Source of the DNA: Isurus oxyrinchus
Taxonomy: Eukaryota
NCBI GenBank assembly: GCA_026770705.1
Contig: JANJGN010000010.1
Location: 1,364,001-1,428,000 of the forward strand
Length of the DNA stretch: 64,000 nt
Reading direction: 5' to 3'
Notes under the pieces: generated by a model
Told to the model about the DNA's origin: nothing
Database searches by the model: none
What the model saw: the letters and a program-made list of their open reading frames with translations, nothing else
Part shown: one piece after another, positions 1 to 64,000 of the stretch
How the letters are laid out: each line of letters starts with the position of its first letter
Numbering within the stretch: position 1 is the stretch's first letter
Translations under genes and position numbers: made by a program

Positions 1-299
1 GGGCGGTGGGGAGGTGGGGGTTGGGTTGTTTGGAAAGGGGTGGAGGGGAAACAGTGAAAGGTGGTGAAACCCAGCTCAGGCCTTAGCTACAACCCCTGTG
101 CCCGGAATTGGTTATCGCTTCCCAGCTGGACTTTCACTCACTGACTGCGGTTGTGGTTGTCGGCCAGCTCTGACATGCTGCAGACCTTACGGCCAGAGGA
201 GCCTGGGTCAGTGTGCACCATGCTACAGGGCTGTACCTGGTACGTGTCTTGGTCCCAGTCCAGAGAGGGGGGTGGGGGTGGGAGGGCCTGTCAGTGCTC

Positions 300-1640
300 T
301 ATCAGTTGTGCCCAGCATGATGTGCAGGGAGTGGTCAGTCCTTCACACATTTGAGTCCTGGGGGCTGGTGCCCTGGTACTGGGCCACAGGTTGCACATTC
401 ACAGTCAGCTGAGGCACCTTCAGCCTGTAAATAGGAAACTGGTAACTAAGAGGGGGGTCACTCGATGGTCTCATGGAGGGGGTGTATCTCGGTAGGTCCC
501 TGTGCATTGGGCCTCTGATGGGGAGGGTGAGGCCGACATGAGGCATGGGGACATCAAGAGAAAGTGGTTCCGGGGGAGGACAGGATATCAACTACTACCA
601 CAATGGGCTCCAAGGTTAAAGGGGGAGGCAGGGGAATGAATGGAGCGAGGGAAACTTCTCATGATATTCTTCCAGGACGATAGGAGGGATTCTGAGGGTC
701 ACAGAGGGTTAGGAGGCGTTGGAAGCTGGTCTTGGAATAGAACCAGAGCAGCATGGTCTCCACAGCTAATAGAATGACACTGTTGAAAAATAACCTTGGA
801 AAAAATCACCGGGGAGGGGTCTGAGTGCTTGTGGGGTGAGTTGACTACTGCGGTTTTGGGCTGATTGAAGGGGCACCCAAATAATTACCACTTCAGGACA
901 TGGAGAGCAAGGCTGAGTTAAAGCATGTTGTAGTAACTGAAGGTATAGCCTCTCCTGCTGTCTATCAGGGTCACGTGGAGGGAGGCCAAGGTTCCCCATC
1001 CACCTAACCACCATCCCAATCAAAGCCACAGCGATGGTGGGCAGGCCTGAGTGCATATCCAGCAGGTACTGCTGGACCAGTGGCTCCGTGGCAACTGCCA
1101 CTCTTCCACTGGTGACCTCAATGTGCTCGCATGCTGGAGCCACAACATCAGAGAGAACGTGGATAGGATCCTCCACCCTTCATTCTAATTTGTTGACGAC
1201 CTCTGACAATCCTGCCTGCTGTACCCTTGACTGTTTTTGGGACTTCAACATTTTTTTCAGGGCCAATTTCAGAGGCTCGTCATCTGACTCGGACTCAGCA
1301 GTGGCCCGGTCTCCAGCAGTCCTCCGAGTGTCGGAGACCTTGGCTATCACTGCCTCCGCCTTCTGTGGAGTTACGTCTGTGCTGTGCTGTGCCCGATCAT
1401 GACCCCAGGCCTGCTGTAGAACTAGTTCCCTCCGAGGTGTGTGTCTCTGTGCTGGTGGAGGGTGCAGATGAACGTAGTGACGGGTTCCCCTCAGATGCTT
1501 CCTCAGGATCCTTATCCAAGGTGCTCTGGGAGCTGGGGCTAGATGGGCTGGCTGGTGGTGTCCAGGTGCCTTTTCTTGCTGGTGGCTGTAATAGAGAGAA
1601 GAGATAATTAGTGGTTGGCTGGACAGCCACCTACATTAAA
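300..1640 (-). mobile_element. Probable decayed Harbinger accessory-gene region
   Basis: APSTSTETHTS motif shared with 49362-49739 (inside a Harbinger element) and 63770-64000. Confidence 0.4.
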
Positions 1641-1677
1641 GAGCATTGTAAGGAGAATATCATTTTCCTAATATTAC

Positions 1678-2701
1678 TGTGATATACTGAAGCAGGCTTG
1701 TGGGGGCTGCATGTGTGTGTTGTGTTTGCGTGACTAATTTCATTAAACTGCAGACAGTTGGACTGCAAGGTTGGAATCATCAAATGGATGTGTGTAAAAG
1801 CAGGCATTTTGAAATAGAGATGGGAAAGCTAGGATGAGATCTCAGTAGATACAGTATGAATGGAATTTGCATTAGGAGATAAATGAGGAGTGAATTGTTA
1901 GCTGTTTGAATTTCAAAAGAGGCATAACAGGAAGTTATACAACCGGCAAAATCGTAAATAATTAAGAGAAGTTATTAAGTTTATTTTTCCCAAAAGTGCT
2001 GGCCATAAGGACAACATGAAAGATTTTTATATTCTGGGAAAGGAAGCTTCCAAAGGAAGTTTAGAACAATGAGTTTAAAGATAAAAGGGGGGAGAAATAT
2101 ATTTGAGGAAAGATTGGAAGCTGTATGTGAGTGGCCATGTGAGGTCTTGAAATGTGGACTCTGCGAAAACAGACCTGGGAAAAGCAGCCTCTAGCCACCT
2201 CAGGGAAGTGTTTACTTGTTCCAGAAAGCAAAGCTTAGTTACAAGTCTTGGAGTTCCATTGTCAAGTGGGAAGAAGAGAGAAGCTGTAAAATACCTCCAT
2301 TATAGCAACAGTGGGTGCCTTGTGGAAATATTACTGGATGTTTCATAGATTAAGAATCTATTTGGGCTGTTGCCTGAAAAACGGTGTTTATTTTGGGGGT
2401 CTAGTTACCTTTTGTTAAAATTCATTCATGGGATATGGGCTTCGCTGACTGGACCAGCATTTATTGCCCATCCCTAGTTAAGCGGAAGTCTTTTGGGAAA
2501 TGTTGTAAAACTAAATTTAACTGTGTAACTGTAATCTTGTGATCTTTAATCTACATAAGTGGTAGTGGACTCTTTACTTCTGACTTCAGTGCACATACCT
2601 TCTCATAATAAAATACAACTTGCAAATCGTTGTGATAGCTTGGCCAAATTTCTCTTTGGGATTTTGTCAGCCTGGCAATTATCACCTGCCATATCATAAC
2701 A
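1678..2701 (+). mobile_element. Probable solo LTR (Gypsy-like)
   Basis: TG...CA ends, AATAAA near the 3' end, terminus related in reverse to the LTR-like segments at ~3850 and ~19585. No TSD seen. Confidence 0.45.
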
Positions 2702-3229
2702 GCAACCAATGTCCACAGGTGGGCAGTGATACTGCATGGACCCTCACTGGCTTGTTGGGAGATGCTGATCTCGCCTTTGGCACAGAACGGTCCTGGCCCT
2801 CATTGGCCTAGCTCTGCCGCCTGCTCCTTGAAAGGGGTAAGTGGCCTCAATTCCAACATTCCCCCTCTGCTCTGGGGTCTCTCCCTCTTGTTGTGGGCGA
2901 TATTGTCCTGCATAAAGACAGATGGATAGACTGTGAGCAACATGGATGCAAGAGCAGATCATAAGCCTGCTGCGTGTGCTGAGTTCTCGCCAATAAGGGC
3001 TGATGACATGACTCGTGCAGGATGTTACAGGAGTTGGTGATGTTACAGTGTATGTGAGATAACATTTTTTTTAATTCATTCATAGGATGTGGGCTTCACT
3101 GGCTGGGCCAGCATTTATTGCCCATCCCTAATTGTCCTTGAGAAGTTGGTGGTGAGCTGCTTTCTTGAATCTCTTGAAGGGACCTCAGTGCTGATGCCCC
3201 TCCTGCCAGTAGGAAAAGGAGAAGAAAAG

Positions 3230-3845
3230 TGAAACACTTCCCTGCTTTATCCCCATATAGTTGCACATTCTCTCTTTTCAGGAAGCAATCCAATTCCCTT
3301 CTGAATACCTTGATCGAACCGGTCTGCACCACCCTCTCAGGAAGCTCATTCCAGACTCCAGCCACCCCCAGGTGAAAAGATTTTTCCTCACATCACTTTT
3401 ACTCCCTTTTCCAATTACTTTGAATCTGTGTCCATTAGTTCTTGATGCTTCCTTGAGTGTGAACAGTTTCTCAATATTTACCCTGTCCATACCCCTCAGG
3501 ATCTTGAATGCCTCTGTCAAGTCTCCTCTCAGCCTTCTTTTCTCAAGGGAAAATAATCTCAACCTCTCCAATTTATCCTCATAGATACAGTTCTTTATCA
3601 CTGGAATCATTCTTGTGAAACTCCTCTGTATTCTCTCCAGTGTCTTCACGTTCTTCTTCAAGCATGGCACCCAGAACTGGATACACTACTCCAGATGAGG
3701 CCTAACTAGTTTCTTATACAAGTTCAATATGACCTCCTTACTCTTGTACTCAATGCCCCTATTAATAAAGCCCAAGATACTATATGTTTTATTAACGACT
3801 CTCTCAATATGCCCTGCCGTCTTCAATGACTTATGTACATATATA
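3230..3845 (-). mobile_element. CR1 LINE 3' fragment
   Basis: LERIQRSFTRMIP..LFSLEKRRLRGDL. Confidence 0.8.
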
Positions 3846-3848
3846 CAC

Positions 3849-4395
3849 TGTTATGGCACAGTGGATGGTAAATATTGAGCTGCTCAAATCCCAGAGGGAA
3901 ACTTGAAACTGCCACAACTGTTTTGCAATTTGTATTTTTATTTCGAGATGCATGCCTTCAATTCAGAGTAATAAGTCTACCAAGTCTTAGAGGCTTTTTT
4001 ACAAAACTGAATTAAACATTTATTAATAAACGCAATGATTTAAATTACTACTATGATAACTCCTAGCTCCTCGGATTAATCTGACTCCGAGTTACACCTC
4101 CATTAAGGCAACGATAAAACAACATCGATTTTAATAGACTCAGGCAAAGCACACAGTACCCTGGACAATGATATTCAAAGTGAATTCGCTTAGCTTCAGT
4201 TCCTGGAGACAACAGCTTGGTACACAGAGGCTGGAGGCTTTTCACACTTGTTGGATCTTAGAATGCCTTTGTCCTGACACATAACCTCATCTCCTGTATA
4301 CACATTTCTCCCTTTTTAATGTAAATCCCATTGTCCCAATATGTCTTTGCAACTTTACTATGTAATATAAATTTTTCATAGTACTCATATTATCA
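3849..4395 (-). mobile_element. LTR-like fragment
   Basis: caaatcccagagggaaacttg block shared with ~19600 (the Gypsy-associated LTR). Confidence 0.45.
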
Positions 4396-4719
4396 GTAGC
4401 CTTTCAGAATCACAGAATCACAGATTGCAGAAGAAGCCCTTTGGCCCATTGAGTCTGCACCGACACGTGAGAAACACCTGACCTACCTACCTAATCCCAT
4501 TTACCAGCACTTGGCCCATAGCCTTGAATGTTATGATCTGCCAAGTGCTGATCCAGGTACTTTTTAAAGGATGTGAGGCAACCCACCTCCACCACCCTCC
4601 CAGACAGTGCATTCCAGACCGTCACCACCCTCTGCAGTCGATTTGTATCTGCCTCCGTCTGTCTTCTGCCAGTTCGTCTGTGGTGTCTGCATATTTCTCT
4701 GCAGCCCACAGCAGCCTCC

Positions 4720-5146
4720 ATGCCCCCACTCTCCCACACCCCCACACATCCACACTCCACACTCCCACACCCCCACACCCCCACACCCCCACACATCCAC
4801 ACTCCGCATCCCCACACGTCCCCACACTCCCACACTCCCACACTCCCACACCCCGACTCTCCCACACCCCCACACCCCCACACATCCACACTCCACATCC
4901 CCACACATCCCCACACACCCCCACACTCCCACACTCCCACACCCCCACTCTCCCACACCCCCACACATCCACACTCCACACCGCCACACATCCACACTCC
5001 ACACTCCCACACCCCCACTCTCCCACACCCCCACACATCTACACTCCACACCCCCATACATCCACACATCCACACCCCCATACATCCACACTCCACACCC
5101 CCACACCCCCACACGCCCACAAGCCCACACCTACATACCCACACCT
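4720..5146. repeat. Degenerate (CCCACAC/T/A)n ~8-bp simple repeat
   Basis: Direct inspection; source of several spurious HP/VCG-rich ORFs. Confidence 0.95.
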
Positions 5147-5623
5147 CCATTTGAAACTGCTGCCGCTCAAATGTGCCCATCAGCACCTGTGCCTCTGATT
5201 GGATGAAGCTCCCTCACATGACCCACCAGCCAAAGACTTTTGTTATGGGCCCACTGATTGGTTGATTTGTGGCTTCAGCTCGGCCCTATTCACAATTTAC
5301 TATTGAACAGGATTTTATTCTTAACATAAGTTATATTAGACTCTCCGGATATATTAACGATGAATATGAAATGGAATACGAGGGGTGGGTTAAAGGGGAG
5401 GCATCTCAGTGAAACTGAAAATCTGGCAATCTGTTGGGACACTGGGATGCCTTGTTCAAAAGCTGGAATGAACCAGCAAAACCGGAACAGCTGCTCACCC
5501 ATGTTTTGTGGCATTTTATCAAGTGCCTTTTGAAAGTTCATGTACACAACATCAACCACATTACAAAAACAGAATTACCTGGAAAAACTCAGCAGGTCTG
5601 GCAGCATCGGCGGAGAAGAAAAG

Positions 5624-5662
5624 AGTTGACGTTTCGAGTCCTCATGACCCTTCCACAGAACT
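5624..5662 (-). ncRNA. Minimal hammerhead ribozyme (core variant CUGUGGA)
   Basis: Reverse-complement copy of the 10501-10539 motif in the left arm. Confidence 0.78.
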
Positions 5663-6054
5663 TGATTTCGAGTCCAAGAAAGAGTTGAAATATAAGCTGG
5701 TTTAAGGTGTGTGTGTGGGGGGCGGAGAGATAGAGAGAGAGGGAGGGGTGTGGTTGTGTAGACAAACAAGCAGTGATAGAAGCAGATCATCAAAAGATGT
5801 CAGCGACAATGGTACAATAGAACACATAGGTGTTAAAGTTAAAGTTGGTGATATTATCTAAACGAATGTGCTAATTAAGAATGGATGGTAGGGCACTCAA
5901 GGTATAGCTCTAGTGGGGGTGGGGGGAGCATAAGAGATTTTAAAATATTTAAAAGTAATGGAAATAGGTGGGAAAAGAAAAATCTATATAATTTATAGGG
6001 AAAAAAAAGGGAAAAAGGGGGAAACAGAAAGGGGGTGGGGATGGGGGAGGGAGC

Positions 6055-7803
6055 TCACGACCTAAAGTTGTTGAATTCAATATTTAGACCGGAAGGCTGT
6101 AAGGTGCCTAGTCGGAAGATGAGGTGTTGTTCCTCCAGTTTGCGTTGGGCTTCACTGGAACAATGCAGTAAGCCAAGGACAGACATGTGGGCAAGAGAGC
6201 AGGGTGGAGTGTTAAAATGGCAAGCGACAGGGAGGTTTGGATCATTCTTGCGGACAGACCGCAGGTGTTCTGCAAAGCGGTCGCCCAGTTTACGTTTGGT
6301 CTCTCCAATGTAGAGGAGACCACATTGGGAACAACGAATGCAGTAGACTAAGTTGGGGGAAATGCAAGTGAAATGCTGCTTCACTTGAAAGGAATGTTTG
6401 GGCCCTTGGACGGTGAGGAGAGAGGAAGTGAAGGGGCAGGTGTTACATCTTTTGAGTGGGCATGGGGTGGTGCCATAGGAGGGGGTTGAGGAGTAGGGGG
6501 TGATGGAGGAGTGGACCAGGGTGTCCCGGAGGGAGCGATCCCTACGGAATGCCGATAAGGGGGGTGAAGGGAAGATGTGTTTGGTGGTGGCATCATGCTG
6601 GAGTTGGCGGAAATGGCGGAGGATGATCCTTTGAATGCGGAGGCTGGTGGGGTGATAAGTGAGGACAAGGGAGACCCTATCATGTTTCTGGGAGGGAGGA
6701 GAAGGCGTGAGGGCGGATGCGCGGGAGATGGGCCGGACACGGTTGAGGGCCCTGTCAACGACCGTGGGTGGAAAACCTCGGTTAAGGAAGAAGGAGGACA
6801 TGTCAGAGGAACCGTTTTTGAAGGTAGCATCATCGGAACAGATGCGACGAAGGCGAAGGAACTGGGACAATGGGATGGAGTCCTTACAGGAAGCGGGGTG
6901 TGAGGAGCTGTAGTCGAGGTAGCTGTGGGAGTCGGTGGGTTTGTAGTGGATATTGGTGGACAGTCTATCACCAGAGATTGAGACAGAGAGGTCAAGGAAG
7001 GGAAGGGAAGTGTCAGAGATGGACCACGTGAAAATGATGGAGGGGTGGAGATTGGAAGCAAAATTAATAAATTTTTCCAAGTCCCGACGAGAGCATGAAG
7101 CGGCACCGAAGTAATCATCGATGTACCGGAGAAAAAGTTGTGGAAGGGGGCCGGGGTAGGACTGCAACAAGGAATGTTCCACATACCCCATAAAGAGACA
7201 GACATAGCTGGGGCCCATGCGGGTACCCATAGCCACACCTTTTATTTGGAGAAAGTGAGAGGAGTTGAAGGAGAAATTGTTCAACGTGAGAACAAGTTCA
7301 GCCAGATGGAGGAGAGTAGTGGTGGATGGGGATTGTTCAGGCCTCTGTTCGAGGAAGAAGCTAAGGGCCCTCAGACCATCCTGATGGGGGATGGAGGTGT
7401 AGAGGGATTGGACGTCCATGGTGAAGAGGAAGCGGTTGGAGCCAGGGAACTGGAAATTGTTGATGTGACGTAAGGTGTCAGAGGAATCACGGATGTAAGT
7501 GGGAAGGGACTGGACAAGGGGAGAGAGAAGGGAGTCAAGATAACGAGAGATGAGTTCTGTGGGGCAGGAGCAAGCTGAGACGATCGGTCTACTGGGGCAG
7601 TTCTGTTTGTGGATTTTGGGTAGGAGATAGAAGCGGGCCGTCCGAGGTTGGGCGACTATCAGGTTGGAAGCTGTGAGAGGGAGATCCCCAGAGGAGATGA
7701 GGTCAGTGACAGTCCTGGAAACAATGGCTTGATGTTCAGTGGTGGGGTCATGGTCCAGGGAAAGGTAGGAGGAAGTGTCTGCGAGTTGACGCTCAGCCTC
7801 CAC
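6055..7803 (-). CDS. Penelope-like RT + GIY-YIG endonuclease, 5'-truncated but uninterrupted
   Basis: FYLLPKIHK, RPIVS, DVQSLYTSIP, GVAMGTRMGP, RYIDD, LPFLD, CCHH-type Cys/His and LVYCIRC..C..LYIGET.R.L..RF.EH...E...GLN. The GTG start is not a real start; the frame continues to the inversion junction at ~7913. Confidence 0.9.
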   Translation of the reverse strand: MEAERQLADTSSYLSLDHDPTTEHQAIVSRTVTDLISSGDLPLTASNLIVAQPRTARFYLLPKIHKQNCPSRPIVSACSCPTELISRYLDSLLSPLVQSLPTYIRDSSDTLRHINNFQFPGSNRFLFTMDVQSLYTSIPHQDGLRALSFFLEQRPEQSPSTTTLLHLAELVLTLNNFSFNSSHFLQIKGVAMGTRMGPSYVCLFMGYVEHSLLQSYPGPLPQLFLRYIDDYFGAASCSRRDLEKFINFASNLHPSIIFTWSISDTSLPFLDLSVSISGDRLSTNIHYKPTDSHSYLDYSSSHPASCKDSIPLSQFLRLRRICSDDATFKNGSSDMSSFFLNRGFPPTVVDRALNRVRPISRASALTPSPPSQKHDRVSLVLTYHPTSLRIQRIILRHFRQLQHDATTKHIFPSPPLSAFRRDRSLRDTLVHSSITPYSSTPSYGTTPCPLKRCNTCPFTSSLLTVQGPKHSFQVKQHFTCISPNLVYCIRCSQCGLLYIGETKRKLGDRFAEHLRSVRKNDPNLPVACHFNTPPCSLAHMSVLGLLHCSSEAQRKLEEQHLIFRLGTLQPSGLNIEFNNFRS

Positions 7804-7913
7804 GAGGTAGAGGTCAGTGCGCCAGACAACAACAGCACCACCCTTGTCAGCGGGTTTGATGACAATGTCAGGGTTGGACCTGAGAGAATGGAGTGCAGTA
7901 AGTTCAGAGAGAG

Positions 7914-10110
7914 TCCCAGCCCCAGCCGTGTATTCACTATACCCCCTGACCTTCCCCTCTCCGATGCTGAACGTTCAGTGCTCAGCAAAGGACTTAGTTT
8001 CATACCCTTACGCCCTCACCTCAATGAATTTCGGGCTCGGCATGATACTGAACTCTTCTTTCGCCGTCTTCGTCTCCGGGCTCACTTCTTCGGGCAGGAG
8101 TCCTCTCCCAATTCAACGGATCCTTTTACCCATCTCCAATATTCTCCCTCCACCTGGACCCCTCCCTCTGGATTCTTACCTTCTCTTGATCTTTTCATTG
8201 AGAACTGTCGGCGCGACATTAGTCGTCTCAATTTCTTTGCTCCTCTCACCCATTCTAACCTGTCTCTCTCTGAACTTACTGCACTCCATTCTCTCAGGTC
8301 CAACCCTGACATTGTCATCAAACCCGCTGACAAGGGTGGTGCTGTTGTTGTCTGGCGCACTGACCTCTACCTCGTGGAGGCTGAGCGTCAACTCGCAGAC
8401 ACTTCCTCCTACCTTTCCCTGGACCATGACCCCACCACTGAACATCAAGCCATTGTTTCCAGGACTGTCACTGACCTCATCTCCTCTGGGGATCTCCCTC
8501 TCACAGCTTCCAACCTGATAGTCGCCCAACCTCGGACGGCCCGCTTCTATCTCCTACCCAAAATCCACAAACAGAACTGCCCCAGTAGACCGATCGTCTC
8601 AGCTTGCTCCTGCCCCACAGAACTCATCTCTCGTTATCTTGACTCCCTTCTCTCTCCCCTTGTCCAGTCCCTTCCCACTTACATCCGTGATTCCTCTGAC
8701 ACCTTACGTCACATCAACAATTTCCAGTTCCCTGGCTCCAACCGCTTCCTCTTCACCATGGACGTCCAATCCCTCTACACCTCCATCCCCCATCAGGATG
8801 GTCTGAGGGCCCTTAGCTTCTTCCTCGAACAGAGGCCCGAACAATCCCCATCCACCACTACTCTCCTCCGTCTGGCTGAATTGTTCTCACGTTGAACAAT
8901 TTCTCCTTCAACTCCTCTCACTTTCTCCAAATAAAAGGTGTGGCTGTGGGTACCCGCATGGGCCCCAGCTATGCCTGTCTCTTTATGGGGTATGTGGAAC
9001 ATTCCTTGTTGCAGTCCTACTCCGGCCCCCTTCCACAACTTTTTCTCCGGTACATCGATGATTACTTCGGTGCCGCTTCATGCTCTCGTTGGGACTTGGA
9101 AAAATTTATTAATTTTGCTTCCAATCTCCACCCCTCCATCATTTTCACGTGGTCCATCTCTGACACTTCCCTTCCCTTCCTTGACCTCTCTGTCTCAATC
9201 TCTGGTGATAGACTGTCCACCAATATCCATTACAAACCCACCGACTCCCACAGCTACCTCGACTACAGCTCCTCACACCCCGCTTCCTGTAAGGACTCCA
9301 TCCCATTCTCCCAGTTCCTTCGCCTTCGTCGCATCTGTTCCAATGATGCTACCTTCAAAAACAGTTCCTCTGACATGTCCTCCTTCTTCCTTAACCGAGG
9401 TTTTCCACCCACGGTCGTTGACAGGGCCCTCAACCGTGTCCGGCCCATCTCCCGCGCATCCGCCCTCACGCCTTCTCCTCCCTCCCAGAAACATGATAGG
9501 GTCCCCCTTGTCCTCACTTATCACCCCACCAGCCTCCGCATTCAAAGGATCATCCTCCGCCATTTCCGCCAACTCCAGCATGATGCCACCACCAAACACA
9601 TCTTCCCTTCACCCCCCCTTATCGGCATTCCGTAGGGATCGCTCCCTCCGGGACACTCTGGTCCACTCCTCCATCACCCCATACTCCTCAACCCCCTCCT
9701 ATGGCACCACCCCATGCCCACGCAAAAGATGTAACACCTGCCCCTTCACTTCCTCTCTCCTCACCGTCCAAGGGCCCAAACATTCCTTTCAAGTGAAGCA
9801 GCATTTCACTTGCATTTCCCCCAACTTAGTCTACTGCATTCATTGTTCCCAATGTGGTCTCCTCTACATTGGAGAGACCAAACGTAAACTGGGCGACCGC
9901 TTTGCAGAACACCTGCGGTCTGTCCGCAAGAATGATCCAAACCTCCCTGTCGCTTGCCATTTTAACACTCCACCCTGCTCTCTTGCCCACATGTCTGTCC
10001 TTGGCTTGCTGCATTGTTCCAGTGAAGCCCAACGCAAACTGGAGGAACAACACCTCATCTTCCGACTAGGCACCTTCCGGTCTGAATATTGAGTTCAACA
10101 ACTTTAGGTC
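7914..10110 (+). pseudogene. Penelope-like RT/GIY-YIG copy with frameshifts
   Basis: Same protein split over ORFs 7648-8895, 8892-9635 and 8938-10092. Relative to the left copy: 1-nt deletion ~8881, +1 C ~9615 and 8-nt deletion ~10076. Confidence 0.9.
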
Positions 10111-10500
10111 GTGAGCTCCCTCCCCCATCCCCACCCCCTTTCTGTTTCCCCCTTTTTCCCTTTTTTTTCCCTATAAATTTTATAGATTTTTCTTTTCCCA
10201 CCTATTTCCATTACTTTTAAATATTTTAAAATCTCTTATGCTCCCCCCACCCCCACTAGAGCTGTACCTTGAGTGCCCTACCATCCATTCTTAATTAGCA
10301 CATTCGTTTAGATAATATCACCAACTTTAACTTTAACACTTGTGTTCTTTTGTACCATTGTCGCTGACATCTTTTGATGATCTGCTTCTATCACTGCTTG
10401 TTTGTCTACACAACCACCTCTCTCTCTCTCTATCTCTCCGCCCCCCACACACACACCTTAAACCAGCTTATATTTCAACTCTTTCTTGGACTCGAAATCA

Positions 10501-10539
10501 AGTTCTGTCGAAGGGTCATGAGGACTCGAAACGTCAACT
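10501..10539 (+). ncRNA. Minimal type I hammerhead ribozyme (core variant CUGUCGA)
   Basis: AGUU-CUGUCGA-A-GGGUC-AUGAG-GACUC-GAAA-CGUC-AACU: stem I AGUU/AACU, stem II GGGUC/GACUC, palindromic ACGU stem III, GUC cleavage triplet (after 10535). Confidence 0.8.
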
Positions 10540-10649
10540 CTTTTCTTCTCCGCCGATGCTGCCAGACCTGCTGAGTTTTTCCAGGTAATTCTGTTTTTGT
10601 TTTGGATTTCCAGCATCCGCAGTTTTGTTTTGTCTTTATCAACCACATT

Positions 10650-10870
10650 ACCCTTATCTACTCTCTCTGTTACCTTATCAAAAAAACCCAGCAAGTTAGT
10701 TAAGCACAATTTGCCCTTAACAAATCCTTAATTAACCTGCATTTGCCTAAATGACTATTAATTTTGTCCTGAATTCATTTCTAGAAAATTCCCTACCATT
10801 GAGGTGAAACTGACTGGCTGGTGGTTGTTGAACTTATCTTTACCCTCTTTTTTGGACAAGGGTGTAACAA
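10650..10870 (-). mobile_element. CR1 RT fragment, continued at 5500-5562 across the Penelope insertion
   Basis: CLTNLLGFFDKVTERVDKGNVVD joins VVYMNFQKALDK. Confidence 0.8.
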
Positions 10871-10871
10871 T

Positions 10872-11232
10872 TGCAAGAATATGCCAAAGACTGTTGATCC
10901 CAGAACACAGCCCTGTTTGATCCCACTGTGGATCTCTGAGGGTTCCCATGTTTCCCTGTCCATGCTGACCTTACCCATCTTGTTGTCATGGAAACAGGGG
11001 ATCACATTGATCAGTTTTGGAGGGCAGCCAATTTTCTCCAGCAGCTTAAATGGATAGCCTCTCCTCACATCGTCGAATGCCTTGCTGAGATCGATGAAGG
11101 CAATATATAGCGGTCTCCTCTGCTCTTGGTATTTCTCCTGTAGCTGTGGGACTGAGAAGATCATGTCAATTGTAAAACTTCCAGTTCTGAAACCACACTG
11201 GGACTTGGGGTCGATGCGTTCAGTCAGGTAAA
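10872..11232 (-). mobile_element. RTE-clade LINE RT fragment
   Basis: MIFSV.QLQEKY.EQRRPLYIAFIDLSKAFD..IGCPPKL; G.KQGCVL. Confidence 0.8.
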
Positions 11233-11242
11233 TACTTGTCTA

Positions 11243-11475
11243 TTGCTGAAAAAAGAGACATGTCAACGATTTTTATCTTGAACTGATCAGGGCACTCACA
11301 AGAATACCAATATAAGGGGTAAGGTAACTATTTGTGGTCTAGAGGAAGAGAGTTCTGATTAGTTGGCAAGTGGTGTTGCCATGGAGAATGCACCACTGAT
11401 GGTGACTGACAGTTAACTGCCAAGCAATGTGCGAAATTTAAATCAGGCAGTTTGACCCTGCTTGGTCAAGGTTGA
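11243..11475 (-). mobile_element. Degenerate copy of the 42095-42400 repeat family
   Basis: Shared blocks gctgaaaaaagagacat, ttgccatgga(g/a)aatgcacc and gatggtgactga(c/g)agttaactgccaagca. Confidence 0.55.
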
Positions 11476-11479
11476 CTCG

Positions 11480-12640
11480 CTCCTCAGGGCAAATGCTGCC
11501 TTGATGTCCAAGGGCAGTCACTCTCACCTCACCTCAGGAGTTCAGCTCTTTTATCCATGTTTGAACCAAGGCTGTAATGAGGTCAGAAGCTGAGTGGCCC
11601 TGGCGGAACCCAAAATGAGCATCAGTGAGCAGGCTAATGCTGAGTAAGGGCCGGTTGATAGCACTGTTGATGACCCCTTCCATCACTTTACTGATGATGG
11701 AGAGTAATTGATGGGGCATAATTGGCTGGGCTGGATCTATCCTGATTTTTGTGTACAGGACATACCTGGGCAATTTTCCACATAGCCGGGTAGATGCCAG
11801 TGTTGTAGCTGTACTGGAACAGCTTGGCTAGGGGCACGGCACGTTCTGGAGCACCGGTTTTCAGTACCATTGCTGGAATATTGTCAGGGCCCATAGCCTT
11901 TGCAGTATCCTTCAGTCATTTCTTGATATCATGTGGAGTGAATCAAATTGGTTGAAGACTGGCATCTATTTTGCTGATGACCTCCAGAGATGGATCATCC
12001 ACTCAGCACTCCTGGCTGAAGATGGTTGCGAATGCTTCAGCCTTACCTTATGCATTAATGTGCTGAGCTCCTCCATCATTGAGGATGGGGATATTTGTGG
12101 AGCCTCTTCCTCCAGTGAGATGCTTAATTGTCCACCACCATTCACGACTGAATGTGGCAGGACTGCGGAGCTTAGATTTGATCTGTTGGTTGTGGGATTG
12201 CTTAGCCCTGTCTATCATTTGCTGCTTATGCTGTTTGGCACGCAAGTAGTCATATTCTTTTATAGCTTCATCAGGTTGACACCTCATTTTTAGGTGTGCT
12301 TGGTGCTGCTCCTGGCACGTCCTCCTGCACTCTTCATTGTACCATGGTTGATTCCCTGACTTGATGGTAATGGTAGAGTAGGGGATATGCCAGGCCATGA
12401 GGTTATAGATTGTGTTTGAGTACAATTCTGCTGCTGCTGATGGCCCACAGCACCTCATGGATGCCCAATCTTGAGTTGCTAGATCTGTTCGAAACCTATC
12501 CCATTTAGCACAGTGGTAGTGGCACACAACATGATGGAGGGCATTCTCAATGCAAAGGCGGGACTTTGTCTTCATAATGACTGTGTGGAGGTCACTCCTA
12601 CTAATACTGTCATGGACAGATGCATCTGCGGCAGTCAGGT
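11480..12640 (-). mobile_element. L2/CR1-group LINE ORF2 fragment (second family)
   Basis: GPDNIPAMVLK..PLAKLFQYSY..WKIAQVCPVHK, HFGFRQGHS. Confidence 0.8.
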
Positions 12641-12644
12641 TGGT

Positions 12645-13260
12645 CCCTCTTGTTAGTTCCCTCAGTTGCTGCAATTGCTGTGGTTGCCTTGCTCTTGTAC
12701 AGGGTCACAAGCATTGCATCCTGCCCATCCTGGGACACTGCCCCCTCCCTCCAGCAAAGACAGAGAAGGTCATGCAGATGGTGCGGCGGCAGTGCCTGTT
12801 TCCCATGTTTGATGAGTTCGGGTTGTATAACATCATCACCTGGAGCTTTGTCCATGACAACCGAGTCAATAGCTTTAGCTGAGCTCCTTCACTGTGATTT
12901 CACTATCCTGCTCTGCTATGACAGGCTGGTTTTCTATGGTGCCTACATGTTCCTCGATGACAGTTTTCTCTCTAGAGAACAACTCAAAGTAATGTTCCAT
13001 GCATCTCTCCAACTCTGAATTTCAGCCAGTGATGTTCTCCTCTGCCTTTGTTTTCAATGAAGTTGTTTTATTTGCTAATGGACTCATTGCCTTTTTTGAT
13101 CAATTCATACACACCCAACTTTCCCCATGTCAAACCTCATCTGGATATTCTGGCCAAGTTGTGAACAGCAGACATTGATGAACCCACTAGCAGCCTGTGG
13201 CTTGGTGCCTGTTGATACCAACCACATAAAAGACCTGTGACCAGAAGCTTTGGGAGTGAC
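12645..13260 (-). mobile_element. RTE-clade LINE fragment
   Basis: KAPGDD.IQPELIKHG..LHDLLCLCWREGAVSQD..DA.LVTLYK. Confidence 0.7.
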
Positions 13261-14222
13261 ATCCAGAGCTCAGAGCCTAGGAAGCTAATCACAGTTACCT
13301 ATGGTGGAGCGATTAAACCCAGAGGCCAGAACTGGAAGAGCACAGAGATCTCGGGGATGGGGTGGGGGGAATGAGGTGGGGAGATGCGTTTGGAGGGCTG
13401 GAGAAGTGTACAGAAATTGGGAGGGGCAAGGCGACGGGAGAATTTGAACACACCAATTCTAAATGTAAAATTGAGGTGTTGCTGGATTGGGAGCCAATGT
13501 CGATCAGAGAGCACAGGGGGTGATGGCTGAATGGGACTTGGGTGTGTCAGTAGAGTCTGTACTGCCTGAGTGACTTTCGATTGTAGGGGGTGCAAAGTTT
13601 TCTTGCAACTATGACTGGCAATGCTAAATGGAGAATAACTACAGCAAAAAAACAGAAATGTGTGAATAACTATTATATATGGAAATTTATTAAAGAATCT
13701 ACTGTTTTTAGTATCTTCAGGATGTATCAAGGACTGAACGGAGTGCAGCATGGATCCAAATTTTGAGAATAGTCACATTAGCTCAATTTCTGCAGCCCAC
13801 AGCTCCTTTCAGCCTGTTACATTGTCATCTTCCATCGTACTCTCTATGGAATGGTGTGTATCAGAATTAGGGTTGATAATTGTTGCACTGAAGTCAAAGA
13901 AAACCCTCAAGATTGTGAATATTATTTTTATTTCTTTACAGAATTAGCACCACAGGAGTCAAGTTTATAATGGTTGTTTTAACAAGCATAGCACCAACAG
14001 TAAATTTCCAATTAGATTCCTTAAAATATGTTTTGTGCCCCAAATATTGGGTTCAGGGCAGTGACACCAAAGAAATATCAGAACTAAAATTACAAAATAG
14101 CAAACGTTCAAGCAACAAACCTCCTATGTTTCTGCACAGCACCATTTAAATATCTATCCCTCTTTACGTAATGCTGTTTATTGCTTTATATATGTGCCCT
14201 ACTCTGGCCTCCTGAACACTGA

Positions 14223-14869
14223 GGGCTGAAGGTTCCCCTCATTGGGGGCAAAGTTGAATGGCGGGTGTGCACAGGTGCAGTTCCGATCGGCGGCCCCGAT
14301 TGGGGCACAGCGCCATTTTACATGGGCGGGCCAATTAAGGCCCACCCAGCTATGCGCATCCTGTGCGAGTGGGGGGGATATCCCAAAATCGAGAGTGCGC
14401 TCTTTCATGCATGCGCACGATAGAGCGACTCATCTCCCTGAGGCTAAGTGCAGCCTCAGGGAGATCAGCTCAAAATGTAAACAAACCTAAAAATAGAAAA
14501 GTAAAATTTCCCAAACATGTCCCCTCATGTCACGTGAGTTGGGACATGTCCATAATTTTCACAAAAACTTTATTAAAATTTTTAAAAACTTACATGAAAC
14601 CTCAGCCCGCCCGTGGATGAGGGTTCATGCTTTTTCTGGTTCGCACCAGGGCTCCTGGCCCTTTAATTACTTAATTGACTCTGTCACTGGCCTCAATTAG
14701 CCATTGACAGGGCAGTGGGCACGGAGCTGATTTCACTGTCCGCCTGCCTTCTTGAAAATTTAAATGGGGCGCGGTGATGTCGGGAGTTCCCCCCCCATGT
14801 CACCGCATGTCATTTTAAGCATCGGTGAGCAGGCCCCGCCCCCACTCGCCGACATGTAAAATCCTGCCC
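14223..14869. mobile_element. Non-autonomous Harbinger-type MITE
   Basis: GGGCTGAAGGTT...AAAATCCTGCCC ends with TGA 3-bp TSD; internally related to 62855-63543. Confidence 0.7.
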
Positions 14870-14899
14870 TGAGAATCTAGTGCAACTTACAGTGAAGTA

Positions 14900-15068
14900 G
14901 AAATAAAAACAGCGAATACTGAGAAAACACAACAGGTCATGAAAATTAATGTTTCAGGTCAATGTCAGAACATTTTTTTCCTACCTTTCTGAACTTTTGT
15001 CCTGATGAAATGTCAGCAACCTCTCTCCAGGGATGCTGCCTGACCTGCTGAATATTTCAGATTTCCAA
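14900..15068. mobile_element. Degenerate palindromic Penelope-terminus derivative
   Basis: ataaaaacagcgaatactgagaaaacacaacaggtc ... gacctgctgaatatttcag, with a ctgatga remnant. Confidence 0.5.
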
Positions 15069-15074
15069 CAGAAT

Positions 15075-15545
15075 ATAGAACCATAGAATGGTTACAGCAG
15101 AGAAGGAGGCCATTCAGCCCATTGTGCCTGTACTGACTCTCTGAAGGAGAAACAGTGTCCTTCTCCCCATAACCCTGCACATTCTTCCTTTTCAAATAAT
15201 AATCCAATTCTCTCTTGAAAGCCTCAATGGAATCTGCCTCCACCACACTCTCGGGCTTTCCAGATCCTAACAACTCACTACGTGACAAAGTTTCTTTTCA
15301 TGTCTCCATTTCTTCTTTAGCCAATTACCATAAATCTCTGTCTTATGGTTCTCGATCCTTCCACCAATGGAAATGGTTTCTCCCTATCTACACTGTCCAA
15401 ACTCCTCATGATTTTGAACACCTCTATCAAATCTCCTCTCAGCCTTGTCTTCCCCACGGAAAACAATCCCAACTTCTCCAACCTATCCACATAACTGAAG
15501 TTCCTCACCCCTGGAACTATTTTTGTGAATCTTTTCTGCACTCTT
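15075..15545 (-). mobile_element. CR1 LINE 3' fragment
   Basis: QKRFTKIVPG..RLEKLGLFS..RLRGDLIEVFKI. Confidence 0.8.
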
Positions 15546-15584
15546 TCTACTATATACTTTGTTAAATAAGAAAATAGACAGTAT

Positions 15585-15590
15585 TTTATT
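15585..15590 (-). terminator. Candidate RAG2 polyadenylation signal AATAAA
   Basis: TTTATT on plus, about 330 nt past the RAG2 stop, at the end of the unique AT-rich 3'UTR just before a CR1 fragment. Confidence 0.55.
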
Positions 15591-15920
15591 TAACAAGAAA
15601 GAATTCACAGCTTGGTGCATGTAGGCTATACAATGTTAACATTGAGATGACTTTTGGCTCAATGTTTGTTGTGTACCGCATACATATTATTCATAGATTA
15701 TACATAGTCCATACAATTATTCAATTATATAAAGTCCACACAATTATTCAATTATACATAGCTTACGCAACTATGCTGGGTATTTTTGTACAGTAATAAG
15801 TTTAAAATAAGCTAGATATCAGAACGCACAAATATTGCCATGACCCCAAATGTTGAATTCTAAGTTGTTGCAAATTGTCAATCATTTTCAAGTCTCATTT
15901 ATACTAAAAATCTCACAGTT

Positions 15921-17474
15921 TCAATCAAACAGTCTCTTCAGAAAGCTTTTCTTCATTGGCGTCTTTTTCAGTGTTGCTGGCGATTTCTTACGTGGGGATT
16001 TTATTGGTGTTCGCTTTATCTGCTTTTTCTTTTGTGGAGTTCGAATTCCTCTATGATGCTCGTTGCAAAAATACTTTGTGTTTTCCTGAGAAAACTGAAT
16101 CAGCTGTGATTCTGAGAGATCCATACACTGGGCGTGCACCCAGTGTCCATCATCCCCTTCACTGGAGCACAAAATCATTGCAGGTTTATTGAGTTCTGTC
16201 GAGTAATAAGGCACCCAGATGTTAACGTTCATTTTACAGGTGGAGCTGCATTTAATCCAGTAACCTTCCTCATCAGCATTATCCAAGTTCTCTGCATCAT
16301 CAGAGCAATCAGCTTCCACTTCAAAGTTAAATTCTTCTGAATCTTCAAACGTGCTGCATTCTTCTGGATCAGTAAAAGATTCCTGGCTGGCAGAGGCTTG
16401 GCTTTCTTCCTCTAACTGTCCAAAATTTGCTATATAAAAGAAGTGTGCCTCAGCTGTATCTTGCTTGCTTTCTCCTGGGATGCCGATTAACACAGTGCTG
16501 CTTCCCATATTGCTCCCAAACCAGGTTTTGCTTGCTTTAATATCATTTGACCATTCTGGAGGCTCCTTTTCCAGGATCTGAATGTTATCATTCTCCAAAA
16601 TGATGGTATTACAAATCATTCGTTTCTCGTTCTCAGATTCATAACCACCAACAATTACAAATTCATCTTTGCTCACTTGGGTCACTATTGCACTTGATAC
16701 GGAGATGCCACCATTGAGTATTGTACACTGTACACTTGGATAGGTCCTGAACAGATCAACTTTTAGACTAAGCAACCTTGCAGGGCGATGATTATTTTCA
16801 ATGGAATGGCCACCCAATATGTAGACAGTGTCAATTTTTGCAATGGAGACATGGAATGAAAACCCATCTTCTATTTCTGGAAGTGTATGGGATGTGCAGT
16901 TACCATTGTTTATATCAATCAGAAAAACCTGTGGTAAACAATCGACTACACTGTTCCAGTTTTCTGTGGTTCTTTGCCCTGGAGGCCGGTAACATCTACC
17001 CCCAAACAAGACACACATGGCTTGTCCCTTGTTCTGAATCACATTGATGCTGTGACCATATCTTCCTTGAGGGACATCCCCTTTAAGATTTTTCTCAATG
17101 CAGCGGAGCGATGTTCTCTTGTTACCATTGCTGCTGTAAACCATCATCAAATAAAGTAAGTTAGGTAATTCATTATTTGGATCTCTTCCACCGTGAATGA
17201 GATACAAAAGGCTGTTTGATTCGGAGGGATCGGAGTAATGAGTTATTGCAGGACAGCGCAGAGGAGGGAGGTAGCATGAGTCAGGCGAAAATGAAACAGC
17301 TTTCAGTTTGAGAATGTGACCTTTGAGATGAAGAAGAAAAACTCCCGTGCTGCAGGATCTTTTTGGCCACCCTTTCTGACCAAAGAAAAAGACCTCCCCA
17401 TGGAAATTGAACAACGAGAATCCCGGATAGATAAGCGTAGAATTGCTGCAATCTGAAACCATTTGCAGTGACAT
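15921..17474 (-). CDS. RAG2: V(D)J recombination-activating protein 2 (517 aa, single coding exon)
   Basis: Intact ORF with RAG2 hallmarks: MSLQMV start, FFFGQKGWPKRSC, SCYLPPLRCPA, RYGHSI, QRTTENWNSVVDC, acidic hinge (FEDSEEF), non-canonical PHD finger (GYWIKC..C...STELNKPAMI.C...GHWVHAQC...YFCNEH), C-terminal TPQK and KKSFLKRLFD. Confidence 0.99.
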   Translation of the reverse strand: MSLQMVSDCSNSTLIYPGFSLFNFHGEVFFFGQKGWPKRSCSTGVFLLHLKGHILKLKAVSFSPDSCYLPPLRCPAITHYSDPSESNSLLYLIHGGRDPNNELPNLLYLMMVYSSNGNKRTSLRCIEKNLKGDVPQGRYGHSINVIQNKGQAMCVLFGGRCYRPPGQRTTENWNSVVDCLPQVFLIDINNGNCTSHTLPEIEDGFSFHVSIAKIDTVYILGGHSIENNHRPARLLSLKVDLFRTYPSVQCTILNGGISVSSAIVTQVSKDEFVIVGGYESENEKRMICNTIILENDNIQILEKEPPEWSNDIKASKTWFGSNMGSSTVLIGIPGESKQDTAEAHFFYIANFGQLEEESQASASQESFTDPEECSTFEDSEEFNFEVEADCSDDAENLDNADEEGYWIKCSSTCKMNVNIWVPYYSTELNKPAMILCSSEGDDGHWVHAQCMDLSESQLIQFSQENTKYFCNEHHRGIRTPQKKKQIKRTPIKSPRKKSPATLKKTPMKKSFLKRLFD

Positions 17475-17520
17475 TTCTGCAGTGGAAAGCTGATATACCT
17501 TCGAAAGGAAAAGAAATATG
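17475..17520 (-). other. RAG2: RAG2 coding-exon 5'UTR and splice acceptor (AG at 17500-17499; exon starts 17498)
   Basis: Minus strand reads catatttcttttcctttcgaAG|gtatatcagctttccactgcagaaATG: polypyrimidine tract plus AG 24 nt before the ATG. Vertebrate RAG2 has a non-coding upstream exon. An alternative CAG lies 2 nt before the ATG. Confidence 0.7.
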
Positions 17521-17928
17521 AAATAATATTAGAACTGAAAGATTTATCAGGAAATTGATTATTATGGATTGTGATGATGCGGAACTAACTGCTCTGCAAC
17601 GACTTTCCTAGGTGCAAAGATGTTGTTTTCCCTATAATTTGTCTGATAAATCAACAATTTAAAATGACCTTCACTTTATATTTCAAAATTCAATTACTTT
17701 AGGATATGAAATTCTTTTATTAAATGATGAAAATATTGTACATTGATTATTTTGTTTTTAAAAATCCATTATTCGTAATGCACAAGCTGTAATTGCTTTC
17801 ACCCTGGTTACTGCCTTTTAGTTTCAATAAATCTTCATTCAGCTCACTTTGATTCTTTTCAGTTCCAGCTCAGGAAATGCTTTGTATTTAAACTATTGTT
17901 CTCCCTTTGGAATGTCGGTTGCAGCGAC

Positions 17929-18097
17929 GGTGGGGGTTGGGTGGGGGTTGGGTGGGGGCGGGGGGGGTGGGGGTTGGGTGGGGGTTGGGTGGGGGTTGGG
18001 TGGGGGTTGGGTGGGAGTTGGGTGGGGGCGGGGGGTGGGGGTTGGGTGGGGGCGGGGGGGTGGGGGTTGGGTCGGGGGGGGGGGGCAGTGTTGGGGG
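17929..18097. repeat. (GGGTGGGGGTT)n G-rich minisatellite in the RAG2 intron
   Basis: 11-bp units, many G-runs. Confidence 0.95.
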
Positions 18098-18439
18098 CAG
18101 TAGTTCTAAAAGTTACAATGGAATCCTCCAGTAGCAGAGCCATGTCATTGGAGACTCTAAATGGATTGCTCGTACATCAGCTGGAGATGAAATTGGTTTG
18201 CAGTGGCAGGGAAATAGGTCCAGGGAATAATCCCCATGATGGAAGTGGTTGGGAGGCTGCAAATTGCTGCTGGTCATCGCCATGGCTTTACCCACCAAGT
18301 ACTTAATGCTGGGGGATTCCACTGTGTACACCCTGAGACCTAAAGCAACCTCTGACCAGAACGCTCTGTTTTCATTCCCTTACCTAATGTTGTACCCATG
18401 CTGCTTCTGTCTATTCCCATAGACTTCAAATTTGCTAAT

Positions 18440-18725
18440 TTGTGTTATTTTATCAAAAGCCATTTGGAAGTCTGTACACAACATCCAATGCACTGTCCTC
18501 ATCTACCCTGATTGTTACCTCATCAAAAAAAACTCAATCCAGTTAATTAAACAGGATTTCCCCTGAACAAACCCCTGCTGGTTCCCCTTTATTGGTCCAT
18601 ACTTGTCCAACTGGCTGTGAATTTTCCCATGGATTTTGTTTCTAAATGCTTTCCCATTGCCCATGGTAACCTGAGGGCCCTCCTTCTCCCCTTTTTGAAA
18701 GAAGCACGTAACATTAGTAATCCAC
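18440..18725 (-). mobile_element. CR1 RT fragment
   Basis: NVTCFFQKG, NQQGFVQGKSCLINWIEFF. Confidence 0.65.
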
Positions 18726-19581
18726 CAGCCCTGCGGCACCAGCTCTGTATTTACCTGGCCAGTATCTACCATTTCTGCCCTTGGAAACTAGAACGCACCC
18801 CACCTACCAGGTGGCTTATCTGCTCTGAGTTCCTCTTTTATCTCATCCATTATCCCAGCAGCCTCTTGGTTTACCTTAGCCTTGGGAAAGTCTTTTTCCT
18901 GGGCAAACATCTCAAGAACAAATAAAAAAAAGTAGGAATATGTCCTCCATACAGACGAGGCATAAATCCCTCACCTTAGCACCACACCACCCCCACCTCT
19001 CCAAGCAACTATAATAGAATTTTTATTTCAAATAAGATGTGTCAGTAACTCCTGATCATTTACAGAAGGTCAACAACTGCAATTATGCTGTACTTTTATG
19101 CAGTTAAAGGGCACTTAAATGGTTTTAGTACAAGTAACCTGAGAGATTAATTCAAGTTTAATGTGCAAATTCAGCAAATGTAATGGCAGGGTTGAAGGTG
19201 AATTGTCATTCAGACAAATAAAATGGTGTAAATGAAGTCATGGTGGTTTGCAACTTACGCAGTGTCTTTTGCCTGAACTTGTTGGTCAGCTTTAACTTAT
19301 TGAATTGGATTGAATTTACAGCAGAGAATCAGGCCATTCAGTCCAACTAGTCTATGTCAGTGTTTATGAGACATGTGAGACCCCCCCCACTTTACTTCAA
19401 CTAATCCTTTCAGCACATGTCCTTCTATTCTGTTTTCCTGAGTACTTAGTGAGCATTCCTCTCAATAAGTATATGCTTTTCACCTTGACAACTCCTTATG
19501 GCAGCAATGAATGTCCACGCTCTTTGGGTTAAAAAGGTTTCTCCAGAGCCACGCAATGAGGCAGCTGATATGACCACAGCT

Positions 19582-20457
19582 GATGTTAATTGCTGCACAA
19601 ACCAAATCCCAGGGGGAAACTTGGCTTGTAGGCCCCAAACTTTTATTCTATATTCTGAAAATGAGAAGAAGATGCGCTGATCTGAGCAATAACAGGTCTA
19701 GTAACTCATTTGGGATTTAAAAAATTAAAAGTAAAAGTTTTACTAAACAAGAATAAAAAAACTTAAGCACACAAGATTAGAGTTACACAATTAAGGTTAG
19801 TCTTACAAAACAATCCCCAAAAAACTTTCTACTTAGCCAGACCCACCATCCAGGCAACACTCCCTTATAGATATTAACCATAAAGAAATCCAGTAATATT
19901 ACACAAGGCAAACTGCTGTAGCTTCAGTAAAGGCATAACACATGACCACTACCCTCATCCACTCTGCAGTGGAATACACTTCAGAATAAAACTGCTTGTT
20001 GTAGCCCAATGCTTTTCTGACTTGATTCTATGGCTGATTCAAACTGCATCTCCTCCCAGCCCAGAGCTAACAACTCCCAACTCAGCTCTAGCTATCTCCA
20101 TCTAAGGTCTCCACAGTAACTCTAAAATACCTTTTATTTCCCCCATTTCATCTCCAGTTCCATTGTTCTCACACCTCTTTGAAACTCAAATCCTTCCAAA
20201 TATAAAATCTTTTATGTCTCAGTCTTTGCTTTTGGATCCCCACTACTATTTATCTATGGAACTCCTGCAAGATGCAAACATTTCTTGATACCTCTGACTC
20301 CCCTTTGATATTCAAACAAACTCTAAATTTGTCTAAAAATGCAAATGTTAGACCTGTCCTATTCACTTGTACCTCAACCTAACACTTCCATCCTTTTCAT
20401 GTTTTAAACCCCCCAGGTAACCTGGCTCATATTAATCTCTTGCCCAGTTGAATTAAA

Positions 20458-20494
<37 letters not shown>

Positions 20495-21390
20495 GTCTTC
20501 TTTGCAGAATAACATAATATTCCCCAAAAATATAAAAATAACATCCATTCTCAAATTTCCCTCCTTAGCAAAAAATGAACAATCATAATTCCAAAAAGAG
20601 GGTTTCATTTTTGAACCCATTTCTTATCTCTTGCTACATTTAACTATACAGACAGAACTATTAAACTACAGTGTACATGCATTAGCCATGAAAATATATT
20701 CAAGTCTTTTTAAAAATAGAGTTCATTCCAGTCCATTCTCCGTTTGCCAATATCCAAGTTCTTTTGAATTTTAAATTCTTGACAATGTTTCTGCAATCAA
20801 ATCTTTTCATCCAGCCACATGTATAATTTGTAAATTGAATGGTTGCACTCCACTGAAACAGCCTATTGTTTCTGTTCCAAAACTTTTCCAGAAACTTCAA
20901 AGGATTATGGTCAGTATATATAACTGTGACTGAATAATTGTTTGCAACATACACTTCAAAATGCTGCAAAGCTAACACCAAACTTAAAGTCTCTTTCCCT
21001 ATAGTTGAAAATTTCTTCTGATATACATTCAATTGCTGTGAGAAATACCCTAACGGCTTCTCAATGCCCAGTTCATCTTCTTGTAGCAACACAGCAGCAA
21101 CACCCACAACACTGGCATCAATACTAATATCACTGGTATCAATAGCCAACTTAAACTGCTTTGTATAATCAGTGCTGATAGAACAGGTGAAATTGTTAAT
21201 ACAGCATTCAAGCTGTCAAATGCGTTCTGATACTCCTGTGTACATTGGAATTTTCTGTTCCTTTTTAGCAATCCAGTCAGCAGAGTAGCAACATTGCTAA
21301 AGTTTGTCACGAATTTCCAATAAAATCCACTCATGCCTACAGAGATCAAAACTTTCTGTTTTGTTTCAGGAACTGGGAATTCCACATCAC
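19582..21390 (-). mobile_element. Ty3/Gypsy remnant: RT-connection/RNase H plus LTR-like segment
   Basis: AIDTSD..GVAAVLLQ..EKPLGYFS..L...Q..FSTIGKETLSLVLALQHFEVY..YTDHNPL; GMSGFYWKFV.NFS. Purine tract (minus) at ~20560. Confidence 0.75.
20458..20494. repeat. (CT)n(CA)n microsatellite
   Basis: tctctctct...cacacacaca. Confidence 0.9.
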
Positions 21391-21394
21391 TCTG

Positions 21395-23450
21395 TACAAC
21401 TGAACATAACCTACTTACTCTTGCATTCAATTATCCTTGCAATAAATGATAATGTTCTATTAGCTTTCCTAATGACTTGCTGTACTTTTGTGATTCATGC
21501 ACTAGGACACCCAGATCCCTCTGCATCTCAGTGCTCTGCAATCTCTCACCATTTAGAATAATATGCTACTTTTTTATTCTTCCTGCTGAAATGGACAATT
21601 TCACATTTTCCCACAATAGACTCCATTTGCCAGATCTTTACCTACTCACTTAACCTATCTCCAACATTTTGTAGCCTCCTTATGTTCTCTTCACAATTTA
21701 CTTTCCTTCCTATCTTTCTGTCATCAGCAAATTTAGTAGCCATACCTTTGGTCCCTTCTTCCAAATCATCTATATAAAGTGTAAAAAGTTGAATTTTGCT
21801 AAGTGCCCTGCTATAACGTCTTTAATAATAGCTTCTAACATTTTCCCTATATTAGATATGAAATTAACTGGCCTATAATTTTCTGCTTTCAGGCTCCCTT
21901 TCTTTTTGAATAAAGGAATTACATTTGCTAATTTCCAATCTAATGGAACCTTCCCCAAATTGAGGGAATTTTGGAAAATTCAAACCAATGCTTCAATGAT
22001 CCCACTAGCCACTTCTTTTAAGACCCTAGGGTGAAGTCCAGGACCCAGGGACTTGTCTGCCCGCAGTTCCAACAATTTGCTCAGTACCACTTCCCTGATG
22101 ATTGTAATTTTCTTGAGCGCCTCCCTCCCTTCCAATTCTTGATTTACAGCTCTTTCTGGGATGTTACTTGTATTCCCTATAGTGAAGACCCTTGCAAAAT
22201 GCCTGTTCAATTTATCTGCCATCTCTTTATTTTCCATTATTAATTCCCCGGACTCACTTTCTATTGGACCAACACTCATTTTAACTCTTTTCTTTTTTAA
22301 GTGCCTGCAGAAATTCTTAATCTCTGTCATTATATTTCTAGCTGACTTTCTCTAGTACTCTATATTCTGTCTCCTTACTAATCTAGTAGTAATTCTTTGC
22401 TGTTTTTATATTCTGTCCAATCTTCTGACCTGCCACATGTCTTTGCACAAGTATATGCTTTTTCTTTAAGTTTGTTTCTATCATTAACTTTTTTAGTCAA
22501 CCACAGATGGTGGGTCCTCCCTTGGAATTTTTCTTTCTTGTTGGAATGTATCTATTCTGTGTATTCTCAAATATCCCCCTTAATGTCCACCACTGCATTT
22601 CTATTGGTCTACCTCTTAACCTGAATTTCCAGTTCACCTCTGCTGCCTCTGCTTTCATGCCCTCATAATTGCCCTTATTTAAGTTTAAAATATTAGTCTT
22701 AGACCCACTCTTCTTTCCCTCAAACTGAATGTAAAACTCAGTTATATTAAGATCACTGCTACCTAGGGGTGCCTTCACTATGAGGTTATCAATTAATTCT
22801 ATCTTGTTGCTCAATACCAGGTTTAGTATAGCCTGCTCTCTGGTTGGTACCAGAACATAGTTTCTCAGAAACTATCTCGAAAATATTCTATGTGCTCCTT
22901 ATGTATGCTACCTTTGCTTATCTGATTTTTCCAGTCTATATGTAGATTAAAATCCCCCATGTAATCTCTGTACCTTTCTGAAAAGCTCCCATTATTTCTT
23001 CTTTGATATCCTGTCCTACTATGTGATTATTGTTAGGGGGCCTGTACCCACAAGTGACTTCATACCTTAATCATTCCTCATCTCTGCCCAAACGACTTCT
23101 ACATCCTGGTTTCCTGATTTCCTGAACTTAGATCATCTCTCTCTAATGTGGTAATATCATCTTTAATTAATCCACCTTTTCCTAGCTCCCGGTCCTTCCT
23201 AAATATCACATACCCTTCAATATTCAAGTCCCAATCTGCGTCATCTTGCAGCCACATCTCTGTAACGGTTATTAGATTGTGCTTTCTTATTCCAGTTGCA
23301 CTATCAGTTCATCTGTTTTGTTTCGATTGTTATGTGTATTTAGATACAGGGCCTTCAGTTTTGTCCTTTTATTATTTTTGTAACCTCTAGCCCCATCTGC
23401 TGATTTACTCTTGGATTGTACTCTCTGACCCTTCATGTCATGGTCTGTTT
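21395..23450 (-). mobile_element. CR1 LINE ORF2 fragment
   Basis: LGSSDLN..EF, ADKS.GPGLHPRVLKE, WKLANVIPLFKK..ENYRP. Confidence 0.85.
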
Positions 23451-23714
23451 ATCATCTCCCATATTAATACTTTCTCTCTTGCCTTGTCTCTACACTTTGG
23501 TATACCACATCTTTACAATCCACTGAGATATTTGTGGGATTAATATTTGGAATCATTGGATATAACAATATATTCAACATGTTTATAGGATATCACCTTA
23601 TAATGGAATGGTACAAGAGACATAAGATGACACATCTGGTCCCCACTTGCTCCCTTGGGTTCCAGAACCAATGTTCAGAGAGTTGATTTGTTAGGTGGGC
23701 CCATTTCCGGGGGG

Positions 23715-23835
23715 TACAGGCCGCTCTGCCTACTGGGAGTTGTAGTTCCAAACTCCGCCCACCAGGACCACAGCTCCCAGCATGCTCCGCACCCCCGGCC
23801 CGGCCCCGCCCACTTGGCGTTGCTAGGCGTCAGGA
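23715..23835 (+). promoter_or_regulatory. IFTAP/NWC promoter: CpG-rich, two divergent ZNF143 (ACTACA/SBS) sites, GC boxes, RFX X-box-like site
   Basis: ACTACAACTCCCAGTAGGC (minus, 23728-23746), ACCACAGCTCCCAGCATGC (plus, 23767-23785), CCGCCC boxes (~23755 and ~23806) and GTTGCTAGGCG (23819-23829), followed directly by a splice donor. Fits the established ZNF143-driven NWC promoter within the RAG2 intron. Confidence 0.8.
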
Positions 23836-23841
23836 CAGAAG
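23800..23841 (+). other. IFTAP: IFTAP non-coding exon 1 (5' end approximate; donor AAG|GTAAGA after 23841)
   Basis: Consensus 5' splice site directly after the promoter cluster, on the same strand as the IFTAP coding exon. Confidence 0.65.
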
Positions 23842-24003
23842 GTAAGAGAGCAGCAAACTCCAAAATTATTAAAATGTTCATCACAAACTCCAGTTATATG
23901 TTAATTATAGAACAGAATTACAGCAACGGCTCATTAATAACAAACTGCAACTTGGAGCCGTCTGAGTCCTCAAACCCCAACAAATAATAGATTAAATATT
24001 CCC

Positions 24004-25625
24004 GGATCAGGGTCAGGATCTGGATCAGGATCAGGATCAGGATCAGGACCTGGATCAGGATCAGGATCAGGATCAGGATCAGGACCTGGACCTGGACCAG
24101 GATCAGGATCAGGATCAGGACCTGGACCTGGAACAGGGTCAGGATCAGGGTCAGGATCAGGATCAGGGTCAGGATCAGGGTCAGGATCAGGACCTGGATC
24201 AGGATCAGGACCTGGACCTGGATCAGGATCAGGATCAGGACCTGGATCAGGACCAGGACCAGGATCAGGATCAGGACCTGGATCAGGATCAGGACCTGGA
24301 CCTGGATCAGGATCAGGACCTGGATCAGGACCAGGATCAGGATCAGGACCTGGATCAGGATCAGGACCTGGACCTGGATCAGGATCAGGATCAGGACCAG
24401 GACCTGGATCAGGGTCAGGATCAGGACCTGGACCTGGAACAGGATCAGGATCAGGACCAGGACCAGGACCTGGACCTGGATCAGGATCAGGACCTGGATC
24501 AGGATCAGGACCTGGATCAGGACCTGGATCAGGACCTGGATCAGGATCAGGACCTGGATCAGGACCTGGATCAGGATCAGGACCTGGATCAGGGTCAGGA
24601 TCAGGATCAGGATCAGGACCTGGACCTGGATCAGGGTCAGGATCAGGACCTGGACCTGGATCAGGGTCAGGATCAGGACCTGGACCTGGATCAGGATCAG
24701 GACCAGGACCTGGACCAGGATCAAGATCAGGACCTGGATCACGATCAGGACCTGGATCGGGATCAGGATCTAGAGCAGGACCTGAACTAGGATCAGGATC
24801 AGGATCAGGGCTTGGATCAGGACCAGGATTAGGACCTGGATCAGGACCAGGATCAGGATCAGGACCTGGATCAAGGTCAGGATCAGGATCAGGACCTGCA
24901 CCAGGATCAGGATCAGGACCTAGATCAGGATCAGGAGCTGGGCCAGGATCAGGACCTGGAGCAGGACCTAGACCAGGATCAGGAGCTGGACTTGGACCAG
25001 GATCAGGATGAGGATCAGGAGCTGGAACAGGATCAGGAGCAGGGTCAGGAGCTGGAACAGGGTCAGGAGCTGGACTTGGATCAGGATCAGGATCGGGACT
25101 TGGATCAGGGTCAGGACTTGGAACAGGATCAGGACCTGGATCAGGGTCAGGATCATGATCAGGATCAGGAGCAGGGTCAGGAGCTGGACTTGGAGCAGGG
25201 TCAGGAGCAGCATCAGGATCAGGACCTGGATCAGGATCAGAACCTGGATCAGGATTAGGAGCAAGATCAAGATTAGGAGCTGGATCAGGAGAGGGAACAG
25301 GAGCAGAGTTGTAGCAGGAACAGGTGCTGGAACAAGAGCAGGATCAGGAGCAGGAACAGGATCTGGATCAGGAACAGCATTAGGATCTGGATCAGAAGCT
25401 GGATCAGGAGTGGGAACAGGATCTGGATCAGGAACAAGAGCTGGATCAGGAGCTCGATCAGGAGCAGAAGCTTGACTAGGAGCAGGACCTGGACCTGGAT
25501 TAGGATCAGGAGTGGGAATAGGATCAGAAGGAGAAGGAGGAGCCGGATCAGGTGCTATCTAGATCAGGAGCTGGATCTGGACCCTGAGCAGAAACAGGAT
25601 TTCGATATGGAGCAGGATCAGGCTT
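24004..25625. repeat. Hexamer satellite (GGATCA/GGACCT/GGGTCA/GGAGCT)n, ~1.6 kb
   Basis: Clean hexamer phase from 24004 to ~24750, decaying rightwards. Confidence 0.97.
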
Positions 25626-26739
25626 CAGATACCCTCCACTCTTCAGCATCTTCCCCCCCAATCACTTGCCCAACCCTGTCCACACAGAATGACACCAGGT
25701 GCTAGTAAAACCAAACCCTAATGAACTCTCTGCCTTCAGGAGAGTGCACACCTTCGAATCTTTTATAGGATGTGGGCTTCACTGGCTGGGCCAGCATTTA
25801 TTGCCCATCCCTAAGTGCCCTTGGGAAGGTGGTGGTGAGCTGCCTTCTTGAACTGCCACAGTCCATGTGGTGTAGGTACATCCACAGTGCTGTTAGGGAG
25901 TTCCAGGATTTTGACCCAGTGACAATGAAGGAATGGTGACATGATACCGTTAACGGATAAGATTCAGCCGAGAATCTCTTATTCGTATTTATTCACAAAG
26001 TCCCATGGGTTCTAATGAGCTCCAGGTGATCACTATCATTCAGGAATCACTGTAGAATCATAATATATATTGTACAGAAGGATGTCGTCTGGTGAATTTT
26101 ACCTGTACTACCTTACAGAAAGAGCAATGCACACAGTCTCAGCTCTTTGTTCTTTCCCTGTACCTTTTTCTTTTCCCAAACATTGATTTATATCTTTTGC
26201 CATTTAATATAGATAGAATGCTCTCTTTATTCATCCTGTATAAGCCTTCATCTTTCTGGATTAAATTTCATCTGATATCAACCCATTCAGTTTACTAACC
26301 TGCCTTTGTGTTCCTGGACATAAGAACGTAAGAACTAGGAACAGAGGTAGGCAATTCAGCCCCTCGAGACTGCCCCGACATTCAATACAATCATGGCTGA
26401 TCTCATTTTGGCCTCAACTCCAATTTCCCGCCCTCTCCCCATAACCTTTCAACTCGGTTACTAATTAAAAATCTGCCTATCTCCTCCTTAAATTTATCCA
26501 GCATCCCAGCATCCACTGCACTCTGACTCACATAGACTGTTCCAAAGTTAACCATGCTTCCTATTTTGATGTTTGTAAGTTGAAATCATGCCACTATACA
26601 ATGTCTTTGCCTGCAATAAATATAATAGAGACAAGTGCACACCACTATAACATCCTCATATATTAACGAGTCCCCATGTCACTACATTCCCTTTAATACT
26701 GTGTGACTTGATCTTATCCTGAAGTTTCTTTGTTGTTAG

Positions 26740-27710
26740 CTATATCAATGATTTGGATGAAGGCACTGAATGTATGGTAGCTAAATTTGATGATGACACC
26801 AAGACAGGTGGAAAGTAAATTGTCAAGAGGAGGTGGAGAGTCTGCAAAGAGATATAGACAGGTTAAGTGAGTGGGCAAAAAATTTGACAGATGGAGTATA
26901 ATGCAGGTAAATGTGAACTTGTTCATTTTGGCAAATAGAATAGAAAAGTAGAATACTATTTAAATGGAGGGAGATTGCTGAACTCGGTGTTACAGAGGGA
27001 CCTGGGTGTCCTGGTCCATGAATCACATTAAGTTAGTATGCAGTAACAGCAAGTGATTAGGAAGGCAAATGTAATGTTGGAATTTATTGTAAGATAAATG
27101 GAATATAAAAATGGGTAATTTTACTGCAGCTGTACAGGGCCTTGGTGAGACCACATCTGGTGCACCATGTGCAGTTTTGGTCTCCTTATTTAAAAAAAGA
27201 TAGAATTACTTTAGAGGCATTTCAGAGAAGGTTCACCGGACTCATTCCTGGGATGAAGGGGTTGTCTTATGGAGAAAGGCTGAACAGGTTGGGCCTGTAC
27301 CCATTGGAGATTAGAAGAATGAGAGGTGATCTTATTGAATCATATAAGATCCTGTGGGGACTGGATATTTTGGATACCGGGAGAGTGTTTCCTCTTGTGG
27401 GGGAAACTAAAACTAGGGGACACAGTTTAAAAATAAGATGGTTCCCTATCAAGACAGAGATGAGGACAAACCTTTTCTCCCAAAGGGTTGTTGCTGTATG
27501 GAGTTCTCTTGCCCAGCGAACAGTGGATGCTAGGTCTCTGAATTTATTTAAAGCAGAGTTAGGCAGATCTTTGATAGACAAGGGAGTCAAGGATTATGTG
27601 GGGTAGACAGGAAAGTGGAGCTGAGACCACAGTCAGATCAGCCATGATCTTATTGAATGGTGCAGCAGGCTCAAAGGGCCGAATGGCCTACTCCTGCTCC
27701 TATGTTCCTA
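26740..27710 (+). mobile_element. CR1 LINE 3' end
   Basis: VRPHL..VQFWSPYLKKD..LE..QRRFT; 3' tail ggcctactcctgctcctatgttc. Confidence 0.85.
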
Positions 27711-27714
27711 CATC

Positions 27715-27818
27715 CACCTGAGCAGACAGGTGGGTTCTTGGTTTAACGTCTCAGCTAAAAAATGGCACATCCGACAGTGCAGTGCTCTCTCAGTACGCTA
27801 CTGAAGTGTCAGCCTTAG
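27715..27818 (-). mobile_element. DeuSINE-like fragment
   Basis: Minus strand ggctgacacttcagt..gcactgtcggatgtgccattttt..gagacgttaaacc. Confidence 0.55.
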
Positions 27819-28837
27819 GAATACTCTTGTCCTTTGGCACAAGCAAACATCCTTGTATGTTTGGAAGGCTGTGTTCAGAGCCTTTGCTCTTTCCTGTCTG
27901 ACTTTACATATTCAAGGTTGCTTACCATCAGGGTCCAGTGTGTTTTTCACTTTTGAGTTACACCACTTTCTATTACTCTAGCCTATGGCACGTGTGTAAT
28001 TGGTACAGTTACATTTTGCAAAAACAGCTTTGCTATGGCCATTTCATTTTCTCTTGAATTCTAATATTTCTGCTCTTACCTTTAGACTTGGTGCATGTGT
28101 AACACCTTAGAAAGCAATACTTTAAAAAAATAAGTTTCAGTGACTCTAAGTTTTCTCCCAAAATACAATTCATTGAAACATGGGCCTAGAGGTACTTGTT
28201 GCAGAAAGAAGTGGTGTTAACCACCAGGCCACCTGGACTGCTGAGTAATCCAGTCTTTAGGTTTTGTTTGTACTGAAACCATTTTTTTTTAAAGAATCCG
28301 GTTTGCCTTAAGGAACCAATATTGCAACACCTGTTCTTATAGTTTGTGCAAGAAATCTGACAATATCATGTCATTCACATTTCTAGAATTGTTTCTGGAA
28401 TGTACTTTTAGGCTGGAATTCAGACTGAAATTTTTCAATCAGCACATTGACTAACGGGAATTTGGTTTTCTTCAGTAACCACTGAACAGCACAAAGTGAA
28501 CCTCATGCTAATTCTTCATGTTCTGAAGGTGTTTATGAAAATGGAAAATCTTCATTAGTTAAGTAATATGTAATGAGAGGATTATGACTGGTTTTTAAAG
28601 TAGTTAAGTCTTACCTCAGAAATACAATGTTTTAAACATCTCCCTAAATATGGTTTAAAACAACAGTATTGTTCTAAAATCCAAAATGCTGATGATTTTA
28701 GTTGAGCAGATGTAATTTAATCTTAATATACAAAAGCAAATGATGAGGAATTGTACAGGAATTTTTAATGACTTAGCGAGTGAATTGGGTAGTTTGGCAT
28801 TTATTTGGATCTGCCATTTCTTTATTAGGTGCCAACT

Positions 28838-29085
28838 TTGGCTCAGTTTTCAAACTCTCATCTCTGAGGCAGAAGGTTGTGGGTTCAAGTCCCACTCCAG
28901 AGACTTGAGCACATAATCCTGGCTGACACTTCAGTGCAATACTTGGGGAGTGCTGCACCGTTGGAGATGCTATCTTTTGGATGATATTTTAAACTCAGTT
29001 GGATGTAAACAATCAGAGCTATATTTGAAGAGGGAAAGGGTTATTCTAATGTCCTGGCCAACATTTATTCCTGAACCAACTCCTC
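28838..29085 (+). mobile_element. tRNA-derived SINE with Deu-domain-like body (DeuSINE/SacSINE1-like)
   Basis: A-box tggctcagtt, B-box ggttcaagtcc, then gagtgctgcaccgttggagatgctatcttttggatga. Confidence 0.6.
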
Positions 29086-29470
29086 CAAGTAGCTAGAGGA
29101 AGGCACTTGTCCTGCTCAGTGATGTTGTCTCATTTTTAATATTGGATTTGTTGGATCCATCTGTCTGAGCTATCAGTTATACTTTCAAGTTTCAGCTTCT
29201 ATTGACCTTCAAATTAATTTTGATTTTAGCTGTTTACTATTATTAAATTGTTCAGCAGTTTGAAATGGTAACAGCAAACAGTTATCTTAATGTTTTTCTT
29301 TTTATCATTACATACAGTGGTCATATATCCCTGCTTTCAGTCTGTGTTTAGTGGTTTAGAAGCAAAAGAGAAGTAAAAGCACTTAGTGTTGCCCTTGTTA
29401 TTGTCACTTCACTGACATGATATAAAACAGCAGGTAACCTGTGTAGCAAAAATCAATCATTACAGATAAA

Positions 29471-29879
29471 AGCAAAATACTGTGGATGCTGGAAAACTGA
29501 AACAAAAACAAAAATTGCTGGAAAAACTCAGCAGGTCTGACAGAATCTGTGGAGAACAAGGACAGAGTTAACGTTTGGAGTCCAGATGACTTCTTCAGAA
29601 CTAAAGCGAAGTAGAAATCTGGTGAAATATATACTGTTTAAGGGGGAGTGGGACAGGTGAAGCTGAATAGAAGACCAGTGATAGCTGGAGGCAAAGGAGA
29701 GATTGCAAAAGATGTCATAAACAAAAGATCGAAGGGGTGTTGATGGTGGTGATATTGACTAAAGGAGGTGATAATGGTGACATTAAGAGTAGAAAGCAGG
29801 ATGAGCAAGTGACAGATGGCCCTAGTGGGGGTGGGGTGGGGGGAGGGGATTATGTGATAGAAAAGATCAAAATAGGCTA
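29471..29879 (-). mobile_element. Older Penelope-like terminal-repeat fragment with hammerhead (29566-29602, core CUGAAGA)
   Basis: Related to the left terminus of the large element. Flanked by AATCATTACA(G/A)ATAAA direct repeats at 29455-29470 and 29880-29895. Confidence 0.75.
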
Positions 29880-29899
29880 AATCATTACAAATAAATCAC

Positions 29900-31075
29900 T
29901 ACAGCCTTGTTTCAAACATGGACAAAAGAACTGAACTTCTGAGGTGAGGTGAGAGTATCTGCCCTTGACATCAAGACTGCATTTGACCAAGAGTGGCATC
30001 AAGGAGCCCTTGCAAAACTGGAGTCATTGGGAATCAGGGGGAAAACTCTCTGCTGATTTGAGTCATACCTAGAACAAAGGAAGATGGTTGTGGTTGTTGG
30101 AGGTCAGTCATCTCAGCTCCAGGACATCACAGCAAGAGTTCCTCAGGGTAGTGTCCTCGGCCCAACCATCTTCAGCTGCTTCATCAATGACCTTCCTTCC
30201 ATTATAAGGTCAGAAGTGGGGATGTTGACTGATTATTACACAATGTTCAGCATCATTCACGACTCCTCAGATACTGAAGCAGTCCACGTCCAAATGCAGC
30301 AAGACCTGGACAATACCCAGGCTTGTGGGGCAAGTAACATTCGTGCCACACAAGTGCCAGGCAATGACCATCTTCAACAGGAGAGAATCTAATCATTGCC
30401 CCTTGATGTTCAATGGCATTACCATCACTGAATACCCCATTATCAACATCTATTGACCGGAAACTGAACTGTACCAGCCATATAAATGCATGGCTACAAG
30501 AGCAGGTCAGAGGCTAGGAATCCTGCGACAAGTAACTCATCTCCTGACTCCCCAAAGCCAGTCCAAGGCACAAATCAGGAATGTGATGGAATACTCTCCA
30601 CTTGCCTGGATGAGTGCAGCTCCCACAACACTCAAGAAGCTTGACACCATCCAGGACAGAGCAACCCACTTGATTGGCACCACATCCACAAACATTCACT
30701 CTGTCCACCACCGACGCACAGTAGCAGCAGTGTGTACCATTTACAAGAAGCACTGCAGGAATTTACCGAGACTCCTTAGACAGCACCTTCCAAACCCATG
30801 ACCACTACCATCTAGAAGGACAAGGGCAGCAGATAGATGGGAACACCACCACCTGGAAGTTCCCCTCCAAGTCACCCACCATCCTGACTTGGAATTATAT
30901 CGCCATTCCTTCCCTGTCGCTGGGTCAAAATACTGGAACTCTCTTCCTAACAGCACTGTGGGTGTACCTACACACATGGACTGCAGCGGCTCAAGAAGGC
31001 AGCTCACCATTATTGATGAGCAATAAATGCTGGCCCAGCCTGCGAAGCCCACATCCCATGAATGAATAATAAAAA
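29900..31075 (+). mobile_element. L2/CR1-group LINE RT and 3' end (second family)
   Basis: VPQGSVLGPTIFSCFINDLP, MEYSPLAWMSAAPTTLKKLD; tail gcaataaatgctggcccagcc..cccacatcccatgaatgaata. Confidence 0.85.
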
Positions 31076-32911
31076 AAATACTTGCATTCTCTTCACACCC
31101 TGTTGCATTGTGATCCATAGACATATTTTTAATAGACCTTTTGCTGTCAGCTAACTGTATAATGAGTTACAGTGGCCTTGGCAAATGGTTTCTATGTGAT
31201 TCATATGTTTTGGTTTTTCGTGAAGTTGCTTTATGCTGCTGCTGATGCATAGCGTTTGTACTGAATGACACAGTGTTACTCCAAAACTGAGTGAACAATA
31301 AATACTGCAGCAGAGAGGATCGAATATTTTACAAAAACATTTCAGTAGTTACTGTTCTATCCAGTGGTGTTATCTAGGGCTTTCATTGCTTATTACACTT
31401 ATTGTCAGTTTTGAATGTCCATGACTGAAGAGACTGCAACATGGAGACAGTGTGCAGAATAGATTTTTGTTTTCAGTTTTCATTGTTAATGATGACCATG
31501 GCAGATCAGGAATTAAATAATATTTTTCTTTCGCCTAAGTATTAACTAAAATTCAACTTTTATACAAAATTTACATTTATAGTAGTCTTTGTCCAAATTT
31601 GCAATTAGTTTGCCTTTTGCTTGTGGAGTAACCCTGGGTTACCCTTTGGACCTTTACACTTTTTAAAAAGAAACTAACCAATATCCAATTTGGTAATCAT
31701 ATTCTTATTCATATAACAGAAACAGAAGGGAGTTTGTGGGCTGCCATTCCCTGATCCTCCTCCAGTTCTCTTTCCTTAAGGAGAGTATCAGGTTGGAGAC
31801 CAACTACCCTCTGGTACCTCACCCAGCTGACCATTCTTCATGCCTGAGACCAGCTTTGATCACATCTGTCCTCAAATATCGAACTTGTCAGAGTGCAGAC
31901 AACTACAGCTATCATTTTCATGGGCTTTGGACTTAAATTCCGAGGCAGACACAATTGGAAACTAACTGATCTATTTCAAGAGTTTAAGTTCAAAATGTTT
32001 ATTTCCAGACTGTGACCTGAGCAGGTTACAGGATAACTAAATGACTCTATGGTGTTTCAAAAATTACAGTATAGACCAACATTGAGGATGTAACATCATC
32101 AAACTTCAATAAAAAAACAAACTTTCTCACAACCTGGGTTATAAAATGGTTGCTTGTCACTGTCCGTAGTTAATGTTAAGTCTATTTCAGTTTATCTTTT
32201 CTCTCTATCCTCTATGCTAAATGTATTTTGAGTTACCTTAGCTTTCTTCCAATACAATGACAGCTGTGAAATATTACAGGTTTTTAATCACTGTCTTTCC
32301 TGGTTCCAGATTTCCTTTGAATAAAACTTGAGTAGATTAGTTCCCAGCCTATTCGATTTTCTGATCCATTTTGCTATCTGCATTACTATCCTTTGAATAC
32401 AGAAATTGCCCTTAATCGGTATTAAGACATTTGTATATTAATCCAGCATGGAGATCGTCACTGTTAGAGAGAGAGTAAGTAGAGCACAAATATGATCATC
32501 AGCTTTAATCAGCTGTGTAAAGACATGACTCTTGTCCCCCACTCAATTTTCTGGACTGTTTTCTCTCTGAGTCACAAATGGTAATTATTTTAACTTTTTT
32601 TTCAGCTTGTCCCTTTTTAATATATGACATGATGGCATTAACAGAGTTTATTTTCTGTTTAACCATAACATTAATGGATAATATTTTGTGTCAAAGTGTA
32701 TTTAATGTTTTTCTAGACTAAGTTATTTAAGCAGAGATTGGCTCTATTTATCATAACCCCTGGTCACCACTCAGCAACCTTTCTATACTTCATAAGGCTG
32801 TGATCAATCAATCAATAACAACAATGCACAACTTTAAATATGTAAATAATCTATTGACACACATGATTGCTATGGGCTGGATCAGCCACTCTGGCAGGCC
32901 TCTATCCTTAC

Positions 32912-33140
32912 CTTGAATCAAGTTTTTCAGATAATTTTACCAGCACAGGACAAAGCACTTTAGGAGACTGAACTTGCTTGTAGAATTAAGAGGTGTAGAA
33001 CACTTGGTAAATACGTAACATGAAACAGCGTAGGAGATTTTTGAGAGAGTTTACAGCTGGGTGCAGATGGTACCAAATACTATCCTGATCAGAGTAACTG
33101 TCTGATTGCAGGTGCACAGCAGATGCAACAATGACGTGGT
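32912..33140 (-). promoter_or_regulatory. Candidate RAG2 non-coding exon 1 and promoter
   Basis: Minus-strand donor CAAG|GTAAGG (exon ends 32912). Upstream are E-boxes CAGCTG 33054, CAGATG 33064, CAGGTG 33109, CAGATG 33120, MYB site TAACTG 33095 and CRE-like TGACGT 33132, in unique DNA within IFTAP intron 1. Confidence 0.5.
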
Positions 33141-33326
33141 ATGTTCTAAATGAACAAGATAACCAATACATCAATGCATTTGCTACTATCCGCAAAGTTC
33201 AATCTTAAGTCCTTTATTAACACTCACATCCTCCCAAAACTTGGTCAAATTCTTCAAAGTGGTTAACAAAAACAGAATTACCTGGAAAAACTCAGCAGGT
33301 CTGGCAGCATTGGCGGAGAAGAAACG

Positions 33327-33365
33327 AGTTGACGTTTCGAGTCCTCATGACCCTTCGACAGAACT
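33327..33365 (-). ncRNA. Minimal hammerhead ribozyme (CUGUCGA)
   Basis: Same 39-nt motif on the minus strand. Confidence 0.75.
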
Positions 33366-33376
33366 TGTTCTATCGT

Positions 33377-33415
33377 AGTTCTGTGGAAGGGTCATGAGGA
33401 CTCGAAACGTCAACT
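33377..33415 (+). ncRNA. Minimal hammerhead ribozyme (CUGUGGA)
   Basis: agttctgtggaagggtcatgaggactcgaaacgtcaact. Confidence 0.75.
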
Positions 33416-34479
33416 CTTTTCTTCTCCGCCGATGTTGCCAGACCTGCTGAGTTTTTCCAGGTAATTCTGTTTTTGTTTTGGATTTCCAGTATCCGCAGTT
33501 TTTTTGTTTTTATCTTCAAAGTGGTTAGTTATCTTATTATGAATCTCATTTTAAATTAAAACCGGGGCTTCAATATTAAGGAGAGACTTTCTGCTGGTTT
33601 ATGCCAGTGATTTCAGTGCAACCTGGGTGGAATTGTACAAACCACAAAATAATTGAGGCATTTTAAATGTGCATGACGCCCAAAACTACTTTGTGTTTTG
33701 TGTGATCTTTTACACTGGGTTCAGTATTCAGTCTGACCCCCTACACCATCTTCCAACTAATTGCGCTTTTTGGAAAAGCTCCTCAGACTGTGCTCTATTT
33801 TAGACATTGCAGGTACTAAGTTTAAGTTTTTTTTAGAGTTTATCATGTCAAAAAATTTTTACTAAGAAACTGAGGTGTAAATTAAGAAACTATTAAATAG
33901 TTCTGTGTAGTTTTTTAAAGTAATTTTTAGTGATTTAAAACCAAGTTACATACAGATGTAGGATTGCACACCCTTATTACAAATGCTTATTTTTGGTGAT
34001 AAACCTATTTTCAGTTATATTAATAAAGTTGTATCAGGTTAGCACTCTTAAATCCGTCTATGAATACTCTTTAATGGAAAGAAACGACAGATTTACGTTC
34101 TATAACGCTGCCTAATTGTGCTGGTTCATTGAAGATTTTACATTTCTGATTAAACAAATTATTTTTAGCAGAAACTTGGACTGTAACCTAACCCGTGTAA
34201 TTCTGAGCTGTAATTTCCTGATTCTACCAAAGTGGAAACTCTGCTCCAATTTAATATGATTTTTAGCAAAAAACATTTTCTAAAAAGAATCACCCAAGCT
34301 GCATGTTGTGGAAGACAGTGGTTATGTTTATATGAAGTTGTTTGTGTTATAATGCAAATACACACTAATATTTATTCAGTAACCAGACAGATTCAGGTGG
34401 CAGCTCAATAATAATGGTAAATAGATGATAGAAGGTGCTCAGGATCAGTTCTAAAAAGCATTGTACTCTTGATTATAAG

Positions 34480-34790
34480 GAGGTCTTGTGGTGTAGTTGG
34501 TCATGTCCCTGCCTCTGAGCTAGAAGCTCCAGGTTCCATCTCCACCCCTGGACCTGAAGGCCATGGAAGGTGTGTTCACCATGTGGTCAGACAGGTTGAG
34601 TATCAACCTGAAAATCCTTCCAACAAACACCACTGAGAGGCGGTAAGAGCAGGATAGATTCCTGGTTAGCCATATGTTGGAAAGAAATTGGAGCCTCTAC
34701 CATCACAACCCATAGCTCCAGACTACAACATACATGTAAAAGTGTATGTTACCACAGCAACTCAGAGTGAACCGTAATAGACCACCACTC
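34480..34790 (+). mobile_element. tRNA-head SINE-like element
   Basis: gtggtgtagttgg A-box and caggttccatctcc B-box-like head. Confidence 0.4.
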
Positions 34791-34887
34791 CTCTTGATTA
34801 TGAATTGTATTGAATTCATAGACATAGGGCAGAATCATCCCAGATTTGCTCTAAGTGCATTAGCAGGTGGGGAAAACTACATTTTAT

Positions 34888-36140
34888 TATCATGTTTAAC
34901 CAATTTATTGGAGTTCTTGAAGGAGGCCCATATACTGTGGATAAAGGGGAACCGATGGATGTACTTTGATTTCAAGAAGGCATTTGATGAGATGCCACAT
35001 CAAAGGTTATTGCAGAAAATAAAAGCTCATGGTGAAGAGGGTAACATATTGGCATGGATAGAAGATAGGCTGGCTAACAGGAAGCAGAGAGTTGACATAA
35101 ACGGGTCTTTTTTTGGTTGGCAGGAAGTGACAAGTGGTGTGCTACAGGGATCAGTGCTGGGGCCTCAACTTTTTACAATTTATATAAATGACTTGGATGA
35201 AAGGACCAAAGGAATGGTGGCTAAACTTGCTGATGACACAAAGATAGGTTGGAAAATAAATTGTGAAGAGGAACTAAGGAGACTATAATGTGATATAGAT
35301 AGGTTAAGTGAGTGGGCAAAGATCTGGCAAATGGATTAAAATGTGGGCAAATGTGAAATCGTTTATTTTGGCAGGAAGAATAAAATTGAAGCTTGTTATT
35401 TAAATGGTGAGAGACTGCAGAGCTCTAAGCTTCAGAGGGATCTGGGTGTCCTAGTGCATGAATCACAGAAGGTTAGTATGCATGTACAGCAGGTAATTAG
35501 GTAAGCTAATAGATAATTTATTGTGAGGGGAATTGAATACAAAAGTAGGGAGGTTTTGCTTCAGTTGTACAGGGCATTGGTGAGACCACATCTGGAGTAT
35601 TGGTCTCCTTATTTAAAGAAAGATGTAAATGCATTAGAAGCAGTACAGAGAAGGTTTACTAGACTAATACCAGGAATGGGTGGGTTATCTTATGAGGAAA
35701 GGCTGGACAGGTTAGGCTCGTATCCACTGGAATTTAGAAGAGTAAAAGGCAATTTAATTGAAACCTTTCAGATCCTGAGGGGTCTTGACAGGGTGGATGT
35801 GGAGAGGATGTTTCGACTTGTGGGAGAATCTAGAATTAGGGGTCACTGTTTAAAAATAAGGGGTCGCCCATTTGACAGAGATGAGGATTTTTTTCTCTCA
35901 GAGGGTAGTGAGTCTTTGGAACTCCCTTCTTCAAAAGGAGGTAGAAGCAGAGTCTTTGAATATTTTTAAGGCAGAACTAGCTAGAGTCTTGATTAACAAG
36001 GGGGTGATAGGTTATCGGGGGGTAGGCAGGAATGTGGGGTTGAGGTGACGTTCAGATCAGCCATGATCTTATTGAAGATTGAAGGCAGGCAGGCTCAAGG
36101 GTCCAAGTGGCCTACTGCTGCTCCTAATTTGTATGTTCAT
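34888..36140 (+). mobile_element. CR1 LINE RT and 3' end
   Basis: CLTNLLEF, DFKKAFD, GVLQGSVLGP, ADDTK, VRPHLEY. Confidence 0.88.
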
Positions 36141-36168
36141 ATGTAAGTTGGGGCTGACCCCCATCATC

Positions 36169-37253
36169 TTCTTGCTGCCTAATTAAAGTGTACTGTATTG
36201 AACCACTGAAAGCATGATGTGGGTTCACTTGACACAGCCAGGGAGATGGCATCGTCCTGCCACCACTATCTGATACAGATATTCTGCAGCAATGTAGTTA
36301 GCTGACAAGACTCAGTGGATGAATGGTGAACCGTGCCATGTTCATTATCCCATCCACTTCCCTCTTGCCATCCATCCATCCCTTCACCAAATCCCTCACA
36401 GCTGCACACTGTCACAGCATAACAGTGTGACTAATAGGGAGGAAACCAGTAGGGATATCAGTGGTCATGGAGCGCAGCACGCTACCTTGGAATGACAGCT
36501 GCAACATGCATGGCACCTAGCATTTGCACAGAGCATTTTAACAGTAATCATTGATGATTTCCAGAAAATGGTTAGTGTATGTAAGCACAGAAAAGTGAAT
36601 GAGAGCACTGTAATCTGAATGGCTCACAATCCTTTTTACCTTACATTTTTATTGATAGGATGTCAAACAGAGGAGATGTGGGGAAAGGGATGGGTCCAGC
36701 TGCCCCATGATTTTCTGATCAGGACCTTCAGGTGTTAGCGGAAGAGGTTCAGAGGAGGAGATTTATCCTGTAGCTTGCTGGTCCTCAGTATCCACCTGCC
36801 ACAACCAAGAAAGCCTGAATGCAATTTGCAGCCAGGGTGAACGCAGCAGGAGAGCATGAGCATTCTGGATTCAGTGCAGAAAAAGGTTCAATGACCTGCT
36901 ACATTCTGGCAACGTTAGTAGCTTGACTCATCCACACAGAGGTCTATGGGAAGGGTCATATCTGCATGCTGCAGCTACGGTGCAAGACCTGGCACATACC
37001 TCTGCTTTAGCTTTGATGCTTGTATGTGTAAGCAGCTCATGTAGGTACATGGAGAACAGATGTGAAAGAGCACTGTGATGCACAGACACGATGAAGAGAA
37101 ATTTCACTGCATTCACGAGATATCAGTTAACATTAATTCAGGTTGTTGTTGCAGTCGAAAAAGGGTGAAGAACACTAAGGAGATGGCCCGGTCTGGGGTG
37201 GGTCAGCCTGGCTGAGAACAATTCACTCAGTTGAATAACTGGCCATGGAGATT
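36169..37253 (+). repeat. Left arm of a 1085-bp inverted duplication (contains decayed Harbinger Myb/SANT exon)
   Basis: Reverse complement of 40839-41923 with few substitutions. Confidence 0.92.
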
Positions 37254-40200
37254 GCCAGGATCCTTGAGCAACTGTTAGTGATGGTAAATCACTGGTAGCA
37301 GTTGACAAAGGCAGTGTTAAAATCACCTTAGCACATGGTAGTAATGGTAGAGGTCATGATGTCAGTTCACTGAGCACAATGGGACCTGTGGACAGGGAGT
37401 GCAAGGATGGTGTTATGTGATAAGGGCAGCACGAGCATGGTTAAAGACAGTGACATGCATCAGAGTGTGCTTTCACAATGGAATGGTTATACCTAAATAT
37501 CTCACTGTGTCCCACACAGGTCTCAACTTTGCTTGCTCACCATCCCCCAGCAACCCCAGTCTACCTCATCCCTCAGGTATCAGGAGGGGGAAGAGATATC
37601 CAAGGGGGCAGCATCAGAGCTTACTAGCCCATACTCCGCCAACTCAGATACCAGTGCATCGGGGGAATGTAGCACATGTAGAGTCAGTGGCATAGGGTGA
37701 AAGTCACCGCATCAGAGTGCAGGAGGAGGAGTCAGAGTCAGAGATAGCAGTGTACAGTGCCCTTGGAGGAGGGAGGAAAGTCACAATGATGCTCCAGTGG
37801 GAAGGAACATAGAGCCTCAAAAGTTACCTTTTGGGACACAATATTTGCCCAATCAGCAGCCGATGTATGCACATCTGCAGAGTTCCCTGAGGCAGTGGGA
37901 GCTGTAAGACTGCAAAAAGAGGAGTCCATTACCATTCTGAGCTCCACATTGGCTCAGGGACTCATCTCCATCAGCTCCGATCATGAGAGATTGGCCACAC
38001 ATGCAGCAATACTCAGAGTGGATGCAAGAGCAGCGATTTAGCCAGGCTCCCTCAGTAGCCTGCATCAGTCCAGGGTATGAGCACTGTCATCACACTGTTG
38101 AAATGGTGGCTGTTGGAACAGACAACTGCTACACATCTGCAGCCAGCTCCAACAGCCACACGTGAAGGCCAACCCAGGGCTGTGGAGGTAACTGAGGAGG
38201 GTGAAGGTACCAGAAGCTTCTCAACACTCTCATTTTCTTCCACATCACCAGTCTCTCCGTCAGATCCCTCGTCTGCTCCACAGCTGCCAGTGACCACGGC
38301 TGCCCATGCAGAGATGCAGAGGCCACAGACTGAAGGTCCCCAAACGGGTGCCTGCACAATGAAGCCACATATAGGCCAAGAAGTGAGCAGCCTGCCTCTG
38401 AGGCAACATGGGGGGAGCATTGTAGGAGTGTGCATGAGCGCAGGGCACCTAGAGCACTAATGGGTTCACCGTGGTTACACTTTTCACATTGAGCACTTCT
38501 TGAATGAATTTACTTACACATGTATGGAGCTCGGTGTATGTTTGTACACTACAGACCTCCCCTCCTGGCCATGCCTCGCAGCTCCTCTTCATTCGCAACC
38601 TCCTCATCTTCATCCAGTTCTGAATCGTCAAAATGGACAGGGGCTCCTCATTTTCCTTCTCCTCAAGAGTTTGGAGCTCTGCCCATGGCCTCGTATTCAT
38701 TGATTTGCATGCCCCTTCACTGCACAATGTTGTGCAGCATGCAGCTCACCATTACTATTCTTGATACCCTTGCTGGAGCATATTGCAGACCTCCACCTGA
38801 GCAATGGAGACACGTGAAGCACGTTTATAAAATGCCAATTGCCTGCTCAATGGTGCACCCGGTAACAACATGGCTGCTATTGTAGTTGCACTCTGCCTCC
38901 ATCTAAAGGGGGTCTTTAGCCAGGTTCTTAAGGAGTAGCCCTTGTCCCTGAGAAGCCAACCACTGATCTGTGTTGGTGGCTGAAATAGCTGAGAGAGCTA
39001 GGAACTACTTAGTCTACAAACATATGAACTAGGAGCAGGAGTAGGCCACTCAGCCCTTCGAGTCTGCTCCACCATTCAATTAGATCATGGCTGATCTGAC
39101 TGTAACCTCCCACCTACCCTGGTAAACCTTCATCCCATTGTCTATCAAGGATCTGCCTTGGAAACATTCAAAGACTCTGCTTCCACTGCATTTTGATGAA
39201 GGAAGTTCCAAAGACTCACTACCACCTGAGAGGAAAAAATAGCTCTCGCCCTTATTTTTAAACCCATAGTTCTAGATTCTCCCACAAGAGGAAACATCCT
39301 TTCCACATCCACCCAGTCAAGATCCCTCAGGATCTTATATGTTTCAATCAAGTCACCTCTTACTCATCTAAACTCTAGCGGATACAAGCCTAGCCTGTCC
39401 AATCTTTCCATATAAGGCAACTACCCATTCCTGATTTTAGTCTAGTAAATCTTCTCTGGACTATTTCTAATGTATTTACATCCTTCCCTAAATAAGGAGG
39501 CCAATACTGTACAAAGTACTCCAAATGTGGTCCCACCGGTGTCCTGTACAACTGAAGCATAGCCTCACAATTTTTGTATTCAGTTCCCTTTGCAATGCAA
39601 TGAACAATAACATTCTATTAGCTTTCCTAATTACCCCTTGTACCTGCATACTATACTTTTGTGACTCATGCACTAGGACACCCAGAACCCGCTTAACCTC
39701 AGAGCTCTGCAATTTCTCACCATTTAAATAATATGCTTCTTTTTGGACAATTTCCCATTTGCCCACATTATACTCCATTTGCCAGATCTTTGCCCACTCA
39801 CTTAATCTATCTATGTCATTTTGTAGCCTCATGTCTTCTTCAAAACTAACTTTCCTACCTATCTTTGTATCATCAGCAAATTTAGCAACCACCCCTTTGA
39901 TCCCAAATGATGAGTTGGAGCCTTTATGGCAACTGGGTTGCAATCAATAACACCGTGCACATGAGGGAAGCCTGCTAATTGGGCAAAGGCTGTGGCTCGC
40001 TGCGTCTGAGATGCAAAATCTACAGGGAAATTGATGTGTTCCCCAATACGAGCAAACAGGGCACTATTTACTGCCTTAATGCAGCTGTGTGCTGCTGGCT
40101 GGGATATACCAGACAGGTCTCTGGATGATCCCTAGAAAGATCCTGAGACAAAAAAATTGAGAGCAGTGGTCATCTTCACAGCCACTGGCAGGGCATGGGG

Positions 40201-40500
40201 TTCACCATCTCAGTCACCTTTGGCACTGGTTCTCTGTCATATTGAGGTAAGATGTACGCCCTTCCCACGGGGTAGTACCTACTTGTCCTGCCTCTCCTCA
40301 TCCTTTCTGATGCGAGGGCAGCAGCCTCTGCCTCCTGTCCCTCTGCCCTCCCTCTGGCCACCAGCTGCTCACGGTGACTCACTCACTCTATCTACGAGGG
40401 TGCCATACCCATCTTGTATCTTTCACACAAAGTGCAATGCACATCCTCAAGTATGAAGTTCTTCCTGGCACCTAGATGCACGAGTCAGTAGGGGCAAAAA
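36680..40500. mobile_element. Decayed PIF/Harbinger transposon (Myb/SANT gene plus, transposase minus), interrupted by CR1
   Basis: Plus ~36700-36910: FSDQDLQVLAEEVQRR...WIQCRKRFNDL. Minus ~38720-38890: YNSSH...IEQAIGIL...GGGLQY...CMLHN. Minus ~39920-39980: AGFPHVHGVIDCNPVAIKAP. Confidence 0.7.
39020..39900 (-). mobile_element. CR1 LINE 3' fragment
   Basis: KFADDTK..LSEWAKIWQMEYNVGK. Confidence 0.85.
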
Positions 40501-40838
40501 AAGATTGCCCTGCTAGCCCACCAGCCCCACCCTCCTACTCCCTTGGCTTAAGGCAAGACAGTTGGTATTGAGTTTGTGCCAATTCTGGACAGTGAAGACA
40601 AGTTTAAAGCTAATTCCATAGCAGTAGCTACAACGGGTACCCTGGCTATCCAAAGAAATGCACAAAATTCAGACCTGTTCTTACCAGGTCTTCTGTGTAC
40701 ACTTCGGGATCCATGCTTGGAGTCTACCAAAATCCCACTGGAGTACGGCAGCTGTTGATGTAAATGGCCAGCTGCCTCCAAGAAACACTCCATGCCATTC
40801 CTGCCCCCTTAAAAATGGGAAGTGCCGTGTTCAGGGGT

Positions 40839-41923
40839 AATCTCCATGGCCAGTTATTCAACTGAGTGAATTGTTCTCAGCCAGGCTGACCCACCCCAGA
40901 CCGGGCCATCTCCTTAGTGTTCTTCACCCTTTTTCGACTGCAACAACAACCTGAATTAATGTTAACTGATATCTCGTGAATGCAGCGAAATTTCTCTTCA
41001 TCGTGTCTGTGCATCACAGTACTCTTTCACATCTGTTTTCCATGTACCTACATGAGCTGCTTACACATACAAGCATCAAAGCTAAAGCAGAGGTATGTGC
41101 CAGGTCTTGCACCGTAGCTGCAGCATGCAGATATGACCCTTCCCATAGACCTCTGTGTGGATGAGTCAAGCTACTAACGTTGCCAGAATGTAGCAGGTCA
41201 TTGAACCTTTTCCTGCACTGAATCCAGAATGCTCATGCTCTCCTGCTGCGTTCACCCCGGCTGCAAATTACATTCAGGCTTTCTTGGTTGTGGCAGGTGG
41301 ATACTGAGGGCCAGCAAGCTCCAGGATAAATCTCCTCCTCTGAACCTCTTCCGCTAACACCTGAAGGTCCTGATCAGAAAATCATGGGGCAGCTGGACCC
41401 ATCCCTTTCCCCACATCTCCTCTGTTTGACATCCTATCAATAAAAATGTAAGGTAAAAAGGGTTGTGAGCCATTCAGATTACAGTGCTCTCATTCACTTT
41501 TCTGTGCTTACATACACTAACCATTTTCTGGAAATCATCAATGATTACTGTTAAAATGCTCTGTGCAAATGCTAGGTGCCATGCATGTTGCAGCTGTCAT
41601 TCCAAGGTAGCGTGCTGCGCTCCACGACCACTGATATCCCTACTGGTTTCCTCCCTATTAGTCACACTGTTATGCTGTGACAGTGTGCAGCTGTGAGGGA
41701 TTTGGTGAAGGGATGGATGGATGGCAAGAGGGAAGTGGATGGGATAATGAACATGGCATGGTTCACCATTCATCCACTGAGTCTTGTCAGCTAACTACAT
41801 TGCTGCAGAATATCTGTATCAGATAGTGGTGGCAGGATGATGCCATCTCCCTGGCTGTGTCATGTGAACCCACACCATGCTTTCAGTGGTTCAATACAGT
41901 ACACTTTAATTAGGCAGCAAGAA
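40839..41923 (-). repeat. Right arm of the 1085-bp inverted duplication
   Basis: ORFs 36928-37116(-) and 40976-41164(+) translate almost identically. Confidence 0.92.
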
Positions 41924-42094
41924 TGACAATTCTCCCATGGGAAAGCCCATGATAGGCCATCTGTTCCAGGGTCAGCTAACAGGTGAACAACATTAACAAT
42001 TTGGACACTCACCTGACAAGTCAATGACCTTTCCTCTGAGGCACAGGAACTTCACCATGGACGACTGACTTCTCAAATGAGCTTTTCTGAAGGC

Positions 42095-42400
42095 ATTGCT
42101 GAAAAAAGAGACATTTTTTGTTGAAGTTTTTCACCTTGCACTCATCAGGACAATTTGCAAGAAAATACCAATGTCAACATATTTATACTGTATGAGAAGA
42201 AAGTGCTGATTGGTTAGCAAGTGGACTCTGATTGGTAGAGACATTGCCATGGAAAATGCACCAGTTGATGGTGACTGAGAGTTAACTGCCAAGCATTGTT
42301 TGAAATTTTAACCAAGCAGTTTGACTCTGATTGGTCAAGACATTGTGCTGAGGAATAAATCATCGAATGGTTGTCTCTTATTTTGTTTAACAGAAACAGG
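42095..42400 (-). mobile_element. Second hammerhead-bearing short repeat family (motif 42119-42153, CUGAUGA)
   Basis: Minus strand UUGUC-CUGAUGA-GU-GCAAG-GU-GAAA-AACUUC-AACA. A homologous copy lies at 11243-11475. Confidence 0.55.
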
Positions 42401-42879
42401 CACAGTGTGTGGTATTGTGGCAGGACTGCAGAGCGGGCAGCCCAGTTTTAATGAAACTTCATCCAAGGGTGGGATAAAAATGGTCTGCAGCATCGCCATT
42501 GTGAATAGTGAGGAGTTTAGGAGATAGCTTGCTGCTGGTTGCTTATGTGAACTTGACAGCTTTATCTCTGTCCTGGGCTTCTGAGCATTTCTGGGCTTCA
42601 TTTCAGGACTCATTGGTGTCTCCAAGGCCCCTGGAAAATTTTGACCATGTGGACCCTTCCAGGCATCAGGCAGCCCTCTGCAGCCTGGTAATGGGGATTG
42701 TGGTCTCCGCTAGTGGCACCACCTCTGGGGAGGAAGAGAGGGGTAGAAGGGAGAGGAGGCCAGGTGTCCCAATGCAGCTTCCAGGGGAAGAGAGGTGGAG
42801 ACACAAGGGGGGCAGGGCCAGCAGGTAGTCCAAGGTGGAAGGGGTCACAGAAGATGCCACTATCCTGCTGCCAGGGTTT

Positions 42880-43268
42880 ACAGTCAGCGATGCAGCTACT
42901 TTAATATGTCTGAGTTGCAGTGCTGAAGGAGGCTCCGTTTCTCCGGGGAGACTGTGACCTCAATTTGTCAGATGATTGGGCCTGAGGTCAACTCCAATTG
43001 TGTGGGTGGACATGCCAGTGGCTCTGAAGGTCACAGTGGCCCTCAACATCTATGCCTCCGGCTCTTTCTAGGGGTCTGTGGGATATCTTTGTGGGGTCTC
43101 CCAATCAGCTGTCCACAGCTGGTGACTGATGCTCTGTTCAGGAGGGTTTATTCATTACTGTATGGATGGGGCCAGCCAGGCTGAGGGAACCAGAGGGTTT
43201 GCAGCGATTGCTGGTTCCCCCATGTCCAGGATGCAATCGACAGCACACATGTGGCCATCAAGGCACCG
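42880..43268 (+). pseudogene. Harbinger (HARBI1-like) transposase N-terminal fragment
   Basis: KVTVALNIYASGSF..GYLCGVSQSAVH and G.PHVQDAIDSTHVAIKAP with frameshifts. Confidence 0.7.
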
Positions 43269-43269
43269 G

Positions 43270-44360
43270 TGAGGAAATATCATCTCTGCATCCAGTCTGT
43301 CCGCCCCTGTCAGAATTTTATACGTTTCAAAGAGATCCTCTCTCATTCTTCTAATCTCCAGTGAATATAGGCCTAGCCGGCCCAATCCCTTCTCATTTGA
43401 CAATCCTGCCATCCCAGGAATCAGTCTGGTGAACCTTCGCTGCACTCCCTCTATGACAAGTATGTCCTTTCTTAGGTAAGGAGACCAAAACTGCACACAA
43501 TACTCCAGGTGTGGCCTCACCAAGGGCCTATACAGCTGCAGTAAGACATCCTTGCTCCTGTACTCAAGTCCTCTTGCAATGAAGGCCAACATACCATTTG
43601 CCTTCTTAACTGTTCGCTGCACCTGCATGCTTGCTTTCAGTGATTGGTGTACAAGGACACCCAGGTCCCTTTATACATCAACATTTCCCAATCTTATCGT
43701 CATTTAAATAATACTCTGCCATTCTGTTTTTCCTATCAAAGTGGATAACTTCACACTTATCCATCTTATACTGCATCTGCCATGTATTTGCCCACTCACT
43801 CAACCTGTCTAATTAAAGGAAAATACTGCGGAGGCTGGAAATCTGAAATAAAAACAGAAAATGCTGGAAAAACTCAGCAGGTCTGTTAGCATCTGTGGAG
43901 AGAGAAACAGTTAACGTTTCAAGTCCATAGGACAGCTCTGAAGAAGAGTCAAACGCACTCGAAAATGTTAACTCTGTTTCTGCCTCCACAGATGTTGTCA
44001 GATCTGCTGAGTTTTTCCAGCATTTTCTGTTTTTAAATCACCTTGAAATCTCTTAACGCCTTCCTCATTGCTCATATTCCCACCAAGTTTCATGTCATCA
44101 GCAAACTTGTAAATATTACATTTAGTTCCCTCATTCAAATCATTGGTATATATTGTGAATAACTGGGGCCCAAGCACCGATCCCTGTGGTACCCCACTAG
44201 TCACCGCCTGCCACCCTGAAAAAGACCTGTTTATTCCTACTCGCTGTTTCTTGTCTGCTAACCAATTCTCAATCCATGCCAATATATGACCCCAATCCCA
44301 TGTGCTTTAATTACACACTAATCCCTTACGTGTGACTGTATCAAAAACTTTCTGAAAATT
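43270..44360 (-). mobile_element. CR1 LINE RT fragment (interrupted at 43813-44035)
   Basis: SGVPQGSVLGPQLFTIY, KFADD, VRPHLEYCVQFWSP. Confidence 0.88.
43813..44035. mobile_element. Older palindromic Penelope derivative inserted in CR1; hammerhead at 43934-43973 (plus, CUGAAGA)
   Basis: Inverted arms aaaaacagaaaatgctggaaaaactcagcag / ctgctgagtttttccagcattttctgttttt, tail on the left, CUGAAGA-A-GAGU..ACUC-GAAA. Confidence 0.75.
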
Positions 44361-44619
44361 ACTTTTTTGATTTCTTTCTTATTTCATACTGTATGTTAAT
44401 AAGCTTTGCCTTTTTACTTGACAAGTCTACTTTTATAATAAGTTAACAATTTTGTTCTTCATTGAAGAAATCTGGGCATAGCGTAGTCATTCTGAGGTTC
44501 ATAGGGAAGCACATATTTGGCCGTATAGCTTGCTGGAGAAATCATTTAAACGTATGTTGTGACCTGTGGTGTAGTGGAACTAGAGACGGACAGTGCACTC
44601 CTCCATTCGTGGCGGTAAC

Positions 44620-46010
44620 AGCCTCTACTACCCTTTTAGGCAGTGAGCCCAAGACCCCACAACTCTCTAGATAAAAGAAAATCCTCATCTCCCCTCTGAT
44701 CTTTCTACCAATCACTTTAAGTCTATGCCCCCTAGTCACTGGCCTCTCTGCTAAAGTAAATAGGCCCTTCCCATCCACTGTATCCAGGCCCCTCACAATT
44801 TTGTACATCTTAATCAAATCTCCCCTCAGCCTCCTCTGTTCCAATGAGAATAACCAGAGCCTATCCAACCTTTTCCCCTTGCTGCAATTTTTCAGTTCTA
44901 GCGACATCCTTGTAAACCTTCTCTGTACCCTCTTTAGTGTAACTACATCCTCCCTGTAGTGAGGTGACCAGAACTGCACACAGTACTCAAGTTGTGACCT
45001 AAATAATGTTTATTTAGTCCCAGCATAACCTCTCTAATCTTAAATTCAATGCCTTGGCTAATCAATGAAAGGATTCCATTTGGCTTCTTAACCAAGTCAT
45101 CAACTTGCCTGGCTACCTTCAGGGATCTGTGGGCATTCATTCTAAGGTCCCACACTTTGTCTACACCTCTCAGAATCCTCCTATTTATCGTGTAATCCTT
45201 TGCCTTGTTTTACCTCCCCAGATGCAACACCTCACACTTTTCTGGGTTGAATTCTATTTGCCATATTTCTGCCCACCTGACCAGTCCATTGATATCTTCC
45301 TGCAGTCTACAGCAACCCTCCTCCGTGCAGCCAATTTTTGTATCGTCTGCAAACTTCTTGATCATTCCCCCTACATTTATGTTCAAATCATTAATATATA
45401 CCACAAAAAGCAGGGGCCTGAGTACTGAGCCCTGTGGAAGCCCACTGGAAACAGCCTTCCAGTCACATAAACACCCGTCAACAATTACCCTTTGTTTCCT
45501 GCCACTCAGCCAATTTTGTACCCAACTTGCTACATTCTCCTGGATCCCATGGACTGTTACCATGCACCTCACCTGTATCCAGTGAGGATTAAAAAATGAT
45601 GGTCAGACCTTCAGCTATTTCCTTCCTGGCTTCTTTTAACAGCCCGGGGTACATTTCATCGAGCTCTGGTGATTTATCCACTTCCAAGGATGCCAATACT
45701 TCCTCTCTCCCTATGTTTATCACATCCAAAACTTCATACTCCTCCTCCTTAACTACAATGTCTGCATTGTCCCCCTCTTTTATGAAGACAGATGCAAAAT
45801 ATTCATTAAGAACCATGCCCACATCCTCTGCCTCCACACATAGGTTACCTTTTATGGGCCCTATTCTCTCCTTAGTTATCCTCGTACTCTTAATGTATTG
45901 ATAAAACATTTTTAGATTCTCCTTGATTTTGCTTGCCGGTATCCTTCCATGCCCTCTCTTTGCTTTCCTAATTTCCTTTTTGATTTCACCCCTCTGCTTT
46001 CTATATTCTC
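44620..46010 (-). mobile_element. CR1 LINE fragment
   Basis: QFWSPHY, SGLPQGSVL, KFADDTK, LNEYFASVF. Confidence 0.85.
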
Positions 46011-46518
46011 CTCTCCAACTGCCTGGATGAGCGCAGCTCCAACAACACTCAAGAAGCTCAAAATCATCCAGGACAAAGCAGCCCACTTGATTGGCAGCCC
46101 ATCCACTCACTCCAACGTTCAATCCCTCCGTCACCAATGAACAGTGGCAGCAGTGTGCACCATCTACAAGATGCGCTGCAGGAACTCACCAAGGCTCCTT
46201 AGGCAGCACCTTCCAAACCTTTGACTTCTCCCAACCAGAAGGACAAGGGCAGCAGATAGGTGGGACATCACCACCTGGAAGTTCCTCTCCAAGCCCCTCA
46301 CCATCCTGACTTGGAAATATATCGCCGTTCCCTCCCTGCCATTGGATCAAAATCCTGGAACTCCCTCCCTAACAGCACTGTGGGTGTACCTACACCACAT
46401 GGACTGCAGTGGTTCAAGAAGGCAGCTCACCACCACCTTCTCAAGGGCAATTAGGGAAAGGCAATAAAAATGTTGGCCCAGCCAGCGATGCCCACATCCC
46501 ATGAAAGAATAAAGAAAA
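46010..46518 (+). mobile_element. L2/CR1-group LINE 3' end
   Basis: AWMSAAPTTLKKL; same 3' tail as ~31020-31075. Short tails of this family also at ~2425, ~3070 and ~25765. Confidence 0.8.
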
Positions 46519-46956
46519 GGCCCATGGACATCTTGGGAACCAGACTAAAATGTTGCAGGCAGTTAAGAAATTTCCCTCAAGCCTTCTCCACCAAAGACCT
46601 CTCAGGTCTTCAACTACGTTCCTGTTTAGAGTTCAGTTTTCAGATGTGAGGTTCAACTATGGCTTAAGCTTGTGCTGGGACTACGTCTAGGACAGGAAAA
46701 TTGCATCCTTCTTTGTAATGACAGATATATTGAGCCTGTTGTGCCACCAGTGGGCTCACAGAGAGGAAAGTGGACCCCTATTTCCTCTGGTGGGAAAGTC
46801 ATTACTGTTGTGCAGAAAGTGAGGAGAAAAATTAGAAGAAATTGTTTGATGCGGAAGATTCTTGGAACATGGAATGCCTTGATACAAGGAGCAGTTGTAA
46901 CTTGAGCAGTTGCTTTAAGAAAGAGTTGATAAATAATTGAAACCAAGGAAGATATA

Positions 46957-49900
46957 GGATGGAATTTTCTGGTTCCCCCTCTGTGGCGGGTTTAATGGCG
47001 AGCGGGGTGAAGGATGTGATGGCAGCTGAAAAATCAGTTTTCCGCCGGTGTAAAGTGTGGGTGGGATCTTGCGCTCCTGCCCATCATGGTGGGTCGCCAT
47101 TCCTGAAACCGATTTGCATCCCGTACGTGGGATGCAGAAGTAGGCCCGACTGGAATCATCTCCTCCAGACTCACGCCAGTCCAGGACATGTCTGGACCAA
47201 CATGGTGTGTACACGTCAGCAGTTAGTTGAAGAAATCCTGCAGAGATCCAAAGAAAAGATGGAAGCCCTCAGTGACCGGACGTTGGAACGCCACATGCAG
47301 CAGTGGGTGGCTGGAGCATCAACCATGTGGATCTTCCCACTGCAGCAGCATTGTTCTTGGCACAGTAACTTCTCCCAGGTTCAAATTTTCAAGCAGCAAC
47401 TTCTCCCAGGAGATGGATCTTCAAGCTGCATGTAGAAGGCTGCAGGAGGTGCTGTTGGGCAGCAATGGTCTGTGCTGGGGTTGCAGGGGTGGATTAGACA
47501 GGAGAGGAATGAAGAGGCGGTGTGGATATGGATGTCTAGAGGGAGTGAGGGAGGTTGGGGTAGTAGGAAAAAGAGAGATTCTGCGGGGGTTGTGGAATGA
47601 ATGAGCTGGTATGGAGCAGGAGGGTGGGAAGGGGTGGTTGTGCAGGGATGAAGGGGCATGGGGAGCTTTAGGGTAATGGGCAGGCATGGGGGGGATGTGA
47701 GTGGGCACAGGGGAGGTGTAGAAGTGTGGGCAGGGATGGGGGAGATGTAGGGGTGTGGACTGGCATTGGGGGCAAGAGGGAAAAGGGGTTCAGAGGGAGG
47801 GGTCAGTTGAGTCAGTGGAAGATTCCTGGGGGGCATATTGAAGGTACTGGTGATAGGACAGGATGGTGACGATTAAAGGGGGCAGTGGGAGCCTGTAGGA
47901 TGGGAGAGTGAGGGTGTGGCGATGTCGAGTGAAGGCCAGCCAGTTGGAGGGAATGTGGAATGTGATGCGGAATTGGAGGGTGTCAGATGAATGAGGGGGG
48001 ACATGTCTATCATAACGGGGGTGGGTTATTTGGGAAGCTAGGGGACTTCAACAGTGACCTGTATGGGATGGAAAGTGATGGGGGAGAGTTGAAAGGCAAC
48101 TGTGGAGAGGTGAAAACTGATTCTTTGGGGGGAGACAGTCAGTGGTAATGGGATGAAAGGTTGTGGGTGACAGGGGAGGGGATAAGGTTTAAGACTCTAC
48201 CTCAAAGGTGACGATGACCATGGCTGCAAGTTACTATGCAGATACTCGTGGTGGAGATCTCGAGGTGCTGCATGGGAGTTGGGTCATCAGGATTGGGCAG
48301 AGATGTAGATCAGCTCAACTGGACAACTGAAGGAGAACCCCCAGCAGGAAGTACTTACAATGCTAGGGCCTTGGGACAGTTGAGAGCGTGAAGGGCAAAG
48401 GCTCAGCGTGCGTAGGAGGATTCTTGTGTATGGCTCACAAAGGTCCTTAAAGATACCTTTACCTCCCTGCAGATGCCTGATTCTAGGGGTTGTGGGGTGT
48501 CCCTTGAAAGATGTGGGGTGAGGGTCACCTGGTGTGGTATGCACAGCTTAAGGACTATTGCAAATAAACCACATCAGACATGATTAAAGTGCAAGTGAAC
48601 TATATTTATAAAAGTGTGAAAAGTGTAATAATCATAGTGCAACCATTTGTGAAATCAGAACTTGTTAATTTTTCTTTCCCTAACACTTCTTCTAAGTGCT
48701 GTCCTGACATCTGCAGCAGGGGTGGAGGCAGCCTGCTGACCAGTTGACACTGTTGCCTTGGATGAACTTGGAGGACGTCCTGAGGCATGAGGCCTGGAGG
48801 GCCCTGGCTCACTTTGGCTGTCCTGCAGTGGGGCAGCTGCTCCCTCTGCAGTCACAGATGATGAGGTTGAAAGTGTTACAGGCAAAGGGAATTCGGAAGA
48901 GCTGGACATATTCTTGAGTGTCCTGAGTGGAGGTCCCAGGGGTGTGCAACTGCCACGCCTCCTTCCTTTGAATGTCTGAAGGCCCCTGCCTGACTCCTTG
49001 AGGGGAAAGGGCACCTGGAGGGAGGTTGAGGTGCCCTGTCCCCATCTTGTGTACCTACTGCGAAAGCTGACACATGGCTAGAGCGATGGAGTGCAGGTCT
49101 GTGTGCATCTCTGGCAGAATCTGCTGAACCAGGTTCTCCATGGAGTCTGCCACCCTCCCCCTGGAGATCTCCATGTGTGCACAGGTTGGCACAACGTCAT
49201 TAGCCAGCAGGTAGATGCTGTCCTCGAACTCACCTGCCACCCTGATGAGGGCCTCTGACATCGCTGCCTGATTCTTCCCCATTTCTTACTGCCTCTCCAG
49301 CATCTCTTGGAAGGCCTGTCATCAGGCACAATCCTCCAGATGCCTCTTCCCCAGCATTCCTCTAAGCGCCGGTGATCTTGGCTGACACTGCCTCCTCCTG
49401 CTGCAGATGCATTTCTGTGCAGTGACCACCAGAATGTGAGACCCTTCCTAAACTAGAACTAATACCCACTGAGGTGTGTGTCTCTGGGTTGGAGGAGGGT
49501 GCAGGTGTCTGCTGTGCCTCTACTGGTGCACTTTCTATATCCTTGCTCCCCTCTGGGCTTGTCCGAGTGCTGGGCAGGGCTTCTTCACTTTTGGGCCTTG
49601 CCCTCTTCCTGGTGGCACCTGTAAGTGAGAAAGGAGAGAGCGAGTGACTGCATGAGCTGCCTCCAAAATGGGGGACCATGCAACCTTTATGAGAAGCATG
49701 GATGCTTACCCAAGGGAGGCTGCAAGCCAATCTCTCCATCTCCGATGGATCTGTCCTGCTCCATCCCTGTCAGCTGGGCTGCCCACTCCTCAAAGTCAGT
49801 CTGTTCTTTGAAGTGTGGCCAACCCCCTCCTGTCTTCTCCCTCTCTCTTCTACTATGGCTTAACTTCTCCTGCTAAAATAGAGAAGATGGGGTTGAGAGC

Positions 49901-50768
49901 AATTGAGTTTCATGTATCTTTCCCATGCTTCCAGCCTTACAAAATATGACATTGGATTGTGTGACATGTGATTGATGCACTTCAGGTTGTCCAGAAGGGT
50001 TCTGGTCCAGCACTCTCCAGAGCGGTGAGCCCAGACAGATAGAATGATAAGGCTCACAGAGACATGTGGTTAGCGGTGCTTGCTGCTGCCCTCAATACCT
50101 GAGCCCCTTCACCCCATCCCCCCAGACAGCACGTGAGCTCTCTGAGTGGAAGGGTCAGGGACCCACAGTGGTCTCTCCGCCTGCAGAGCGGAGTGCAGTG
50201 GGGCTATGAGGCATCACCATATCACGTTGCCACTGAGACCCATGTCCCTTGTGCCATTCATTGAGGTGAGTGTGAGCAGCTGAGGATTCACTTACCCTGG
50301 TGGAGCGGATGAGGTCATTCATCCTTTTTCAGCATTGCAGGGCAGTCCTCTGCTGGAGGCCCTGGGCACTGACTACCCTGGAGACATGCTCCCATGCAGG
50401 GTTCATCTCCCTGATCGGCCTCCTCCTCCCATCCTGTGGCTAGAGGACGTCCCTCCTGGCCTCCACTTGGTTGAGTAGGACGCGCAGAGAGGCTTTGCTG
50501 AATTTGGGCACCGGAGCTCCCTATCCTCTTTGGGCCTTCTCCTTCCTCAGTGTTCTGTCCGGGCGCCTTTAAAATATGGTGCCTCGGAAATTATGGTGGG
50601 GCGCGCACCATCCAGCCCGCTTCGCTGTGAACAGCATCAGGAAACCTCCGACTGCATAGTTAACGAGGCTGGGGTCACACAATGCTATTCCCGGCAGCCT
50701 CCGCAATGGGAAACACTCCCTGTCCTCGCCCCGCCCAGGACTTAGTCCCGGAATGGAAATTCCCACCC
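46957..50768 (-). mobile_element. Harbinger-type element with decayed Myb/SANT gene
   Basis: Terminal inverted repeats (TIRs) GGATGGAATTTTC / GAAATTCCCACCC, ATA/GTA flanks. Minus-strand PKFSKASLRVLLNQVEARR...AWEHVS...QC*KRMNDL with a GTAAG donor at ~50290. Confidence 0.65.
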
Positions 50769-51899
50769 GTAAAGCTGTGGAGAGAGAGAGTAAGGGCAGT
50801 GGACTGCTCCAGCCAACAGCTGGTCCAAACCGTGTCATCCTATGCTTTAAGAAAAAAAGGATACTTTAAATTGCTTACCTGTTTTGCCTTTCTTAAGATG
50901 CCTTACAGTCAATCAGAATAGGTGATGATTAAATGTTTAAAAGAAAGTTTTCTCTCTAATTTATGTAGAAGAACGGACATTCCTTAATTTTTGGCCAAAG
51001 CAAAATTTGGATGATTTGATGGCTATAATCCAGTCCTTGATCTCCACTCTGGTTCTGTATGTGGCATGTTCAGAGCTCTGTGCTGCTGCAGTGCATATTG
51101 TTGGACTTGATACTTTTATTAATTTGTTTTAGTGAAACAAACTTAAAAATGTTAAGAAGTGCACAATATTGAGTCCGTGTTTTCAAAATGTATAGTATTT
51201 AGTGAACTGATCACTGGAATAGAATTCTCATTATTCTGTAATGTATGATTATAAAAGGTACACACTGCATCTCCCTGACCGTTTACATTCTTTATAATGT
51301 ACCTTGCCAAATGTTACATTTTTTGTGGTTGTTACTGTATGAGGAGCTCTTCTAAGAAAGGGAGTTGACAGATGCCTACATCTCATCAGTTCAAACCACA
51401 CAAAGATAAGCTCTTTGCCTTGTTTAATTATTCACAATTGAATGCTTCTCCAAGATTTAGAGATTTAAATTAGTATGCTTATAGCTTAATTTATTGTTTT
51501 TATTAATATTTGGATGCCATTCTCATTGTGAAACAGAAAACAAAGGTGCAAGTTGTAGGGTGAGGTCAACCCATTAGAATAAATATTTGGTCTTCTTAGT
51601 ATCCTTAGGATCACCACAGGATAAGGAACAGGTTATTTATGACAGTAGCTTTAAAAAGGCTGATGGTCACTTTAAAGCAACTGAGTATAAAAACAGAGGT
51701 GGATGAGGTTCAGTAATGCTCCATTCAGTGACATAGCTTTGGAGGTCATGCAGGGAAGAACTTATCTTTTCAGATGAGAACCATCCTGCGGTAAACAGCA
51801 ATGTCAAAGCAATGTGGATGAAAGTGACAGAGCACGGGACTGTTATTTTACCCAAGGTCAAAGCCTAGGAGCAGGGAGGAAGAAATTTGCTGTGCTGTG

Positions 51900-53180
51900 C
51901 AATGTTTCTTAGGTAAGGTTAACTAAAGGAGTTAGGGAAAGCATCAAACTTAAGGAAAAAGCATTTAACCCCAGAAAGATGAATGGGAGGTTAGATGATT
52001 GGTCCTCCAGAGAGTGAGAATGGGAAGCTAATAGTAGATAATCAGGAAATGGTAGATGAAATGAAAAAATATTTTGCTTCTGTCTTCACTATAGAGGATA
52101 CAAAAAACATTCCAGTAATAGCTGTAAATCAGGAGGTGGGAGAGAGGAAATTGGTGAAATTACAATCACTAGGGAAGTGGTACTGAGCAAACTGATGGAG
52201 CTGTGGGATGACAAGTCTCCAGATGGACTTCATCCTAGGGTCTTAAAAGAGGTGGTTAATGAAGTGGTAGACGTTGGTGCTAATCTTCCAAAATTCCCTA
52301 GATTCAGGAAAGGTTCCATGTGGAAAGTAGCAAATATGGCCCCTCTACTCAAGAAGGAAGGGAGGCAGAAAACAGGTAACTATAGGCAGTTAGCTTGACA
52401 TCTGTCGTGGGAAAGGTGTTAGAATCGATCATTAAAGAGGTTATAGGAAGGCACTTAGAAAAGCTCAAGGTAATCAGAAAGAGCCAGCATAGTTTTATGA
52501 AAGGGAAATCATGTTTAATCAATTTATTAGAATTCTTTGAAGGAGTAACATGTGCTGTGGATAAAGGGGAGACTGTAGATGTACTGTACTTGGATTTCCA
52601 GAAGGCATCTGATAAGGTGCCACATCAAAGTTTATTGCAGAAAATAGAAGCGCATAGTATAGGGGGTAACGTATTAGCGTGGATAGGAGATTAGCTGACT
52701 GGCAGAAAACAGAGTGTATGCATAAATGGGTCCTTGTCTGATTGACAGAATTTGAGGAGTGGAGTCCCGCAGGAGTCTGTGCTGGGGACTCAAGCTTTTA
52801 CAATTTACATTAACGACTTAGATGGGGCGGAGGGGGAGTGAAGGTATGGTAGCTAAATTTGCAGATGACACAAAGATAGGTTTGAAAGTATGTTGTGAAG
52901 AAGGCATAAAAGGTTTGCAGATATAGATAAGTTGAGTGAGTGGGAAAAAATCTGGCAGATGGAGTATAATGTGGGAAAATGTGAAGTTATTCACTTTGGC
53001 AGGAAGAATAGAAAACAGAGTGTTACTTAAACGGAGAACGACTGCAGAACTCTGAGATGCAGACGGATCTGGGTGTTCTAGTACATGAGTCACAAAAGGT
53101 TAGTGTGCAGGTACAGCAAGTAATCAAGAAGGCTAATGGAATGCTACCCTTTATTATGAGAAGAATTGAACATCAAAGAA
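51900..53180 (+). mobile_element. CR1 LINE ORF2 fragment
   Basis: KYFASVFT, GLHPRVLKE, KGKSCLINLLEFFE, DFQKA.DKVPH. Confidence 0.85.
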
Positions 53181-55479
53181 AGCGCAGGCTAGATGAATAC
53201 GGTTGATTTTCGATCCCTTTTTATTCCGTACTCATCTAGCCCGCACTTGCAAAACCCAAAACAAAATGTCTACTTTTCGATGTGATTCTACATTTGGGCA
53301 GCACTGTTACTCAGTTTGTGCTAGGCTATGTAGTGTTGACTATATGTCCCATTAAATGTGACAACCTAGAAGCACCAAGTACACTGTCAGAACTAGGAGT
53401 CTTAAATCTCATGTTCATATGCTCACAGAAAGTGAGTATTGACTTGAATGATTGGATGGCACATGTCTACTGTTTTACCCCCTTCCTGACATATATCCCT
53501 TTAATATTTGAAGATGTGACACCTCTCTAGCACAATAAAAGAGAAAAAGAATAAAATAAACAAAGGATACAAACTATATGAATTTGGGAATGGCCTTCTA
53601 CCTGCCATATCCCACTGTGTCTTTGCCACCCACCCCAGAATCTCCATGGCTCTCCTCTCACAAAGATTTGGTGATTTGGCCCCTTCTCTATCTACATTTT
53701 CTGCCTCTAGTTACCTCCGAATGTAGGTGACTTTGCAAATGTCCACTTTGAAAGCCTGACCCTGTCTTTACAAGTGGCAGATAAAGACAGAGCATGGTGG
53801 GGTTTGTAGTTGGCTGTAAGGCCTTGATGAACGAAAAGAATATTAACGCTTTCTGAACTGAGTTTCCATGATCTATGACAGCAGATGTTGGGAACTAAAA
53901 GGAGTCACGTGTCAGCCAAAGTCCTGTCTGGTTGCACAGGTAGATCTAAAAAAATAATCCCATGGCAGTTTTTGAAGAACAGAATTCTCTCAGTGCACAG
54001 CATTGAGTCCTTAACTGACAGCACCAAAACAGATTAACAAGACGTGCATCTCAATCTCTGTGGAATCTACAAATGGTCGGTTGTGGCACATTTTGGGACA
54101 TCTTGAGAATATGAAATTCACTATATAAATTGCAAGTTCTTCAATCTTTCTTCCTCTAGGAAAATTGTTCTGGCACTTGTACGAAAGTAAACAGCACAAG
54201 GAGAAAATACCAAAGAACCTAATTTAGTTCAATTTAAATTCTTGCAGCATAATTTGTACAACACAATGGTGCTATAAGAAAGTTGTCTGATCACTTACTT
54301 GATAACAGTTGCGTTGTCAAGGATATCATTTGCCAGTCCAGGGTGTCGGTTGCCACCTCAACAAATATATAAATTATGTAATTAATTAGAAGAAATTACA
54401 AACAGTTTTTCAGGTAAATTTTTAAAAATTTCTGCAGCAGTTTGTATGTTTCCTAACTCAGTTGTCAGTGATAGAAGTAAAAACAATTGATAACAAGAAT
54501 GTTTCCTGTTACAAAACCACTGAGTTTTGCATGAACCATTCAGAAAGCCTTGTGTAAACATTTTATGCTAGTTCATTTGAGAGTCCCCAGAGAACAGATT
54601 TGCAGAAGTTGGAGTTTTGCTCTATTGCAGATTTTAACTGTTATTTTTTAAAATGCTAGACAGCATACTACGTGATGCATCATCCTGGTTACGTTGTTAA
54701 AAAGCATTTTAAATTTCAGAAGCAGGTGAATTTAGAGCATTTTATGTTCCATTTTGCTTTGGGAGTTTTTCAGTTAAAATGCGAGAAATTTGTTTCTTAA
54801 GCAGTTCAATTTTACCTCCTTTAATGATAAAACACAATTACATCAGTAAATAGCAAGAAGTGGCAAAACTGTCATTCTCAATAAAAATCCTGTTGGAATC
54901 AATTTCAGCAAGATACATAAGGCTGTTTAGTGTTTTTGTCCGAGTTTCCACTTAGCTTTATTAGCTGCATTTATGCAACAGTTTTTGCTGCAGTATTTTT
55001 AGAAAAAGTCACCAATATCCTTGCTTTTCACCAAACTGTAAACTAAAGAAAATGGCTAAGAAATTTGATGGCACCACAACTGTAATTTAGACACCAAGTG
55101 AGTGCCTCAATATCCCATATGGTGAACAGGGAGCGACACTAGGTGCTGCCATATTGGATTAAACAGCCCTGTCCAGTGTACCTATCGGAACAATTTAAGT
55201 TAATGAAGTAAATATTCAAATTAGGGTCCTACACTTGCTGTTTTAGGGCCAACCTTGTTAGATGTTTAAAAAAAATTGCTTGTCACGGTTGAATAGCTGG
55301 TAGGCAGAGTGTAAGATGTTGGGTGTGGGAAAACAAGGTTTGAAATAGTGGTGAGTGTGTGAATATAAGGAGAAGAAGGTGGAGTGAGTGTTCTGTAGTG
55401 ATTATAGAAGAGTGATGATAAACAGGGTGGGAGTATTGTGAGTAGTGAGGTTTGAGGTGTGAGCAGAAAATTCAGAGAG

Positions 55480-55830
55480 CAGCAATTCTTACCTTGGCAA
55501 CCTTGGTCATGTCATTGAATTTTTTTTTCCTTCCAGCATTATAGTCATGACCTGGAATATAGGTTCCTGGCATTGGCCTTATCAACATCCTCTTTCCAAT
55601 GATGGTGAATGTGTAATCTGGAGGGCTTCCTGCCCCAAGCGGAGAGCAGGGTTTCCCTCCTTCTGTCCGCTGTCTGCACCAGGGGTCTCCAATGTGCAGA
55701 GAACCTGGGTGCCCTGTCTGGATCCCTTACAATCAAATTAGCCCTTTGAGAATGACTCTTTTTGTCTGCAACCAAAGTGCACCTGTCCTTTAATAGTGCT
55801 GGCTCCCTTTAAGTGGTCGGAGGTGCCCGA
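55480..55830 (-). pseudogene. Harbinger Myb/SANT exon remnant
   Basis: RAPRFSAH..., KKFNDMTKVAK followed by a GTAAG donor. Confidence 0.45.
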
Positions 55831-56105
55831 TTTCCTGACACAATATTCTCGCGACCACACATTTGCAATTTTACATGGAAATGCTGAAGTTGCGGTCAGT
55901 GATTCTCTGCTGCTCCACAGGGTGTGTTGTTGAAGTCCCTGCAGAGGGAATTCATTATGATGAAAATTCCATTGGTTTTAAGTTTTCTGCTTTAAAGCTT
56001 GTTTATGATTTTTCACTTTCTTTCTAAATTTCATGTGCACCCTAATCTTTATTTTGCTGTTGTGATTAAAAAGTGATGGATAATCAGTACATCTTGTTTC
56101 CTGGT

Positions 56106-56200
56106 TTAAAAATAAAAAAATACTGGAAATACTCAGCAGGTCAGCGTCTATGGAGAGAAACAGAAATAATGTTTCAGGCTGATGATCTTTCATTAGAACA
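56106..56200 (-). mobile_element. Degenerate Penelope-terminus fragment
   Basis: tactggaaatactcagcaggtcagcgtctatggagagaaacag...gtttcagg..gatctttcattagaac resembles the hammerhead-bearing terminus. Confidence 0.5.
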
Positions 56201-56447
56201 GGTTACTTGCCAGTTAGCTGTTGGTGAGAATCCTTCAATGTGATTGGCTGCTTAATCTGTTTGATGACAGCACTTTTGCTGAACCCAGACTCTCCTGTAG
56301 TTGTCCGTAGAAAGGAGAAAGATTGCTAGATCTTTGTGAGCAACTTCATTTGAAATTAGTGATGAGTGCTACTGAGCAAAATACCCAGGCCCATATGTTG
56401 TATCTTTCATGTAACTACTCCTACCATTCTTTTATATTCTAGATTAA

Positions 56448-56595
56448 ATGTCTACTGCATTAAATATGCCTGCTGTGGTGGCATTGCAAATTATGGAGGA
56501 AGGAGGAAAAGCCTTTGATGTTTTGGAAAGGTTTTGTAGCAGCCATGAACAAACATATGCTGAATTCCTGGAATCGTTTCTGCACCTTAGGAAAG
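56448..56595 (+). CDS. IFTAP: IFTAP (C11orf74/NWC) first coding exon; exon 56443-56595, phase-1 donor, remainder not found in window
   Basis: MSTALNMPAVVALQIMEEGGKAFDVLERFCSSHEQTYAEFLESFLHLRK resembles the C11orf74 N-terminus as I recall it (LEIMDE...DVLDKF...HEQTYDEEFLNTFTHL). Acceptor ttcttttatattctAG (56441-42), donor AAG|GTAAG (56596). Orientation opposite RAG2 is as expected. Confidence 0.88.
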
Positions 56596-57249
56596 GTAAG
56601 CAGCTTTGTCAGGCGATGAGTCTTCAATAATGGATGAAGTCAAGGGAAGTACAGAGGGATAGAGTTTCCGTTTTGGGCACAATTGACGATTCCAGTGCAA
56701 ATGACGTGCAAATTGCACCTGATTTGAAAAGTGTTGCTCCCTCCCCATCCCTCAAACCCACTCCTGGTTCCACTCAATCCGATTTGTATATCACCAATTT
56801 AAAATCTGCAATGAATTAGCATAATTAGACAGCATATTAAAACGTAATTTTAAAAAATGCTTTAAAAATTAATCCCTGATATATTTTAAGAGTGGTAACT
56901 TGGTAAAGTTTGATTAATTTAGCTGAAAATGGGTTTATCATAATAAAATAAGCATTTTAAAACAGCATCTTGTGACTAACCTGATTTCAAATGACTGAAC
57001 ATTTTAAAATATATGCTTAACTGTTTTCTAGTTAATTGGTGTACTTAGTTCCTTTATAAATTGAAAAAAAGTTCATTAAAACCTTACAAAATGTACATAT
57101 TTGTGTCCTTGTGCCCAAAAGATCCAGCTTCATTTGTGGAACTCTCAAAAGGCCCATAGATGAGCACAATTAGTGTAAACTCCCAATGGTGATTAATTCA
57201 CTCTGGGCAGCGTGGAGTATTTTGTGAGTGGCCCCTGCTTCTTGGATGA

Positions 57250-58586
57250 TGGCTGGAATTTTCCGCTCCTGCTAGGGTCGGGAATTATGGTGGATGGGAA
57301 TGCGATACTGGATAGAATCATCCCAGATTTGCGCTGAGTGGGGTAAACAATGTTTTACCCGTGGGCTGCAATGGCGCCTTCTCACGCCGTATCATCCTAA
57401 ACCTGCTGCATTAATTATACATTCCTGGGAAACATGTCATTTCCATGGTGGGCAGGCTCCAATTCACATGCCACATCCTCACTTCGACGCTTCATCACGC
57501 CAGGCACCATATTTAAAGTGCAGCCGCGCACACACCTCTCAGTGCTTCCAGTCCAGGACTGCTGCACAGAAGACATGGTTCCAATAGGTAAGAAGACTGC
57601 AGCCCCCAGATCTAGTGGCATGTCCCTCAAGTGCCTTTTGGACACAGTGGAGGTCCAACGTGATGACCTCTGACCACACTCTGGCTGCTGGAGGGGCAGC
57701 AACATTACCACTTCGGCTTGGTAGGCGATGACAGTATTGATCGGTGCCAATGCTGCACAGAAGAGGTTGGCAATCCAATGCAGGCAGAGGATGAATGATC
57801 TTATCTGTGCCACCAGGGCATGGCAATTATTTGATCACTTTAAACTCACACACTCACAAGGCCATCATATATTCACTGGCATCTCACTCACTGCCAGCCC
57901 GAGGGACATCACCACTCTCTCTCTCTCACACACACCCTCACATCTCCATCTGGCCTCATCTCCTCTGGAGACAATCTCCTCAGCCCTCACCATCTTGAGG
58001 CCACTTGCATAGATCAGCGTGTGCCCCCACACAAACCCTGGGATTACCCCTCTTCCTCTGTACAGTCCTCACCCTGCAGCCTCTTCCTTTGCCTGAGGCC
58101 ACTTCTCCCCCCTCCCCAACAAGCCTTAGCCCTGCAGCCATACAAAGCCAACCCCGCCTTATGGCTGGTCTGGTAGGTAAAGACCTGCCCATGACCCCCC
58201 CTAACAGTGATGTGGTGCTGTGTGTGATGCCTGGCGCTGAGACTGTGAGTGCTGCCCGAAGCAAGGTAGGCAAAACAAACCTCAAAGTCCCGAGTGACTT
58301 ACCAGGAGCACGTCACTTATATGCAGTTGTGAATTGCCGACATGGGTGGATGACCCAGGCTTTGGGGAATGAGTCCAGTGGGCTAGCCTGATAATGATCT
58401 GCAGATGTATTACAAATAGGTTCCCGACATCTGATGGCTGGAAATGCAGCCTGCTATCGACAGGCTGAGCGGACAGTCACAATCTGGTTCCACAACGTTG
58501 TGAAATCGATTTTTGGCCCTCTCGCCATATTATCCACTCACACCTCCGAGCACAGATGATGCCAGTGGGCATGGACAATTCTGCCC
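57250..58586 (+). mobile_element. Harbinger-type element(s) with decayed Myb/SANT exon
   Basis: GGCTGGAATTTTCC and GGATAGAATCATCCC left ends, CAATTCTGCCC right end; KKTAAPRSS..SLKCLLDTVE...QCRQRMNDL. Confidence 0.6.
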
Positions 58587-58799
58587 ATTGGGTGTGAGGC
58601 CAAAAGACCGATATCCATGAGTGGGAAAATAAGTTGGAATTTTCCCTTCAGGATTTTCATGGTGCCTAATGGCAGGTCGACCTTCCCACTGATCCCTGTT
58701 GGGAACCCTGACATGAATCATAGCATGTCATGAATACCCGTTAAAATCACAACTCACCGGAATCACATTTTCCCTCCTAATTCAGTGCCACAGATGCCA

Positions 58800-61712
58800 C
58801 AGTGTCGGGTAAGTATTTACTGCTTTTATCGCTTATAGCTTTTAAGGTCTTATTTTGTGGTTTATTGCTTGTAAGGGCTATATTCTGTAACAACGTGGAG
58901 CAGGGAAGAAGGGCCCTAGAGTAATTGATAATATTTGATATTAAGTATCTTCCAAAAGGTTTAATTTAATTTAAAGGGGTAAGTCATGGCAGGAGAGTGG
59001 AAGCCATGGTGTCCTCCTCCTGCTCCATGTGGGAAGCTGGGAACATTTCCACTGCCCGGGGCCAGCATGTGTACGGGAAGTGTCTCCAGCTGCAGCTCCT
59101 GGAGGCCTTAGTTTCGGAACTGGAGCGGCGTCTGGGGACACTGTGGAGCATCCACGAGATGGAGAATATCGTGGATAGCACGTATAGAGAGATGGACACA
59201 CCGCAGGCTAAGATTCCACAGGCAGGAAGGGAATGGGTGACCACAAGACAGAGCAAGAGGACTAGGCAGGCAGTGCAGGAATCTCTTGTGGCTATTCCCC
59301 TGTAAAACAGATATACCGCTTTGGATACTGTTGAGGGGAATGGCTTCTCAGGGGAAAGCAGCAACAGCCAAATTCGTTGCACTGCAGTTGACTGCTGCAC
59401 AGGGGAGGAGTAAAAAGTGTGGGAATGCAATAGTTATAGGGGATTCAATTGTAAGAGGAATAGATAGGCGTTTCTGTGGTCGCAAATGAGACTCCAGGAT
59501 GGTATGTTACCTCCCTGGTGCTAGGGTCAAGGATGTCTCAGAGCGGCTACAGGACATTCTGAAGGGGGAGGGTGAGCAGCCAGTGGTCATGGTACACATC
59601 GGTACAAACCACATAGGTAAAAAAAAGGGATGAGGTCCTAAAAGCAGAATATAGGGAGTTAGGAAGTAAGTTGAAAAGTAGGACCTCAAAGGATTAGTAC
59701 AAGTGCCACGTGCTAGCCAGAGGAGAAATTGCAGGATATATGAGATGAATATGTGGCTGAAGAGATGGTGTGAGGGGGAGGGTTTCAGGTTCCTGGGACT
59801 GGTTCTGGGGAAGGTGGGACCAGTACAAACTGGGTGGGTTACAACTGGGCAGGACTGGGACTGATGTCCTAGGGGCAACATTTGCTAGTGTGATTGGTTA
59901 GGGTTTAAACTAAAATGACAGGGGGATGGGAACCTTTGCAAGGAGTCAGAAGAGGGGGAAATCAAGGACAAGAACAAAAGACAGAAAAGGGGTAAGAAAA
60001 GTGATAGGCAGAGAAATCAAGGACGAGAATCAAACAGGGCCTCAATGAAAAATAGTGAGAACGGGACAAGTAAGGTTAAAAAGACAAGCCTTAAAGCTTT
60101 GTGTCTTAACGTGAGGAGCATTTGCAATAAATTGGATGAGTTATCCACGCAAATAGATGTAAACAGGTGTGATATAGTCGGGATTATGGAAACATGGATG
60201 CAGGGTGACCAGGGAAGGGAACTGAACATCCAGGGGTATTCAGTACTTAGGAAGGACAGACAAAAAGGAAAAGGCGGTGGAGTTGCATTGCTGGTTAAAG
60301 AGGAAATTAACATAATAGTGAGGAAAGGTATTAGTTCCGATGATGTGGAATCTGTATGGGTGGAGCTGAGAAACATTAAGGGGCAAAAGTCATTAGTGGG
60401 GGTTGTAAATAGACCCCCAAACTGTAGTGGTGATGTTGGGAATGGCATTAAACAGGAAATTAGAGACATGCAATAAAGGAACATCGGTAATTATGGGTGG
60501 CTTTAATCTGCATATAGATTGGGCAAATCAAATTAGTAACAATACGGTAGAGAGGAGTTCCTGGAGTGGGATGGTTTTCTGGACCAATACGTTGAGGAAG
60601 CTACTAGAGAACAGGCCAGCCTAGACTGGGTATTGTGTAATGAAAAAGGAATAATTGGCAATTGAGTTGTGCGAGGCCCCTTGAGGATCATAATATAATA
60701 GAATTCTTCATCACGATGGAGAGTGACGTAGTTGATTCTGAGACTAGGATCCTGAATCTTAATAAAGGAAACTACGCTGGTATGAGGCGCGAGTTGGCTT
60801 TCATGGATTGGGAAACATTACTTAAAGGGATGACGGTGGATAGGCAATGGGAAACATTCAAAGAGCGCATGGGTGAACTGAAACAATTGTTTATTCCTGT
60901 CTGGCACAAAAATAAGACAGGAAAGGTGGTCAAACCATGGCTTAGAAGGGAAATTAGAGATAGTATTAGATCCAAGGAAGAGGCACACAAATTGGCCAGA
61001 AAAAACAACAGACCTGAGGATTCGGAGCAATTTAGAATTCAGCAAAGGAAGACCAAGGGATTGATTAAGAACGAGAAAATAGAGTACAAGAGTAAGCTTG
61101 CGGGGAACATAAAAACTGACTAAAAGTTTCCGTAGGTGTGTGAAGGGAAAAAGATTGGTGAAGACAAATGTAGGTTCCTTACAGTCAGAAACAGGTGAAT
61201 TTATAATGGGGAACAAAGAATTGGCTGACCAACTAAATATATACTTTGGTTTTGCCTTCACAAAGGAAGACACAAATAACATACCAGAAATGTTGGGGAA
61301 CACAGGGTTTAGTGAGAGGGAGGAACTGAAAGAAATCAGTATTAGTGGGGAAATGGTGTTGGGGAAATTGATGGGATTGAAGGCCGATAAATCCCCAGGG
61401 CCTGATAATCTACATCCCAGAGTACTTAAGGAAGTGGCCCTAGAAATAGTGGATGCATTGGTGATCATCTTCCGAGATTCTATAGACTGGAACAGCTCCT
61501 ACAGGTTAGAGGGTAGCTAATGTAACCCCACTATTTAAAAAGGGAGGTAGAGAGAAAACGGAATTATAGACCAGTCAGCCTGACATCGGTAGTGGGGAAA
61601 ATTCTGGAGTCCATTATAAAAGATTTAATAGCTGAGCACTTGGAAAACAGTGGCAGAATCAGACAGAGTCAGCATGGATTTATGAAAGGGAAATCGTGCT
61701 TGACAAATCTAC
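58800..61712 (+). mobile_element. CR1 LINE 5' portion: ORF1 (Zn finger + SGNH esterase), ORF2 endonuclease and start of RT, degenerate
   Basis: CSMWE..GKCLQLQLL, VIGDSIVR, LNVRSICNK..DIVGIMETW..GGGVA, KSPGPDNLHPRVLKE, QHGFMKGKSCLTNL. Confidence 0.9.
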
Positions 61713-62230
61713 TGTGCTGGGCTCCTCCATCATTGAGGCTGGGGATATTTGTGGAGCTTTCTCCTCCAGTGAAGTGTCTAATTGTCTACCACCATTCACG
61801 ACTGGATGTGGCAAGGCTGCAGAGCTTAGATCTGATCCGTTGGTTGTGGGATCGCTTAGCTCTGTCTATCACTTGCTGCTTATGCTGGTTGGAATGCAAA
61901 TAGTCCTGTGTAATAGCTTCACCAGGTTGACACCTCATTTTTAGGTATGCCTGGTGCTGCTCCTGACATGCCCTCCTGCACTCTTCATTGAACCAGGGTT
62001 GATCCCCTGGCTTGATGGTAATGGTAGAGTGGGGGATATGCCTGGCCATGAGGTTACAGATTGTGTTTGAGTACAATTCTGCTGCTGCTGATGGCCCACA
62101 GCGCCTCATGGATGCCCAGTCTTGAGTTGCTAGATCTGTTTGAAATCTATCCTATTTAGCACAGTGGTAGTGGCACACAACATGATGGAGGGCATTCTCA
62201 ATGTGAAGGTGGGATTTTGTCTCCACAACG
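61712..62230 (-). mobile_element. L2/CR1-group LINE fragment
   Basis: Closely matches 12060-12580 (PWFNEECRRACQEQHQAYLKMR). Confidence 0.8.
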
Positions 62231-62239
62231 ATATTGTCC

Positions 62240-63690
62240 AGCACTACTAGCATTATTTAGCAATACTAATTTCCTTCAATTCCTCCTTTTCATTAGGCCC
62301 TTGGTTCCCTACTATTTCTGGGAAGCTATGTGTCTTCCTCCATGAAGACAGAACTACAGTAGCTGTTTAATTGCTTTGCCATTTCCTTATTTTCTATTAT
62401 AAATTCTCCCGTGTCAGACTGTAAGACATTTGTCTTCACTACTCTTTTTTTTTTATTAATACTTACAGAAGTTTAACTGTCTGCTTTTATGTTCCTTGCA
62501 AGTTTACTCTCATATTCTATTTTTCCACACTTAATCAATCCTTTGGTCCTCCTCTGGTGAATTCTAAACTGCTCCCAATGCTCAGGCTTGCTATTTTATC
62601 TAGCAACTTTATATGACTCCTCTTTGGATCTAATTCTATCCTTAATTTCTTTTGTTAGCTGTGATTGGGTCACTTCTCCTCTTGTGTATTTGCGCCAGAA
62701 AGGAATATGTAACCGTGGCAATGTATACATTCGTTCCTTAAATATTAACCATTGTCTGTCCACCATCATGAGTTTTAATGAAGTTCCCCAATCTATCTTA
62801 GCCAACTCACGCCTTATACCTTCGTAGTTTCCTTTGTTAAGATTTAGGACCCTAGAGCAGAATTTTTAGATTGGTGTGTGGGCATGTGCCCGACTCGCTC
62901 GAGCGTAAAATAGCACGTGATGACGTTGGATAAGTGTCCCGCCGTCATCTCACGCTCGTGCGATATTTTGGTTGGCGGGTGCACACAAAAGTTGGAAGTG
63001 CGTCCGCTGACAATTAAGAGGGCAATTAAGCCTTTTAAATTTCCAATTGTCCCTGATTTTTTGTGGTTTGCCCAACCTTATGGTTGGCGGAAGGGCAAAT
63101 TTGCCAGGCGGACTTTGCATTTTTGATGAAGCCTCATCCAAGGGCGAGATAAGGTTTCCATTATTCAATAAAAAAAAATGTATGGCCAGAATTTTTGTCA
63201 TGTATTACGTTCAGGTGACTGATTCTGATGCGTCCACATTTTTTTTCCAGATTTTAAAATCTTTATTTATTGGTTTTAAATTCTTCAGCTCCCTGAGGCA
63301 GTTCCCTGTCTTCAGGGAGCTTTCATTCCGAGCTCCCCTGTGTCCGCCCTTATGTCAGCGCCCGCCCTCCTTCCATCCCCACCCTGGCAGCGCTGAGCAT
63401 TTCAGCGCGTGTTTCACGGCTGGTCGTTAATTGGCCAGCCAGTGTGAAATCGCGGTCGGAGGTGGATCGTGGGCAGCAGTCCATTCCCCGGCTGTTCCTG
63501 AGCCCGCCGATCGCGCCCGCACAATGACCTAAAAATCCTGCCCCTAGTTTCAGACCGGACTACTTCACTTTCCATCCTAATGAAGAATTCTATCATTGTT
63601 CCCTAAAGGATCCCACACAACAAGATTATCAATTAAACCCTTCTCATTGCACAATACCAAATCTAGGATAGCCTGTTCCCTAGTGAGTTC
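62240..63690 (-). mobile_element. CR1 ORF2 fragment (split by the MITE)
   Basis: MIEFFIRMESEVVRSETR; LAKIDW..DRQW..FKE. Confidence 0.75.
62855..63543. mobile_element. Non-autonomous Harbinger-type MITE inserted in CR1
   Basis: TIRs GAGCAGAATTTTTAG / CTAAAAATCCTGCCC, CTA TSD (62852-54, 63544-46); removing it restores the CR1 sequence. Confidence 0.85.
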
Positions 63691-64000
63691 CTAGAGGAAG
63701 AGATCCCAGACCGGTGGGGGAATCCCCAAAATATAGGAACTGACTCCATCCGATGAGGAGGCAGCTGAGTTGGCAGGGGAGGGCAGGGCTCGCTCCTGTG
63801 GTAAAGGTGAGATTGGCCTTTCCCAGCATTCACCCACACCCTCCACCAGCGCAGAGACACATACCTCGGAGACACAGATCTCAGCCTTCAAAGTGCTAGA
63901 GACCTGGCCTGTCACTGCCTCTGACTGTTGGGGAGACGTATCAGTGAGGTGGTATCCAGTTAATGAACCTGAGCCTAACCGAGATCTAAGAGCCCGCTGA
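63690..64000 (+). mobile_element. Probable Harbinger accessory-gene remnant
   Basis: PTPSTSAETHTSE motif as above. Confidence 0.35.

Follow-up and report, generated by a model that had tools for sequence, protein, structure and literature searches.

The 5-kb unit in the window (the whole 64,000-nt stretch of DNA that was analysed) is made of two 5′-truncated Neptune-type Penelope-like copies that lie head to head inside an old CR1 element, and it is one dead integration event. The layout itself has already been published; what is new here are numbers on a family-level rule that pairs a tailed end with a tailless one, together with a modest two-template signal. For inverted, one-tailed insertions, published work provides two start sites for reverse transcription but not the way in which the starts are paired. 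Arms of this length contain sites in sufficient number to address whether one RNA or two served as template. We favor, with moderate confidence, a reading in which an endonuclease-RT working as a pair made cuts in the two target strands, 14 nt from each other, and started one cDNA at each of two sites separated by ~37 nt, the templates probably being two related RNAs; the priming is deduced from the junctions, and the mechanism as a whole is read from end products.

Anatomy of the insertion and its target

From left to right, the unit consists of a target-site duplication (TSD), a tailless copy in reverse orientation, a tailed copy in forward orientation and the second TSD (Table 1). The mirrored arms described in an earlier note on this DNA (5563–7913 and 8264–10600) are present as claimed, and the spacer between them is 350 bp long as stated there, but it consists of the right copy's unpaired 5′ part rather than foreign DNA. 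The two copies meet in a blunt junction (7913/7914) without microhomology or filler, and only the right arm carries 37 extra nt, whose sequence matches a region upstream of the ORF in tandem units. The alignment of the two arms, ~2,340 bases long, contains five indels and 24 substitutions (17 transitions, 6 at CpG), a divergence of ~1%. A 2-bp deletion in the right arm is unique genome-wide, and its 8-bp deletion occurs in 2 places genome-wide, the other carrier being a copy only 97–98% alike; both deletions are therefore probably later damage.

Table 1. Coordinates of the features discussed, as positions of the window.
Feature	Position	Strand	Basis
Left TSD, 14 bp, last 2 nt shared with element end	5551..5564	+	
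Left arm: 5′-truncated copy, tailless end at +65 from predicted hammerhead cut site	5563..7913	-	
Left-arm minimal hammerhead-like motif, mirror of 10501–10539	5624..5662	-	by eye
Open 5′-truncated frame: RT, CX4CxxC linker and GIY-YIG	6055..7913	-	
Inner 574 bp, identical to 8264–8837	7340..7913	-	
Right copy, 5′-truncated	7914..10637	+	
Unpaired 5′ extension of right copy (the "spacer")	7914..8263	+	
TATA-like sequence, putative promoter (role inferred)	10469..10475	+	
Hammerhead-like motif, minimal type I, with the cut predicted after 10535	10501..10539	+	by eye, against features given in PMC4209133
Tail, 37 nt: U-rich tracts flank a short GGAU/AUCC inverted repeat	10601..10637	+	
Right TSD, 14 bp	10638..10651	+	
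Fragment of an old CR1-type LINE that the insertion splits; resumes left of 5551	10652..10800	-	
Short sibling insertion, one-tailed head-to-head, 15-bp duplication	33265..33511		

A single TSD encloses both arms, with none at the junction, which bears out the earlier note except that the duplication measures 14 bp (ATCAACCACATTAC, the final two bases of which also fit the element end) and not 12 bp. Within the window, ATCAACCACATT occurs only at 5551 and 10638. The label of the target, which we take to be CR1, comes from an RT motif. Its two flanks, queried separately, are collinear in 8 other CR1-type copies and overlap by 13–14 nt in 7 of these 8, which confirms both the size of the TSD and the split of the CR1 element that the note had described. 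An assembly artefact, or two separate neighbouring insertions, would agree with the lack of a contig bridging 7913/7914 among the matches listed from four DNA contig sets, whose contigs are short; in the second organism the flank had no cover, so its result carries no weight. Against these explanations stand the one TSD around both arms, the collinear CR1 flanks, arms that are ~1% different, and a layout that recurs in 61 sampled groups, and we regard their probability as negligible. The enclosing TSD, the flanks and the end-pairing tests all agree on the single integration event that had been proposed.

A TSD was detected in 56 of the 61 head-to-head groups and is 13–15 bp long in 50 of those 56. 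In the 53 insertions that remain when L023 and TSDs under 13 bp are left out, the first base right of the TSD is G or C in 45, and of the two bases that follow, the first is T in 31 and the second in 30; the mirror bias on the left is weaker (31/53). The resulting weak target dyad, AAS-N14-STT, is sharper on the tailless side. Read from the flanks, it would be consistent with a pair of symmetric nicks that leave 3′ overhangs of 14 nt, in agreement with the two-strand cutting and predicted dimer reported in PMC11167929.

Other repeats lie elsewhere in the window. A low-complexity CCCACAC-type tract occupies 4600–5150, left of the Penelope insertion. A second inverted repeat (36169–37256 and 40836–41923; 1,088 bp, 99%) is unrelated to Penelope and is possibly a recent local inversion or duplication. 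The fragments inside 36169–41923 resemble, by a motif, a Harbinger-type transposase, and a CR1 piece interrupts them; a Pfam search with one piece of them gave no match.

Identity and abundance of the family

Counts made by sequence-pattern matching across the 4.98-Gb genome gave 97,121 exact matches to a 40-nt piece of the element end and 8,003 to a 42-mer from the RT region. Closer comparison drew on a locus sample made up of the window, three search loci and, on contig C1, 120 stretches around the matches listed first. By design the sample favors long copies, and it stands for the beginning of a single contig. It contains 61 head-to-head groups, several of which (such as L106, L122, L129, and L130) have both arms near or above 2.3 kb, as well as many insertions with one arm only. 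The head-to-head layout is thus ordinary for the family, and this copy is not special. The 247-bp element to which the earlier note likened its geometry is indeed a one-tailed head-to-head insertion as well (Table 1). Older relatives of the Penelope end, ~80% identical, lie at 43815–44034 and 29464–29602, the first of them also head-to-head and one-tailed.

A full unit taken from a tandem array elsewhere in the genome measures 3,325 bp and has a 926-aa frame, of which the left-arm frame lacks ~300 N-terminal residues; the frame of the right copy is broken near 8880, 9612, and 10073. Tandem arrays of 2–4 units with long open frames were seen at L091+L092, L112+L113, and L124 and belong to one very young subfamily, the units of L112+L113 showing 5–7 differences per 3,325 bp. 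Profile searches with the left arm matched RVT_1 (E 3e-8) and GIY-YIG (E 7e-4; 20.4 bits, below the 22.6 cut-off), and a PDB sequence search returned 0 matches at E ≤ 0.01. The family has the traits of EN+ Penelope-like elements, namely a single ORF with RT plus, at its C-terminus, a GIY-YIG domain (the endonuclease match lying under the cut-off) and a tandem or inverted pseudo-LTR with a 30–40-nt tail. An autonomous MITE-like or TIR DNA transposon was rejected, as inner ends vary from insertion to insertion (+47 to −3068) with no fixed internal structure.

The linker between RT and endonuclease reads CPRKRCNTC in the right arm and CPLKRCNTC in the left. A CX2-5CxxC motif at this place is described as a feature of Neptune, shared with Nematis (PMC8557442), so its presence points to the Neptune or Nematis type and away from the Penelope/Poseidon clade. 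By this motif, which Nematis shares, we place the family as putatively Neptune-type.

All end positions below are counted from the predicted cut of the hammerhead-like motif. By eye, the motif has helix I, helix II, GAAA, and a palindromic ACGT, with a core of CUGUCGA in place of CUGANGA. An Rfam scan of 5000–11500 gave zero matches at E ≤ 1, and on folding, the stretch 10495–10640 is not unusually stable (z 0.88), its minimum-energy fold containing no hammerhead. The 5′ ends of short arms (59 ends) cluster at −28 to −37, and hammerhead cleavage as the template 5′ end is ruled out, with 0/59 at +1. The TATA-like sequence sits ~30 nt before this cluster (~10498–10507), and the clustered ends may represent run-off at the transcription start. 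Full units also contain an 88-nt GT..AG stretch, a candidate intron that spans both start sites. Such an intron would account for intron retention, but it is unsupported: four contig sets, only guessed to be RNA, held no matching joint, and a search run without a positive control found 0 spliced genomic copies.

Pairing of a tailed with a tailless end

In 60 of the 61 head-to-head groups a tailed end is paired with a tailless one; both ends of L023 are tailless, and no group is tailed at both. For most tailless ends the position is +64 to +74, and for tailed ends, by alignment, +91 to +114, with an offset of ~35–40 nt across copies. In 6 of the 60 one-tailed insertions the short end lies at about +48 to +51 instead of about +65 to +70. 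Mapping termini across the sampled copies upholds the one-sided tail of the earlier note but not an offset of exactly 37 nt. Next to the ends of the minor tailless class (L034, L075, L098, L110, L126, L145, and L150) lie a third U-rich tract and a site resembling a splice donor (CAG/GTAATT); this class may mark a third RT start.

Across the genome, pattern matching found 9,852 elements that are short and head-to-head, and 8,778 matches of this kind with the tail motif at one side. Two-tailed short elements number 77 by pattern, compared with ~1,955 expected if the ends were independent; the patterns cover short elements only and are not strict subsets of one another, so the ~25-fold shortage is approximate. 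Some of the ten two-tailed elements among these 77 that were sampled (L151–L160) appear to be members of related subfamilies. The shortage is a hard constraint, directly testable in the existing in vitro system. A tail often at one end only has been described (PMC8557442), and in the available sections of PMC3846280 and PMC8557442 the tail is optional or often one-sided, given without a count; here it is counted. A literature search, covering papers other than the older D. virilis Penelope ones, found no published count of end pairing or template number.

Under the reading we favor, a dimer would nick 5′ of S-T-T on each strand and leave 14-nt 3′ overhangs; of its active sites, one would begin near +65, at the U-rich tract, and the other near +100 to +105. 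The choice of start would be coupled, each insertion receiving one of each. Both cDNAs would stop early, and host repair would join their ends to give the head-to-head junction, while the short 200–250-bp elements would arise by the same reaction at the starts nearest the RNA 5′ end, with run-off at the transcription start. Templates would usually come from one source locus and, in this copy, from two related loci; after insertion, each arm would mutate and patches would be converted arm to arm. A more specific version, in which an asymmetric dimer with two RNAs bound cuts the dyad target so as to leave 14-nt overhangs and has to begin one cDNA per site, is tentative and on the whole doubtful.

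The earlier proposal that opposite strands of the target are primed, each at its own fixed position on the RNA, fits every test made here, and two RT starts have been found in vitro for a relative (PMC11167929). The protein in that work, from a Poseidon element, cuts both strands and extends them; two internal starts bound the tail, and a dimer is predicted. In its available sections the start site does not differ between strands, the element is a Poseidon and not a Neptune, and neither coupling nor the number of templates is addressed. According to PMC8557442, a single RT start could also suffice if the endonuclease later trims the tail off one end while resolving an intermediate. Trimming would give strict asymmetry, and cleavage by the D. 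virilis endonuclease depends on the tail (cited in PMC11167929), but the two starts mapped in vitro speak against it. So do the slippage-like extra A or AAAAC units that tailless ends carry beside the target, which look like traces of priming, and we consider trimming very improbable.

Relative arm length bears on a further alternative, in which cDNA primed at the tail snaps back, copies itself and stops ~37 nt short, or a route of antisense self-priming is taken (PMC3846280). One tail per insertion would then be automatic, and this copy taken alone fits, with its tailed arm the longer and the inner 574 bp identical. Fold-back, however, demands a tailed arm whose 5′ extent equals or exceeds that of its partner, and among 51 two-arm insertions (L150 left out) the longer arm is the tailless one in 14 and the tailed one in 13, the two lying within 20 nt of each other in 24. 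Later inversion between arms could scramble which is longer, so that fold-back is largely refuted unless inversions are near saturation. It also predicts arms identical at birth, the junction here lacks microhomology, and the tailless end, which is found on single-arm insertions too, has its beginning at a U-rich tract. We judge it improbable, and return to two-ended priming.

In LINE-1 twin priming, both target strands prime cDNA in one event, leaving an inversion inside one TSD. There the second primer is internal and the pieces do not overlap, whereas here both starts lie at the same end and overlap is near-total. Closer in layout are Pen2a_Av/Pen2 elements of Adineta vaga (PMC3846280; scheme in PMC8557442), which are also head-to-head, with a 30–40-nt tail at one end, one TSD, and tandem source arrays. 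The inverted copy spans 2.35 kb and most of the ORF here compared to a 200-bp pLTR in A. vaga, and TSDs are 13–15 bp vs. 8–10 bp (PMC3846280). Poseidon of Anolis carolinensis, studied in vitro, likewise starts RT at two internal sites that bound the tail, cuts both strands and extends them, does not use the hammerhead cut site as a template end, and has AT-rich targets (PMC11167929). It differs in clade, the protein here having the Neptune/Nematis linker, and in the place of the tail, which lies inside the ORF start in Poseidon and before the first ATG here.

Number of templates

Arm haplotypes were compared in 25 pairs, with CpG-type and simple-repeat columns masked, the L150 grouping corrected, and L117 added. 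At 81 family-polymorphic non-CpG sites, discordance within insertions is 65/1,156 calls (5.6%) vs. 26.9% between insertions, and for 13 young pairs it is 5.5% vs. 12.1%. Arms are thus far more alike within than between insertions, which indicates that most insertions draw both arms from one source. A nearest-neighbour test, in which the partner ranked first for 28 of 48 arms, was superseded, having taken in the mis-grouped L150 pair and simple-repeat columns.

Three of the 25 pairs have a clear excess of discordance. This copy is discordant at 7/67 family-polymorphic sites, where 0.3–1 would be expected, which favors two templates; against the background expectation of 0.31, P is 7e-5 even at 3.1-fold higher mutability. 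L069, with a 13-bp TSD, has 6/32 (0.15 expected). The excess is strongest in L130 (11/68), which was downgraded as the best two-template case because its TSD is missing; as it also abuts another copy, it may be two events. Four of the 7 discordant sites in this copy follow two haplotypes of other young copies, while the full 7-site pattern of either arm is absent from the other sampled copies. Both options offered in the earlier note, two RNA templates or later divergence, probably hold together: most differences between the arms are private and look post-insertion, and seven fall on family-polymorphic sites and are linked.

The arms also share 6 rare alleles, three of them inside the inner 574-bp tract (7340–7913), where each is seen in 0–1 of about 80 other copies. 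Under an even spread of differences, an inner 574 bp free of them has P of about 2e-4, and its identity, together with the private alleles, makes later arm-to-arm conversion or copying likely. The simplest reading of these haplotypes would be two related templates followed by patchy arm-to-arm conversion, with conversion from outside copies the main rival. In that rival, two-ended priming always uses one RNA, and haplotype mismatch arises later by conversion from other genomic copies or by recurrent mutation. One RNA would explain the one-tail rule simply, and 22 of the 25 pairs show no clear discordance excess. The shared rare alleles and the identical tract further imply that DNA-level overwriting happened or that the arms were copied from each other, and ~8,000 long copies are possible donors; a later conversion mosaic can mimic two templates, which counts against two RNAs here. 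On the other side, the discordant sites span −1529 to −188 and are interleaved with shared tracts, so that several ectopic events would be needed, and L069 has a similar excess. We hold the one-RNA account unlikely and keep two related templates as the preferred reading for this copy.

If true, loading of two RNAs would allow different source loci to be joined within one insertion and to recombine in the manner of retroviruses; the mosaic haplotypes seen in young subfamilies would then be accounted for. Another head-to-head insertion, L144:2151–7861, has arms that both span the pLTR-ORF junction and both lack the same ~960-bp internal stretch, which indicates that both were copied from one internally deleted source.

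What the first reader, a model, noticed from the sequence alone, without database searches (positions are those of the whole stretch)
33251..33527. 247-bp double-hammerhead palindromic mini-retroelement with a perfect 15-bp TSD next to the candidate RAG2 promoter
Seen: two 100-bp inverted arms, each ending exactly at the 5' edge of a hammerhead stem I, an 11-nt spacer, a 36-nt one-sided tail and a perfect TSD (TCTTCAAAGTGGTTA). The sequence is near-identical to the termini of the protein-coding Penelope element in this window. Known: Penelope terminal repeats carry minimal hammerheads, and non-autonomous hammerhead retroelements exist. Inference: this is a young MITE-like family mobilised by Penelope RT/GIY-YIG. 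Any transcript would fold into a ~100-bp hairpin in which the ribozyme is masked by its own antisense copy. That may be what makes it tolerable in IFTAP intron 1, ~140 bp from the E-box cluster.
Basis: partly seen in the sequence, partly recalled or inferred. Interest (0 to 1): 0.8.

Follow-up and report, generated by a model that had tools for sequence, protein, structure and literature searches.

The report
Fold-back Penelope retrotransposon end fragment
The 247-bp palindrome is a real, recent insertion made of two head-to-head copies of the last ~100 bases of a very abundant Penelope-like jumping gene; this is a known by-product of how these elements insert and is most likely not a new self-copying mini-element.

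Summary
Observation confirmed. There are two 101-nt inverted arms (96% complementary), an 11-nt spacer, a 35-nt tail on one side only and a perfect 15-bp target duplication. The arms are 96-98% identical to the 3' end of the RT+GIY-YIG element at 5565-10637.

A contig of a closely related organism B carries the exact empty site with one copy of the 15-mer, so this is a genuine, lineage-specific insertion.

The 5-kb element has the same build: ~2.35-kb arms, a 37-nt one-sided tail and a 14-bp duplication. Published work describes all of these features as typical of Penelope-like insertions.

Raw reads put the 3' end at roughly 10^4-10^5 copies. Most copies run on into the element body, and more than 670 other arm-to-arm joints were seen. 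That points to repeated de novo formation, not to one self-propagating palindrome family.

The "hammerhead" is a minimal hammerhead-like motif with U instead of the invariant A6. Rfam does not detect it.

One point is unresolved. About 165 organism B reads cross this same spacer, so a multi-copy junction is not excluded.

The scan had already noted such fold-back Penelope ends elsewhere in this genome. The verdict is ordinary: a new member of a known kind.

The parts
33251..33265 (.). left copy of the 15-bp target-site duplication TCTTCAAAGTGGTTA
   Evidence: D1, 100% identical. The organism B contig has the 15-mer only once (record 17).
33266..33365 (-). left arm: antisense copy of the last ~100 nt of the Penelope-like element, ending at the tail-less 3' end. 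It may extend 2 nt further (TG at 33366-33367 matches the element body).
   Evidence: I1; 98.1% to the element, query positions 2586-2688
33327..33365 (-). hammerhead-like motif of the left arm: AGUU-CUGUCGA-A-GGGUC-AUGAG-GACUC-GAAA-CG-UC-AACU
   Evidence: Position 6 is U instead of A. No Rfam hit.
33366..33376 (.). 11-nt spacer TGTTCTATCGT. TG continues the left copy, and GTTCTATCG resembles a repeat of the sense-arm start GTTCTGTCG.
   Evidence: (X1 loose end at 33375 reads AAGGGTCATGA); no source elsewhere in the window
33377..33477 (+). right arm: sense copy of the last ~100 nt of the element, starting at AGTT
   Evidence: (95.6% including the tail)
33377..33415 (+). hammerhead-like motif of the right arm (core CUGUGGA). 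The predicted cleavage site would lie after C33411.
   Evidence: Folding of the isolated motif gives no thermodynamic support (z +0.4).
33478..33512 (+). 35-nt one-sided 'tail', the optional 3' extension typical of Penelope-like insertions
   Evidence: Homologous to the tail at 10601-10637. About half of family 3' ends carry it (depth). Described in PMC8557442 and PMC11167929.
33513..33527 (.). right copy of the 15-bp target-site duplication
   Evidence: record 17
5565..10637 (+). related 5-kb Penelope-like insertion that is itself a fold-back. Antisense arm 5563-7913, unique centre 7914-8263, sense arm 8264-10600, tail 10601-10637. The 14-bp duplication ATCAACCACATTAC lies at 5551-5564 and 10638-10651.
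   Evidence: RT and GIY-YIG by Pfam
43821..44034 (.). older (~80-83%) fold-back of a related subfamily. The tail is on the left arm, the sense arm starts at AGCT (43934), and the core is the canonical CUGAAGA.

Best explanation
This is a dead-end product of one integration event of a very abundant Penelope-like retrotransposon (PLE, encoding RT plus a GIY-YIG endonuclease).

Inferred mechanism: the endonuclease cut both strands of the target 15 bp apart. Reverse transcription was primed from the two target ends at the two adjacent internal start sites near the element's 3' end. One start site gives an end with the 35-nt tail and the other gives an end without it. Both short cDNAs reached the region just upstream of the hammerhead-like motif. 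They were then joined head to head by self-priming or template switching at a short inverted microhomology (GAACT..AGTTC), leaving an 11-nt filler.

Shown: the anatomy, the derivation from the element, the empty site in a sister organism, the very high copy number of the 3' end and the diversity of other fold-back joints.

Inferred: the order of events, the use of two templates, and that the insert cannot copy itself. Its transcript would be a ~100-bp double-stranded hairpin, and the hammerhead-like motif (U at invariant position 6) probably does not cleave.
For: Anatomy.

Derivation from the element: searches give 96-98% identity to the 3' end of the element at 5565-10637, which encodes RT and GIY-YIG.

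Same build at a different scale: the 5-kb copy has ~2.35-kb arms, a 37-nt one-sided tail and a 14-bp duplication. An older fold-back at 43821-44034 has its tail on the other arm.

Empty site: an organism B contig is contiguous from 33250 to 33513, with flanks about 1.4% diverged (record 17).

Read depths (X22 raw reads): flank depth is about 1, arms 8,500-35,000 and tail about 22,000. At the inner arm edges, 5,918 and 7,592 reads continue into the element body. There are 15 listed plus 656 unlisted different arm-to-arm joints.

Arm differences: the arms differ at 4 of 101 sites. By my rough estimate from the variant frequencies, that is about what two random family members would differ by.

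Literature:
- PMC8557442: an inverted 5'-truncated copy and a 30-40-bp tail at one end are typical.
- PMC11167929: the tail lies between two RT start sites, and both target strands are cleaved and extended.
- PMC3846280: palindromes at the inverted junctions suggest self-priming.
- PMC4209133: pairs of minimal hammerheads 100-700 bp apart on opposite strands are ascribed to truncated elements.
Against: About 165-230 raw reads of organism B, which lacks this insertion, cross the spacer. Of these, 70-86% carry the reference letters (table 3). Unique de novo junctions do not predict this.

Three of five insertions in the window have a 5' end within a few nt of the hammerhead 5' edge. The inversion point is therefore not random, which also fits a discrete short template.

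No genome-wide table of copies could be made.
Confidence: 0.7

Rival explanations
1. The palindrome is a copy of a pre-existing palindromic master. On this view it belongs to a non-autonomous fold-back family that carries a reverse-transcription entry site at each end and is mobilised in trans by the Penelope RT/endonuclease.
For: Spacer depth of about 165-230 in organism B raw reads, mostly with the reference letters, against a flank depth of about 1. The arms differ at 4 sites, as would be expected in an old master. Earlier first-reader notes of this scan list other 235-273-bp fold-backs with ~94-100-bp arms (unchecked). PMC3846280 shows that pLTR sequences alone suffice for mobilisation in trans.
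Against: More than 670 different arm-to-arm joints. The in-window fold-backs have different junctions and arm lengths. Contig-based depth over the spacer in organism B is only about 2-35 copy-equivalents (X5). The spacer reads are heterogeneous (variants at 13-30% at four positions). A transcript folding into a ~100-bp hairpin would be a poor template. Nothing visible would define the RNA 5' end at the left boundary.
Confidence: 0.22
2. It is an assembly or sequencing artefact, for example a fold-back chimera of long reads inside a plain 5'-truncated insertion.
For: No independent contig spans the palindrome interior (table 8). Unitigs break inside repeats.
Against: Contigs from the source sample cover both outer junctions (records 1 and 8). 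There is a perfect target duplication and an exact empty site in organism B. The arms differ at 4 sites and a spacer is present, which is not the perfect copy an artefact would give. The same architecture recurs at 5565-10637 and 43821-44034.
Confidence: 0.04
3. It is a class II (DNA transposon) MITE with terminal inverted repeats.
For: Terminal inverted repeats and a flanking direct repeat.
Against: The whole insert is two copies of a retroelement 3' end. The ends are asymmetric because of the tail. The duplication is long and variable in length across the family (15 and 14 bp). No transposase partner is present.
Confidence: 0.01

Closest known systems
Penelope-like element (EN+) insertions with an adjacent inverted 5'-truncated copy and a one-sided 30-40-bp tail (Evgen'ev & Arkhipova 2005; Arkhipova 2006; Craig et al. 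2021, PMC8557442; Arkhipova et al. 2013, PMC3846280)
   Same: Head-to-head inverted copies. A tail at one end only (35 nt). A short target duplication. A small palindrome at the inverted junction. A hammerhead-type motif about 100 nt from the 3' end. An RT plus GIY-YIG partner in the same genome.
   Different: Both copies are truncated to ~100 nt, so nothing of the element body or ORF is left. The published schemes show the inverted copy beside a longer or full-length copy.
Minimal hammerhead ribozymes of Penelope-like elements (Cervera & De la Pena 2014, PMC4209133)
   Same: [quoted passage not shown] That paper also reports pairs of motifs 100-700 bp apart on opposite strands, ascribed to truncated elements.
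   Different: The core reads CUGU(C/G/U)GA, with U at the invariant position A6, in all four young copies in the window. Older copies in the window have CUGAAGA. No Rfam model detects the motif, and cleavage was not tested.
Non-LTR retrozymes / hammerhead-bearing non-autonomous derivatives of Penelope pLTRs (bioRxiv 10.64898/2026.07.22.740005)
   Same: Short non-coding sequence derived from a Penelope pLTR and carrying a hammerhead-type motif.
   Different: Retrozymes are head-to-tail tandem repeats thought to pass through circular RNA. This insert is a single head-to-head fold-back with a target duplication, with no tandem repeat.
The Poseidon element of Anolis studied in vitro (PMC11167929)
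   Same: Two adjacent internal RT start sites 30-40 nt apart explain the optional tail. Both target strands are cleaved and extended. The hammerhead lies about 100 nt upstream of the start sites. Here the two ends lie 35-37 nt apart in similar TGTTTT(T)G contexts.
   Different: This is a different host and family. Nothing about this element was tested biochemically.

Membership tests
Penelope-like element insertion (EN+ PLE) | Sequence derives from an element encoding a PLE-type RT and a GIY-YIG endonuclease | tested here: met
   Arms are 98.1% and 95.6% identical to the 3' end of the element at 5565-10637. Its ORFs hit RVT_1 (E 2.6e-08, above cutoff) and GIY-YIG (E 5.8e-04, 20.5 bits, just under the 22.6-bit cutoff).
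Penelope-like element insertion (EN+ PLE) | Inverted 5'-truncated copy adjacent, giving terminal inverted repeats | tested here: met
   101-nt arms, 96% complementary. The same is seen at 5565-10637.
Penelope-like element insertion (EN+ PLE) | Optional 30-40-bp tail at one end only | tested here: met
   35 nt at 33478-33512, on the right arm only. 37 nt at 10601-10637. Read depth over the tail is about half that of the arms.
Penelope-like element insertion (EN+ PLE) | Short target-site duplication made on insertion | tested here: met
   Perfect 15-bp repeat. Empty site with one copy in organism B (record 17).
Hammerhead ribozyme (type I, minimal PLE variant) | Catalytic core C3-U4-G5-A6-N7-G8-A9 plus G12-A13-A14 and a UH cleavage site | tested here: not met
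   The core is CUGU(C/G)GA in all four young arms, so position 6 is U. GAAA and UC are present. Older copies have CUGAAGA.
Hammerhead ribozyme (type I, minimal PLE variant) | Helices I and II flanking the core, conserved by base pairing | tested here: inconclusive
   91.7% of cells are paired against 21-48% for slid controls, but there is only one compensatory change in 7 sequences, and the structure was drawn from these same sequences. Folding of the isolated motif gives no support.
Hammerhead ribozyme (type I, minimal PLE variant) | Match to a curated hammerhead covariance model | tested here: not met
   No hammerhead family at gathering score or at E up to 10. Minimal motifs without helix III may simply lie outside those models.
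Hammerhead ribozyme (type I, minimal PLE variant) | Self-cleavage | not testable with these tools
   Needs in vitro transcription of single-arm, dimeric and full-palindrome RNAs.
Self-propagating non-autonomous (MITE-like) fold-back family | Many loci with the same internal junction, each with different flanks and its own target duplication | tested here: inconclusive
   Against: more than 670 other joints, and most copies run into the element body. For: about 165-230 reads cross this spacer in organism B.
Non-LTR retrozyme | Head-to-tail tandem repeats, each with a hammerhead | tested here: not met
   The two motifs lie on opposite strands, head to head, and there is no tandem repeat.

The most novel reading that the evidence does not exclude
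The fold-back with this exact junction, including its 11-nt spacer, is itself multi-copy, at roughly 10^2 copies even in the sister organism whose orthologous site is empty. It would then be a palindromic Penelope-end unit with a reverse-transcription entry site at each end that is copied as a unit. That would be a previously undescribed fold-back type of non-autonomous Penelope derivative. Its inversion point would be fixed by a 5-nt inverted microhomology at the 5' edge of the hammerhead-like motif.
Probability: 0.2. Interest if true: 0.55.

Novelty: new member of a known kind. Interest (0 to 1): 0.22.

Why it matters
As a single locus it matters little. It is one more short fold-back fragment of a retrotransposon family that fills this genome. 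It is absent from a close relative, so it is not a conserved part of the RAG2/IFTAP control region.

It has three uses:
- It is a clean, dated example with an exact empty site of the Penelope integration signature: two ends, one tail, a duplication.
- It is a presence/absence marker between organisms A and B.
- It is a possible source of a long intronic double-stranded RNA hairpin about 100 bp upstream of the region noted as the RAG2 promoter.

The family as a whole could inform the still unclear Penelope integration mechanism. The relevant material is the 10^4-10^5 ends, the many fold-back joints, an apparent hot spot at the hammerhead 5' edge, and a fixed U6 core. That is a genome-wide study, not a property of this locus.

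Tried and rejected
- **Rfam:** scans at gathering score on the whole window and at E up to 10 on 33150-33650 and 10050-10700 found no hammerhead. The only hits were generic sub-threshold matches of the long hairpin to plant and animal miRNA precursor families. I do not take these as evidence of a miRNA.
- **Folding of isolated 44-nt motifs:** no better than shuffles, which is uninformative for a minimal, dimer-dependent hammerhead.
- **The copy at 29464-29602:** I first read it as truncated at AGTT. nhmmer and reading show that homology continues about 280 nt further upstream, so I withdrew that reading.
- **Hammerhead cleavage as the cause of the arm ends:** rejected. The predicted cut site (after C33411) lies 35 nt inside the arm, and both arms contain the whole motif.
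- **More genomic copies:** The scan of metagenome contigs for the motif was blank. The search of earlier findings by sequence was blank.
- **Source of the spacer:** a search elsewhere in the window or element found none.
- **Class II MITE and assembly artefact:** considered and rejected (see rival explanations).
- **Not done:** the RAG2 promoter and IFTAP intron context was not tested beyond locating the RAG2 coding exon.

Full report
**1. What is there**

- Inverted arms lie at 33265-33365 and 33377-33477 (101 nt, 96% complementary).
- An 11-nt spacer, TGTTCTATCGT, separates them.
- A stretch of 35 nt (33478-33512) is present on the right side only.
- A perfect 15-nt direct repeat, TCTTCAAAGTGGTTA, lies at 33251-33265 and 33513-33527. 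It was the only direct repeat found in 1.2 kb.
- The insert between the two 15-mers is 247 nt.

**2. Where it comes from**

A 56-nt core of the arm occurs four times in the window: twice in this insert, and at 5598 (+) and 10510 (-). BLAST of the element's right half against the window aligns the left arm at 98.1%, and the right arm plus tail at 95.6%, to the extreme 3' end of the element at 5565-10637. That element's ORFs hit the reverse transcriptase family above Pfam's cutoff, and the GIY-YIG family just below it. This is the domain pair of endonuclease-bearing Penelope-like elements (PLEs).

**3. The 5-kb element has the same build**

Searches show that the 5-kb copy is itself one large fold-back.
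- Antisense arm 5563-7913, unique centre of 350 nt, sense arm 8264-10600.
- A 37-nt tail on the right side only (10601-10637).
- A 14-bp target duplication, ATCAACCACATTAC.

The mini-insert and the 'autonomous' copy therefore share one architecture and one tail asymmetry. They differ in where the inversion lies: about 100 nt versus about 2,350 nt from the 3' end. A third, older fold-back of a related subfamily lies at 43821-44034. Its tail is on the opposite arm and its junction is different.

**4. Is it a real insertion?**

Yes. Contigs of the source sample cover both outer junctions (records 1 and 8). A 2,687-nt contig of a closely related organism B aligns to 33120-33250 and then, without a break in the contig, to 33513-33660 (record 17). 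That is the exact empty site with one copy of the 15-mer. The flanks differ by about 1.4%. All ten organism B runs that hold the stretch (X5-X14) hold about half of its words, which may reflect the missing insertion; only X5 was laid and shown to lack it. The insertion is therefore specific to lineage A, or polymorphic within it, and is recent.

**5. How common is the family, and are inversion points fixed?**

Raw whole-genome reads of organism B (X22, about 1.9 Gb read) give these depths:

| Region | Depth |
|---|---|
| Unique flanks | about 1 |
| Left arm | 8,500-10,000 |
| Right arm | 19,000, rising to 35,000 toward the 3' end |
| Tail | about 22,000 |

This corresponds to the order of 10^4-10^5 copies of the 3' end, about half of them with the tail.

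At the inner edges of the arms, 5,918 reads (left) and 7,592 reads (right) continue with a consensus that is the element body. That is roughly 60-70% of the depth there, so most copies that reach this point are longer.

The tool listed 15 different joints between the left and right arms and reported 656 more. Fold-backs with many other inversion points therefore exist.

**6. Evidence that cuts the other way**

The inversion point here is probably not random.
- Both arms of the mini-insert start at AGTT, the left with 2 extra nt.
- The sense arm of the old fold-back starts at the homologous AGCT (43934).
- A still older solo fragment at 56121-56202 starts within 2 nt of it.

That is three of five insertions in the window. 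The copy at 29476-29857 is not truncated there. I first thought it was and withdrew that.

The family consensus recovered from the loose ends reads ...GGACTCGAACT-CA-AGTTCTG.... This is a 5-nt inverted microhomology exactly at the junction. It would favour self-priming or template switching there. Arkhipova et al. inferred self-priming from palindromes at inverted junctions (PMC3846280).

The second point is unexplained. About 165-230 organism B reads cross the 11-nt spacer with margin, and 70-86% of them carry the reference letters (table 3), although the orthologous site in B is empty. Contig-based depths for the same places give only about 2-35 copy-equivalents. Three readings remain open:
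- this junction is multi-copy and replicates as a fold-back unit;
- it is an inherited 5' palindrome of an element subfamily;
- the 'spacer' is ordinary element sequence of a subfamily.

**7. The hammerhead**

Rfam finds no hammerhead at the curated thresholds or at E up to 10. By eye, and in the alignment of seven copies, each arm contains a motif with the layout Cervera and De la Pena describe for minimal PLE hammerheads (PMC4209133):
- helix I: AGUU/AACU (4 bp);
- core: CUGU(C/G)GA;
- an unpaired A;
- helix II: GGGUC/GACUC, closed by G-C;
- GAAA, then a palindromic CG in place of helix III;
- UC at the cleavage site.

Pairing is kept in 91.7% of cells against 21-48% for slid controls, with one compensatory change. 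That support is weak, because the structure was drawn from these same sequences.

The core has U where the invariant A6 should be, in all four young copies. The older copies at 29.5 kb and 43.9 kb have the canonical CUGAAGA. From established mutational work on the hammerhead (my own knowledge, not checked here), changes at A6 reduce cleavage severely. Minimal PLE hammerheads are weak even when canonical (PMC4209133), and cleavage was dispensable for insertion of an Anolis PLE in vitro (PMC11167929).

I therefore call it a hammerhead-derived motif, not a demonstrated ribozyme. The arm ends are not set by ribozyme cleavage, because the predicted cut site lies 35 nt inside each arm.

**8. Comparison with what is known**

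Craig et al. (PMC8557442) state that PLE insertions are highly 5'-truncated. [quoted passage not shown]

The in vitro study of an Anolis PLE (PMC11167929) shows that reverse transcription starts at two adjacent internal sites whose spacing equals the tail, and that both target strands are cleaved and extended. Here the two kinds of end lie 35-37 nt apart in similar T-rich contexts (D8).

Cervera and De la Pena already noted pairs of minimal hammerheads 100-700 bp apart on opposite strands and ascribed them to truncated PLEs. Every element of the finding's anatomy is therefore a published property of PLE insertions. The only particular feature is that both copies are cut down to ~100 nt.

**9. 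Most likely mechanism (inferred)**

- Staggered cuts 15 bp apart.
- cDNA synthesis from both target ends, one from the tail-proximal start site and one from the other.
- Both cDNAs stop or switch at the microhomology just upstream of the motif.
- Joining with a short filler.

The arms differ at 4 of 101 positions, and each arm carries variants that are minor in the family (places 33311, 33325, 33385, 33435). That is more than the roughly 1.4 differences expected since an insertion younger than the A-B split (my estimate; borderline, p about 0.05). It is about what two random family members would differ by. This mildly favours two template molecules, or descent from an older master, over simple snap-back copying.

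**10. Consequences at the locus**

The RAG2 coding exon is at 15921-17474 on the minus strand. The insert therefore lies about 16 kb upstream of it. That places it about 100 bp beyond the region another note of this scan proposes as RAG2 exon 1 and promoter (untested).

That it sits in IFTAP intron 1 agrees with the known head-to-head overlap of RAG2 and IFTAP in human (my own knowledge). I did not test it here.

A plus-strand transcript through the insert would fold into a ~100-bp hairpin (-191.8 kcal/mol, z -28), and the motif could not form within it. Whether this makes the insert 'tolerable' is speculation. Organism B does without it. In the one run labelled RNA (a guess by the tool), the flanks had zero depth, so there is no sign that this locus is expressed there (X16).

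**11. Verdict**

This is an ordinary, young fold-back end fragment of a PLE, a new member of a known kind. Earlier notes of this scan describe the same class of inserts and the same U6 core in other windows of this genome. One follow-up there reached the same reading as mine. I used those notes as leads only.

The open point is whether this exact junction is multi-copy. I put the chance of a truly replicating fold-back family at about 0.2.

Noticed in passing
window 5563-7913 and 8264-10600: The arms of the 5-kb fold-back are not evenly diverged. The inner 617 nt next to the centre are 100% identical. The outer ~1,720 nt carry all 24 substitutions and about 5 indel events. Even decay would give this with p of about 1e-4 (own arithmetic). 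This suggests either arm-to-arm conversion near the centre, or a switch between two RNA templates during synthesis.
   Followed up: partly
window 10509/5654 and 33385/33357: In both young fold-backs the two arms differ at hammerhead position N7: one arm has C and the other G. G is carried by only about 5-7% of family reads (place 33385). This may be coincidence in a small sample or a sign of something systematic.
   Followed up: no
window 33366-33376 (reads of organism B): About 165-230 raw reads of an organism whose orthologous site is empty cross the 11-nt spacer, mostly with the reference letters. The junction or something very like it is multi-copy elsewhere in that genome.
   Followed up: partly
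window 29559-29602 (-), 43934-43986 (+), 56150-56204 (-): Older, diverged copies of related subfamilies carry the canonical hammerhead core CUGAAGA at 29.5 kb and 43.9 kb, or CUAAUGA at 56 kb. The U6 core of the young family is therefore a derived state.
   Followed up: partly
window 10580-10600 and 33457-33477: A good splice-donor-like site, CAG|GTAAT, sits just before the tail-less 3' end of the element. An AUG lies in loop II of the hammerhead-like motif. This recalls the published overlap of hammerhead, ORF start and 5'-UTR intron in other Penelope-like elements.
   Followed up: no
window 15921-17474 (-): An intact 517-aa RAG2 ORF (Pfam RAG2 at E 1.1e-150, plus the RAG2 PHD domain).
   Followed up: partly
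window 33333-33409: Below-threshold Rfam matches of the palindrome to several miRNA precursor families (MIR7696, MIR1033, mir-1303; 40-54 bits against cutoffs of 70-107). These are generic long-hairpin matches, not evidence of a miRNA gene.
   Followed up: yes
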